Shown: one piece after another, positions 1 to 64,000 of the stretch
Numbering within the stretch: position 1 is the first letter of the stretch
Layout: each line of letters opens with the position of its first letter
Assembly: GCA_010093605.1 (NCBI GenBank)
Contig: MU004186.1
Coordinates: 2,150,616 to 2,214,615, forward strand
Direction of reading: 5' to 3'
DNA length: 64,000 nucleotides
From: Lophium mytilinum
Lineage: Eukaryota
The notes under the pieces: generated by a model
The model's input: the letters and a program-made list of their open reading frames with translations, nothing else
Told to the model about the DNA's origin: nothing
Database searches by the model: none
Translations under genes and position numbers: made by a program

Positions 1-2
1 CC

Positions 3-2239
3 TCACCGACTTCTCGTAAATTTCCCTCGCTTCATCTCCTGCTTCAAACTTTCCTGTTGGCTAGGTAGCGGTCCTCTCCGCCGAACACTCGCTGCACCAC
101 CTCTATTACTTTCACCGTTACCATTCTCAGGAGTACCCTGCTGAGGGGGAAACGGAAGCATGGGCAAGCCCTGTGCTGTGTTCGGTAGAGGCGGCGGTAC
201 GAAGCCAGGCGGCGGTTGAAAGCCAGGTGGTGGTTGGAAGCCAGGAGGAGGGTGGAAACCAAGTGGCGGCTGGAATCCAGGCGGCGGTTGGAATCCAGGA
301 GGAAGCATCCCAGGAGGTAACATCCCAGGGGGAGGTGGAGGAGGTAAGAAGCCTGGCGGCATTTGGAATTGGCCCGGTGGTGCATTAGCAAGCATTTCAG
401 CGAACTTGGCAAGATCTGGCATCTTGCTGGGGTCCATTCCTGGGATATTGGGGAGGCCGGCGGGGAGAGGAGGGAAGGATGGAGGTAGTTGGGGTGCGCC
501 GCCAATTCCTGGTAGGTTTTGGGCACCGCCTACGCTTGTGCCATCCGCAGATAGACCTGGGAGGCCAGACATGACAGGCTGTTTCGGCGGCATTTTTTGG
601 TCTACGAGCCCTTCAGCCTCGTCCTCTGCTTCTTGCTCTTCCTCTTCGCGCAACTGTCTGTGTCTGTCTCTCCTATCGTATGTGCCCTGTGCTTCTGCTT
701 CCTTCTGCCCGATATGGTAACGGTCATTGAAACAAGCGCTGTCTCCGGGGCGAGGTCTTGTCCAGAATCGAGTTACGCGGTCGTTGGAACCGGATGCTAG
801 AAGATGACCCAGCGGATGCCAATCCATTGCCCAAATAGTGAAATCGTGTGCATACTGTATGCTATGCGCTGGGTATATGGTTTGCGCGGGTGCGTTTGAA
901 GGATCGTTACTGTCGTATGGCGATAATGTAGTTGCGACTCCAGGAGGAGGATTCTGCTCGTCCAAGAGGTAGTGGTTGAGGCTGCCATCGACACCGCCAG
1001 TCGACAACAGGTTCTTGTGGATTGGGTGCCATATCAAGGTGATGATGTCTTTTTCATGACCTCGTAGAAGAAGTACGTCACGCATCATACGTAGATCAAA
1101 TATCCGAGCCGTGTGATCTCTGGCACACGTAGCCAGGAGGTCCCCCTGGTTGGGTTCAAAAGATGTCTTCGAGATTGTGTTCTTATGTCCATGAAGTGTG
1201 GTCAGACAACGCCCAGTCCGAGGATCCCACAGCTTGACCTGGTGGTCCTTTGAGCCCGATACGAGCAGTCCTTTCGTAGGATGCCAATCTACAGACTTGG
1301 CTTCCCAGCCGTGCCCAGTCAAAGTCGACTCTTCCGTGCCTCCTGCAAAGTCGAATATCTTGAGACTCGCGTCGTCGGAGCAGGTGACGAACTTGGAGTC
1401 TGTGGGCGCGAATGCTAGGCCACGAATTGGCTCGCTATGTGCTTGTATCGCTTTAACATTGTTGAAGTTGGGTTGCCAGTATTTTACGATGCCATCTTGG
1501 TCCGCTGATACCAGCCAGTCGTCGCTGTGCGAGTATACCGCTGCTCTTATAGCCGCGTCATGCGCCTATTATGGATCAGTTATTTGTCTTCTCCATACAT
1601 ATCCTTTGTTCCTGACCTGCATGATAGTCTCGAAATTGAAACCCATTCCATTCCACAAAGTGAACTCGCCACTTGTAGAGCCTGTCAGAAGACGCCGGCC
1701 TTCTGGAGTCCATCGCACGACGTTGATGGGGTGCTTTACTTTGTTCAAGGAGGAATGGAGGGCTTTGGCGGGTATTGATTCGGCGGCACTCGACAGTCTA
1801 CCCAGGGGCGGGAGCATCTACAGGATGTCAGTGTGATGCTTGATTGCCTCCTTACAATCACATACATCCACAATATAGCTTGCGCTAGGCCTCTCCATCT
1901 CTAGGGTCGAGCTGCCCTTGTACCGCGGACGTCGATTGCGCATCCATTGCACCATGGTAGATCCATAATCTGTGACAGGGCCTGGATAATGATAGGTCAG
2001 CTTTGACTTGAAGATTCTCGGTGCATCCCCGACCTTGCCAGGCACGCTCGCGTTTGCTCAATAATCCGAGTCCCGTCTGGTGGGTGCCCATGTTGCGGGC
2101 GTAGTCGCAAGCGGGTGGTTTGATGGAGAGTATAGATGTGACAAAGCTGGGGATTGAAGAGACAGAGATGATGAAAATACGTACGTTTTGGCCTTGGGCG
2201 CATGCCATCGAAGGGCTGTGAATTGAAGTCGCGGTCCAT
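3..2239 (-). CDS. PFS2: Polyadenylation factor subunit 2 (WDR33/Pfs2), WD40 protein with Pro/Gly-rich C-terminus; 4 exons
   Basis: WD40 repeats ([55 protein letters not shown]) and the N-terminal RPVTDY motif. Predicted introns 1982-2184, 1818-1865 and 1566-1616 join the ORF pieces in frame; stop at 3-5. Confidence 0.93.
190..356 (-). repeat. Coding tandem repeat, PPGFQP-type units (18 bp) and PPGML units (15 bp), in the PFS2 tail
   Basis: Translation [48 protein letters not shown]. Confidence 0.8.
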
Positions 2240-2771
2240 GGTGGTCAATGGCGCTTTGCGCGGCCGCCCGAGTCGCTGGAGGAAGGGCTATCGCATCAAC
2301 CTCGATCAGACAGAAGCAGCGTTGCAAATCTTCTCATTCGTCTAAGCATCCGGAGTCGGCAGGGCAATGGTGATGAGGGGTGTCGTAGAGCTGCATGCGG
2401 GTGAAGCTTCAAGGTTCAGAGCGCGACGAGATGGAATGCACCAGCCACATTTATTGCGCCACTTCCAATGTTCTTCTCCCAACGGCTGCACCTTAGCTGC
2501 ACCTCATCCCCCGCTGCATGACGCTTCGGGGCATGCTCCCAAGATGTCGCTCAACAACTGCGGAATGCCCAGCCCCCAGACGACTCAATGCCAGTATCAT
2601 CGCCCCGAAGGCGTCGATTGACCTGAGCCTGCCCTTCTGCACTCGCTTCCCAACATTCCTCCCTTCTGTCCAGCCTCCCCGCGCCACTTTATTTATAAAG
2701 AAGCTCCATATTCTGCCCCGCCATCACCAATTGGCCCTGCAGCTTCATTTCTCTCCCTTGCAGCCGTCGTC

Positions 2772-4422
2772 ATGGCGTCTCGAACAGATACTGCGACCAC
2801 TACCAGCGCCGACGTGTCCAATGGCCTTGAATCGAGATACAGCGATGCTACACGCCTATCTACGGCTAATGGCACTTCTACGACAATGTCTAGCGGCAGG
2901 AAGAAGAGGTGGGAGAGCAAATACAGACACGTCTTTGCTACCCATTCGGCCCAGCGACCGTCATGCCTCAGCGGCGACGCTGAAGAATCTCCCAGCTTTG
3001 TGGGCTTCCGCAATTTGATGGTAATCGTCTTGGGTGCGTACTCCTTATACATCTAGTGACGACCTTCCATTTACATGAACCGTAGTGGTTTCGAATCTTC
3101 GATTGATGATTGAGAATTTCCGAAAGTACGGTGTGCTAATATGTATACGATGCCACGACTACCGCCGACAAGACGTCATATACGGCTCCATCCTTTACTT
3201 CCTCGTTCCCTGCCACCTCCTCGTCGCATATATAATAGAATTGGCTGCGTCCCAGCAGGCCAAGCGTGGTGTAGCCCGGATGAAGAAGGTCAAGGAGCAG
3301 CCAAACCCAGAAGAGCACCAGCAAGAGCTACGGCGAAGCTTCCTAGCTACATGGAGGTTGATTGCGACCGCACACGGCGTCAATGCGACTCTAAACCTGT
3401 GCATTGCGACCTGGGTTGTCTACTACCATATCCACCACCCTGGAATCGGGACCCTTTGTGAACTGCATGCCGTCATTGTCTGGCTGAAGGTCTGCTCGTA
3501 TGCCTTCACCAATCGAGATCTCCGGCGTGCCTATGTGTCGCCCAAAGAGTCTGATCCACTCCCTGAGATCTACAAAGCGTGTCCGTATCCCCTGAACATC
3601 AACTGGAGGAATCTCTGCTACTTTTGGTGGGCTCCCACACTGGTATATCAGCCAGTCTATCCTCGTACACCAAGCATCCGCTGGCCCTTCGTCTTCAAAC
3701 GACTCACAGAGACCGCTGGTCTCACCATCGTCATCTGGATAGCGTCAGCCCAGTACGCAGCGCCTTTGCTTCAGAACTCTCTGGAGAAGATATCCACGCT
3801 TGATCTGGTTTCAATTTTGGAGCGAGTGATGAAGCTTTCCACGATATCCCTATTCTGCTGGCTGTGTGGATTCTTTGCGCTATTCCAATCCTTTCTAAAC
3901 GCCCTGGCGGAAGTGATGCGGTTCGCGGACCGCGAGTTCTACGCCGAGTGGTGGAACGTGTACAGCATCCGGACGTACTGGACTACCTGGAACAAGCCAG
4001 TATCTCATTTCATGAAGCGCCACATCTACTCGCCCCTCATTGGGAGAGGTGTGCCACCTCAAGTAGCCCAGTTCATCGTTTTCACTCTTTCGGCAGTTTT
4101 GCACGAGCTGCTAGTGGGTGTGCCTACGCACAACATCATAGGCCAGTACCGCCGATACTATCAAACTTTACCGAATACTAACCTACACGCAGGTGTTGCT
4201 TTCGCTGGCATGATGCTCCAAATCCCTCTCATCTTTATCACGGACAGAATCCAAAAAATGAAAGGCGTCAGCGGCAAGGTTGCCGGCAATGTTATCTTTT
4301 GGATCAGCTTCTGTCTGGTCGGCCAGCCTTTAGCCGCGTTACTGTATTTCTTCGCCTGGCAGGCAAAGTATGGGAGTGTGTCCAAGCAGCCCACTCAGTT
4401 CAGCTTCTTCCATCGTCGCTAA
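2772..4422 (+). CDS. MBOAT acyltransferase of the DGAT1 / sterol O-acyltransferase (ARE) type; 3 exons
   Basis: Motifs GFRNL, APTLVYQPVYPRT, FADREFYAEWWN, YWTTWNKPV and the catalytic His in SAVLHE. Introns 3034-3085 (GT-AG) and 4142-4192 (GC-AG, inferred). Confidence 0.92.
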
Positions 4423-4810
4423 TGGCTGGTTAACATATGTATAGGGATGACTCCTCGGACTTCTGGACTACGAACATATTAGGCGGCGTTGATAAGGTCC
4501 GCAGTATCAAATTTAATTCTTTCCAGTGATTCACACTTGTGCGTTTTTTCTGGACCGCGAGTGATGTGCCTTTCTCCAATTCTGACTCGCATTCCTACAT
4601 ATAGACTTCTTGCACCCTGCAGATCTTGCACGCTTTACGCTCGGATCTGCACCTAGGAGGTGGCCAGCATCCCTTCCGCGAATCTTAGACCATGTCACCT
4701 AGTATTAGTAAGCACGGAACCTGCGTGAATCCCTTATCGATGTCATTACAATGTCAGTGCTTGGATGCCCTCAGCTTATCTCTGTCATTAATTCATCAGT
4801 TACATCGAAC

Positions 4811-5395
4811 ATGGCATCCCCAACTCCCAGCTCCCACAGATACTACTTCTTGAAGACTCGTTCGCGCACCGGCGCCGCGAAGTACGACAGTTTATATATC
4901 CGCCTCCACGGCAACGGCGTCGACGATGTCGTCCTCACTGCAGCCCCGCCGGTTTTCCTACGCGCGTACGATGAGCTGGCTACCAGTGCCGCTTCTACCG
5001 AGCCCAGAGGCGGCACGGCGGTTAAGTTCATCTCTACCAAAAGTGGGGATAGGCAATGGAGTTTAGCTTTAGGTCGGCCGCGAGAGTTTGTGGGATGGGA
5101 GCCTGTGCAGATTGTGGCTGCTGCTGAGGATGATGGAGAAAGGGAAGGGGAAGCAGGGGCGCGGTGGGTGCAGAAGGAAGGGCCTTCGCAGGAGTACGAG
5201 GCGCTGGAGTGGGACGTTGGAAGCTCCGAAGGGGATGGCAAGGGGGTGTGGAAGGGCTGGATGGTTTGCGAGTGGGTGCATGGCCATCCGCAGCTCTTTT
5301 GGGTGACAGGGATGTTGGACTCGAGGGGGAAGGAGCTGGACTTGCCGGGGTTTTGTGAGAGGGTTGAGTTGGTGAGGGAGGGGGTGGAGGGGTGA
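4811..5395 (+). CDS. Hypothetical fungal protein (about 194 aa)
   Basis: Single open frame from ATG 4811 (alternative ATG 4751). C-terminal Trp/Cys motif WKGWMVCEWVHGHPQLFW...CERVEL resembles small fungal beta-rich proteins. Confidence 0.65.
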   Translation: MASPTPSSHRYYFLKTRSRTGAAKYDSLYIRLHGNGVDDVVLTAAPPVFLRAYDELATSAASTEPRGGTAVKFISTKSGDRQWSLALGRPREFVGWEPVQIVAAAEDDGEREGEAGARWVQKEGPSQEYEALEWDVGSSEGDGKGVWKGWMVCEWVHGHPQLFWVTGMLDSRGKELDLPGFCERVELVREGVEG

Positions 5396-6015
5396 GTACG
5401 GTTGTGAGTGGCTCTGAAGTTCATTGCTGTTGTGGGGTTTGCTAATCGGATGGTAGAGAGTCTGAGTATTTCCTTGAGGTTCTAGGATCGCTTTTCCAAA
5501 TAATGTCTGGGTCGACTTTTCGTTCTCAGAAAGGGTCTGTGTGAAGAAAGAAAGCACTTCATGAAGGGTATGAAAACTATGCGCAGAGACTTCTCTACGT
5601 GCAGTCGCTGCCGGTCAAGAAACTTCTGGTCACAATAGGAAACAAGTGCATTTACAATGCTTCCTGGAAAAAGAGCTTATTTGCTTGCATTTGGGTTTGG
5701 TCAAGCTTGAGGATGAGAGCCTATCGGGTTCGCGTTCAACTGATTGTAGCCTCTATCAACTTCCCCGTACGTCCAGGGTGACATCACATATCTCCAAAGT
5801 GATTGCCAACATAATTAGGAGTAAGTACAACATTCTACCTACTTAATGCGGTCATTGTTCAGTGTTTCAGTATACACAAGACGAGTGGGTCGTGTAAAAC
5901 ACATCGCATTATACGGGATCAACGCCAACTGCACAATGCAGAGACTTCTATATAATGTACCGCAAGCCTAAACTACGGCAAGTAGAACATCCTCTCTGAA
6001 CTCGTTCCTGCAGTG

Positions 6016-8211
6016 ATGGATTCCCTCAAAGACTTTGGAAACTTTCTGAACGCACAGAATGCAGTCAAGGCCATACAGATGGGCCAAATAGCTGGTCTCA
6101 TTGGCGACACCTCAAACGACCATGGGCTCAGCGCCAACAAGATTCTTGGGGAGGGTGGCTTCCTGTCGCCCCTTCAAAAGCGCATTGAGGCAAAGACGGG
6201 GATAACAGTCCCTATGGTCCTGACAGCCCTCGCCGTGTACAATTCGGGAAAGCTTGGAGGCCTTGCTTCTGAAGGTATTCGCGTCTTCCGAAGGTTTGGT
6301 ACCTCATCTATCCAGATAGATCTGCGTCATTCGCTTGCGAAAGCGGTGGATAAATGGCTGATCAGCAATTCTACCGGTAAGCAGACACCCCAGCACGTAG
6401 TCGTTGAAGCCGAAGGTGGTAGTAGTGGCGAGCAGAACGATTCAGTCAGCTCTAAACTGACCGTCTCACAACAATCAGGAGCACAATGGTTCTGGTACAA
6501 CGGCCGGGTTTTCCTGTATGAGTATGGATATCAAAACGGAGAAAGCGATCGCGCATACGGAGACTACGAAACGTTAACTCTCGTATGCTTGGGCCGTAGC
6601 CCGGCGCCGTTGACCAAGTTTCTGACTTTCTGCCAGAGCGAGGCTAGCTCCAAAGTGAAAACGACCGAGGTATTCACGTATAGCAAAGGATATATTCACG
6701 GGTCAAAACAGCCGGAAAAGCCGAGTCGCCCTATGGAGACGATTGACCTGGATCCGTTCCTCTACCTCGATATCCTGACCGACGCGGAATCATATTTCGA
6801 CGAGGAAACGCGAGCGTGGTACCACGAAAATGGGACACCCTACCGGCGAGGTTATCTCCTTTATGGCCCTCCTGGTACCGGCAAAACTTCACTGTCTTTT
6901 GCTTTGGCCGGGCGGTTTGACATTGGCCTCTACGTAATCAATCTCAACGAAGCAGAGCTTGATGACGCGAAGCTTATCGAACGATTCAGTAACCTGCCAG
7001 ATAAGTGTGTGGTCCTCTTGGAGGACATAGACGTCGCTGGTATCGTGATGGATCGTCATATGGCGCATGAGCCATCCACCGATGGTAGCTCCGGCTCAGA
7101 TCAAACCACCCTCTGGGAGGACACGAGCGGCCATCAGGTGGAGAATAGGCCACAGCCTCCAGTGGCCTCGAGAAACTCTAACCCCCAAAAGATTTCTGCC
7201 GTAAGCCTCAGTGGCCTCTTGAACGCCATTGACGGTCCCACGTCGAAGGAAGGTCGTCTTCTGATTATGACGACCAACGCACCACGAAGTCTTGACCCAG
7301 CTCTCTACCGCGCGGGTAGAATTGACAAGAAAATCTATCTGGGATACTCGACGAAGCGGACTGGTGCGATTACCTTCCGGCGAATCTTTGCCAATGATCC
7401 TTGCAATAAGTACAGCATGGACGAAATCACCGATTTTGCCCGACGATTCGGAGCCAAGGTGCCCCTTGACACTTTCACACCGGCAGAGTTACAGAACTTC
7501 TGCATGGGCTATCGCGGAAAGCCTCAAAAGGCAATCTCCGAATTCGATGTCTTCATTTCCCGACGGTTCAGCGGGGAAGATGGTTTCGAGTACGACATCG
7601 GCGACGGTGGCGGAACCGATGGTGACAATGAGCTCGAGCTCTCCGAGGATGAGGCCCTCGAAGACTTGCTGGATCTTGATTTCTCCTACCTGACACAGGA
7701 GGGGATGTCAAAGTTCCGTGTCAAGAATGGAGAGGATGTTCCCTTGGGCGACGGCTTCTCTCAAAGCTCGGATGAGCATGGAGAAGAGGCACACGAGGCT
7801 GAAGAGCGCTTCGGAGACCATACCATCCGGACGGTCTTCAGTGGACCTGCTCTTTTGGCACTTGCCAGTATCGATGAGCAGTCGAAAGGCGGGGTCCTCG
7901 ATAGCCTTCTTGCTCACTTTGACTACGACCCGGAAGAGGTCTACGGTCTGGAAGAAGAGTCCTGCAGCGAGGCGGATTCTATAAGCAACGAGGGAGAACA
8001 CCGGGGGGCTCGTTCCTATTTCGCATACTTTAGAAACAGCCTCGTCCCCGGACTCTGTCGTAGGAGCTCCACGACACCGTCGCCCTCCATTGAGTTGCCC
8101 GCCGGTTCGCGAGGACCGCGCACTCGGGGAGAGCTTGAGCGGCTAATTGCTCCACTCACCACATCAAATGGAGATCTACGAACCGTAGATCCGATGCCAA
8201 TTGTGGAATAG
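6016..8211 (+). CDS. BCS1-like AAA+ ATPase, copy A (intact, intronless, acidic C-terminal extension)
   Basis: BCS1_N-like region (QWFWYNGRVF..., LTLVCLGRSPAPL), PYRRGYLLYGPPGTGKTS (Walker A), LLEDID (Walker B), SLSGLLNAIDG, MTTN, LDPALYRAGRID. TATATAA at about 5949. Confidence 0.9.
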   Translation: MDSLKDFGNFLNAQNAVKAIQMGQIAGLIGDTSNDHGLSANKILGEGGFLSPLQKRIEAKTGITVPMVLTALAVYNSGKLGGLASEGIRVFRRFGTSSIQIDLRHSLAKAVDKWLISNSTGKQTPQHVVVEAEGGSSGEQNDSVSSKLTVSQQSGAQWFWYNGRVFLYEYGYQNGESDRAYGDYETLTLVCLGRSPAPLTKFLTFCQSEASSKVKTTEVFTYSKGYIHGSKQPEKPSRPMETIDLDPFLYLDILTDAESYFDEETRAWYHENGTPYRRGYLLYGPPGTGKTSLSFALAGRFDIGLYVINLNEAELDDAKLIERFSNLPDKCVVLLEDIDVAGIVMDRHMAHEPSTDGSSGSDQTTLWEDTSGHQVENRPQPPVASRNSNPQKISAVSLSGLLNAIDGPTSKEGRLLIMTTNAPRSLDPALYRAGRIDKKIYLGYSTKRTGAITFRRIFANDPCNKYSMDEITDFARRFGAKVPLDTFTPAELQNFCMGYRGKPQKAISEFDVFISRRFSGEDGFEYDIGDGGGTDGDNELELSEDEALEDLLDLDFSYLTQEGMSKFRVKNGEDVPLGDGFSQSSDEHGEEAHEAEERFGDHTIRTVFSGPALLALASIDEQSKGGVLDSLLAHFDYDPEEVYGLEEESCSEADSISNEGEHRGARSYFAYFRNSLVPGLCRRSSTTPSPSIELPAGSRGPRTRGELERLIAPLTTSNGDLRTVDPMPIVE

Positions 8212-8957
8212 GATGAGTTCGAAGCCTAGATTGTAAGACTGCTTCTCGCCCCTGTTCCATACTCTAATCCCCATTAGACTGACCTGATTCAGCGACTAAA
8301 TTAGTCGCTAATCTCAATACACAATTTCTTTCTCGATAAATAAATGTTGCTGGCAGTAGTGATGCTACATGATGTGTGCAGAATGCTAGTGAAGACTCTG
8401 AACATGTACGTAAGACACGTGTGTCTTTGCTCATTGATATTGTGAATCAGGACCTTTTGGCGAAGTCAAACCCATCGTACTTAATACCTGTTAGGGATTG
8501 GTGAGCGCTAAGAGGACACGGAAGTCATCATAAGTTTGAAGGGTTCGGAACAGGTACTAAGGCGGATCATACTCAGGGGATGAAATAAGTTTACTTAAAC
8601 TGTTAGCAAGCCTCCGTGCGATCCACACTTTGCTATCGATTATAGGCTGGATTCTATGGCGTTTCAACTAGTATAAAATTGATCAAAAGCTTACATATTC
8701 CTCGAGCCCCTTAAGAGAAGAGGTAACTCAACAGACTTTTGAAGTCATTTTCCTTGACCACTAAGTAGTGAACAAAACACCTGCTTCCACTCACGTGTTA
8801 TAGGTAGTCCCGCGGGCAGCGCGCCAGCGCCAGCCCCAGCTGCTTGCTGATATCCTTCTACTTTAACGCAGTAACTACCATGTTAAGTCCGTCACGTGAA
8901 CATCCTGAGTTCTGCCGTAAGAAAACTCGACTGTCTGCTGTGTGTTGGTCTGGTCTG

Positions 8958-9615
8958 CTCAAGACCATACGGCAGCCATTTCGACCTCTTTGTCAGCCAC
9001 GTTTTGACAAAAGGTCAAGAACTTGGTCAAAGGCTACGGGCTGCGTCCTAAGCATACCAGCATGAGGAAATTGTCGCCTCCACTTGACAAGCCTTTATTA
9101 TTCGCCTCCGCCCCCGACAGATACTGGTACAAAAAGAAGTGCCCGTCATACCGAAACCATTCGAGACCTGGTTTCCGGGAAACTTCGAGTGGTAGGGAGT
9201 CATCCTTGGATGTGGAATAGTTGTTCTCAACAGCTAAATGCTGAGTCTTTTTCCCAGCACAGTTGCCAATCAGCCACTTCTCGACGGCTTTGGCGAGATC
9301 ATGGCCGACATTGATTCGCACGGAGGATGTACCGAACTTCCGGAAAAGATCAATACCTCCCGAAGCTAGATCTCCCACCTTTCCTGAATTGTATACCGAA
9401 AGCGCTGTCAGGATCATAGGCAGTGTGATACCTGTCATGTCTTCGATTTGCTTTTGAATTGGCGACAGGAAGCCGTCTTTCCCTAAAAACTCGGCAGTGC
9501 TTGAACCGTCACTGCTCGGCATCTCGCCGAACATACCAGCGATCTGGCCCATCTGGAGGGCCTTCGCTGCGTTCTGGGCATTCAGAAAGGTTTTAAGGTC
9601 CTTGAGAGTTTCCAT
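8958..9615 (-). pseudogene. Truncated BCS1-like paralogue, copy B (N-terminal part only, in-frame TAG)
   Basis: METLKDLKTFLNAQNAAKALQMGQIAG...CLGRSP*PLTKFLTFCQ aligns with copy A (MDSLKDFGNFLNAQNAVKAIQMGQIAG...CLGRSPAPLTKFLTFCQ). Homology continues past the TAG at 9034-9036 and then ends; no AAA domain found. Confidence 0.85.
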
Positions 9616-10342
9616 GGTGGTATGGTGACTGCTGAAAGTTGTTTCGACTAAACTCTCGAAGGGAAACGGGGGCAAAAAGTTCCTAGTCGGGGTGGTGGAG
9701 GCGAGTGATTGTATTGGGGTTCCTTGCTTTGTTGAATTGAGGTTCTGGGGGAACGGTGAGGTGGTGGTGGTGATGGTGGTGTGGGAATGGGTAAGGGAAT
9801 CTCTGCTCTCCTGTGTTGACTTTGGGGAAATTTATGTAAAAGCCTTTGCCCTCGAAACATGATGAAAGTAGTCGGGGAGTGAATTGCTGTTCAGCTGGGC
9901 GCCTTCACGCTCCTTGTAAAGGATCCTTCAAGAGACCCGCGCTGCGTCCCCTTGGGTGCTAGTGAATTGGGGCGCGGCTTCATAATCTTTGTGTCAACAT
10001 TGATTACACACAATGCAAAATAAGGTATAGGGGCTCTTCGAAGTTTGATATATCATAGAGAGTTGTAAACTAGAACAGTTAGCGTTTGCTTTGTAGGCAC
10101 GAAAGGACGTCTGAGAATAGGATTGCTTTACCACGTATTTGATCATTTGGGTTGTGTAGAAGAAGCATGTATGGAAAAAGAGTTCATTTGCTATGATACA
10201 ACTAGGATCGCCCCGATTCTTTTACCGGGGAAAATGTGAACAGTTAACTGACCTCATTCGTCGTGAGCAAAACGAGTTTGAGTGGAATTGCGGCCGAAGG
10301 AGAGCTTGCAGGTGTTGGAAAGAGGACGATTTGGTTCAATGC

Positions 10343-13300
10343 TCACCGCCAGACGTTCTCGTCACTCTCAGGGTATAAAAAGTCAACGACTTCGTCTTCA
10401 CTTTGACCTTCAGTGACATCAGACTCAAGGCCAGGTATTTCTGCTGGTCCGGCGATTGAAATCGCTGCTTCAGGTTCTGCCAGAGCTGTGGATCTTTGGC
10501 TAGGCCCGATGACTTCATCAGTCTCTGGATGCAGACACTCAACTACTTCGTCTTCACGTTGAGCTTCATTGATTATAGGCTCAAGACTCAGTGTCTCTGT
10601 CGGCTTCAGAGTTGCTATGGCTGGCTCAGGTTCTTCCGAAGCCAGTGACCCTTGATCAAGGCTAAGGACCTCGTCAGAGTACTGCTGGAAGAACTCGATG
10701 TCTTCCTTTGAGTACTCGTATCCCGGATTGACTTCCAAGGTATCAACATCTATGCTCTCCAGAATCGGCATCGGCTCCACGACCGTGAGTTCGGTAAGTG
10801 GACTCGCATCCCATGGAGGAGGATCTTCTTCTTGTAGAAGAGTCGTTGGCCAGTGCCGAGGACGGATTCTCTCTAGAGCGGAGGGCCTTTGCAGAAGCGC
10901 CCTCGGTGTTTCCAGCACAGCAGAAGTTGCAGAAGCCAGCTTATTCGAAGCCAACCATGTAGTGCTTTGGAAGCAGGGCTCGGAATCAACCGATCGATCG
11001 ATTAGGCCTCTCGAAATCGATCGAATCGACTGCTTAATCAGCAGATGCCCAAATCAATTGAATTAATCGATTCGATATCGAATCAATCGAAGAATCGAGA
11101 TGGTTAAAGGTATTTGGAGGCTTGGCGCAGCGTATAGGTAGTATTAAGATATATAAGATAATATTGATTTTAGTTAATATCTAAATCCCTATTAAAAGCC
11201 CTTTAATACACTTTCTTATAAAGTAATAGTAGTTACAGCGGCATAATACTGCTCTATTAGAAAGATATAATAGAAGACGCACTTAATATAGTCATGTGAT
11301 ATATAAGCACGTAACAAAATGCTTATATAATATAATCTCCCGGCGAAGCACGGCCAATAAACCGCATCTTACGCGGCCAAACTGCTATTGTATTTACACC
11401 TTCAACCATGTCGATTTTCAATTGATCAGGCCTCCTGAAATCAATCGGTTGAACTGTTTCTAGATGGCTAATCAATTAAATCGAATTGCCAAGACTTCAA
11501 TTGATTTCGATCAACCGTTCGATTGGTTGATTGACTCCGAGCCCTGTTTGGAAGATCGATCCTGCCTTTCTGTTAGCGGCGCTAACTGATTGCTTAATAC
11601 GCGAACCGAACCCTTGCTGTACCTGAGGAGGCTGGTATACTGGCATACTTTTACGCTCAGGTGGCTCCCGTTGAGTCGCTCCGCGATTTGATACTTTGCC
11701 AGGGTTGAAGAGGTACGAGAAATCTACGCTTTCTAAGTCCGCTAGCGCTGACCTCTCGTGCTCGACATCCTCCAACTTGGTCGCCTCTTCACCGTTGTCG
11801 AGTTTCTCGGCGAGGTCATACTTGAATTGGTTGGCACCAGTCAAGCGGCCGAGCTTGTAAGCCTCAAACTCTGATATGGCTCGATGTGGCTTACCGCGCC
11901 GATCCATGCAGAAGTTTTGTATTTGTGCCGGGGTGAAGGTGTCTTTAGGCATTTGGCGGCCAAAGTCCTTCGCCATTGTTGTAATTTCGGCTTGAGTGAA
12001 TCGACCCTTTGCTCTAGGGTCGGTCCAGAAAATGCGGCGAAAGGTGATCGCTGCTGTCTCCTTAGTACAGTACCCAAGGTAGACAACTTTGTCCACGCGA
12101 CCGTCACGATAGAGCGCCTCGTCCAAGGACTTGGGGGCGTTTGTGGTCATAATGAGGAGGCGACCCTCTGGTGCTGCAGGTCCATCTATGGCATTGAGTA
12201 GTCCACTCAACGTTACCCTGGGAACTGGCACTGCTTTTTTCTTGGGAGTCGCCTTTTTAGGGACCGCATGGTTTTCGGAGCTGTGCTCGCTCCTTTGGTC
12301 TTCAGCATCTGGCTCTTTTGAATCTTCTGAAGACTCGTCTTCGTCTTTCATGCTGGTGCGGCTAATTCCGGCGGAGTCAATATCTTCCAAGAGCACTACG
12401 CATCTCTCGGGCAGATGTCCAAACCTAGTAAGTAGCCCATTGTCATCTAATCCCTGTTCGTTGAGGTTTAACACATACAGCGGCAGATCAAAGTGACTTG
12501 CTAAAGCAACACTCAGAGAAGTTTTCCCGGTTCCAGGTGGGCCGTAGAAGAGATAGCCGCGACGATGAGGCCTACCGTTTTCACGATAGTAGGACTTAGT
12601 CTCAGGGTCGAAGTAGTCCTCTGCATCTGACAAAATATCGTCGAAGTCTTTCCGGGGCAAATCTACCGTGTGTAGCGCCCTGCTGGGCTTCTGAATATGA
12701 CTGTAATAATCCGCAGTGATGTGGGCGCCGGGCTCTGCAACGTAGATGTTAGTGAACTTCATTCCCCGCTCAGATTCGTTCTGGCAATGAATCAAGAAAC
12801 TCTTCAAAGGCTCAATGCTACGACCGAGACACGAGACTAGCATATCTTCGGAATTCTTGCCTCCATGCCTGTCGTTCTTAGAAGGATGCTCTAAGAAGAA
12901 GATCCGTCCATCAAACCGGAACCATTGGAACCCGCTCGTGGGCTCAATCTGGAACATCATTCCGGTGTTACCTGGTTCCTCGGCAGGTATCTCTGCAGGC
13001 TCGTCTTCCCATCCGGAGCTCTCGTCATTATGTTGACTGCTGAGGTCAAAAGATGGTTTCAGAACCACGTGCTGTGAACCTTTGCCCCCAGTGGCCGAAA
13101 TGAGATGCTCGCTGATCGCTTTCCCCATCTTGTCGTTTCGGTTCAGACGGACAGAACATGTTCCGTGCTGCCGAATGAAAGTAGGCACCTTGGAGGTAGT
13201 ACCAGGAATTCCAGATTTATAGAGGTCAAAAGCGAACGAGACTATCGATGGGTTAAGCCCCACTTTTTCGAGTATCTTTTTATGAGACAGCAACGAAGTG

Positions 13301-13461
13301 TCGGCTTCGTTATCTTCTTCATCAATTGAATGGTCTTGACTTGAAGAATCGTGATCCTGATCGGAGAGGTTCTCGGCATTCTTCATTGGAGAGGCCCTCC
13401 TAGCCGTGGTTGTGTTGAGCTTGCCAGCAAGCCCGCTTACGATGTGTGCCAAAGCGAACAT
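10343..13461 (-). CDS. BCS1-like AAA+ ATPase, copy C, interrupted by a MITE (current ORF 11497-13461; orphaned tail 10343-10965)
   Basis: PHRRGYLFYGPPGTGKTS, LLEDID, VTLSGLLNAIDG, LDEALYRDGRVD. Removing 10974-11546 plus one TSD copy fuses ...GSIFQ to STTWLASNKL... in frame (845 aa). Confidence 0.88.
10974..11546. mobile_element. Non-autonomous hAT-type DNA transposon (MITE), 573 bp
   Basis: Terminal inverted repeats CAGGGCTCGGA(A/G)TCAA at both ends. 8-bp TSD TTTGGAAG at 10966-10973 and 11547-11554. Subterminal ATCGA/ATCAA arrays, AT-rich core, no transposase. Confidence 0.92.
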
Positions 13462-14571
13462 CTTGTGAATGCTAGAGGTTTGGTTGTTTCGAGCGGCTTG
13501 AACGGCGTATTCAAAGCTATGTCCTTTATTGAGTGGTTTCGACGAAGTGTTTAGAAAGGAGACTTCGTGGTCGGATTAGACCGTTGTGCGGAGACCTTTT
13601 ATGTTGACCGTGTCTACATTGTAAAGATCTTGAGATGATTACAGCGCGAGGCTATGTGAAGCTTCAACGCCCGTGCTGTGTATTGACTTGGAAGAACCAT
13701 GCGTTGAGCCGATGGATGGGACATTGTTGTAGCACACCGTGATGGTACAGCGTCACCGCTAGGCAGACTTGGTCGAAAAATTGTGGAAAAGTTACTGTAA
13801 TGACCGAACGGTGGAGAGCGTTTAATCGCACTTCGATGAAGACGTTCTTGGTAGCTATTGATCTCCTTCTTTCCATTCGTAGTAGAATCCATGGCGGCCC
13901 GTCGTATATGTTACATTCCGTCTTGGTCGGCGTCAACCCGTGTGAGTGTTTCGACGATATAAGGATTTTTAATGATAGGTATACAGATGACCAAATCTTG
14001 GTAGCACGAACAAAATGTCAGAGAATCACATACCTAGTTGTGTAATAGATGAGAGAGCGCACCTTCCTTTACACCACCACATTCAAGAGAACTTCAGGCG
14101 ACAAACCAGTAGGTTCCCGACCAAACTGACCCTTTGAGAGATAAGATTTTCCGGGATCCATCATTTGGAGGGTCCGAGCTCTGACTCAAACATTCATTTC
14201 ACACATCACATTTACGGCAAACCATCACACATCACAAAGCCCACAGAAGCTAAGAAATTCAGAAAGACTTTGACGTTGGGAAGACACTCCTCGCATTTTT
14301 GCTAATGTCAAGGGTCAAGACAAAGGAAACTTAGCATCCTGAGTCGTTAGTCTGAGATCAAACCTTGATTCAATACAGTGTCCGGACCGAGAGGTCGGCA
14401 AACACAACCGTTTGCAACACCGCTGGAGAAGAAAGAGGGACACATGATTCAGGAAATGGAAAGCTTCCACATGATACTTAGCCAATTTCCGATCGTCCGA
14501 GTTCATAGATCAGAACAGCTTGAGACATGCATTGACAAACCTATCCAATGTCCAGTTTGGGTAAGACAAAA

Positions 14572-16215
14572 TCATGTCTTACGGGAGTACCTCATGGTTG
14601 GAGAAGGACTGGACATGGTATCCGGAAACATAGCATTGGACCTTGAGCTTGAAGTCGGGCTCGGAGTGAGGCTCCTGTTCACTGCGCCACTCTTCGCTAT
14701 TGTCATGAGCTCGCTCTCCCTACTGGTTAGACTGGTAGAGGTATCCACCTGAAGAGCCTTTGGGCGAGGCTTTCTCGGGAGTCTTCCTAGCAATTTGCGC
14801 TTGTCCTCCTTCAAGACTCCGTAGAGCCATTGATGATCAGATCTTGTCAATACCGTGATGGGTATGACAACCCTCTCTGGCGCAGAGGCCTCAGCACCAT
14901 CGTCATCTTGATCAATTGCCACAAGACTCTTTCCATCAACGATAACCTCCCCAAGGCGGACATCTTTCAGCTCTCCGATTATCTCATAACCAGACCCCTT
15001 CGCCCAGATGCGTGTCGGAGTTCCATAATCTGCATAGAGAGCGAAAAGTTGCGCGAGGCCTTTCTCGGTCCGCTCCTTTGCCTCCTCGACATCACGAAGC
15101 GGACGGAGCACAGTCGCGTCGAGGACCGATAGCACGTCTGCGCGAGTGCGGTTATGTTCGATCGCGAACTTATCGATGAGCAAGGAGGTTGCGATGGCGG
15201 TGGCCAGATCCTGGTATTCGCTTCCATGCCAGGGGGTCCAGATGGGAGGCTTTAGTGAGAAAGCCAAGGGGCCCGGGATTTCCCTTCTCGACTCCGAGGG
15301 AACTGTGGTAGTGCCAGATGTCGGGGTACGTAGCGTTGATGGCGTGCCAATATATGAGGACTTGAGAGGTGTTGGAGGTGGGGTGACTAGGGCAACAGTC
15401 TTTGGAGGTTCGGTGAATCCGATGCGCGCTGCCTTGACAGCGTGGGTCATCTTGCCAGGGCGAAAACCTGTGCTGGGAGGTATCTCTTGACCACCATCAT
15501 CAGCCTTGCGCTTCTGTGGAGTGGCCTTCCAGGCCAGCTCTCCAGATGTCTTTGAGACTGATGGAAAGATATCTTGTATCTCCGATGCCAAATGGCTGCT
15601 TCGTTCTGCACCCAATACGTTTGAGACGAATCCTCCCTTCTTTCGCAAGGTCGTCAGACCAAGGAGCGTGCGATGCCGTGGTAAGAGAGAGGCCGCTGTC
15701 AAGATCTTCGATCGATCGTTCTGCTGGGCTCTGATTTCGTGAGAGCGAAGTTCAGTATCCGAATCGCGGACCATATGTTTGGACGGAGCTGTGCGCGACT
15801 TCGGCGATACAGTGTTCTTCGACCGAGATGCCGCTTCGTCCATAGTAGCAAGACGTTGAATGGGCTCGGTAAGCTGATCTGCCCCAGTCGCTTCCTTCCT
15901 CTCCTTCGCCTTCCTCATAGCGCCTGGTCTTGGAAGATCCGGAAGATCGGGGCTTCTGATAGCGTACGGAACGTTCACATGTCTCTCCAGCGAAGGCTCT
16001 CCCTCGTCATCATCGTCCTCTCCGCACAAGTCGACATATTCGACGTCATTACCAAAAAGACTTTTGCTGGAGAACACGTTGGTGTAGGTCAACTTGGGAG
16101 TTGGAGCACTTTCGCGGGCTTTTTGGGCCAAGTTCGAGACGTTTGTGTCGATCATGCTGTTGGCCATCGTTTGTGGACCGTCGACTGGTACCTCCTTTGC
16201 CGTCGCCTCCTCCAT
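14572..16215 (-). CDS. Hypothetical protein, largely disordered, with an SHD1-like C-terminal region (start uncertain)
   Basis: Long ORF (14572-16359) with first ATG at 16215; SIM-like VEYVDL followed by acidic residues; folded-looking region near the C-terminus. Confidence 0.65.
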   Translation of the reverse strand: MEEATAKEVPVDGPQTMANSMIDTNVSNLAQKARESAPTPKLTYTNVFSSKSLFGNDVEYVDLCGEDDDDEGEPSLERHVNVPYAIRSPDLPDLPRPGAMRKAKERKEATGADQLTEPIQRLATMDEAASRSKNTVSPKSRTAPSKHMVRDSDTELRSHEIRAQQNDRSKILTAASLLPRHRTLLGLTTLRKKGGFVSNVLGAERSSHLASEIQDIFPSVSKTSGELAWKATPQKRKADDGGQEIPPSTGFRPGKMTHAVKAARIGFTEPPKTVALVTPPPTPLKSSYIGTPSTLRTPTSGTTTVPSESRREIPGPLAFSLKPPIWTPWHGSEYQDLATAIATSLLIDKFAIEHNRTRADVLSVLDATVLRPLRDVEEAKERTEKGLAQLFALYADYGTPTRIWAKGSGYEIIGELKDVRLGEVIVDGKSLVAIDQDDDGAEASAPERVVIPITVLTRSDHQWLYGVLKEDKRKLLGRLPRKPRPKALQVDTSTSLTSRESELMTIAKSGAVNRSLTPSPTSSSRSNAMFPDTMSSPSPTMRYSRKT

Positions 16216-17334
16216 CTTGACTCCCGCCCTCCAAACGTGATGGCGAGGACGGTGTTGAAGAACAGGAGGCGACGAGAAAGGTCGAGACGTGAGGGAGAGA
16301 TATGGCTGCCTGCCGAACACTTCCTGGCATGAAGAGTGAAGGTGAAGGCGGTGGATCATGTGACATATTGCGCAGCATGACGGAGCTGTAATAGTCGGTG
16401 AAGATACAGATCCTTTATCTTCCGCCGGTGCCGGAGCGTAGATAGCGAGGTACTGAAAGCGTGGGCAAGCATTCTAGAGACCGGAGAAGAGAGCGACGGC
16501 GTTCGATGGTGCCTGGATGACTTCGTAACGAGATGGGAGCTGTGAGCAACGAAGCTAAACCAGTGAAGCAATGCATAAAAAGCATATCTAGTGTAAGGAC
16601 ACATGGGACACTGACCTTGAAGCTAGCATACTGCACAATGTCTCGTCATAGACTTTCGCCAGCCTTTCCGCCACGGCGGGTTGCACCTCTATATCCCTTT
16701 GTTGGTCAGAGTGGAAAGTCAATGGGGAAGTTTGTTTGCGCATACCTGTCACTGTTCGCGATAGCGGAGCAAGCCCATTGGTTATCGAGAAAGATGTACT
16801 GATCTTGCGATCAGAATTCTCGAGGTATGCTAAGGCGCTAGAGTAGTAGCAGGCAAGCGTACACAGATTTATAGCTGAGTAGTGTATTACCGGTACACTT
16901 CCTGTGAGGTGATGGGCTTTGGGGTTACTAGCGCCCGCAAGATATTCCGCCTTCACTCAACTCGTGATCTTTGACAACAACGATAGCCTAAGACAGACGC
17001 TGACCAACGGTAAAGCCGCGTCACGGGGTCTCTGAGTTGTCCCCCGATACTGAGCATCGAAGTGAACCAATCGGCTATCAACGTAAGCTGCTCGCTTTGA
17101 AGTCGGACACCTCACTGGGAGTGTGCTACTCTTGAAACTCCTCCATAACTCCTCTTTCGAAAGGGACGAGCCTTCGACTCACCTATCTTACTCCGCGCAC
17201 CATTAGTAAGTGAGCCCCACTCTAATCCTGCGTCAGCTTCGATTAACACCTACTTGGCAGATCTTCGTACCTCGATCGCCGTCCCACTACCAACACCCGT
17301 GCCGGCTGCGTAAGCCTTCACACATAACTTTGAG

Positions 17335-17643
17335 ATGGGGAGTGTCCAGTCGAAACGCCGCAAGTCTTCAATGACGGGGAAGCGTAGAGTCAGATGTAAA
17401 GAATGCGGTCAGCCGGGTTTTGAAGGTGCTGCGAAACTACCTGAGTGGCTAAACGAACAACCTTTTGTTCTCGGGAGCAAGGAATTGGCGCAATGCAAGA
17501 CATGCGGTTCTGGGTATCATAAAGAGGACATGCCTTCCAATCTCAGGTTCCTACGAGTCCTTTTTTTTAAGGTCAGGAGCAGTGCTGGTCGCAACAATCA
17601 GTGGTCCAGCTACATACTTGTCTTCATTCAAAGAACTCTGTAA
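17335..17643 (+). CDS. Small protein with an MGxxxS N-myristoylation motif and two CxxC pairs
   Basis: MGSVQS..., CKEC...CKTC. Upstream 5'UTR-type intron 17206-17260 (GTAAGT...CAG). The 3' end is uncertain because of a T8 run at 17561. Confidence 0.45.
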   Translation: MGSVQSKRRKSSMTGKRRVRCKECGQPGFEGAAKLPEWLNEQPFVLGSKELAQCKTCGSGYHKEDMPSNLRFLRVLFFKVRSSAGRNNQWSSYILVFIQRTL

Positions 17644-18640
17644 ACTACCTTTTGGAGTGTCAAGTTCTCTGGAATCCTTCACGTCTTCGCGCAGAAATGA
17701 GACTCGGAGTAAGAGGGAACTTACATTCCTTATGGTCTATTATCAGAAATAGGGCTAGCCGGCGTAGTCAGTAACTTACCAAAAACCCATTCTACATTCC
17801 AGAAGGTTTGTGAAATCCTTCTAAAGCCAACGTCAGTCGCTCAGCCATCCACGCAGCCACTGCGCGTAACATGCCAGATTCAGGTGCTAGGAATATATTG
17901 GTGGAGATAGGGTAGCTGTTTATGCTATATGTGATCGCTTGGCATCTTGTGGCGCGTATATCTTCACATAGTCGTTAGCAGAATAAGTCTAGAGCGTTCA
18001 CTTCCTAGACGAGTGTTCAGAATTGATACCAAGCTCTAGGGGTTGGTTAACTATCAACGAGGTAAAGACGTAGTGCGGTCTCCGCGGACTTAAAGTTGCA
18101 GGGTAGTCGGCTTGCGTGGAACTAGTTGCGCGTGTTCTGGCAACGCGCAGTTGCTTTGGGGAATAGAGATTGAACTTTAGATGCCGGGTCTTCTATGTAG
18201 CACAGAATGTGTTAGCGGTACTCAACATTCAAGGCCATTCGTCGACGTTGCTCGCACATCCATTCTTTTTATGGCAAGAAGCCTACACTGTCGCGGGAAT
18301 CCTCGCGGTGAAGTTAGAGCTTCAAGACCCGACCTTTACTACGTGTCTCGAGCCTTCTTCGTGGCTTAGCTCCTTGACAACTTTCAATTCTTGTTTGCAC
18401 ATCATTCTAACGACCGCCAAATCTTCTTACGACTGCTAAGTCTTCTTCTGACCATCATAATAAAGCCACTCCTGTTTTGAAAGTCAACCACTTTCGTTGC
18501 TATTAGCTTCTAGAAACGGCAAACTCAGACCTTCAAGCCTACCACCACTTCGTAAGGAGCAACCTCATTCAACCGCGAAACCCGCCATCAGCCTTCAGGC
18601 CTCATCCACCCGGGCGCCGTTAAGCAATAATCCCAATAAG

Positions 18641-18936
18641 ATGACTCGCCAACCTCCTAAATCTTCCTCTCCGCTGGGCCCACCTTCTTCTAAGACCTCT
18701 CTCCCTTCGACTGTTTCCCAAATCGCGGGCTCTACCGTTGGTCGCTTTCCTTGCGCAACGGAGAAGTGCGCTGGGCGCACTCATGACAAGGGGCAGACGT
18801 GTATGACTTGCATGGTAAGCCAATTTCCACTCAACATATCTCCTCCGTTAGGTCGAGAGGGGCGGTATGGATGACTGATTTGAAGTGCCCTTGACTAACG
18901 CAGCTATGACAGGCGCACGGAAAGTACAACTTCTAG
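18641..18936 (+). CDS. Small Ser/Pro-rich protein with a C-terminal C-x4-C...CxxC motif; 2 exons
   Basis: MTRQPPKSS...FPCATEKCAGRTHDKGQTCMTCM, then intron 18815-18912 (GTAAGC, branch GACTAAC, CAG), then AHGKYNF*. Confidence 0.55.
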
Positions 18937-19440
18937 AGAGTGAGTAAACAGCGAATTAGCGGGGTTCGTGTGCTTGGAGAGGCAAGGTTTTCAACTCACG
19001 TCGGCGCCTTTGTGGGAGTATGTGGTGTGCTGGAGATCGGCGGTGTCAATGTTGGGTAGCCGGTTTCCTTATTGACCGTGCTGGATACTGGAAGGGGATG
19101 TATTCGGGTCGAATCTTTGAATCCACCACGAGGCCCTCGCAATGAGGGTAGAAGCTTCAAGAATTGGCTTTCTTACGTGTCTCGAGCTTTCTCCATGACT
19201 CGACTCTTAAACAACTCATAGCTCTTTCTTAAATAGCAAATGCAAGGAACGATACCTCTCTTCTTCATACCACATCATAACCACGCCGGAACAGAAAGCC
19301 ACAATCTACTCTCATAATCATTAGCTTCTTGGATCAACAGATTCGTTAACACAAACTCCTTCTCATCTTACTGGCAAATCGCCTCCGCTAGCATCGAGAC
19401 CTTCACTACCTCGTGTACTCCCCAAGTGCCAGACTCCAAG

Positions 19441-19965
19441 ATGGGTTGCGGATCATCTACGCATTCTTCCCGATCTCTCACGCCAATCCAAAACCCCTCG
19501 CTCAAGGACCTCAAAGATTTCCTGGGCCCCGAAAATGGTCGCGCTGCTCGAAGCGTCGTTCCTCAGAATCCGCCAACCAGTCAAAACAGGAAACCAGGAC
19601 AGCCACAGCCGACGAGGGTGGCGCCTGGGTTTGCACCAAAATGGTCTAGTATTGGTGGCGGTAAATCTAGGCCTCCCTCGCCTGCTCATTCTTCTTCTCA
19701 ATGCCCTGGATCTAATAGCGAAGTCCAAGCCATGCCAGGATTCGGCTACCATCTTGGTGCTCGTGCTCTTCCATGCGTAAACGCTAGGAGGGACGCTATG
19801 TCCTACGGAAGCTACGCCCACGGCACAGTCGAGAATTTCCAAGAAGAGTGCCATGAATGTCAGGTACGTGAGCCTCCCCTTGGTTCTTCGAAACACCAGT
19901 CCTTGTGGAGGTCTAGCGTAGTTGAAGTAAAGTTTTGGAGCTTTGGACTGGCAGCGCTATCATAG
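19441..19965 (+). CDS. Small protein with an MGCGSS dual-acylation motif and a C-terminal C..H..CxxC motif (3' exon uncertain)
   Basis: ATG 19441 MGCGSS...LPCVNA...AHG...ECHECQ followed by donor GTACGT at 19864, the same relative intron position as the 18641 gene. The end given is the unspliced ORF end. Confidence 0.5.
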   Translation: MGCGSSTHSSRSLTPIQNPSLKDLKDFLGPENGRAARSVVPQNPPTSQNRKPGQPQPTRVAPGFAPKWSSIGGGKSRPPSPAHSSSQCPGSNSEVQAMPGFGYHLGARALPCVNARRDAMSYGSYAHGTVENFQEECHECQVREPPLGSSKHQSLWRSSVVEVKFWSFGLAALS

Positions 19966-21377
19966 GGTCGATATACGATGGGCTCGTACAACGGGACAGA
20001 TTGAAGATTGCATTGATGTCGGCTGGTCCGAATCCTGAGTGGTGTTTCCCATCTTTATTTTCTGGCACCGCGTTGTCTGCATTGAGGATTGGAGACACTG
20101 AATATTTAGAGGGTGCTGGGGTTAGGCAAATACCAGATTTCCGTGCCACAAGATTGCTATGAGGCCACCTACCTTATCACTAACCCGCGTACTTTCATAA
20201 CTCACCCATGCTTACGCACCTCCGTGACTCAGCTTCAAAAGATTTCCGCTTTATCCTATATCACACCTACCATCGCAAAAAGACTCCTCAATAACCTACT
20301 TGATACCTACTGTCTCGTCATTAGCTTTAATATAAATCATCACCTGGTAGTCTATCTTGCTATCTCTCCACGGACAACTTACACTTTGACCCTAAATACT
20401 ACCATCACACCCTGTTTTCCAGATGCGACAACCCTGTAACTTAAAAGCAAATGGACGTTCAACTTTATCAACAAATCCATACCCTTATACTCCGCTATAA
20501 ATCTATATACAGCTCTCATAAGGTTCTGGAGAAGCGCGGTCTACTACATTTCCAAAACTTTGACAAGCCTTTGCTGCTTGGGAAGGGACGCTATTCCGAA
20601 ATGCTATACCGGACAGGTGACTAGAATAGTAGAAAGGGTTGTAGAAATCGAGAGGAGGTAAGCTCAGTGTTCGAGCTAACAACCTTTCGACCGATTTGAC
20701 AATGAAAGGTTCTCCGTGAGGCGGCACTGCACGATCAGCCTATGTAGGTCGGGACCGTTAAGCGGAACTATGCGAGCTGTGGCTGGATACTTTGCGATAA
20801 GCCGGGCCTATTGTAAAAGATACATATGCTTGTGTATGATACATCTAACCTCTTATCTTATAGCTTGAAGGGGAAGGCAATACGGTTGGTCATAGTAGCT
20901 GTCAATCTTGCAGCTAGGAGGGGAGGGTAGGAGGGTGCATGGATGGCAGATTAGGGATGGGGACAGGGAATCCGAAGTGAAGGTAGTTCCGAGCATTTGT
21001 CTAGAGATGTGAAGGATGATTGAAGTGAATGCTAGGGGACAAGACTTTTCTCTTATTATAGTTCATTTGGGTTTCTGCGCTCCTCTCATATGGAGCGGAA
21101 TAGACACCAGAGAGCGACAACTCGAAAGAACTTGTCGGGAATAAGCTTATCAGCAATGAGGGAGGAATCTCTTATCGATAGTAAAAAGATGATGAATGAA
21201 AGACGGAGCTGGAGTGGTCAGGGGAACTTCGGGTGATCAAACAGCCTCGCCAAGCAAACGCGGGGCTCGTTCCGATTTGCGGCGGCCGACCCGCGGCAGG
21301 GAGACGAGATTAAGAAAAGAGGCTAATATTTCTCGATACAAAGACTCATCATCCATCCCAGCCTTGCATATGAGGCG

Positions 21378-21399
21378 TGAGTCAAGCTGCCAGTGACTC
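21378..21399. promoter_or_regulatory. Gcn4/CPC-1 (cross-pathway control) elements upstream of tryptophan synthase
   Basis: TGAGTCA at 21378-21384 and TGACTC at 21394-21399, about 100-120 bp upstream of the ATG. Confidence 0.6.
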
Positions 21400-21496
21400 C
21401 TACAAATACTCCTCTATATCCGTCCTTCTGCTCCTCAATTGATTCCTCAGGCATAACACTTGCCAATTAGCATTACCACGTCATTGCTCATACACC

Positions 21497-24001
21497 ATGG
21501 AGGGCATCAAGCAAACGTTTGCGCAATGCAAGAAAGAGGGCCGGGTATGCTTCACCCAGCTTGACCCCGAGTCAATGATACTAATTGATAGTGTAGTCTG
21601 CCTTAGTCACTTATGTGACCGCTGGTTTTCCAACTATTCAAGAGACACCAGACATCTTGCTGGGAATGGAGGCGGGTGGCGCTGGTAAGCTACTCCACGA
21701 ATCCATGAGTCAATGAGACAAAACTTGTTCAGTATAAGCTAATATGGTATACATAGACCTCATAGAACTCGGTATGCCATTCACGGACCCAATTGGCGAC
21801 GGGCCCACGATACAGAAGTCAAACACCGTACGATGACTCCCACGCCACCCAATGCCCAAACCCTCGAAAACCTCATAGACTGACTTATGGACAACTCAGA
21901 TAGCTCTCCGGAACGGAGTCACAACGGAAATATGCCTGCAAATGGTACGCGACGCACGGAAACGAGGCCTAAAAGCACCAGTGGTGTTGATGGGTTACTA
22001 CAACCCTCTCCTTAGTTACGGAGAGGAGAAGATGCTGAAGGACGCGCGGGAAGCGGGTGTGAATGGCTTCATAATAGTCGATCTGCCCCCAGAGGAAGCT
22101 GTGAGGTTCCGGAATTACTGCACCAAAGCTGGGTGAGTCTCAACACGCTAGAACTTGAAGAGACAGCCCGCTGTTAACTGTAGTTTCCATCGCTAATGGA
22201 CCTTAAACTTGCAGCCTATCCTACGTCCCACTCATCGCTCCGGCGACCTCCGAAAAGCGCATGAAGATGCTCTGCAAGATTGCCGATTCGTTCATATATG
22301 TGGTGTCAAGAATGGGCGTGACAGGCGCTACAGGAACAATGAACGCTGCTCTACCCGAGTTGCTCGAGCGAGTGCGGAAATGGTCGGGGAACAAATACGC
22401 TGCCGTAGGGTTTGGTGTTAGCACAAGAGACCACTACCTGAGCGTCGGAAAAATTGCTGACGGTGTGGTCATTGGCAGCCAGATTGTCACTGAGGTTGGC
22501 AATGCCTCGGCTGGACAAGGCGCAAAGGCTGTGGAAGAATACTGCTCCAAGATCACAGGTCGACAGGCAGGCCAGAATGGAACAACAAGGGAGGTCGGCA
22601 TCATCGAGACCCTTGCAGAGGCAAAAGAGCCCACCGGCGTTACTGTAGACAAAGTCATCACGGACGCGGACACACCAGATGGACCAGGACTCGTAGATCA
22701 GATTGATGCTTTGAATTCGAATGGGACTGCTGATCCCGCTGCGACGCCCTCTCGGTTCGGCGAATTTGGAGGACAATACGTTCCCGAAGCTCTCATGGAC
22801 TGCCTTACTGAGCTCGAGGCAGCCTTCGACGAAGCTAAAGACGACCCGAAATTCTGGGAAGAATATCGATCATACTACCCCTTTATGGGCCGGCCTGGTC
22901 AGCTCCACGAGGCGGAAAGACTCACAGAGCATGCGGGTGGTGCTAAGATTTGGCTGAAACGGGAAGACTTGAACCACACTGGAAGCCACAAGATCAACAA
23001 TGCTGTTGGACAAATCCTTCTCGCGCGCCGCTTGGGTAAAACCGAGATCATCGCTGAGACTGGAGCTGGTCAGCACGGTGTAGCTACAGCCACTGTCTGC
23101 GCCAAGTTCGGCATGAAATGCACAATTTACATGGGCGCGGAAGACGTTCGACGACAGGCTCTCAACGTCTTCCGTATCAAGCTCCTCGGCGCTCAAGTTA
23201 TTGCTGTGGAGGCAGGCTCACAGACCCTTCGCGATGCTGTCAATGAAGCGCTGCGAGCTTGGGTTGTCAACCTGTCCACCACGCACTACATCATCGGCTC
23301 AGCAATCGGCCCTCACCCATTCCCTACCATCGTGCGAACCTTCCAATCCATCATCGGGAATGAAACGAAAGAGCAGATGCAAGCGAAGAAAGGCAAGCTC
23401 CCAGATGCTGTCGTCGCCTGTGTTGGAGGAGGAAGCAACGCTGTCGGCATGTTCTACCCATTCGCCAACGATCCCAGCGTCAAGCTCCTAGGCGTAGAAG
23501 CTGGCGGTGACGGCCTCGACACGGATCGACACAGTGCTACTTTGACTGGCGGCTCGAAGGGAGTGCTCCATGGTGTTCGAACATACGTCCTCCAAAATAA
23601 GCACGGCCAGATTGCCGACACCCACTCTGTCTCCGCTGGTCTCGACTACCCCGGCGTCGGTCCCGAACTCTCATCTTGGAAAGACTCAGATCGCGCGAAA
23701 TTCATCGCCGCGACTGACGCTGAAGCATTCCTCGGTTTCCGACTCATCTCTCAACTCGAAGGCATCATTCCCGCCCTGGAAACCGCACACGCCGTTTTCG
23801 GTGCTATCGAGCTGGCGAAAACGATGCGGAAAGACCACGACGTAGTCATCTGTGTAAGTGGACGCGGCGACAAGGATGTCCAGAGCGTTGCAGATGAACT
23901 ACCGAAGCTAGGACCTATAATTGGCTGGGATTTGAGATGTAAGAGCCCCTTCGCCTGATGAAAACTGTGATTTTAGTACTTACTGACGATTCATAGTTTG
24001 A
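21497..24001 (+). CDS. TRP5: Tryptophan synthase (fused alpha-beta); multi-exon
   Basis: Alpha motifs ([36 protein letters not shown]) and beta motifs ([48 protein letters not shown]). Last intron 23939-23996 gives WDLRF*. Confidence 0.97.
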
Positions 24002-24839
24002 GTGTGCGCCTCTGAATGATTTGTAGGCTGGTAATACTGCTACGAGACTGAAGGAAAATAGATGAAATTGTTGTATGGCTATCAAGATATAACTCACGCA
24101 TGACAGCAATTTTGGGCCTCGCAATACGCTTTTCTTGTGCACCAAACTGTCTCCTAGCACCATGTGATCTTAGATGAGAATGCGTCTCATTGCACTTTAC
24201 GGACTCAGTTACATCGGCGAGACCCTTGGCGTTTTGGACATCCACATTTACTTCTACGCCAACCCTTAGTGAAGACTAAACCTCAGTCGCGTTCCATCAA
24301 ACGCGGCATCACGATCTAGGACTTCTCCACTAGGAAAAATTGGGAAGGTACATACGAATCCGCTTCCCGAATTAGAGACAAACAGGTCAAAAATCACTAA
24401 CCCTCAGGCTACACGCTCTCCATACCCGCCCGATAGTAGTCCAGCCTCCTCAAAACGATGAATATCTCTTTGTCCCATATCGTAAAGCGCTTCTTCGGAT
24501 CCACAGCATGATTGCGTCCTAGCGTGAAAACAGTAGCATTGGGTTCCGACAGTACACTTCTTCAACTTCGGAAGGCGGAGTCGAGAAATTGGGTTGCGGT
24601 GTCTCCCCTTAGATGACAATAGATCACCGCACTTGGATTGAAATCAAAGACAGGTATCATTTGATTCGGATACTACGAAACGCTGACGAAGTCACGCTCT
24701 AACGCAAACAACGTTGTACAGACACAAGAAAATAGAACGTAAGGAACACGGGTTCCAATCCAGAGAACAGTCAGAGCCTGATTACCCACCCAGAAAAAAC
24801 CTCGGAAGACCTCCGACAGTCGTAAGCCAAAGCACCACC

Positions 24840-26492
24840 TCACCTCCAGCTCTGAGACTTCATGTGCTCCAACTGCTCCTGGCTGACAACGCTCTGCACA
24901 TTGCTCAGGAGGTGTTCCACCTTGCGAGCAATCGTGCCGCCAGCATCGCACGCCAGATGCCGCTCGGGTTGCAACACCTTACACCCAGAACACGCCGTCT
25001 CTCTCAGGACAATATCCTTCATGTTCGTCAATCCGTTCTCTAGTTCGCGGACGCTCCGGGAGATCTTCGAATAGTCAGTGACAGGAGGCCAGAGCTTTAG
25101 GTGGTCCAGCTCGCGAATCAGAGCGCCAAGCATGTGGTTGGTGCATGTGCGGCGTTCATCGTCACTGGGGTCGCAGTTGAGTTCCAAGTGGCGGACGGTC
25201 TGGGGGGCGTCGCTGTTGGCGTCGTTATTTTGGACGCTGTCGGAGACGCTTGGATGGTCGGTTGAGTCGCCCAAACGGCATGCGTGTCCGCTTTTGATCA
25301 GTGTGTTGACGGTGTTGTAGCATTCGGCGAGCATGCTTTGGATAAGGGCCTCCCGCTTGGCAAGGATGAGGTCTAACTGTAAAGTTAGAATGAGGTGCTC
25401 ACAGGCTGAGGCGGCGTCGGAGGGGGTAGCGTGATGTCAAGCCGGAGTAAAGTGACGGTGAAATAGATGATTGTGGGGTACGTACAAATAGTATTCGGCG
25501 GGAATCGGCCAGTAAGGGCTGATCCACTGGAATTAAGGCATTTGCCATCTTTTGAGGTACAGGTCAAGACGAGGTGGTTGCTAATAGCCTCGAAGTCGTC
25601 AAGAAACCCGAATGCGTAGGCGACGAGTAGCCACTCCTCGTAGCCCGGGCGGAGGATATCGTTTTGGTAAGGCTTGATCCACCCACTCAGGAATGGTACG
25701 ACGAGGCCAGTGGTATCGTAGTCGAGGCAGACAGCGGCGAGCTGAACCAGGTCTTCGTAGGACAAACGTGCGGGAATGCGCTTGAACTGGGCATGGGCGA
25801 GTTCAAGAACTAGTTCCAGTGACTTTCGATCGCCCTCGAGGTTATTCCCTGGCTTCAGGGTGGGTTTCTTCATGGGGAACCGATGTGTAGAGAGCTGCGT
25901 ACGCCACACACTGCTCACTCGGCGGAGAGCGTCAGAGGAGACTCGCATTCGCTTCGGAATATCGCCAGATTTGACAGAGTTATTGTTTATGGTGACGCAG
26001 AGATCCCCTTTGTCATCAAGCACGACGAGAGCTGGAGTGACAGCAACGGAGCTGCTTTCAGATTTAGACCGACGAACTCTGGAACGAGGAGGAATCGATT
26101 CTGTGTCAAGTTAGCTCGCTGAAGTACCTCATACGGCGGCCCATAAGGAAAAAGGCTGGTAGGAAAAGAATTGCGTTACCTGCTTGAGACACGACTATCT
26201 TAGGAGCGACGTGTGAAACAGAGTCTGGGGAGTCCGGCACGAGTGTTGGGCAGCACTCAGAGTCTGTGGCATTGCTATTCTCTGGATCATGGAACCCCTC
26301 ATCGAGCTTAGGCTCGTCGTACTGGGTTGGCATTATATTAAAGGACTCGAGATGAGCGTGAGCAAGTTGAGCTTCTTGCACTGCTTGAGTGACCGCCGTT
26401 TCTGAAGAGCTCAGCGAGCTTCGACCCGAATTGGTCAGTTCGTGTTCACTGTAGGGCAACTGCTCAGCGAGCATTTCAGTCGATGATTGCAT
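24840..26492 (-). CDS. BTB/POZ-like domain protein; 3 coding exons (start uncertain)
   Basis: VVLDDKGDLCVTI...MRVSSDALRRVSSVWRTQL...LELAHAQFKRIP...LAAVCLDYD...WLLVAYAFG is typical of fungal BTB-like proteins. Introns 26101-26179 and about 25373-25484. Confidence 0.75.
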
Positions 26493-27628
26493 AGTAGCGA
26501 CTGTGGTGTGAGAAGCCACGAAGCCGGCTGACGGAGTTACTGATGGAAGTATAGCGATTGGCTAGCAGCAGCTGGTTGAAGATAGCGAATAGTACCTGAT
26601 TGCATCACGGATCAGCCTTGAACGATGCCAGAAGACCAGGAGGGCCGGTAAATTGAGCCTGGTGGGGATAGGGTGGCAGAGTTAAAAGGAAGTTGCGATG
26701 ACCTCAGGTGTGCGAGAGCCCAGCTACGGCGAATGAGTCTAGGGAGGACTTACGATGCTAGTCGGGGAGCTGGAGCAAATGTGGAACGGATTGATGGATG
26801 AACAAAAGTGAAGAGTTGAAGTAGAAGGAAGAAAGCAAAGACATGGTGGAACGCTGGCGGCTTCCACGTGCGAAAGGGAAGGAGGAAAGGGGAAGGAGAG
26901 CCGCGTGCCCAACTCCGCAACTGCATCGCGGGCATTGCGCAAGTTGCATCTATTCGTATTGAGGAAAGTCTGAAGAGAATCTCTGAATCACGCTGCAAAT
27001 CATTTCTACTTAGCTCACGTAAGTTTTGGCAAGGTAGTGAGAGCGAGCTCGTCGACGGTCATCCCTCAAGCGCATCGTAAACTGCTTCTGTGAGCTCGGA
27101 CACTGCTGCCAGAGCTGTTGGTGATTTAAGAGAAGGGCCTAGGGCTCGTGGGCAGTGTAATTTGTATAGGGGAAGCCGTGTCCGGCGTCTTTTAAGAGGT
27201 AGATGATCCCGGCTGTGGGGCCCTCGTGAAACCCAAAATCCCTCAATTTGGCAATGTTCTATAGCATCTAGGCTATTTAAATACTATCGAGCAATTTAGA
27301 GATATCCAGAACGTTGCACAACTTTATCGAACCCATCGAGAGATTAGCAGCGTCACTGAGAGGAAAGGGTCAGGGTAACTAGGAAAGAGTATAGCCCTGA
27401 GGAATGAAAGGAGCGGTCCAGTCGGACAGCATTGCCTCGTCATCACGTTGTGTATACTTATTCGAAACTGTCTGATGTACTTCAATGGATCATCGAAAGT
27501 TTATCCCAGATGTAGTCTTGCCTAAGTCTGGGTCAAGCTGAGCGATGTTGCCTTCAAAGGTACCGTATTTGCGACTGTAATACCCATTCTCAATCATATC
27601 GGCGTCGAACGCAGCATCGTACTTGCAA

Positions 27629-29964
27629 TCAAGCCACCTTCGCCTCCGCCTCCTCAACCGTCTTCTCCAAAAAGCTGAGCAAGACCTGCGCCGAAGTAAA
27701 CGTAAGCGACACCCCCTTCGCCGGCACATCCGTCTTCGGCGCTTTCCTGTCCTCACCAGCCTGCCTCTTTGGAATCTCCAACGGCAGTGGCCCAAATGGC
27801 AGATCTTCTTTTAGGTAGGGATCCTGCAGGAGCTTCATCGCATCCCTGTACGGGTCGTGCTCAGGGCTCTGGAGCAAGAGCGCATCGAGCATCTGGTACA
27901 CGCCTCTGATGGCGCTTTCCAAAGCGCCTACAATCCATGCGTGATGAGCAGACGCGGCCTCGCCGATGAGGAAGAGCCAGCCATTCTGCTGGATGATCTC
28001 GGGCCACATGTTGGAGAACTGGCCGGGACCAAAATAAGCAAAGGCGCCGGACATGTTAGGGTCATTGTACCAGTCCCAGGCGTGGTGGTCATCGTAGAGT
28101 TCCTCAAGTTCCGCTCGCAGAGCTTTATAGGTGTCGGGAGTAGAATGCAGAAGCGCGAGGTCGTTGAGCAGAAGCTCCTTCAGCTCCGTTTCGTGCTTGG
28201 AATTGGTAGGATTGGATATCAGCGTTCCGATTCTTTGTGCATCCTGGGCCCAGGTATAGCTGCAAAGCAGGACTGCCGGCTTTTCGTAGTCGTCATGTAT
28301 ATTGTAGGACGGGTACACGCAGACACGAGTCGGGCGGTCTGTCTTTGCAACCCCACCACTGTTAATGTTGTGAGGTTCCTTCATCCACCATGCTTTCTTA
28401 AACTTCATTCCAACTTTGCAAGAAGCGCCATAGCCCAGCGAACGGATGGCTTGTTTGGTGCCGTAGCGCAATCCCGCGTCCTTGAGGTCCATCCGTTGGA
28501 GTGCTCCGAGAGTAGTCGAGTTGAATACTGCGAAGTAGTCCCTGGTCTCAGTCGGAGCAGATGGCTCATCGGCGTGTTTGATTGTCAAAGTCATGGTTCC
28601 CGTTTGGTCCGTTGAGATTTTTGTCACTTGTCTGTTCAGCTCGGGCTTCTTGACCAATTTGTCGGCCATGAGCCGGGCTACCTTTTGCGTTCCGCCCTCA
28701 ACACATAGCCATTTGGTGTTGTCTACAGAGGTCGGCTCCTCGACACCAAAGTCAAGTGCTTCAAGGACAGTTTCTGCGAGAGACTGATTGTACCACCCGG
28801 TGGCGCTGCAGTGGCATGGTCAGTGTGCGATCGCACTTCGATGCACCGTGGTTTTCTTACTAGGCAAAGGTCTCAAGCCACTCGATAGTATTAAAATTGT
28901 ATGGTCTCTTGAGAGGTCTCTCGACAGTTGGTAGATCATCTTGAAGGTCGGTACTAACGCAAGTCAGCGATGTTGCAACGTAGGTCTTTTGAAGAGTAAG
29001 CACTCACGAACGGAAAAATTGGCGTGTGCTCATGTAGTCCGCCGCTTCCAGGAGTTTCCAACCGTCGACACTTCCAATATCCATGTCACCCTTCAAAGCT
29101 GTCACAAATGGCTCGATGGCAGTTTCAACTATCTTCCCAGGATCTTTCGTTAAAAGTCTAGTATTAGTTCAGCAGATGGAACGCATAAGCGCAGAATTGA
29201 TACACAACAGCACTTACTCTTTGGGAATTCCCTTAGGGTCACCATCTTTGTAGTCGGCATTGACGCCATAGGGATCCAATGCCCCTTCACTAGGGCCTCC
29301 AACATATCGTTTGTCGTTAAAGTATGTAGGGCAAACTTTCTTGTAATCATCAAGATAATAGGGCACCAGGCCACCATTTTCCTTTGTGAGACCTAGATAC
29401 TTGAAAAGGCGGAATGTTCTAAGTTTGAATTAGTATCTGTATTAGGTTTTTAGCAACTGCGGAGTGGAGTTGCCTTTTCATCACATCGTTCTCCGGGAAT
29501 CTCATGGCCCCGACATCGTAGTAGTCGTGCGGGAGCTCAGTGTCCTTGCTAAAGTGATGCGTATAAAGCCTGCCGCCCAATCGACTATCATCAGCCGCTT
29601 CTAGGATGTCATACGTGATCTGAAGATCTTCGCTTTTGATGTGCTGATTGACGAAGTCGAGCGTCATTGCCGTAAAAAGCCCAGCACATCCTGCCCCGAC
29701 TATGCCGACATGAAGCTTTTTGCGATCAGTAGGAGCTTCTCCAGTCAACTTGCTTTCCCCTGGAAGCAGCTCCTGCACACGATCCATGAGTTGCGAGATA
29801 GTGGTCGCAGCAGGGAGGTTCTGTTTTCCACTGATCTTTTCGTTGATGAGGGTGAACTTCTTGTCCAATTGCGCTCGAGCGACATATCGAGCCCATTGGT
29901 ACTTGTATGGATCACGGTTTGATGTGTTGCTCACAGCAGGAGGAAGGTTGACAAGAGTGGCCAT
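27629..29964 (-). CDS. Flavin-containing amine oxidase / L-amino-acid oxidase family; multi-exon
   Basis: GIVGAGCAGL dinucleotide-binding motif, RLGGRLYT, YYDVGAMRFP, GAFAYFGPGQF, GEAASAHHAWIVGALESA. Confidence 0.9.
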
Positions 29965-31304
29965 ATTGAGTTGGGAATCGAGATGATTGCTATTTTGAAA
30001 TATAACCTACGTCTCGACTGAAATGCTGTTCTACTTATGCTGTTGTCTGCGCAGCATCTAGTTCATAGTCCATCTACTCGTTTAGCTAGCCTTCCGCGGC
30101 GGCATGTCTAGACTCGTTCCTACGCCCAAGAAACATCGAGAATTGAACGTGGCTTCAGCTGAAATGTGCGTCGATGAAGTGGACCGTCCAATAAAGGCAA
30201 CCGGAACATCTGCACCATTGAACATGCATCTCGAAAGTCTGCAGTAGACTCTGCAACAAAGCATATGCGAGCGTCAGACCTGCCCATGTGCAAGCCTTTT
30301 CGGTATGTCCGTCGTTAGCGATGTGAACTGAACACTTAAAAGTGGGGATTCGTCCATTTTAGATCGCTATCAGCTTCTCATGGCGATTGCCACGCGCGTT
30401 CGTGTGTGACGGGCGTTGAGACGAGCATGTTGAGCTAAGTCTCAGCCGTAGGTGCATGGTTTAGACAGTTTGAGAAACCTTTGGGTCTACGCGCCTACGC
30501 GCATTAGGCCAAGTCAGATGCGCGTCCATGAGTCCAGAAGCCGTGATAGCAGAATGCGGTCTGCAGCCAGCCAGCCACAAAGCGGGCGGGAACCCAGTGA
30601 GCGATCCGGCCCGCGGCTAGACCTGTCCTGGCGTTTGTTGGCGAATTTAGCTGGTGAACCTATAAGCTGAGAGGCCTGCGGGGTCATAGGAGAGTGCCCC
30701 GATGCGTTCGGTGGACTCGTTGAAGAAGATGGAGGGGGGGAGAAGCCGGAGGTAGGTAGGTGAGAAGTGAGAATTCTGGGCCCACATCTCCACGTGCACT
30801 AACGCGAGATGAGTGCACTTTCAGCTTCAAATTTGTTTTGTAGGGCAAGAACCCGAAAATATGTCAAGAGATGTTATGAGCCAGGTTCATTTTATTGTTT
30901 AAAAGCTTCGATTGAGTACAGCAAGTCACGTGCTCACCGCCAGAAATACTACTCTTCTGTTTCTTTCTCTTGACTGTCGGTCTTTTCAAGGGAAATGAGA
31001 TCAGGCGTTATAGAAATATGCTATCTGTTCTTTCCTACATGAGTTCATCTCATTTCCCCGAAAAACCGATTCTATTAATCTAACCCTCACGCCCCGGCAT
31101 CTCGCAAACAGATCCGGGCCTGCAATTAATCTAACACCGCCCTGCCACATTTCCTTAAGACAAGAGGACAGAACTCAAGATTAAGTTCTAGCTGTATATT
31201 TATTGGCATTCTGCTCCAGAAAATGTTTTCACTACTTCCGTCCGTTGGATTTCAACCTCTTTGCCTCCAAGAACTTCTGTTAGGTCTACTTCACATAAGA
31301 CACT

Positions 31305-32045
31305 ATGAAACTCTCAAATTTCCTCAGCACAGCAGCACTGTTAGCCACAACCCTAGCATCTGAAGACCCCGACCCTTCTCCCGCCTCCGAACTCGCCTCC
31401 GAGTCCTCCCCTTCCGCCGCGGACGCCGACCCATCGCCCTGGGCCTCACTCTGGACACCCTCTTCCCTCTCCGCCTACACCACCCCCTGCCGCGCCTCCA
31501 CCACCTTCAAAACCGAGATCTACACCCTGGCCGAAATGTACCCGACCCTGAAAACCTGGGCGCCGGAGCTCAAGGTTTTCTACAACAAAGTCGAGTACCC
31601 CGGTTCCTGGGACGGGGTCGATCTGCACGGCGAGAAGCGCGAGCTGCTGAAGATGCAATTAGCCGATGTCCCCGAGGGGGTGCGGACGTGGTTGAGGGAG
31701 CATGAGTTTCAGAGGCGGTACAGTGTGCAAGGGGATGTGGTGTTTTTTGCACCAGGAGCGATGTATCCGTTGCTGCCGCTTTGGGTGGATGAGCCTGGGA
31801 ATAGTGTTTGCGAAGGTAGGTTTAGGTGCGTGTCTTTGCTATAGAGGACCATGCTGATTCTGATTGTGTTAGGGGCTTTCGAAGATTTGGAGAATTATGG
31901 CCGTGAGTTGACAGATGGGGGGGTGGTGGCGAGTGTGAGTCATAGGAGTTCGGGGAAAAATGAGGTGGAGATTACCATTGAGGCGATGCTGTTGAAGTTG
32001 AAGGAGGAGAAAGACAAACACGCGGAGCTCAAGGATGAGCTTTGA
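31305..32045 (+). CDS. Hypothetical secretory-pathway protein with a signal peptide and C-terminal KDEL; 2 exons
   Basis: MKLSNFLSTAALLATTLA signal peptide. An intron at about 31817-31872 (GTAGGT...TTAG) joins VCE-G-AFEDL. The protein ends ELKDEL*. Confidence 0.8.
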
Positions 32046-32125
32046 GTGTTTGGTCCAGAGAGCTTGGGGTGCAAGTGGACGACCCTCGTTAGGAATGTCT
32101 TCTCCATAGGTGTAGTTGGGTATTC

Positions 32126-33258
32126 TCAAGCACCTTCATTCGTATCATCGTTCCTCCGAATGCGGGAACTCCGTTTCGCGTTCTCTGTTTTGTTGTGTGA
32201 TATAGCCGAGAACATGTTATAGATGAACATAGAACTGAAAGTCATTCCCACAAATCCTAGTACAGCTGCGACTGTAACGATGGAGAAGACAGTGAAGCCA
32301 TAAGCCGCATTCTGGAATGTTGCGCTGCTAGCGAGCTGGGGCGTTCCTGCGCCGACTTGCATGGCCGAGAAGACCAGCGAGAAGAACACGAAGACGATGA
32401 GGACCCATCCGAAGTTCCTTTGGAAGAAGACGACGTAACGGTTGTAGCCGTAGAGATATCCGCGAACGAAATGTGTCCTGAAGAAGCGAATGCGGTAGAT
32501 GGTGTTAATCCTCCCTAGACGTAGCTCGCCGAACAGATAGCGTTTGTTGACTTGATGAAGCGTGTTTACGTCGACTTGTGAACAGAAATCAGTAACGAAT
32601 CGTTTCCAAGAAACCCATGTGATGGGCAAAGGTAGAAGATCCAATTCTTGGGCTATTTTCAGATCCAGAGGTGACCGAACAAGCCAGACGTATGATAATA
32701 AGAAGCCGCACGCAGACTCATGCAAGGCTTTTGATTTAGGTGCGCATAAATAGTTTTCCCAAAACTCGAAATTTAGTAGAAAGGCAGGAAGAGGCTTGAC
32801 GAGCAGGCGATTTGAGAATTTGAGCAGGTGGAGATCTGCCTGTTCGGTATGCACCACATCGAAGCCCATCATCTGCTGTCTATGCAGAGGTCGGGCATTG
32901 AGAGGCCTTCCAGCCATCCATAGGAGATGATGAATGACATTGAGACGGTCTAGATCCAGATCTTGTTCTAGAAATCCCGCTATATCGTCGTTCACTAGAC
33001 GTACCACATGTTGCGTCCGTAGTTCGTATGTAGCTGGCAGCGATTCGAGCGCGTTATGCAAGTCTGGCACGCTACTCTGCTGGGAATCGTGTAGCTGTAT
33101 ATCACAAATTGAGGTAGGTGAATGATGAGGTGACGCAGCATCTACAGCCTGTGTAAGTACTGGGGATGTGAATGGAGGTCGCAGGGGCGGAGCCTAGGGC
33201 GAATTAGCAGATGTTCGATGCGCGCGTCCTCCTGCGACGGTACCTTGTCTTCTGCCAT
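32126..33258 (-). CDS. Fungal membrane protein, DUF6601-like; 2 exons
   Basis: HLLWMAGRPLNARPLHRQ, EQADLHL, KPLPAFLL, GFLLSYVWLV, RYLFGELRLGRINTIYR and two C-terminal TM helices. Short first exon MAEDK from 33258. Confidence 0.75.
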
Positions 33259-33745
33259 ATCTCGACTCTTTGGGGGTATGCCAGTTTGCATCGCCGACAG
33301 CAGAGGAGGACTGAGGACAAGGTGCGCGTTGCGCGAGATTTAAGACGTGTCCGTAGCTGCGGAATCGGAGGGCTGTGAGACGTGAACGTGCAGCAATCTA
33401 GGCACCTGGGCAAGCCACGATCGCCGAGGCTGTGATCCTGATCATAAAGACGATTTACACAGAGTATGGTCAGATGTCAAGTCAGGCATGGTTCAATTCA
33501 CACGTTGTTGAGACGTGATTCTGTGGATGGCAGCATGTGGTCAGTTATATATCCATCGTAAAGTTGAGCAACGCGGAGGATTTCTTTATTGTTCGAGCAA
33601 AGGCTTTCCCTTTTACGGTTCGTGTCACCAAATGACACGTCGTAACACCTATTGAAGCCATGGTGCACGAGACTAGGTCGCAGTGCTCACGAGCCCCCGT
33701 GTGGACTTGAGATACACAAGTATCAACCACCACCTCAGAAACCCC

Positions 33746-35376
33746 TCACTTGCAATAATTTGCCGGAAAACTACCCTTCTGGCCATTGAGCTCGCCCTCC
33801 CACCAATCCTGTGAGCTCTGTGTTTTCTTTGTGACCTTTATTCGATCGCCTTCGCGGAAAGCCAGGTCACCCTGAGTTGAAGCAACGAAATCATACATCG
33901 CCGTCACGTATTCGCCCTGGTACGATCCAATTTTCTTCGGAGGTGGTGGAGGGGGAGGCTTCTTCTTTCCTACCGCCGGATTTGGGAATCCAGGACTGGC
34001 AGCACTAGCGGAGGGTATCCTCGGTTTCGCGAAATAATCGTTTTGACCATTAGTTGCAGAAGGGGACGAAGTACGACGTCCCCATTGCTCCTGGCTGGAA
34101 GCTGGGCTAAGATTGAAAGAATAGCTGCTCCCGATCTTTGGCTTGGAAGCATTAAGAGATTGCATAGACGGCTTGTTGGACAGATTTAGAGATGGTGGTG
34201 GCTCGTTGACTTCATGATGATCATAACTCGGCCTCGGCGACGTGGCATGGTGTACAGTTCCCATCGTTGGGACTGAGGAATTACTGCTCCCTTTACGCCC
34301 CGGAATGACCTTATTTCTGAGGCCCATGCCGGTCAGAGTGCTGCCTTGGTCAGGATTCGCAGCGCTCGTGTTGCGTCCTGGAACCACCTTGTTCCTCAGA
34401 CCAAGGCCAGTAAGTGTACTTCCCTGATCAGGCATCCTCATAGGGAGATGGACTGCTTTCCCACGTGCCAGCAGCTCAATGCCACTTTCTGCTTCCTTGC
34501 GGAGAGGTGTAAATTCGGCATCCCAAACCGGTATGACCTCTTCTAGTTCCGGAGGTGGGTTCGGGAAACCCTGCTCCTGGGAGTATTGGTGGAGGACAGT
34601 ATACAGGTTTCCAAGCAGATTGTTTTGGAGCAAGATTTGATTGGCGAGTAGATGAGGGAGGAGGGAGAAAGTGGCTGCGTTTATGCCAGGGAGCTTCTCT
34701 CGAAGGCTCTCGTCTGCGCACTCGTATTCGTAGGATGCTTTCGCAAGGTCGGCCTCATGTTTCCCGAGGGCGGATTCCTCGCGGGGAGATCGTGTAGCTT
34801 TCTTTTGCAGTGCATCTACTCGACCTTGGAACCTCTCGTAGTCCAACTATAGCTCGTTAGGTACTGTCTGAGCGATTGCAAGAGCTTCGAAATACCTTTC
34901 GGTCCTCCCTGTTTTTGATAGTCTTCTTCAAAGGCTTTAGTGACTCTCTAGCTGTCTTTGCGGGCCCGATGAGTCTAGTGTCAATTGCTTGGACCTCCGT
35001 GTACATGTCCGTCTTGAGTTCCAGGTATACCTCCTTCAGCTTGGCCGCTCGTTCTAACGTCGCTCTTGGGGCGTCCACCGGTATATAACCGCTTTCATAT
35101 TCTTCCTTAGTGCCTAATGGGAGGTAGAGGATATGAACTTCCTCAATCATGCCTAGCTGGTGAGTGAGGATGTTCGACCATGCGTCGCGCCACATTTTGG
35201 CCGCCTCTGCGATCTGATCCAGAATCAGACATATTCAATGCATAGGCTGGTCTCGTACGGACCTTGACAAGCATCTGGTCTGCCTCTTCAAACTCGCGGA
35301 GCATGGTAGCGACATCACCGGTCTCCGGTTTCCGGCCCGGCATGATTTTGGTAAACTTTCTCTGGACTCGCTGCAT
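33746..35376 (-). CDS. BAR-domain plus C-terminal SH3 protein (amphiphysin/endophilin-like); 3 exons
   Basis: Helical BAR-like N-terminal half (KKTIKNREDRK|LDYERF), poly-Pro tract, SH3 (VTAMYDF...GDLAFREGDRI...WWEGELNGQKGSFPANY). Confidence 0.88.
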
Positions 35377-35797
35377 GATGGCGGTAGGAGCTAATGATAC
35401 TCCTTACACGATAGAAGGGTGAGAGGAATAGGGTAGTGGAGGAGGGGGGCAGAAGTAGTGGTCTGAGGTGCTGAGTTCGTGAAAGTGGCTCAGCTTGCTG
35501 CGCGGTAGTACGGCACCCAGCAGCGACAACCCCCGCGATTTGGGCGGAAACGGTGGGAGAGATAGTTTATTATGGAGACGGACGCAGCGGCTGACATGCT
35601 GTTGATAATCTGCATCATTTGCATCGCTGGGGGCTGAAAACCTGATCACGTGCCAGCGTGTGAAATCCAGCCCGCTTCACTTCACGTCGTCCGTTCCCAA
35701 CGCGTCCTTCCACTCCAACATCCTCACCCCGCACCAGTGCAGCTGCGCCTATGCCTGAGCCCACACATAAAACCACGACTGAAGAGCCGCCGACGTG

Positions 35798-38119
35798 ATG
35801 ACGGTCGTTGTACGAAGCACTCCGAGCCTCACTATCCCCGCGACCCAAAACACCGCGCCCGTTCTCGAATTCCGCTGCCTATACACCCACGATCTCCGAC
35901 GGAAGTCTAAGAGATGGCAGGATGGCTTCCTACGCTTTCACACGTTCAACAAGCGGGTCATGGTCTATGACATGCCGCGAAACTTCATCGGAGACATGCA
36001 TTGGAAAGAGGGGGCCGATATACAAGAAGGCGATGAGTTGACGCTAGACAAGGGCGTTATGATAGAAGTCGCAGAGGCTATTGGGATAATGGAAACTGAC
36101 CTCACGCCTCTGTTTGAGAAGAGAGGCAAGGAGTCGCCCAAATCTGGCGCCAGGCCTACGGTCCCGATATCCACCAGTCGTACCAACATGTCGCAAGGCC
36201 CCTCCCAGCTCCGCCAGAAATCTCTCAACGCCTTACTGGGTACTCCTAGGGGACCGTATGGAAAGGCCGTGATACCTAACAAGTCTCCGTTTGAGGCCAG
36301 ACGAGACATTGAAAACAGACGGGATATCGAGAACAGGGCCGACATGGGAAGGTCACCGAAGAGGCAACGAATAGTGGAGCCACAGCCAGGGCAAAACGCT
36401 CCCACGCCCGTGCAAAGGCCTCAAGCTACTCTCAGTAAAGATTCGCCCTTATGGGCAAGGACAGCAGACGCAAGGAAAGCCCAAATTCCCAAGGCTGTAC
36501 CGGTAGTATCAAGTGTCGCATCCCTTGTACCGAATAATCACGTTGTCCAGGAGATCATTGATCTGGACTCCGATCTAGACAACATCTTCTCGGATGTGAC
36601 GCTCCCCAGTACGCCAACTGGGGTTTTCAAGCCTCAACGTCCGATACCGATCTCGAAGCCTCGAGAAAGCCCTGCTCCTCTATCAGTCCGAGCAAGACAT
36701 CGCTCTATGGCGACTCCGACGCGTGTATATCCTTCGTCTCCGCCTGTTAGCGTGTCCAACAGAGTCAACAACGTGGCTGAAGCTTCTCGAACAATTACCG
36801 TTGCAAATGCGGCTGAGAGAGAACCCCCTCTATCTCCTCCTCGCAATCCCCGAGCAAAAGCATTGCGGTTGTCTAAAGGGAGAGGAAGATCGACTTTGAT
36901 GTGCCAAACTAACACCACACGGCAAACAAAATCGACAAGCAACCCGAAACCTGCCCCTGTCCAGGATGTTGATGATGATTTGTTCTCGAGTTTAGACTGG
37001 GAATCTTTAGACGCTGAGGCTGCCGCTGTGAAGGAAGTGGAGACACTAGTCAAAGAAAGAGATTATCACCCTGCCATCGAGGGGTACAGCATTACACCAG
37101 CGAAGACAGACTCGGATCAGCGGTCTGCTAGAAGGAACGTTACGCCCGTATCCGCTCCCGCAGCTGAACGCCCCATATCCGTTGCGAACTCTGCGTCCAA
37201 ACCAATACCTCGCCTACACGTCGCTGATTCTGCGACTATATCTGTTCCTAAGACGGCACGCGAACGACCTGTGGTCAACTCTACAACAATGCTCCCTTCG
37301 AAGACTACGTCTCATCCGCCTATCGACGACTCTGTTCCCAAATCCCCACCCAAGAAGACGCCCCGTCCAGCGGTCATAGAACCACCCGCCTCCTCCCCCG
37401 ACTTCTTCGAGGAAATGGACATCGTCCACGGCCGCATGGACGAGCGCCTCCGCGTTTCCAGACCACCCCCTCCCGCCAAACCCACCAAAGCCGCCGCCCG
37501 TAAACGTGCAACTCCCAAAACACCAAAAGAACCACGACAGCCCAAACCCAAGACTCCCCGTGCCAAAGCCGCCCCAAAGGCGAAGCAGTCGGAGCCCACC
37601 TCAGCTCCCGTGCCTGTTTCCAAACCAGCAAAAAGAGCGGCATCAGCGAAGACTTCCAAAGTGTCAGAACGTGCACGTCTCGACGTCGCGCCCATCGAAG
37701 ACCCACCGCCCCCGCCAGCCATCGCTGTGCCAGTTGTGACCTCGCCCACAGCCCGCCCCTTCCGCCGCGTCGTCTCTGAGAACGACGCACCTATCCCATC
37801 TACAGCCGGTATCTGGGAAGAACGGAATGCCACCACCAGCAACCCCCCCTTGAAATCACCACCGATCATCTCGGCACCCGCGAATCCGAAACGCAAACTC
37901 CAGCGCTCGAAAAGTCTTGCTATGGGTGCTGTAGTGAAGAAACCGAGCATCTCGGATGTGGAGAAGGAGAGAGAGCCTTTCCTTCCGCCACCTCCGCCTG
38001 TCGATAAAGACGTGGGCGCTTGGAGCACGGAGGCGTGTGATCTCTTTGATTGGAGGCCGCCGGGTTGGAGGGATGAGGAGGGCAATGAGGTTGGGCGGAG
38101 TGGGATGTTGGTTGGCTGA
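35798..38119 (+). CDS. DUF2439 (ZGRF1 N-terminal-like) domain protein, Mte1/Dbl2-like
   Basis: N-terminal EFRCLYTHDLRRKSKRWQDGFLRFHTFNKRVMVYD, long disordered body, C-terminal GAWSTEACDLFDWRPP motif. Confidence 0.8.
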   Translation: MTVVVRSTPSLTIPATQNTAPVLEFRCLYTHDLRRKSKRWQDGFLRFHTFNKRVMVYDMPRNFIGDMHWKEGADIQEGDELTLDKGVMIEVAEAIGIMETDLTPLFEKRGKESPKSGARPTVPISTSRTNMSQGPSQLRQKSLNALLGTPRGPYGKAVIPNKSPFEARRDIENRRDIENRADMGRSPKRQRIVEPQPGQNAPTPVQRPQATLSKDSPLWARTADARKAQIPKAVPVVSSVASLVPNNHVVQEIIDLDSDLDNIFSDVTLPSTPTGVFKPQRPIPISKPRESPAPLSVRARHRSMATPTRVYPSSPPVSVSNRVNNVAEASRTITVANAAEREPPLSPPRNPRAKALRLSKGRGRSTLMCQTNTTRQTKSTSNPKPAPVQDVDDDLFSSLDWESLDAEAAAVKEVETLVKERDYHPAIEGYSITPAKTDSDQRSARRNVTPVSAPAAERPISVANSASKPIPRLHVADSATISVPKTARERPVVNSTTMLPSKTTSHPPIDDSVPKSPPKKTPRPAVIEPPASSPDFFEEMDIVHGRMDERLRVSRPPPPAKPTKAAARKRATPKTPKEPRQPKPKTPRAKAAPKAKQSEPTSAPVPVSKPAKRAASAKTSKVSERARLDVAPIEDPPPPPAIAVPVVTSPTARPFRRVVSENDAPIPSTAGIWEERNATTSNPPLKSPPIISAPANPKRKLQRSKSLAMGAVVKKPSISDVEKEREPFLPPPPPVDKDVGAWSTEACDLFDWRPPGWRDEEGNEVGRSGMLVG

Positions 38120-38157
38120 TGTGACATGTATTATGTGAATATGAAAGGGGCGGTGCC

Positions 38158-38184
38158 GGATGGGATGGGATGGGATGGGATGGA
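38158..38184. repeat. (GGGAT)n microsatellite
   Basis: ggatgggatgggatgggatgggatgga. Confidence 0.8.
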
Positions 38185-38614
38185 ACGAGATATATCGTAT
38201 TCAGTCACATCTCTACATGAGTACGATTAGATGTCGAATGGGAACGCGGGGGGCATGGGAAACCGGCATCGATGAGCCGTGTTGTAACTCTCCCGGCCGT
38301 AGCTATATCAGCTGCAATACGCATTTCAGTATCAATGCCAGCTCGCAAGAAGAGATCTTCAAAGTCAATAAACACACGCTCGCGAATGCTTAGATGTGAA
38401 GGCATTCCGCCTAAAATTTGACATCATTCACCGAGATGGCCGTGTCCTCAACGCCCCGAAACCCCTTGAATACCTACCGAGCCTAGTGGGTATATGTAGC
38501 CTTATGAACAGTTCGCCAGTCCCTCTAAATCAGTTCTGATAACGCAAAAAACAACACCTGAACTGAACCGAGTTGAAAACTCAAGCACGCAACAACAACT
38601 CCCTCTTCGCTCGC

Positions 38615-40224
38615 CTACGCATACCACCCCCTCACGGTAACGGTGTTTCCTTCATCGTCGGTGCGGTGCGGGATCAGCGGTTCTTTGATGTCATACGCCT
38701 TGATGTAGGCCTCCCACATGGGGTAGTCGAGGGCGAGGACAGCCTGATGTCTTGAAATTTTCTGCTCGCGCTGCTCGACGATTTTGCGGGGTTCAGAATA
38801 CGCTAGCGAGATATTAGCTTTGATGGATATCTCGAGATAGGAGCGGGTAACTTACACAGTATAGGCAGCCCATGCCTGTCCTTGCCCATCTTCGCGTTCC
38901 CCTCTTTGATCAAGAAACTGACGTAGAACAGGTTCTCGACCGTCTGCCCGAAGGAGTGTGGGTTGATTATCAGATCGAATAGGTCGACGGCTGCTTCGCC
39001 GTCTGTGGCGACGCGGATGCGTTGGGCGGTCATGGCTTTGTAGTAATCTTCCTCGCTAGCGTCTTCGCCCACCGCGGCTTCGACTGCGTCCATGCCTTTC
39101 CTGCAGTGTTCTTTTAGCTGCACTCGGATCTGGGAGACCATGTGTGTTAGGGTGGTGTTATTGGCGGCTTCGATGTCTTCGCGCTCGATAGACTTAGGGC
39201 GTGTCACGGGTCCGCGGGCTTGTGTCTGTAAGCGGCCTCGTCGGCCTTGGGTTACGCGCACGCGCTTTTGGACGGAGAGGGGGCCGAGAAGGAAGTTGGG
39301 ACATGGTGGTCGCTTGTTTGAGGGGAAGCAGGCACGTCGGCCTAGGATGGCCCAGTCGAAGCCGTCTCCGTCGTTCTCGTCTTGTTCTTCGTCGCTGTCT
39401 GGTTCGACTCGTTGGCGGCGACGGGCTTGAGTGGATGTGCGCGCCCGATTGTCGTTGTCGGAGTCGTCGTTTAGGTTCCCGCCGTTTCGCATGAACCTGA
39501 TGCATTTCGAGACGAACTCGTCTACGTCGATCTGACCCGCAGTGTCTCCGAGTACGCCGTTCGTGGTCTTCTTTAGTGCTAACTCGCTGGCGTGTACCAG
39601 GAACTTGGAGTCAACAACGGCGTCGGACGTCTGCTTGACCTTCTTCATATGCGTATTTTGTTGTTTAATGAGGTTCTTCAAATCGTTGTTCTGCGGGTGC
39701 ACCAACTCGTCCTTGCGATCTGTGTAACATTAGACAGAGAATTTGCAAAAGATAGATGTGCCACGCTCACCAGTCATATCCCGGAAGTTCTCACGCATAC
39801 GCATGCGCACCTCCCGGCGCTCTTTTGGGTCCTGGTCCGGGTCATAGAATTGCTTCTGTACGTACTCCTCGACTGGAGTATCTGGATTCGGGGGAAGCTT
39901 GCTCGCTGGGGGGATGTTGAAGTCCCCGAGTCTTCGCCGCTTGTTCCCATGCTGGGTATTAGGGGTGGGGAGGGTCGGGGGACCCATCGGCTCTTTGCCC
40001 TTGCGCGCTGGGCGAGGAGTCTCGTCGCGGTCGTCTGGCTGGTTTTCCTTATCGGATGAGGCGCCAGGAGTTGGCGAATGCACTGAGTAGGTGGTTTCGC
40101 GCGTGGAGGCGCGTTGGGGCCGTCGTCGCGTACCGAGTTGGGAGACAGGTGTTGGGTCGCGGTATAGAGAGGACTCGCGACTTGGAGTGGGTGTCTCTTC
40201 TGCGTCGAGGTTGAGGCGCGCCAT
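38615..40224 (-). CDS. NSE4: Non-SMC element 4 (kleisin) of the Smc5/6 complex; 3 exons
   Basis: YDPDQDPKERR, VKQTSDAVVDSKFLV, INPHSFGQTVENLFYVSFLIKEG. Last exon ends KEPLIPHR...GWYA*. Confidence 0.92.
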
Positions 40225-40696
40225 GATTGTGTAGGTAGCTATATCATGGAGCGGTGGATATGGTGGGTCTCGGAAAGAGCTGCAGCCTTACGCGACGGTG
40301 GGACAAGGCTGAGTTTATGGCGGCGGCGCAGCTCGGGCGCAGGATGCAATAACTGACGCCGCTGGATCGCGGGCTTCGCAGAGGGCGAGCGATAGTTCTG
40401 GGTGTGTGTGGAAAGGATGGATCAAGGGGCGGCCGACGTCGAGAGTGAGACGCGCTGGTGTTGGGGGCTTCGAGTGGCACCGACCACCGCGTGCCCGCTA
40501 GTGAGCCAAAGTGTCCGACTCGGATCGACTATCAGCCCTACCAACCGCCAGCATCCATAAGAGACACTGACCACCATGAGACCCCCGCCATGACACTCCC
40601 CTCCACTCTCAATATTCAACTCAGAGCTTCTACCCATGACACTCGCCTCCCTTTTGATACTCAACTCAGAGCCTCTCCCTCCTCCGGGCAACAGCC

Positions 40697-43508
40697 ATGG
40701 AGACCTTTTCTTTTGCGACATCCTCCTCTATCAAGCTCAAGGTAAACGTAAAGATGTAGGTACAATGTCTTGGAGCTCTCTTTCAGCGCCTAACAAGCTC
40801 CCAGACACCAACTAGATGGCAACCAGAAGCCCCTTCCCTACTCGGTTCTTCTCAAGAGACCAGACCTGAGACACCGTGCCTCTATCGCAAAGTGAGATCT
40901 ACCAAGCTCCGGGTGAAATGTGAAAGAAGCTCACAGAAACAGTCCCAACTCCGAGCTGTATGCTACTGCGCAAATATGGGCCGACAGCAAGCCCCTCACC
41001 CTGCCTATGCAAACAACCTACAAGACCTTCAAGAGCGGCCGAATATGGAACGAGTGGCTAGAACTACCCATCGGCTACGACGACCTGCCCCTCGCCTCAC
41101 AAATAGCTATAACAATATGGGACCTCTCTCCGACTGGTGGCGAAGGCGCAAAAGGGCATGCCATCCCATTCGGAGGAACTACCATACCACTATTCGACGA
41201 GGACCACACCCTGCTGAAGGGTCGGCAGAGATGTCGGTTACATCGTCACAAGGCAGCAGACGGCTTGTCTTCAACCACAACACCCTGGATAAAGAGGCCA
41301 TCTAGGAGGGGTCGGAAGGATGTCAAAACCTCGGTCGACGTGGTGGACGAAAAAGTCGCCGAGATGGAGAGACTGGAGGCGCTGTTGAAGAAGCAGGAGA
41401 TGAACGAGCTTCCCACGAATCATTGGCTAGACCAGATGGTGTATCGGAAGATGACGAAGCTCAGGAAAGACGTCCTGAAGATACCTCCAACAACACAGAA
41501 ATTCAAAGAAAGCTTAGATCAGCCCGGTGAACCTGTTGACGACAATCAAGACGAAGAGCGGTTCTATCTGCACATCGAACTTCCTCGTTTCGACCATCCT
41601 ATCGTCTTCGCCGATGAGGAGTACCCACCGCCTCCAGTATCGAATCTTCAGTCATCCATCATGTCTGAAGTTCGACTGAAACCCCCGCCCGAAGTGTCCT
41701 TTGGCCCTGGCATCAATGTGGACGGTAACGGCTACGGCGATGCCCACGCAGGAAGACTAGTCCGAATATATGACCCTGAAATAGGTCTCAAGGAGAATCC
41801 TGTAGAGGTGAAACACCGACGACTGGTCCGTGGACGAAATGCCGGCCTCGCAGACCGTGACATGAAGCCGAATGCGAGGATTAGGGATGAACTGAACGCT
41901 ATCATGAACTATGGGCCAACGCACTCTTTGACTCTCTCCGAGAGAGATCACCTCTGGACGTTCCGGTACTATCTGTGTCGGGATAAGCGCGCCTTGACAA
42001 AGTTCGTCAAGTCGGTGTCTTGGCATGAGCAACGAGAAGCCCAGAACGCAGCTCCTATGTTGGCGAAATGGGCAGAGATTGATGTTGACGATGCCCTAGA
42101 ACTCCTAGGACCTTCTTTCACCAGCCCCATTGTCCGAGCCTATGCCGTGGACCGATTGCGGAAAGCTGACAACGATGAGCTTCTCGTATACCTCCTGCAG
42201 CTTGTTCAGGCTCTCAAGTACGAGACGGTAGCTCCTGAGATGGCCGATAGTGATCCAGCACAGAGCTCCTCCCTAGCTCGTTTCCTGATATCTAGAGCGA
42301 AGGATAGCCTAGTCTTAGGCAACTTCCTCCATTGGTATCTCATGGTGGAATGTGATGACAACAGTCCAGAGCAAGGCCCAGAGTTCCGGAAGCTATTCGC
42401 CAAAGTCGAGTTTGACTTCCTAGTCGAGCTAGAGAAGACAGAAGAAGGAGCTGCACGACGAAAGACCTTCCGTCGTCAAGCTGAGCTCATCACTGTACTG
42501 TCCAAGATTTCGAAAGACGCCCGCTTTTCTCGGGAAGACCGGACTCGAAAGATCGAGCGGCTAAAGAGGTATCTCGCTGATCCAAAGAACGAGCTACTCA
42601 ATATCGACCCTCCTCTGCCTCTTCCCTTAGATCCATCTATTCTCATCACCGGCATAGACCCTAACGACTGCAACGTCCTCAAATCGAGTCTCTTTCCTCT
42701 GCAACTAAACTTCCGCACCACCACCAACACCAAATACCCCATTATCTTCAAAACCGGCGACGACCTCCGCCAAGACCAGCTCGTCGTGCAAATCATAACT
42801 CTCATGGACCGCCTCCTCCGCAAAGAAAACCTCGACCTCAAACTCTCTCCCTACCGCATCCTCGCCACCTCGACCTCCGCCGGCGCAGTCCAATTCGTGC
42901 CCTCCCTCTCTCTCGCCGCCGCTATCGCCAAACACCGTGGCATCCTCCCCTACCTCCGCGCCAACAACCCCGACGACACCGCCCCCCTCGGTGTCCGCAA
43001 AGAGGCCATGGACACCTACATCAAGTCCTGCGCCGGCTACTGCGTCATCACCTACCTCCTCGGCGTCGGCGACCGCCACCTCGACAACCTGCTCCTCTCC
43101 CCCAGCGGCCACTTCTTCCACGTCGACTTCGGGTACATCCTCGGCCGCGACCCAAAACCTTTCGCCCCCTTGATGAAACTCTCCCACGAGATGATCGACG
43201 GGATGGGCGGGACGAGCCACCCGCACTACGCGCAGTTCAAATCCTACTGCTTCACCGCGTACTCGACGCTGCGGAAGCAGGCGAACTTGATCTTGAATCT
43301 GTTTGCGCTGATGCGGGAGGCGAATATCCCGGATATCAGGCTCGAGCCGGATAAGGCCGTGTGGAAGGTGCAGGAGCGGCTGGCGCTAGAGTTGAGCGAG
43401 GAGGAGGCGATGCGGTATTTTGAGCGCTTGATTGAGGAGAGTAGTAGTGCGATCATGCCCGTGGTTATTGATCGTCTTCATGGGCTTGTGCAGCATTTTA
43501 GGGCGTAG
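40697..43508 (+). CDS. VPS34: Class III phosphatidylinositol 3-kinase
   Basis: C2 domain (WNEWLELPI), helical domain (DVDDALELL, YAVDRL), kinase domain (FKTGDDLRQDQL, LGVGDRHLDN, HVDFG). ATG 40697 with short 5' exons. Confidence 0.96.
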
Positions 43509-44604
43509 AAAGGGCGCTTTTTGCTGGGGGGAAGGTTGAGATGGAATGGGGATTTGCGGAGGAACTGTGCGATGAACGTGGTGTATATATATGTTGTGAG
43601 GAAGGCTATGTAGCTGGACCATAGTTGAAGATAGTGTGGAGATATTTTGTTTCTTAGATTTTAACGTTGTGGGTGCTTTTCTAGACTCTGTGTGCGTTCA
43701 AACACGCGGAGGATTAGTGTTCGAAGAACGGCGAGAGAGTATTAGACGGTAAACATGTTCCTGTAGAGGATGCCAGACCTGGCCTGAGAGCAATAAACCC
43801 GAACGCGTCGCGATGCGCGCCCTCATACCGCAAAGACAGCAGAACACTCTTCTTCAACCACCCGCACAAGGCGAGTAGATCAATGAAAAGCCGTTGGGCA
43901 GATAGCGGACCAGCAAAAATTACGCCGGTGAAGCCCCCGAAGGAGATTCATGACAGCCGTCGCCGCGTAGTGCAATGCAGGACAGTCTACCAGGTGGACC
44001 GGATTCATGAGCTCGGCCACCCCAACAAGGTAAGTATGCGGAGGTGAAAGAGGCAGGAGCGGAGGGGCTCTATATACGTGGGCAAAATGAAGCCAAGGCG
44101 CTAGTGATTAGTGTATGGAATGTCGCGGAAACTGGTGGAATCGTGCTGCCTGGAGCGGCCTGCAGAGTGAGGAGCGAGGTGGCTTCCTCTCTGATACCCA
44201 AATAGCAAACGTATTGAACCAGATCAATCAGCACGAATTCACACACCTTTCCAGAGCAGATTTATTCCGTATTCCCCAGAAAGATACTTCACAGAAAAGG
44301 TCTTCACTATGGAACGTGCTTTTGTGTCTTGGCGTTTTGAAATGTGCCAGCCTTGGAAGCGGTTGACTCGAAATGCCAAACCGAGCCTTGAACGAGTATG
44401 TGGGGGATATGCGGAAAACCGCAAGTCATCCATATGAAAACGAAGGAGACGGGAAGAAAAATACATCCAGAATCGTATATTCCAAGATTACCCAATAAAT
44501 CCAGATCAACGCTCACCGCTCCTATGGACATCGCTACCACGCTTGCAAACCCCCAATTCCGGAGAACCATAACCCAACAAACAGACAGAGGTACCAAATC
44601 ATAC

Positions 44605-47469
44605 TCATTTCTTACGTTTATCAAACCTCTCTCTAGACCCCTCATACTCTCTCCGCTCATTCGCCTTCTCCACCATCTTCACAGCTTCGTCCATAACGTC
44701 GCTGCCTACCCTCCAGCTGCGGAGCACAACGCCCTTGTCGCCGAGGATCTGCTCAGCCCGCGCCCACCGCTGCCGCCAGAGCTGCTCTTTCTTGTTCATG
44801 GCTTGTCCGTTTCCGCCCCCGTTGCCGCCGTTCATACCCAGCGTCGAGTCGTTGTTGCGGGAGGGGTACTGCTGGGAGGATGTCGTGCTGTACGCATTGC
44901 TTTGGGATTGCGAAACGTTTAGATTGCTGCTAGCGGCAGGGTTGCCACCGCTCCACGCCCCCTGGACTTTCGACGAGGCGTAAGAAGCCGCCGCGACGGG
45001 GTAGGATGATATGCCTCTGCGCGGTGGTGGGGCGGGCGGCGCTGTTCGTTTCGATGACGCCTCGGAGGATGTGCTCATGCTGCGAACGGAGTCGTTGGAG
45101 GGTGAAGGCTGGTCCTGTGTTGTTCCGTAGAGATATGAAGAGGCGGAGGGGAGGTTGCTGTATGCGGATGTGAGTTTCTGGCGGGCGGAGTCTCTATAGG
45201 AATATGATGGCTCGGCGCGCTCTGTGGATGGCTTTTGTGGTGGTCTAGGTTTCGGAGACTGAGTTTGCACTTGATTGGTTAGGGGGCTGGATCCGTGGAC
45301 AGAATTAGATGGTCGACGAGGCTTTGGTGGTATAGGTGGCTTTGATGAGGTCGTAGAAGGCGTAGGTGATACTTTCTCGCTCGAGGTGCTACGCAATGCA
45401 ACAGGCTTCCGGGGTAGCGTCGGTGGCATCGACTTCGCACTGGAGGTCGAGGCTACGGAGTTACGTTTCCCGGAATCCTCGACTTCAGCTGAAGTATGGA
45501 CGCGCCGAAGTGGCGATGGGTTATGGGATACAGGATCCTGTTCACCATCCGAGAAATCGATAAGATTCTCCTGCGGTTCTGGCTGACGTGGCTGTGTTGA
45601 TATCCGAGGCGGCAGCTGGGGTCTCTTGTCCGGGGAATCCTCTTCGTGAGGCCACGAGTTGATGCCCTTCTTATTCTCTCTTTCCATGTCCTTGAGAGAA
45701 GCAGAAATTGCCGCCTTAAGATGAGGGTCATAATTTTCTTCCATAGGGGTTAATGAAGCAGTCGCTCGACCATTCCTCCCTCCTTGCGTACTCGTACTTG
45801 ACGACCTCTCACCAGTCAGAGGTCCCATTGAGGAATCAAAGAAGCCTCCCTTGGATATAGGGGTAGTCACGTCTCGAATGAAAACCGCCAATACTCGTCC
45901 CGGATTTTCTTGGACAAAGTCGGTGTAGACTTCGAGATCAGCTTCTCCGCTGTCGCCCACGAGAATGAAGCTTCTCTCGGGAAAGTCTCTGGCAATCTTA
46001 TCTAGCGTACCCTTCTTTCTCTCAGCAACAGGCTCGAAGATACCTTGGAGCATACCATTATATTGCTTGAGATGAAAGGATCCGGACGGAAGGCCAGCCA
46101 GTGTGAAGAACTTCGTCAAGACTGGGTAGAGTTGCCAAGGCGAGTTGGAAACGTAGTGGAACTTCACGCCCAAATCAGCCATTCGATTGTACCATTCCGT
46201 AACGCCTTCGATGGTCAAATCGCCGAGTTCGCGAATGAAAGCGTTGCGGAAGATCTCGCGCGCACCACTGCCAATTGCAGAATGTTTGATCGTATCGTCG
46301 ATGTCACTGATGAGACTGATGCCCTTCGGATCGGTAATAACGACCTCAGTCGTTGCAGAAAGACGTTCCGATGCTATTATTCGTACATGGGTAGGGATGA
46401 AATCCAACGCTGCACGGACATTGAAGTGACCAGACGCATTGGTGTACACTGTTCTCTGTTTTGACGTGTCCTCGTTGTAGAAGAAAACGCTAATGGGCTC
46501 ATTCGCCATAGGGTTCGACATAAAAGGTTTCAGTCGCGCCATTAGATGGTTGTTTGCCTGTGTAAGCTCGGCAGGGCTCATGTTTGCTGGTTGATTCCAG
46601 GATTGTCGTTTTTGCAAGGGAGTTATATGATCATCCTTAAGAGAACTCAAAGAATTCAAGGAAGATGCGTGCTTCAGTTGATGTGACCCTTTTCGTGAGT
46701 GTTGTGCAGGCGAGTCGTATGGACTGTCCGAATCGTCATCTCGAGGAGCCTCACTATACCCGCCTTTCGCCGCAATGGCGCCCTCTTTCTCGCCTTTCAT
46801 GAGGATAGCGTCGGCCTCTTTGGCAGCCATCTCTTCGTCCCGTCTCGCTGCTCTTTCCTGGTGGCCACTGTGCGGACTTGGGTTCCGGCTGTTCTCGCTA
46901 CTCCTGGCCGGGGGTGCATTTATACCTACGAGACTCCTCGCGACCCCCACAAAGAGGCGATGCTTTCGAGTTAGCTGCCCCTTGTGAGGAGAATATATCC
47001 ACCCGCGTACGTCGACATCCACGATGGCATTATCGTCCTCATAAGCTTCCCACTGTTGCTTCCAAAACTCAGCATCTCCAGCACCGACTGAGTCTCGAAC
47101 ATCTCGCCCATCACCCGGTGTCTCTTGAACTGTCCCGGGCTCCGCTTGCGGCTTCTTCTTAACGTGCTTCCTTGCGTAGCTTGGAAACAAGATCATCTCT
47201 TCCTCTCCGCTTCTGACAACCGCAGCATCCGGAAAGGCACCTGGTGTTCCGTCATCCCCGTCCTCATATTGCATATCCCGGTTGCTGCTCCATCCTTGGG
47301 TGTAGCTCTGCTGATATGACTGCCGCAATTCGTTCGCTGCCTTTAGATATCCTGCCAGTTTCTTCCTCCTCGCTCCAGGCTCCCGTCCTTCGGACCTGTA
47401 ACCGCCCATATCTTGACCGGCGCCCGAGCCCTCCATATTGTAGCCGTCCGAACCGCGCGACTGGTTCAT
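44605..47469 (-). CDS. APP1: Phosphatidate phosphatase App1 (DUF2183); possible GUG-initiated extension to 47793
   Basis: ISDIDDTIKHS (DxDxT), FHYVSNSPWQLYP, ILVGDSGEADLEVY; Pro-rich tail. Confidence 0.88.
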   Translation of the reverse strand: MNQSRGSDGYNMEGSGAGQDMGGYRSEGREPGARRKKLAGYLKAANELRQSYQQSYTQGWSSNRDMQYEDGDDGTPGAFPDAAVVRSGEEEMILFPSYARKHVKKKPQAEPGTVQETPGDGRDVRDSVGAGDAEFWKQQWEAYEDDNAIVDVDVRGWIYSPHKGQLTRKHRLFVGVARSLVGINAPPARSSENSRNPSPHSGHQERAARRDEEMAAKEADAILMKGEKEGAIAAKGGYSEAPRDDDSDSPYDSPAQHSRKGSHQLKHASSLNSLSSLKDDHITPLQKRQSWNQPANMSPAELTQANNHLMARLKPFMSNPMANEPISVFFYNEDTSKQRTVYTNASGHFNVRAALDFIPTHVRIIASERLSATTEVVITDPKGISLISDIDDTIKHSAIGSGAREIFRNAFIRELGDLTIEGVTEWYNRMADLGVKFHYVSNSPWQLYPVLTKFFTLAGLPSGSFHLKQYNGMLQGIFEPVAERKKGTLDKIARDFPERSFILVGDSGEADLEVYTDFVQENPGRVLAVFIRDVTTPISKGGFFDSSMGPLTGERSSSTSTQGGRNGRATASLTPMEENYDPHLKAAISASLKDMERENKKGINSWPHEEDSPDKRPQLPPRISTQPRQPEPQENLIDFSDGEQDPVSHNPSPLRRVHTSAEVEDSGKRNSVASTSSAKSMPPTLPRKPVALRSTSSEKVSPTPSTTSSKPPIPPKPRRPSNSVHGSSPLTNQVQTQSPKPRPPQKPSTERAEPSYSYRDSARQKLTSAYSNLPSASSYLYGTTQDQPSPSNDSVRSMSTSSEASSKRTAPPAPPPRRGISSYPVAAASYASSKVQGAWSGGNPAASSNLNVSQSQSNAYSTTSSQQYPSRNNDSTLGMNGGNGGGNGQAMNKKEQLWRQRWARAEQILGDKGVVLRSWRVGSDVMDEAVKMVEKANERREYEGSRERFDKRKK

Positions 47470-48168
47470 TGTGCGTCTTCGGGCGACAGCATCGTCTCTT
47501 TTAGAAGTGGTCGTATAGCCTGGTCTTAGCAGGTGCCGGCCGCGGCTGCGGAGTTGCTGGAGGATGCTCTGTGGACCCTTTGCCTTCTTGAGCTTTGTAG
47601 CTTGCCGGCGGAGGATATATCTGTAGATGCGAGACTGGGCCTTGTGCTTGAAACCCGGAATGGTCTCGTGGCGGAATCGTGCGAGCTGAGCGCGTGCGCG
47701 GGTGCGCGTGGATGGGAAGATGTAGCGGAGGAGAGACGAGGTGCCGTGGGATGCGGGCTTTACGCTGCGGCGGAGGGAGGGCGGAGGAGCCACGTTGGGC
47801 TAGAGGAGAGTGATGTAGGTCGGCGTGTTGGAGAAGTGCATGTCAATGGTGTAGGCTGGAACGCATGGAGAATGTGAAAATGCCATATTGGTTTCGGACG
47901 TCATGGGGCGATCATTTGGAGCGGAATCGGGCACGGGCCTCCTTCTACTTCAGCATTGCAAGACTGGGACAGAAATATCAGGGGTAAAATTCGGTAATAG
48001 TAGAGATGGATTAGAATTCTGTTGTATGCTAATTTCTGGAAAACACCTATCAGGCTAGCCTTGCATCTAAAGGCTCGAGGGTCCATCTCAAAGACTACCA
48101 TGCCCGCAACTCCCAAAAAGACCCGGTATTCCAGTAAAGTAGGAAATGAACAACTGCAACCCAATTCA

Positions 48169-49218
48169 CTAATTCGTGCCTTTGGCGGCTTCGATGATTG
48201 TATCGATGTTTCCAACATCCTTCCTCAGCGCTTCAATGACTTCAGTCCAGATCTGCTCCTGCAATTTTACTCCATCTTCGCCCTGAAGTAGAGGTGGATC
48301 TCTGCATAGATGTCAGCATCGGAAAGTAATACATAGCAATTGTGCTTACGGTCTGATCTGGTCGTGGTACCAGAACTTTCCATTTCCAGCCGCTCCCAGA
48401 GTCGTTCCACTGACAATAATCCTGGAACCTGCTTCGGCACTTTTGGAGAAAAGGCCCATGAAAATCGGTACTACGAGCTTCATGTACCACGCATCAAACT
48501 CTCGGGCCAAGTTCGTGTTGGCGGCTCCGGGACAAACGACGGTAAGGACCACGTCAGGCTCCTTGACGTTCTTCGAAGTAATATTCGTAAGGGTTTTAAC
48601 GATGCTCATGATGAGGAACTTTGATATCGTGTAATTGACATGTACGTTGTACGTCGATTTCGCATTGAAGGATGTTATGACCGCGTCTTTATGGCTTGCT
48701 GGAATACTGGCTCCATTGTGTCGACTTGATCCGACGATCTCGAGGACAGGCTCGCTTGTCGTAGTTTTTGAAGCTCTCAATTTGGGTAGTAGGAGGAACG
48801 CAAGCAGGGAGGTTGACAGCGTGTTGACCTGAAGTGTTTCTTCCCATCCGTACTTGCTTTGGCGATATTCGGGAACCGTCACCCCAGCGTTCAAGACCGC
48901 AATATCCAGATGATCCAACTCCCTCGAAGCACGCTCGGCGAACTTCTGGATACTTTCGTATGAGCCCATGTCCACCTCCCACACTACAATCTGCCCAGTC
49001 TTGTGCGTCCGGCCTTCGATAGCGGACTTTGCTGTTTCACCTTTCTGTACGGATCGAACACCAAGGATGATTTTCGACGCTCCGAGTGCGGAGTACTTTA
49101 CTGCTGCCTCAAATCCAATGCCGGAATTAGCTCCTGTGACAATGATGTTTTTGCCAGCGAAGGAAGTTGTAGTGTCGCGGGGTGGAAACCATTTCTGTTT
49201 GAGCATAGTGAGCGACAT
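48169..49218 (-). CDS. Short-chain dehydrogenase/reductase (retinol dehydrogenase-like); 2 exons
   Basis: TGANSGIG, NAG, YTISK (YxxxK). An intron near 48304-48349 gives a last exon ending LQEQIWTEVIEAL...GTN*. Confidence 0.9.
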
Positions 49219-49947
49219 GTTGTCTTGCAATCTCGATGAGGGATGCTAGATTGGATTGAGCTCAGGTCGAAATATTCCGTAAATGAGGAAGTCGGGGACG
49301 TATTTTGCTTTCGGGAGAAGATGCAACTGGGTTATCTGCCCATTTAAGAGGGATGTCGTGCTGATTAGCGGACGAAATGTATCGGATCCTTGTGAACTGA
49401 ATCATTTCAATACCTAGATATAGCTGCTCCAATGGCCCTTGCATTATCCTAAATAGGGCTTTGTCTAAGCAGCAAGGGTCTTAATGGGGTGTTCGCGAGT
49501 AGTTTACTGCCTAATAGACCTCATAAAGGTGGCCTTCCGCCGAAGAATGTCCTTGTCCTTGTCCGTCCTGGCCAGGCTAACACCGGCAAATGAAGGATAG
49601 TACTGGATTGCTAGATAAGCAAATGGGGGGCCTCGTCTCAATTCCATGGTATTCCGTTGCAGGGACATCAGCTGTGGCTACCGAGCCAATACGGCGGAGT
49701 TGGGATTTGCAATTCGATTGAAATCCGAAACACGAAGAGACGGACAGCGTTGACAATGCGACATTGTAGGGCTGGCAGACGAGCACGTGACGGCCATGTG
49801 GGGTAGTCGCGTCTAAAGCTCCTCGTCAACGCCAGAGCTTCTTCACCTCCAACACAAACATCCAGAGCTCGTCCAGTCAACCACAACGAGCCTCTCGATC
49901 CATCAAAAACCTTGATCCAACACTGACCAAAGCACTGACAAGTCATC

Positions 49948-50706
49948 ATGGACAACATGAACAAACTCAGCATCAACGACCAGCCGACCATGCTTGATTG
50001 GGAGGCCCATCTCCGCGCTCAGCAGCAGCAAGACCATGGTCCGCCTGAACCTCCACAACAAACCAATCCGTACGAAGGCCGTGTTCTCGGTGGTGCCGTC
50101 CCTAGAGATGTTCCCCAGCTACCTCCCCAAGCCTTCACGACATCCGCGCAGCTTCTCGAGCTTGTCGATAGTAAGTCCCCCTCTTCCAAAAAAATCCAAA
50201 ACGCGTCCCAAGGCTAACCGCCTGCTTCCACCCATAGAGAAGGTCAACGTCTGCCTCCGTGACGACAAGTTCATCCAAGGAGTCATGCGCTCCTACGACA
50301 ATTACGGTATGTCCACCCCACCTCCACATCTCGACAGCCTGCTAACGCAGCGTCCCATAGGCAACATTGTGGTTAAGGACTCAATCGAGAAGATCTACTC
50401 CCACGCGCAGAAGCTCTTCGCGGACGTTCCCCGGGGAATGTTCATCATTCGTGGCGAGAACATCGCGATGATTGGCGAAATCGTACGTGTTTCCCATGCC
50501 CTTTGTCCTGACCCTTCAAATCGCTAACAATTTTCTAGGACCTTGACAAAGACGACGACATCCCGGCTGGCTGGACCCGCGCTGAGGTCGAGGTCGTATT
50601 CCCGCTACACAAGGCCGAATCAGAGGCTCGGAAGGAGGAGCAGGAGCGCAAGGAGGCGAATCTGGCGAGGTTAGGGTTCGTTCCGGAGCATGGAATGGAG
50701 TTCTGA
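49948..50706 (+). CDS. LSM1: Sm-like protein Lsm1; 4 exons
   Basis: LPPQAFTTSAQLLELVD|KKV...GVMRSYDNYGNIV...RGMFIIRGENIAMIGEI|DLDKDDDIP. Confidence 0.9.
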
Positions 50707-53700
50707 GGGGATTCAATGGGGGGTGACAATGTACTATAGACGGCTCTGCGGAGCCTGATGCCGAGCCTGCGGGCATAACGACCTCAAATGCATGCCCATA
50801 TCGGGCGGGGGTGCTTTTCGGAGCATCCCCCACAAAGGAAAAACTGAAGCAATTCAATTGTGATGTGCCTTTTCTGAGTGTGTGATTCGCAGTGTGATTG
50901 TCAAACCACTTGCGCAACAGTTGATATCGTGATGTCGGAAATCGTTGTTTGTAACATCCTTGACACTGTTTGAGGTTCCCCTAGACGTCGCAAAAGTAGA
51001 CACCATGATGTCAAGTTTGCGGGAGTTGAGATCAGACGGCTGAATCGCACATCTGTAGAGCCTATTGAAGCGCTTCCGATCCTCATGCATTGTGTCAACC
51101 AGTAGTCTGATCTGCGGTGCTATTCGAGAGCCTCTGAGCCAAAGAACTGGAATCGCGCCACATGATTCGGAATGTTTGAACTGCTTGACACTTCGATGGA
51201 CCTCCAAGCCTTTTTCAAAAGGAGAGCACCATGATGTAAAGATCGTCAGGTCGGAAATAAAACATCCAGCACATGTGTGAATGCGCGCTTAGAAAGTGCG
51301 ACGAAGTGCCTCAGACATGCCCTGAATCTCTTCGCAGTGTGTGCGAACTGAAGCGTCATATGAACCTCCCGAGTCTGTAGCCCGTATCTCAGGGCTCGTG
51401 AAGTTGGGTTTTGCAAGCTGTATCGCGCCGTCAGAAGACCCTCAGCGTGGTCGCTGGAATTCGCGCGCGATGTAAAGAGCACGACGTCACAAGTTAGGCC
51501 GCAATTTGACACAGCGGATGCCGATGCTGAAGGACCACCACAGACGCTGCTAGACGTGCATATTATTTGGCGTTTGCGTCTGATTGACGCCTCTTCCCGA
51601 CGCGCAGCTTTCCAGAGAGCTCAAACAAAGGCGACGATGACGCCTACTTGCGCACCTCCACCAACCCATCACAGGACCCTCAGCCTTGCGACACCATTTT
51701 CAGCGGCAGTGGCATGTTGGCCCAAGATTTGATCAAGGCTGGGCCTGCTTCCAGATGCTGCGCTGCGGCCACAGCGACAGAGAGGGAGTCCCTAAACAGA
51801 GCCACCCCGAACACGCGCGACGCGATCTGCGACACGGATTTTGAAGACTTCCCGCACGATTATCGTAGACTGCAGAGCGAGCCACACCCTGGAAAGATAC
51901 GTGCTTGCTGAATTGGAGGGGCGATGGAGATGTCAGGTATCAGGTGTGGCTGTACTTAGACTGATGTCGCACCTGGATCGCAGCTTGCGACTTTGGACAC
52001 ACTCCACGAGCATGGAGGCCTCAAGAGCACTACAAGACCGTCAAGATCGAGGAAGGCGTACTCCGTTTTAGAGGCCTAACATATATCGGGAAGAAAGATC
52101 CCAGAAAGACCGACTCGAATACCACAGCATTGAGATCAGTCGCTTGAACTTCCCCAATTTCCAGACGTGTGCCGTTGTTTGTGATGCTTGAAAGGGCTAC
52201 GAAAGCGCAAGACCAGATGGCAATTTTTGTGAGGACTGAACCGGGCTGCGATTTGAAGTCATTCGATCTTTTACCCTGCATGGAACTAGATATCCGGGAC
52301 GATGTGCTTCGTATTCATCTACCGTGCGTTCTGCACACGCCGACGACCTGTTAGGGCCTCCCAGATGGCCAAAAAGAAAGAGACTAGAACTAAAAATGAC
52401 GAATGGGAAAATGACGCCGAGGAAAGAGATGGGAGCATTGAAGAAAATTAAGGGGTTTGAGAATGATGTTACTCATTGGGCACTCAAAGGAAAGAAATTG
52501 AAAATAGAGAGGGCAAAGCGTGGCCGTATTTGACTGAGCCCATGCCGAAGGTGGTAATCTGGCTACGCAGCGGATATTTTTCCGGATGGGTAACCTTCAT
52601 CGCATTTCTATATCCGCCAACAGTCAATTAATGCCCGTGGGATCAAGCTGTGTGGCTCACGAGATATTAGGTATGTCAGTAGCTTGATACCTGTCATCAG
52701 TGCCTTGTACCAAAATGAACTCTATGAGGAGAGCAGGATGGAATAAGAAACTGTCTCAAGGTATATAATGCTCCGACTTGGGGCCTCCAAGCAGCTTGCT
52801 ACTCCTGCTGTATCATGTTACGGGTGGATGGTCGGTCTAAATTTGCCCGTCAGCCAGCACATGTTGGGATCTCGGTCTTTGCTCTTGCTACCATCTTCCA
52901 TGCTACCATTTCCTATCCTCAATATTCGTTTCTTCCTTGATATCTTTCCTTTTTTTTACGGTCCTCTTGTTGAATAGGCGGCTCGTCGCAGCGTGGGCAC
53001 TGGGGATGGTGACACTCCTTTCTATTCCTTTTCTGTAATGTCACGTTGATGCGTCGCGTCTCCAGATACGGAGTGGTACAGCCGAAGTTGTCCACGTCGC
53101 TCTCTATCTTGCTCTTCTCTTATACTTCGTTGTGGATAGATGCTGGGCTTGAGAGACCAGTGGACCGCGGTACTAGTCGTGACCTCGAGCTTTGCTTTGC
53201 CAACCTCGCTGCCATCTTCCATCCCGTTTGTGCTCTCGCAGGATCTTGTAGTCTTGTATTCTCCCAGCTCGATTGTGGTTCGCACATTGCTGTGGACGGC
53301 GAGTCTGGCGGTAGATGCAAGGTGCTGCTGTTGACAGCTTCCTTTGCTCCTTCTCTCAGTTCTTCGAAGGAATTACAGCATGGAAGCTTGTAAGGCCCTG
53401 TGGTAAGTGCAATCCCTGTTAGTCTTGATATCAACTCGATCTTGTTGACGAGTTTGCCGGTGAGGTAGAGGCTGTTTCGTCTGCCATCCCTGCTCCCTTT
53501 CCCGCGTCTTCTACGGATGCTTGTGGGTGTTCCAAGCTGCAGTAGTTAGTGCAGCTATATGTCAGTTCAGTTCAAGGTTGCTGCACGATTGGTATGCTAG
53601 TTGTACAGTGAATCAGGCGTGGTCGTAGTGGTTGTGAAGTGGAAGAGATGTGAGACGCGTTGGGGCGAACTTTAGAGCCGACGTCAACACCACCTGCCAC

Positions 53701-54940
53701 CAGCACCACCCCTGCTTCCCCACCCTCACCGCCGAGCTATTCTACGCTTTCTCCCCATCTAACATTCATGCGGCTCGATGTTAGTCGTTTCCTTATTCCA
53801 GCATGCATACACTGAATCTACGCCTCCTTTTGTACGAGGATGCTCCCCTACCTTTTCTCCTCCGACCGACAAGCCACTGCCCCTCCACGATTTCACCAAC
53901 TCCTGCTGAGGATCCCGCCTCTAATTCTCCGCCTATCCATTGCATTCCTCTCTATACCTTCATACTGCACTGTGTTAGAGCGGCGGATCAGCCCTATACC
54001 TGTTACAGCCGTACCTACAACGACGCCCCAATTTGAGCTACTCCGACAGCCACGTTCAGGGCGACACGGCCAATTCAACAGGAGAATATACATTTTATGT
54101 TAATGGATTACTCTTAAGGGGCAGGCTCACAATATCCAGAGCTATACTGAACACCGAATATTGGCATAGTAGGATTTTGACGATCAACGTGGGCAGCATT
54201 AGAGACTCGTTTTCGAACGGGGCGGAATTTCCCTTCAAGCTTACTGCAATTCTTTCACAGAAGGAGTATTCCCAATATTTCAGCTAATCTAGACGGACTC
54301 TGTTAGATGCTCTTACTCAAGCAAACGCTCAGTCGCTCTCCAAGTCCAGTTTCCGCCCCTTCTCCCTTGCCCTCCGGCCTCGTTTTAGCCTCCACAAACA
54401 ACTAGGACGAGTCTCCATGAAAGCTGCTGCTAGCATGTGGTTCCTAAATGAGCTCCATATCAGAGAAAACCAAATAAGCACACTAGACCCCCCGACGGCC
54501 TTTTACAATTCCACCAATGTCTTATGTCCTATTACTGTCCCGATTCCACAGCAAACAAGCTCAAACAAGCTGCGCAGTTGAAGTATGTTATTAATGTAGA
54601 AAGGATCGGTTGAGAGCATGTGTTACCTTCTTTCTGGCTACGCAAAACCCCCTGTTGGAAGGCTGGCCCTCTGCTGCACATCAGCTTTAGTACATGGACA
54701 GCGATGTCAGGAGATAAGACATAGCCACCAACTGGAACAAAATACTGAGCTTATAGGACGCTGCTGGTAGGGAGTCATGCGGTGTCCTTACAACATACAT
54801 CTTCCCGCCCTCTTTGCTTCATCTCAACGACGTGCGAGTCAACGGAGTACACCTCTCCTATCTTAGTCTCGAAGAGGACACGCCCATGTACTGCCTTGAT
54901 AAACTCCAATCTCAATCTTGCTTGCCATTCATCATAGTAA

Positions 54941-55039
54941 TCCGGTATGGTGTAGATGGCTAACACGCTACTTTTACAATTGCCCCATAGCCTGGGATTG
55001 CAACGGTAGAGACCCGGGTTCGAATCCCGTGTACCGGAA
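54941..55039 (+). tRNA. Intron-containing tRNA, anticodon TAC (Val)
   Basis: Acceptor TCCGGTA/TACCGGA; D arm GTGT/ACAC; anticodon stem CTACT/GGTAG with TT-TAC-A (anticodon 54975-54977); 25-nt intron 54979-55003; GGTTCGAATCC B-box; T5 terminator at about 55048. Confidence 0.85.
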
Positions 55040-55890
55040 GCCATTTATTTTTGCGGACCGATACAGTACACGTGAGAAGAGTGAGATGTTACAGAGAAGC
55101 GCCCTCGCCAGAGGATTCTCGTAGCGCTTCAGGGTTATCTTGCTCCTAGATGCTCTTCTTTTTGGAATTCTGGTTTGCTAGGTTCACGACCTGTAGATTG
55201 GCAAATATTCACATTTCAGCACTCTCATAAACTGTCTTAGTGCTTAACACACATTAAACTCGGCTTTTATTGTGTATACAAGGTCATTCCTCTTAGCCCA
55301 TAACTGAATAACTTCACGTGATGTGTACCGTGATCCCCCTATCTGATTTGTTGCCGCGGAATAAGATATAAATTACAGATACAGTGGTTCGTTCTTACGT
55401 CTCATGAGGGTATTGAGCTAGACCTGGTGAGGGGACAACCCACATGTGCGAAGGCATGATGTGGCTAGTGTCAAAAGAATATTGCAACACTTCCCTTTCC
55501 ATGCCTGTGCTCTGAGATCTTGTGTGGCCCTATGTACACGATGTCGCACAGGGACAGGTGTTGCGGAGGGATATCTGCGAGGGATCAACACAAGTCATGT
55601 CTACCCAATGGAATCTAGGAAGTTCCGGGTTTGCGGAAGACAGGTCATGAAGTCGATCCTCATCATGACCGAATTGCACTGGCTACTAGGATGAGCAACT
55701 GATGATGAAGGTCTCTATTAAAACCTGTAAAAAACAACAAATACATTACTGCAACGCCTACAATGGAAATCTCCATGCAGCCCAGCAATATCGAAAGGGG
55801 GTATATCATCTCTGTCTGTTCCTTCACCTCGCAGCCCTAAGAAACCGCACAGCTTTCCCGCTTTCCCTCAGTCGGTTTTAGCTTTAACTC

Positions 55891-56956
55891 CTATCCCATC
55901 AACTTCCCGCCCGCCCAGAACCCCGTCATCCACAGCGCCCCCCATACCGGTTGTACCATGGCCCTCAGCACCCCAGGCCCCGGACACGTCCCATCCAGCC
56001 CCCAACCAACCCCAAACGCCACCGCGCCCGCCACGAAGCGCCAATCAATGTCTTGCCATGTTTTCGTTGGTAATTCATATTTCGGTGCGTATGCAGGCGG
56101 CTGCGGGAACCCTCGGATCTTGTTCTCAATGGTCGCTGGGAGCAGGCCAAAGAGTATTATGGCGATTAGAGAGGGGTCCCAGAAGGTGAGATTGGGTAAG
56201 GCGAAGAAGGCGAAGAGTTTCGGTGCTTGCGCCATTCCGGAGATGTGGAGGCCCAGGCCGAATGTCAGACCTGCGAGGAGGGAGGTTGTTAGGTAGGAGA
56301 GATTTCGTGAGGAGGTGGAAGCATTCGTCTTTTCGGCCTTTGGTTTGGCCGAGAGAGCCGCTAGGATAGGTGGAAGAGTGTGTCCAAGAGTGATGGCAGA
56401 GGCGGCGAGGGTGAGGAGGGTAGTCGACGTGTAAGGAGAGGGGTATACGGGAGTGTAGCAAGGGACTTCGCCGGTACAAATAGAAGTAGACAGAGCGGGC
56501 TGAGTGAGGTGGAAGGTGAGAACTGCCACAGGAAAGAAGATACAGACGGCGGCGAGAGAGCGGCCGGAAGAGCGAGAGAGGCCACAAATCATGTGGCCTG
56601 AGGTGCAACCATTACAGCCCTAGGCTATGTTAGCTCAGTCTCATCTTTTGCCAGCATCGTGAGAGTCTGACCTTGGTGCCCCATCCCGTCAGAATCCCGG
56701 CCGCTGTAGTGGTGAGGACCGTTGTCGAGTCCCAGGTGATTGCTGGATATCGGAGCAGTTCCGGCAGCACTATACGCAGCGGGAGAAAGCTCGAGGCCAT
56801 TCCTATTAAAAAGAGAGCATTTGGAAGTGTAGGTCCCTCGAATAGTCGGCGGAGCAGGCCCGAGAGTCCAAGTATAGAGCCATTGTTGTAGAGCAAGATA
56901 GACGTCGACTGCCAAATCAAGATGGCACCGACGCTGGACTCGATCGGCGTGAACAT
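55891..56956 (-). CDS. YeeE/YedE family (thiosulfate/sulfur transport) membrane protein; 2 exons
   Basis: NGSILGLSG, GCTSGHMICGLSR, FGLGLHISGM, WDPSL, FGVGWGLDGTCPGP. Confidence 0.88.
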
Positions 56957-58391
56957 CAGACAATGAATGTGACGCAGACTGAAGAGAAGTTTGAAAGGAG
57001 TTTATGTAGTAATTTGTACATGTATATAAGATAAAGGCTAAGCGAAAGCCATGTGTGCATATAAAGAAATGAAGTCCGCCACGCCTACCTCAATGGATCT
57101 GTCCACCTACGTACGTACCCCCAGCACTCCACGAGTGGACCCAATTGGCTCGGAGGCCGCCAGTCACTATCCTCCCTTAGGCTATGATTAGGTTAGATAG
57201 GTATGAGCTGTTGACATGGTCGGCGACATAGCTCCGGACCCACGCGCCATCCCACGCAGTGCTACGGTCGGCAGCAAACAGCAGCATACCGGCAGCGTGT
57301 TGCTAGTACCTCTTCCAAGGCATGAGGCTTCAGTCTTGTGTGGCTTGCCAAAAGCGAGGGTCTCAGGCCTACGTGACGTTCCGATTACGAGGCTGATCAG
57401 ATGGGTTTCCGCATCATTCACGGCATGCCAATTTGCATCGCGTTCTGCATTACAACGTGAGCCAAGACTCCGTGCGTGCTAAGCATCACACCGTCCCGTA
57501 AGTGCTCTTAGCGGGCCGTGTTGCTCGGACGGTTCGGGGCGCCATCGCCGGCCGATTTTCCCTAGGTACTACCTCGCCGATGTGGAGTGAATGAACGGCG
57601 ACGTAAATTCGGCTAGAACTCCGCCCTACCGCGATGATTTGGAATCTTCAATGAGAGGCGTGTTAGAATTGAATAGTAATCCTGTATACTAGTGGAAGGC
57701 ACATGTTCTCACGACATGAGAGCAATGTCAGAGGTGACAAAAGAAACCCGAACCGTCAACTCCAAATATCTGAAGATGGTGGTATTTGCTTAGTCATATC
57801 ATATTGACCAATCAAATCCCCGAAAATAAAAGAGGTCGGCGATCTCATACTCGGTCCTGGGCATAAATGTTTCATATTCAAGCAACGGAGAGAGCGCACC
57901 TACTTGTCGTAGATGTTTTTGGCCAGGTTCGCAAAAGGTAAGCTTAGGTCGGCTAGCTGGGAGCCACGTGATGCCCAGAGTCAATATTCGGATGCTCGGC
58001 TCAACAGAGCATTCGTTGAGAATATATGTACTGCACAACCTAATTGGAAGCCATCATCTTATACTACATTTGAAACAGATCTGAGGTGAGATCGGGTATC
58101 GTAGAATTGGGTGTTTTACATTCTGCAGCGTTGCAGAAAATACAATTATCCAAGTCCATTCGCTTGGTGCAGCCATCTATAGCTAGAACGCCATCCATCA
58201 CGCCCGAGCGATGCCTTTTGTTGCTGGCTCCTGGTATAATCTGGGAACGGGTAGGCACGTTGTTCGGAAGTGTTAGGCTTTGTAGAGGTAGCTCTCGATC
58301 AGCTCTAGAAATCCAACCAGGCGAACCCGTTGTTGTTTCCTGATCAATTGAGGAGAGCACAGAAAACCCCGCAGATATTAGATATCCTAGC

Positions 58392-58895
58392 TCAGGCTTT
58401 CTCAGAGTCTTCCTTCGGCGTTTTCGGGTTTGGATTCCTCATACTCGGTTGCAATTGCGCGCCGCTGTGGGTCCAAATAGAGCCTGCGAGGCCGTTATAC
58501 CAGTCTCGTATCTACACGGGTTAGTCTTTAGCTTCCATGTGTCTCCTTAGCATCACTTACCCCTTTGAACGGCGTGTCCTCTTTGCCCCAATCCATGAAC
58601 AACACTCCGTAAACCAGCACAACTTTGTCCATTTAGCCATTGCACACCTCGGAAGGCCGTAAGCCTACGTACATATTATTATCCCGTTCTGTGCCAGCTT
58701 GACACCCTTTGTCCATCTCGGCCTCGCCCATGCTAACTTGGCCCGCCGCTTGTATCGCCGTTCGAGGCGGAACTGGTGCTTCGGTGACATGTTGTCAAAA
58801 TTGGGCGGCCATATCTTCTTTGCTTTGTGGGGATTCGACGCGAAGTTGAACGGCTTCGGAGCTTCGGCAGCTCCTCGCGCCAGTGTTCGGAGCAT
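58392..58895 (-). CDS. Small fungal protein, probably mitochondrial, with one TM helix; 3 exons
   Basis: MLRTLAR presequence-like start; NPHKAKKIWPPNF...QFRLERRYKRRAKLAWARPRW. Spliceable exons give VVLVYGVLFMDW and IRDWY...EKA*. Confidence 0.75.
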
Positions 58896-59003
58896 TGCGA
58901 TGGCAGGTGTGTCACAACCGTTGAAGCCGTTGACGGAGCATCTCGAGATCCAGGGACGTCAGGAACTAGTTTTCTGCAGCCAATGAGAACGCGTTTGGCA
59001 GAA

Positions 59004-59034
59004 TGACTCACCGCTTTGCGGGCAACTTTGACTC
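59004..59034. promoter_or_regulatory. Gcn4/CPC-1 elements upstream of LeuRS
   Basis: TGACTCA at 59004-59010 and TGACTC at 59029-59034 in the short divergent promoter. Confidence 0.6.
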
Positions 59035-59237
59035 CCCCACATCCAAACATTTTTCGGAGGCTGCAACATCGATACTCCACCTTCCACTCTCTTTCTAAAA
59101 TCTAGTTCTTCTACCAGGACTTGACTAAAGCCCCGGAGCTTGGTTATCTTACACCGTATCCTCGGACAACCCTTTTGGGGTCTCAATGGTCTGATAGACA
59201 GCTTTCATCCCACTCCGAGGCAAAATTCAGTCCAATC

Positions 59238-62200
59238 ATGGCGGAAGTCCCAGTTCGAGACAGCGTGCCGCAATCGGCAGTGAAGGCCACTCTTACAGTC
59301 TTGGACCCGGAGCATAGTAGCTCGAAAACGCTGAAGATTGAGAACACAGAGAAGAGAGATGACTTGATAGCCGTTGAAAAGAAGTATCAAAAGCTTTGGG
59401 CAGATCAACATGTCTTCGAACCTAATGCACCAACTTTCGAAGAAGCACCATTCGAGTCTACCACTCCAGATGAACTCCACTCCAAATTCCCCAAGTGGTT
59501 CGGCACCATGGCGTATCCATACATGAACGGAACCCTCCATGCCGGCCACAGCTTCACCGCTAGCAAGGTCGAGTTTGGTGCTGGCTTCGCTAGAATGCAG
59601 GGCAAACGCGCTCTTTTCCCGCTGGGCTATCATGTCACAGGTATGCCTATCAAGGCGTGCGCTGACAAGCTGGTTCGAGAAATCGAGATGTTTGGACCTA
59701 CATTCGAGAAGTGCCCGGTCGAGGACATCCTGGACGAGAATAAGGAGGAACCCCCAGCTCCTGCCCAGGAAGCGAAGACTGATATGAGCAAGTTCACTGC
59801 GAAGAAGGGAAAGGCCGCAGCCAAGTCAGTCAAGACAAAGTATCAGTTCCAAATCTTGCTCGCCCAAGGAATCCCGCTGGAGGAGATACACAAATTCTCG
59901 GATCCCCAACATTGGTTACACTTTTTCCCACCGCTAGCAAAGCGCGATTTGACGAATTTCGGAGCTCGCATAGATTGGAGACGACAGTTTGTGACTACCG
60001 ACGCGAACCCATACTACGACTCGTTCGTGTGCTGGCAAATGCGGAAGCTCAAGGAGATGGGCAAGATAAAATTTGGCAAGCGCTACACTATCTACAGTCC
60101 CAAAGATGGACAGGCATGTCTCGACCACGATAGACAGTCAGGAGAAGGCGTACCCGTGCAGGAGTACACTGCACTGAAGCTAAAGGTGAAGGAGTGGCCG
60201 GAATCTGCTCAAAAGATCCTAGAGGGCAAATTGCCCAAGGACGCCAACGTCTATTTCGTTCCTGCAACCCTGAGTATGTAGCAACATCTTGTATGAATTA
60301 CAAACCGCTTACGATTCATAGGGCCGGAGACTATGTATGGCCAAACATGCTGCTTTGTCGGCCCCAAGATCAAATAGTGAGCATACAGTTCTTAGGAATG
60401 GTTTAAGTCTTTACTAATTGCCAACAGTGGAATATTCAAAGTTTCAGACAACGAGTACTTCTTTCTAAGTCAGCGAGCAGCCCGGAACATGAGTTTCCAG
60501 AACATTTTCCCAGAATGGGGTGTATTTCCTCAGGTCGCCGAGCTCATTGGGTCTGATGTCGTGGGAACACTCATCAACGCACCCTTGTCTGTCCATACCG
60601 AAGGCGTTCGTATCTTGCCCATGGAGACTGTCAAAGATACGAAAGGAACAGCTGTTGTCACATCAGTCCCCAGCGACTCACCAGATGACTATGCTACCGT
60701 CACTGATCTTGCTAAGAAGGCGGATTACTATGGAATCAAGAAGGAGTGGGCTGAGCTCGAGATCATACCAATTATCAGTACTCCAGCTTACGGCAACCTC
60801 ACCGCGCCTGCCCTGGTCAAGGAACTCAAAATTCAGAGCCCGAAGGATACTAAGAAGCTTGAGGAAGCCAAGGAGAAGGCCTACAAGGAAGGCTTCTACA
60901 AGGGTACCATGCTTATTGGCGAGTTCAAGGGCAAGCCAGTAGAGGAAGCCAAGGCCCTCGTTCGGCAGGTGTTGATCGACTCTGGTGACGCTTTCAATTA
61001 CGCTGAACCAGATGGATTGGTAAGTCTAGTTTCTACACACTTCACTGGATTGCCTGTACTAACGGTTGCAGGTCATGTCTCGATCGGGTGATGTCTGTGT
61101 AGCGGCAAACCTGGACCAATGGTACATGAACTATGGGCTCAACGGGGACAAGGAATGGGCAGAGACTGTACTTGGCCATATCAAGGGCGACTTGAACACC
61201 TATTACCCTGAAGCACGCCATGCTTTCACCCAGGTTATTTCCTGGCTCTCACATTGGGCCGTCAGTAGGTCATATGGTCTTGGCACAAAACTACCTTGGG
61301 TCAGTATTTTGTCGTTTCTCATTTAGTATATCCTGTACTAATTCTGTCTAGGATCCCGCCGTCATGGTCGAGTCTCTCTCCGACTCTACCATCTACCAAG
61401 CATACTACTCGTTCGCACACCTTCTCCACAAAGACCTTTACGGCAAGGAAATCGGATCCCTCGGAATCAAGCCAGACCAGCTTACTGACGATGCCTGGGA
61501 TTACGTCTTCGCGCGTCGAGACGATCTTGACTTTGAGACTACAATCGATAAGAAGGCTCTGGAAACAATGCGGCGTCAATTCGATTACTGGTACCCACTA
61601 GACATTCGGACATCAGGCAAAGATCTCATTCAAAATCATCTGACCTTCAATCTCTACGTTCACGCTGCGATCTTCAAGAAACAGAACTGGCCTCGGAGTT
61701 TCCGAGTGAACGGGCATCTGATGCTGAATGGAGAGAAGATGAGCAAGAGCACGGGCAATTTCTTGACCCTTGAGCAGGCAGTCGACAAGTTCGGCGCAGA
61801 CGCAACTCGAATAGCTCTTTCGGATGCTGGTGACAGTCTGGAAGATGCCAACTTTGATGAGTCTGTGGCCAATAGTGCGATTCTAAAACTGTACGAGCTG
61901 AAGAAGTGGTGCGAAGAGATGGTTCATGATGCCAAGATCGTGGCAGATGGAGAAGAGTACAAGCATGTCCGCGACGATGAGGGCAAGAAGTTCAAGAACA
62001 TTGACGCTATACAACGAAAGTCAGGTTCTCCATTCTTGCTTTGGGATAAGATGTTCGACAACGAGATGAACTCTCTAGTAATCGACACGAGGCAAAACTA
62101 TGAGGCAACGATGTATAAACTAGCGTTGAAGACTGGATACTACGACTTCACCGCTGCGAGAGACTTCTACCGGGAGGCCACTAAGGCTGCTGGTCTAGGA

Positions 62201-63045
62201 ATGCACGAGGATCTCGCGAGGCGATTCAGTAAGTATCCCTTTGATTTTTCTCGATAATCCCGCCACTAACGCCCCCCTAGTTGAACTCCAAGCCCTTCTT
62301 CTCACTCCAATTGCTCCCCATTTCGCCGACTACATCTGGCAGGAGGTCCTGAAGAAGGACGAGACCATCCAAAATGCTCTCTTCCCCAAAGTCCAAGAGC
62401 CGATTCCAGGCCTCACCGCCGCCCGCGAGTACGTTCGCACAACATCGTCAAACATCACCTCCGCGGAAGGTGCTCAAGTGAAACGACTGGCGAAGGGCAA
62501 GACTGCTTTGTTCGACCCCAAAAAAGGTCAGCCCTCCAATTGTTCCGTCTGCATTCTGCAGATGCCCTCCATGATTAGTAATGGTAATGATGCTAACTGA
62601 TCCTTTCCCTAAAGACAAGAAAATCACAATCTTCGCCGCAACCGCATACCCTGCTTGGCAAACCAAATACATCGACCTCGTCCGCTCCTCCTACCCTGCC
62701 CTTGATATCAAGTCCATTTCGAAGTCTGTCGACAAGGCCGAAAGCAAGAAGGCTATGCCGTTCATCAACGGCCTCAAGCGTCGCCTCGATAACGGCGAGG
62801 CGGCTGAGTCTGTTCTGAATCGCAAACTGGAGTTCGATGAGTTGGACACGTTGAAGGCAATGGTGCCCGGCTTGAAGCAGACAATTAGGCACTGCAAGAT
62901 TGTGGAGATTGTGAGTGTGAATGAGGGAGGCCAGAGTGGGACGGTAGTAGTAGGAGAGGGCGAGGAAGAGAAGCGGGAGGGACTGCCGCAGAATGCGGCC
63001 GGTGCGGAGCCGGGAAGTCCGAACTTCTTGTTTGAGAATATTTGA
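59238..63045 (+). CDS. CDC60: Cytosolic leucyl-tRNA synthetase; multi-exon
   Basis: [13 protein letters not shown] (HIGH motif), [12 protein letters not shown] across an intron, editing-domain [25 protein letters not shown]-terminal AEPGSP. Confidence 0.97.
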
Positions 63046-64000
63046 GGGTGAGAGGGGCTTGTGAGGGAGTCTGTGGTGTGTCTCTAAAACTGTTGCTGGT
63101 GCTGTAGGTAGGGGCGTCCCTAATTGAGGCGTGAAGGCATAGGGAGTGATTAGGGTATCAAAGAAATGAAGAAATAAACTTGCTAAATGGAGATAGGTGA
63201 TCCCTGACCCTGTGACGTTTCTGGGACAAATTAGGTTCCTTGGAGGCCACAGCGAATATGCCAGGACCAGCATCCTGCATTCTACAACCTGCATCCACAG
63301 CCGGCACCCGCAGTGACGGGAGCCTCCATCCCACCAGATGCGTATGCCGGGATCTGCATCTGTATCCATCCACAATCTGAAACGTGCACCTGCGGCTTGC
63401 ATCCACGACGGGCATCTCTCCCTGTAAGATCATAGGTCGAAAACACGTGGGAGTCACATGACGTGAGGATCCGGAAGGTATATAAACACCTTCCTGCTTT
63501 TCAACCATGGAGCAACGGGAGGGATGGGAAACAAAAAACAGTACTACCAAAGTTCGATAATGGTCCTTTGGGGTTCGTGCTGTCAAAATCATGAACGGAA
63601 GGAAACATTTGATGGTACTGGAGGGAAATCAACACTGCATCGAACCAATCGCGAATGGTGTCTACTGCAAAACTAGGCTCGCAGTGCCCAATGTGGGGGA
63701 GGGGTGGTTGCATTCTACTCCATGATTTCTATCTCTTTGGTCCGCTGCTGGATAACACCAACAGGAAACCTGGCCCGCTGTCGCCATCAATACCGTGTGT
63801 ACAGGGGCATCAGGGAGGAGGATGAAGAGCATCATTGGATGAATGCAATACACCACTTGAACCTCCCGCATTGCCGGCACGCCACATCAGGATATACTTC
63901 ATTCTCTTTTTGACCCAACAACCAGCCAAATCAGGCCACATGTAATGCGATCACCCTGTCGGTTTGATCCACCCCAATTTCCAAGCCATAAGAGAGGTTG

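Follow-up and report, generated by a model that had tools for sequence, protein, structure and literature searches.

An old local trio of Bcs1-type AAA ATPase genes in Lophium mytilinum, read as accessory, non-respiratory and in the course of being thinned out

Three Bcs1-like AAA ATPase genes lie close together in the Lophium mytilinum window analysed here (the whole stretch of 64,000 nucleotides). We read them, with a probability of roughly 0.6, as Bcs1-type ATPases of an accessory, non-respiratory kind, an old local group of three that belongs to a Dothideomycete subfamily and is being thinned out. In the history that we propose, ancient duplications would have persisted under purifying selection, with copy A held in place in two genera. 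Copy B would have shed its 3' two-thirds and acquired a stop, and the entry of a MITE into copy C would have spared the motor and taken away the tail motif. Copy A, finally, would have gained splice signals within its coding sequence. The history of the locus is one of slow turnover rather than fast diversification, and the cluster, which comprises an old duplication, a pseudogene and the MITE inserted in C, represents ordinary genome turnover.

The first-pass annotation had described a trio of paralogues, with A open on the forward strand and B truncated and C MITE-interrupted on the reverse strand, and we find the same arrangement. Copy A (6016..8211, + strand) is an open Bcs1-like AAA ATPase gene encoding 731 aa when unspliced, with a BCS1_N domain at residues 84-243, an AAA domain, a lid at residues 454-509 and a disordered tail from about residue 570. 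Copy B (8953..9615, - strand) is a pseudogene, a 5' fragment of about 221 codons with 56% identity to A; it contains BCS1_N alone, has an in-frame TAG at codon 195 (9031-9033), and its similarity to A stops near 8962. No AAA remnant was found between A and B, and the promoters of these two copies share a stretch of 21 nt only. Copy C spans 13461-10343 (- strand) as a 5' piece (11547..13461, - strand) with BCS1_N, a complete AAA domain and lid and the FxYD element, and a 3' piece (10343..10965, - strand) of 206 codons; neither piece holds a stop. The Pfam models BCS1_N, AAA and AAA_lid_BCS1 all score above cut-off in A and C, and the Walker A motif, the Walker B glutamate, the sensor-1 Asn and two arginine fingers are intact in both; a two-Arg finger is known from mouse Bcs1, according to the accessible part of PMC7994207. 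The best fold matches of the structure model are Bcs1 chains (E 3e-27).

Two flanking ORFs were scanned, of which one is a DUF7907 gene (4745..5395, + strand) that together with the DGAT1 gene (about 2545-4422) marks a syntenic block; the other has no domain match. RIP was considered as the cause of copy decay and rejected, the TpA/ApT ratio being 0.60-0.75 in A, B and C against 1.57 in the transposon parent. The three listed runs revealed no isolate differences outside repeat copies. The contigs of one of the runs, X3, leave 9076-10527 (B and most of the C 3' piece) blank, and this blank is not to be equated with silence.

The genome of Lophium mytilinum has nine BCS1_N loci, and the true Bcs1 is among them at another locus, on contig C3. 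Against yeast Bcs1 the C3 gene scores 398 bits, A 144 and C 114. These scores and our trees point to the C3 gene, and not to A or C, as the orthologue of yeast Bcs1, which speaks against A as the only true Bcs1 of the genome. The motifs EWR and DDR contact Rip1 in Bcs1 (PMC12219900, accessible part). In our alignment, yeast EWR is replaced by IHG and DDR by DAK in A, and DDR by DNG in C; the C3 gene keeps DDR, and DWS stands for EWR. With a canonical Bcs1 elsewhere and the Rip1-contact motifs lost in A and C, the suggestion of a non-respiratory subfamily is supported. As to the N-terminal transmembrane helix and internal import signal of Bcs1, the best 19-residue hydropathy values are 1.25 for A, 0.89 for C and 2.30 for a paralogue on C7, with the helix of the canonical gene recovered incompletely as a control.

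Of the 53 rows in our tree, 35, A and C among them, form a Dothideomycete clade (SH-aLRT 99) whose members include Pleosporales genera, Tothia and Mytilinidion. The 53-row tree omits four proteins without a parsable Walker A, and B, having no AAA domain, was left out of all trees. A metagenome search contributed 8 clade loci among the 80 loci listed, with usable neighbours at 4. A literature search on fungal bcs1 paralogues and Dothideomycetes, covering few subscription journals, found no description of this fungal Bcs1 subfamily.

Two marks characterize the clade. The element GxxxFxYD, located downstream of the AAA lid (7573..7599, + strand, in A), occurs in 32/39 clade rows compared with 0/264 other BCS1-like rows. 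The tail motif LxxVxPxP (8176..8208, + strand; A residues 721-731, at the C-terminus) is present in 15 of the 22 clade tails of at least 150 aa, where shuffles lead us to expect 0.4, and in 0/31 non-clade tails and 0/123 control DGAT proteins; these motif counts skip tails under the stated lengths, and the control sets skip sequences that were duplicates or could not be assigned with certainty to the clade or outside it. The pattern was drawn from a first alignment, and eight sequences fetched later also fit it, the members being akin rather than independent. Among the seven long clade tails without the motif, two are near misses. LxxVxPxP persists among members that are about 27-35% identical and whose tails are otherwise unalignable, and in the A monomer model it lies mostly at pLDDT <50, so that this model predicts no docking. 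An atlas search with the tail as query returned scores of 0.85 at most.

Other proposed marks fared less well. ALYRAGR/ALYRDGR, FxYD and DFSYL, noted earlier as features common to A and C, are all present, but not all of them mark the subfamily: the Pro of RPGR is kept in 10/39 clade rows versus 243/287 others (both arginine fingers are kept), and DFSYL-like text was seen only in A, C and the Mytilinidion orthologue. Nor are the 'long acidic tails' distinctive, with D+E fractions of 0.20 (A) and 0.19 (C) that fall within the range of the genome's four other tailed paralogues, 0.17-0.31. FFAT motifs were scored with the Table EV4 matrix of PMC7705450, in which we also allowed D/E at position 4, and with a cut-off of 2.5 that is our own choice. 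Passing scores were obtained for 12/34 clade tails (4.5 expected) compared with 2/51 other tails, and one protein, P0071, carries a perfect C-terminal FFAT motif; the tail of P0124 likewise bears an FFAT motif. A candidate FFAT motif in the A tail was rejected (best score 5), and the C tail, with a best score of 3.5, likewise misses the cut-off.

The copies are old. A and B differ by a dS of about 1.9, with a dN/dS of 0.18, and the dS between A and C is saturated; dN/dS ranges overall from 0.15 to 0.18. The Mytilinidion syntenic orthologue of A (P0270) is identical to it at 183/218 core residues, and DGAT1 and this orthologue are encoded on one 671,803-bp Mytilinidion contig, with accession numbers two apart. 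The distance between A and its orthologue, 0.30, is larger than that of one other paralogue (0.13) and smaller than that of another (0.35). No C orthologue was present among the Mytilinidion matches listed, though the A/C split is older than the lineage split. Outside Mytilinidiales, a contig shared by a clade member and DGAT1 was found in 0/6 species, and two Pleosporaceae-like loci (L055 and L060) have both neighbours in common. The earlier picture of birth-and-death is supported: B is dead, C is cut and no Mytilinidion C is listed, but the process is slow and the copies are old. 'Fast-evolving' does not describe a subfamily with a one-to-one syntenic A orthologue, these dN/dS values and a middling orthologue distance. 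Stable one-to-one orthology under purifying selection, which had been named as the opposite case, is what we see in part, for A.

Copy C is interrupted by a 573-bp, non-autonomous, hAT-derived MITE (10974..11546, no strand assigned) with imperfect inverted ends, flanked by an identical 8-bp target duplication (10966-10973 and 11547-11554). It has 10 matches in the genome and one other full-length copy, 83% identical; 8-bp duplications border MITE copies on C16, C1 and C21 too. The MITE ends are 76-84% identical to a 3.7-kb, RIP-mutated element on C1 (G000:C1:673074-676765). In tblastx this element aligns collinearly with two hAT-domain loci that bear PF05699, PF05699 itself having no match in the element. 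None of the three runs (two of them possibly source DNA) contained a joint skipping the MITE that would indicate insertion polymorphism. The 5' piece of C extends over 638 codons without stop or frameshift, and its frame enters the MITE for 16 residues up to a stop at 11497-11499, giving a 654-aa product. A run X3 contig (11443-12156) crosses from the 5' piece into the MITE. Copy C need not be dead: what remains after the insertion is a presumably transcribed ATPase of 654 aa that lacks the tail motif. The severed 3' piece holds that motif (10763-10789) together with a 52-residue internal repeat (21/44 identical).

No copy was initially thought to have an apparent intron, but run X3 contigs carry two GT..AG joints within ORF A. 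We refer to these introns as exitrons, i.e. in-frame introns within a coding exon (as defined in the accessible part of PMC9276941): they are in frame and stop-free, lie in homologous coding sequence, have canonical signals and are seen in spliced form. Exitron 1 (6377..6478, + strand, 102 nt, in frame, codons 121-155; contig joint 6375>6478, signals GTAAGC..CTGAC..CAG) takes in the residues that align with the connector hairpin of Bcs1 (D124/N125 in yeast). Exitron 2 (6583..6636, + strand, 54 nt, in frame, codons 190-207; contig joint 6582>6637, GT..AG) removes a strand end and most of the next helix of the BCS1-specific domain; its segment has 17/18 residues identical between A and B, a third-position identity of 0.50 and a pLDDT of about 90. 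The splice signals of both exitrons are absent from B and C. A further stretch at copy A, 6637-8279, is covered by a run X3 contig. Splicing was seen in the contigs of this one run, the RNA status of which is presumed, no run being on record as RNA. For the contigs listed, from an assembly that drops variants, depth sums give about 29 for exitron 2 retained versus 10.6 spliced and fit no assembled contig with exitron 1 retained; contig depth is not expression level.

Decay might extend to the whole locus, A included, in which case the A introns would be cryptic splicing unpurged by selection and the tail-less C would be junk. Two of the three copies are damaged, exitron 2 excises a well-folded part of A, B and C lack the splice signals, no assembled contig retaining intron 1 fits the depth sums, and in the accessible part of PMC10672213 deletions of Aspergillus fumigatus paralogues have no phenotype. 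We nevertheless consider this unlikely: the frame of A is open over 731 codons and includes every catalytic motif as well as the tail motif, its orthologue is conserved at the syntenic position, the length of each of its introns is divisible by three, and the 638-codon piece of C is still without stop or frameshift, though the nearest full-length MITE copy is only 83% identical. Far more improbable is that A or C is a second respiratory Bcs1, specific to a tissue or condition. The domains and fold are those of Bcs1, and the first 28 residues of C (basic, Ser/Thr-rich and acid-free) would by composition resemble a mitochondrial presequence, but the genome has its canonical Bcs1 gene, neither A nor C retains the Rip1-contact motifs, and the extra A. 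fumigatus homologues fail to complement (PMC10672213, accessible part).

A role in defence, cell death or allorecognition, with turnover through conflict, was the function first suggested for the subfamily, and we regard it as doubtful. Plant AtOM66 is tied to cell death, a role that is not transferable to A and C. Weak hints come from the patchy retention and several old subclades of the clade, from a HET-domain gene head-to-head with a clade member at locus L038 (L039 has no HET at the like position), from an Ophiobolus gene model that fuses HET to a clade member, from a Pyrenophora tritici-repentis cluster with gene models of 145 to 787 aa, and from two members lying together on an Ophiobolus contig and likewise on a metagenome contig. 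Against these stand the dN/dS of 0.15-0.18, the synteny of A in two genera and the common neighbours of L055 and L060. HET genes are common: HET adjoins or is fused in 2/6 visible contexts, to be set against at least 152 HET matches in the genome, and none of the 150 matches listed (150 of 274 candidates were scored) falls in the 64-kb window. The literature as accessible links bcs1 with heterokaryon incompatibility in single mentions only.

Under the preferred reading of an accessory trio, A and C would assemble into rings that, as in Bcs1, hold a folded client within the AAA cavity, with ATP binding leading to its movement or remodelling. The client would be other than Rip1, and the site would probably lie away from the respiratory inner membrane. 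Conserved within an otherwise unalignable, disordered tail, LxxVxPxP is most likely a docking site for a partner or regulator. Given the splice signals within its coding sequence, part of the A mRNA would specify a BCS1 domain that lacks the connector hairpin, and this isoform may be a tuned or a defective subunit. A more speculative picture, to which we give little credence, would make the clade a tail-docked, regulated Bcs1-type mover of folded proteins outside the respiratory chain. LxxVxPxP would recruit the partner, and the FFAT motif of one subclade would tie the ring to ER VAP, so that contact sites of the ER would have a Bcs1-type translocase or extractase; the ring would be tuned by hairpin-less A (the hairpin coupling neighbouring subunits) and by tail-less C. 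A conserved short motif in unalignable tails offers a direct handle for partner finding, and natural hairpin-less and tail-less variants would probe which parts of Bcs1 couple the ring. The locus also bears on the role of the extra mould Bcs1 homologues, given deletions without phenotype in the accessible text of PMC10672213.

The individual elements of the locus have known counterparts. The insert in C resembles hAT-derived MITEs in its 8-bp target duplication, short inverted ends, lack of an ORF and ends common to a long hAT-like element, and differs in its low copy number here. Like exitrons, the A introns are internal to a coding exon, stop-free and a multiple of three in length, and their excision deletes part of a domain; unlike them, they come from one fungal run only, and for intron 1 the contigs do not reveal a retained form. 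Plant BCS1-like ATPases (AtOM66; AAA_assoc PF14363, AAA_lid_At3g28540 PF25568) are also an expanded BCS1 clade, with a language-model similarity of 0.96, but have another N-terminal Pfam domain, and the kinship shown here is at the level of the BCS1 clade. Extra non-respiratory Bcs1 homologues of moulds are already published: according to the accessible part of PMC10672213, moulds carry 2-8 Bcs1 homologues each, and the A. fumigatus homologues Bcs1B and Bcs1C, which are not mitochondrial, are dispensable and unable to complement yeast bcs1. Like A and C, these are extra homologues beside a true Bcs1 with a C-terminal extension; the main text, as far as accessible, gives no tail motif, clustering or splicing. 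The Aspergillus rows in our trees, which do not include the A. fumigatus proteins, fall outside the clade. With Bcs1/BCS1L, the AAA heptamer that translocates the Rieske protein in folded form (PDB 6SH3, 6UKO, 8TP1), A and C have domains, fold, catalytic motifs and arginine fingers in common. They differ from it in long inserts after Walker B, in GxxxFxY, in the loss of EWR/DDR and in a disordered tail, about 160-280 aa long, that includes LxxVxPxP, and they are dispensable copies, with the connector hairpin spliced out in one isoform of A.

Lophium mytilinum is a wood saprobe of the Mytilinidiales, and the window (G000:C6:2150616-2214615) lies within its 43.4-Mb fungal genome. The three-copy cluster of Bcs1-like ATPases proposed in the first-pass annotation is real. 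Copy A (6016-8211, + strand) is an uninterrupted 731-codon open frame that encodes BCS1_N, AAA and BCS1-lid domains. The truncated copy B (9615 to ~8953, - strand) gives a 56% match to the first 221 residues of A, carries a stop (TAG) at codon 195 and is followed by no remnant of an AAA domain. Copy C (13461-10343, - strand) is broken by a 573-bp element (10974-11546), set between identical 8-bp repeats, into two pieces that are free of stops and in register with each other. Partial public gene models of this species, P0271 and P0136, match A and C identically over the aligned residues. The trio is flanked by a DGAT1-DUF7907 gene pair on one side and a hypothetical gene on the other, with tryptophan synthase downstream; elsewhere in the window, the ORF at 27629-28819 (- strand) presumably encodes a flavin amine or L-amino-acid oxidase. 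The tail of C contains a 52-residue internal duplication (10348-10677; 21/44 identical), and its first 28 residues (13378-13461, start codon uncertain) resemble a mitochondrial presequence in composition, unlike A and B.

The cluster is mostly ordinary, and its worth lies in revealing a Dothideomycete Bcs1-like subfamily and two natural structural variants. Two word searches and a profile search that covered 1.84 billion representatives recovered members from Tothia, Mytilinidion and genera of the Pleosporales. In a quick IQ-TREE analysis of the AAA core, the clade takes up 35 of 53 rows (SH-aLRT 99, no bootstrap); A joins the Mytilinidion protein P0270 (100), and that pair then joins C (90). 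A GxxxFxY element follows the lid in 32 of 39 clade rows and in none of 264 other BCS1-like rows. Within the disordered tail, LxxVxPxP is present in 15 of the 22 clade tails of at least 150 aa versus 0/31 outside, with 0.4 expected by shuffling; the pattern was drawn from the first alignment, and eight sequences fetched later fit it too. To our knowledge, it corresponds to no catalogued motif, and it probably serves in docking. No earlier description of the clade was found in the literature searched, and within that scope we consider it an undescribed subfamily with a conserved tail motif.

Other tail features are more restricted. In the Lophiostoma/Alternaria subclade, a further conserved block, RRPSHxDxxGRxNxxPxxG, precedes LxxVxPxP in P0001, P0002, P0003, P0148, L037 and L061. 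FFAT-like motifs occur in 12 of 34 clade tails (4.5 expected) versus 2/51 outside; the tail of A has none and that of C only a weak one. In one subclade, several lie 0-4 residues from the C-terminus (scores: P0071, 0; P0124, 1; P0123, 2; L055:7479-10076, 1.5; P0140, 3), and such motifs on a Bcs1-like ATPase are candidate ER (VAP/Scs2) anchors.

The first of the two variants concerns splicing. No copy had been thought to contain an apparent intron, a view that does not hold for A. Contigs of sequencing run X3, presumed to be RNA (12 of 14 contigs are at least 99% alike, and the run is also spliced at introns of neighbouring genes), cover A and show two GT..AG joints within its open frame, at 6377-6478 (intron 1, 102 nt) and 6583-6636 (intron 2, 54 nt). 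A scan of this frame for canonical splice signals returned these two introns, one alternative acceptor and nothing else; B yielded no intron, and C yielded none at the homologous places. Both introns are coding by origin, as their residues match B (11/28 identical for intron 1; 17/18 for intron 2, where third positions are 50% identical). Depths summed over the contigs listed would indirectly fit a form that keeps intron 2 alongside the spliced form, with no assembled form retaining intron 1; such contigs can lose variants, and their depth does not measure expression. The isoforms may be functional. In the alignment, intron 1 covers the connector hairpin of yeast Bcs1 (its two strands and the D124/N125 tip), a structure that contacts the adjacent AAA domain (PMC12219900, PMC7994207).

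Nearby, the long open frame of the DGAT1 gene (~2545-4422) hides a 51-nt, stop-free, in-frame intron (4140-4190); open frames of this genome can therefore conceal introns. Another X3 contig (2300-5820) spans DGAT1 through the DUF7907 gene (4745..5395, + strand), with introns 4539-4604, 4708-4799 and 5404-5456 spliced between and after them, and reads as read-through or overlapping transcripts.

The second variant is the interruption of C. The element has 10 genome matches, including a full-length copy (83% identical). It is a hAT-derived MITE, since 8-bp duplications flank it and three other copies, and its ends are shared with a RIP-mutated element of 3.7 kb that is collinear with hAT-domain loci. 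This longer hAT-like element (G000:C1:673074-676765, L028), full-length, heavily RIP-mutated and with an 8-bp target duplication, likely represents the parent family. An X3 contig (11443-12156) extends across the junction of C and the MITE, and the frame of C continues for 16 residues within the MITE before a stop. The protein predicted from this frame and contig has 654 aa, with the motor whole and the tail motif lost. The insertion is young, or else selection still acts on the 5' piece of C.

Birth-and-death, as suggested earlier, is borne out by the dead fragment B, the cut in C and the lack of a Mytilinidion orthologue of C among the 120 matches listed in a word search or among the profile-search matches, which cover annotated genes; the fast tempo is not. 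By a simple Nei-Gojobori count, close to saturation, A and B differ by dS 1.91 and dN 0.35 (ratio 0.18; 215 codons), and B was therefore under selection as a gene for most of its lifetime; between A and C, synonymous sites are saturated. A shares 183/218 core residues with its Mytilinidion orthologue, and the paralogue on contig C1 shares 199/217 with its own; in the tree, the distance to the Mytilinidion orthologue is 0.30 (A), 0.13 (C1 paralogue) or 0.35 (contig C18 paralogue). In Mytilinidion, DGAT1 and the orthologue of A share a contig and are two accessions apart; in none of six species outside Mytilinidiales does a clade member share the contig of DGAT1. These data fit a slow birth-and-death process in which purifying selection operates and A is the stable copy.

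That selection, together with a position conserved in two lineages, makes it unlikely that the clade is a defence component. A HET domain adjoins or is fused to a clade member in two of six visible contexts, but at least 152 HET matches in the genome make adjacency cheap, and no HET among the matches listed lies in the window. Variable gene models in Pyrenophora tritici-repentis and the co-location of paralogues on two other contigs would favour a defence role. Individual cases include a HET-domain gene (L038:1804-3588, - strand) head-to-head with a clade member and missing from the like position in L039, and an Ophiobolus gene model (P0139) that fuses the two. In the P. tritici-repentis cluster of P0137, models range from 145 to 787 aa among isolates and are split in one strain, possibly through polymorphic breakage or annotation noise.

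The proposal of a non-respiratory subfamily is supported. Among nine BCS1_N loci in the genome, the locus on contig C3 reaches 398 bits in the comparison with yeast Bcs1, versus 144 for A and 114 for C. PMC12219900 gives the EWR and DDR motifs as Rip1 contacts; the aligned positions read IHG and DAK in A, and DNG for DDR in C. Walker A, Walker B, sensor-1 and both arginine fingers are retained in A and C; the catalytic arginines are thus unaffected by the ALYRxGR change. Bcs1 chains are the best fold matches to the AlphaFold model of A (pLDDT ~90 in the core and <50 in the tail, mean 66.6), and both proteins would be expected to form rings, act as ATPases and handle a folded client. Additional Bcs1 homologues of a non-respiratory kind have been described from moulds: of the three in Aspergillus fumigatus, two are dispensable and extramitochondrial (PMC10672213).
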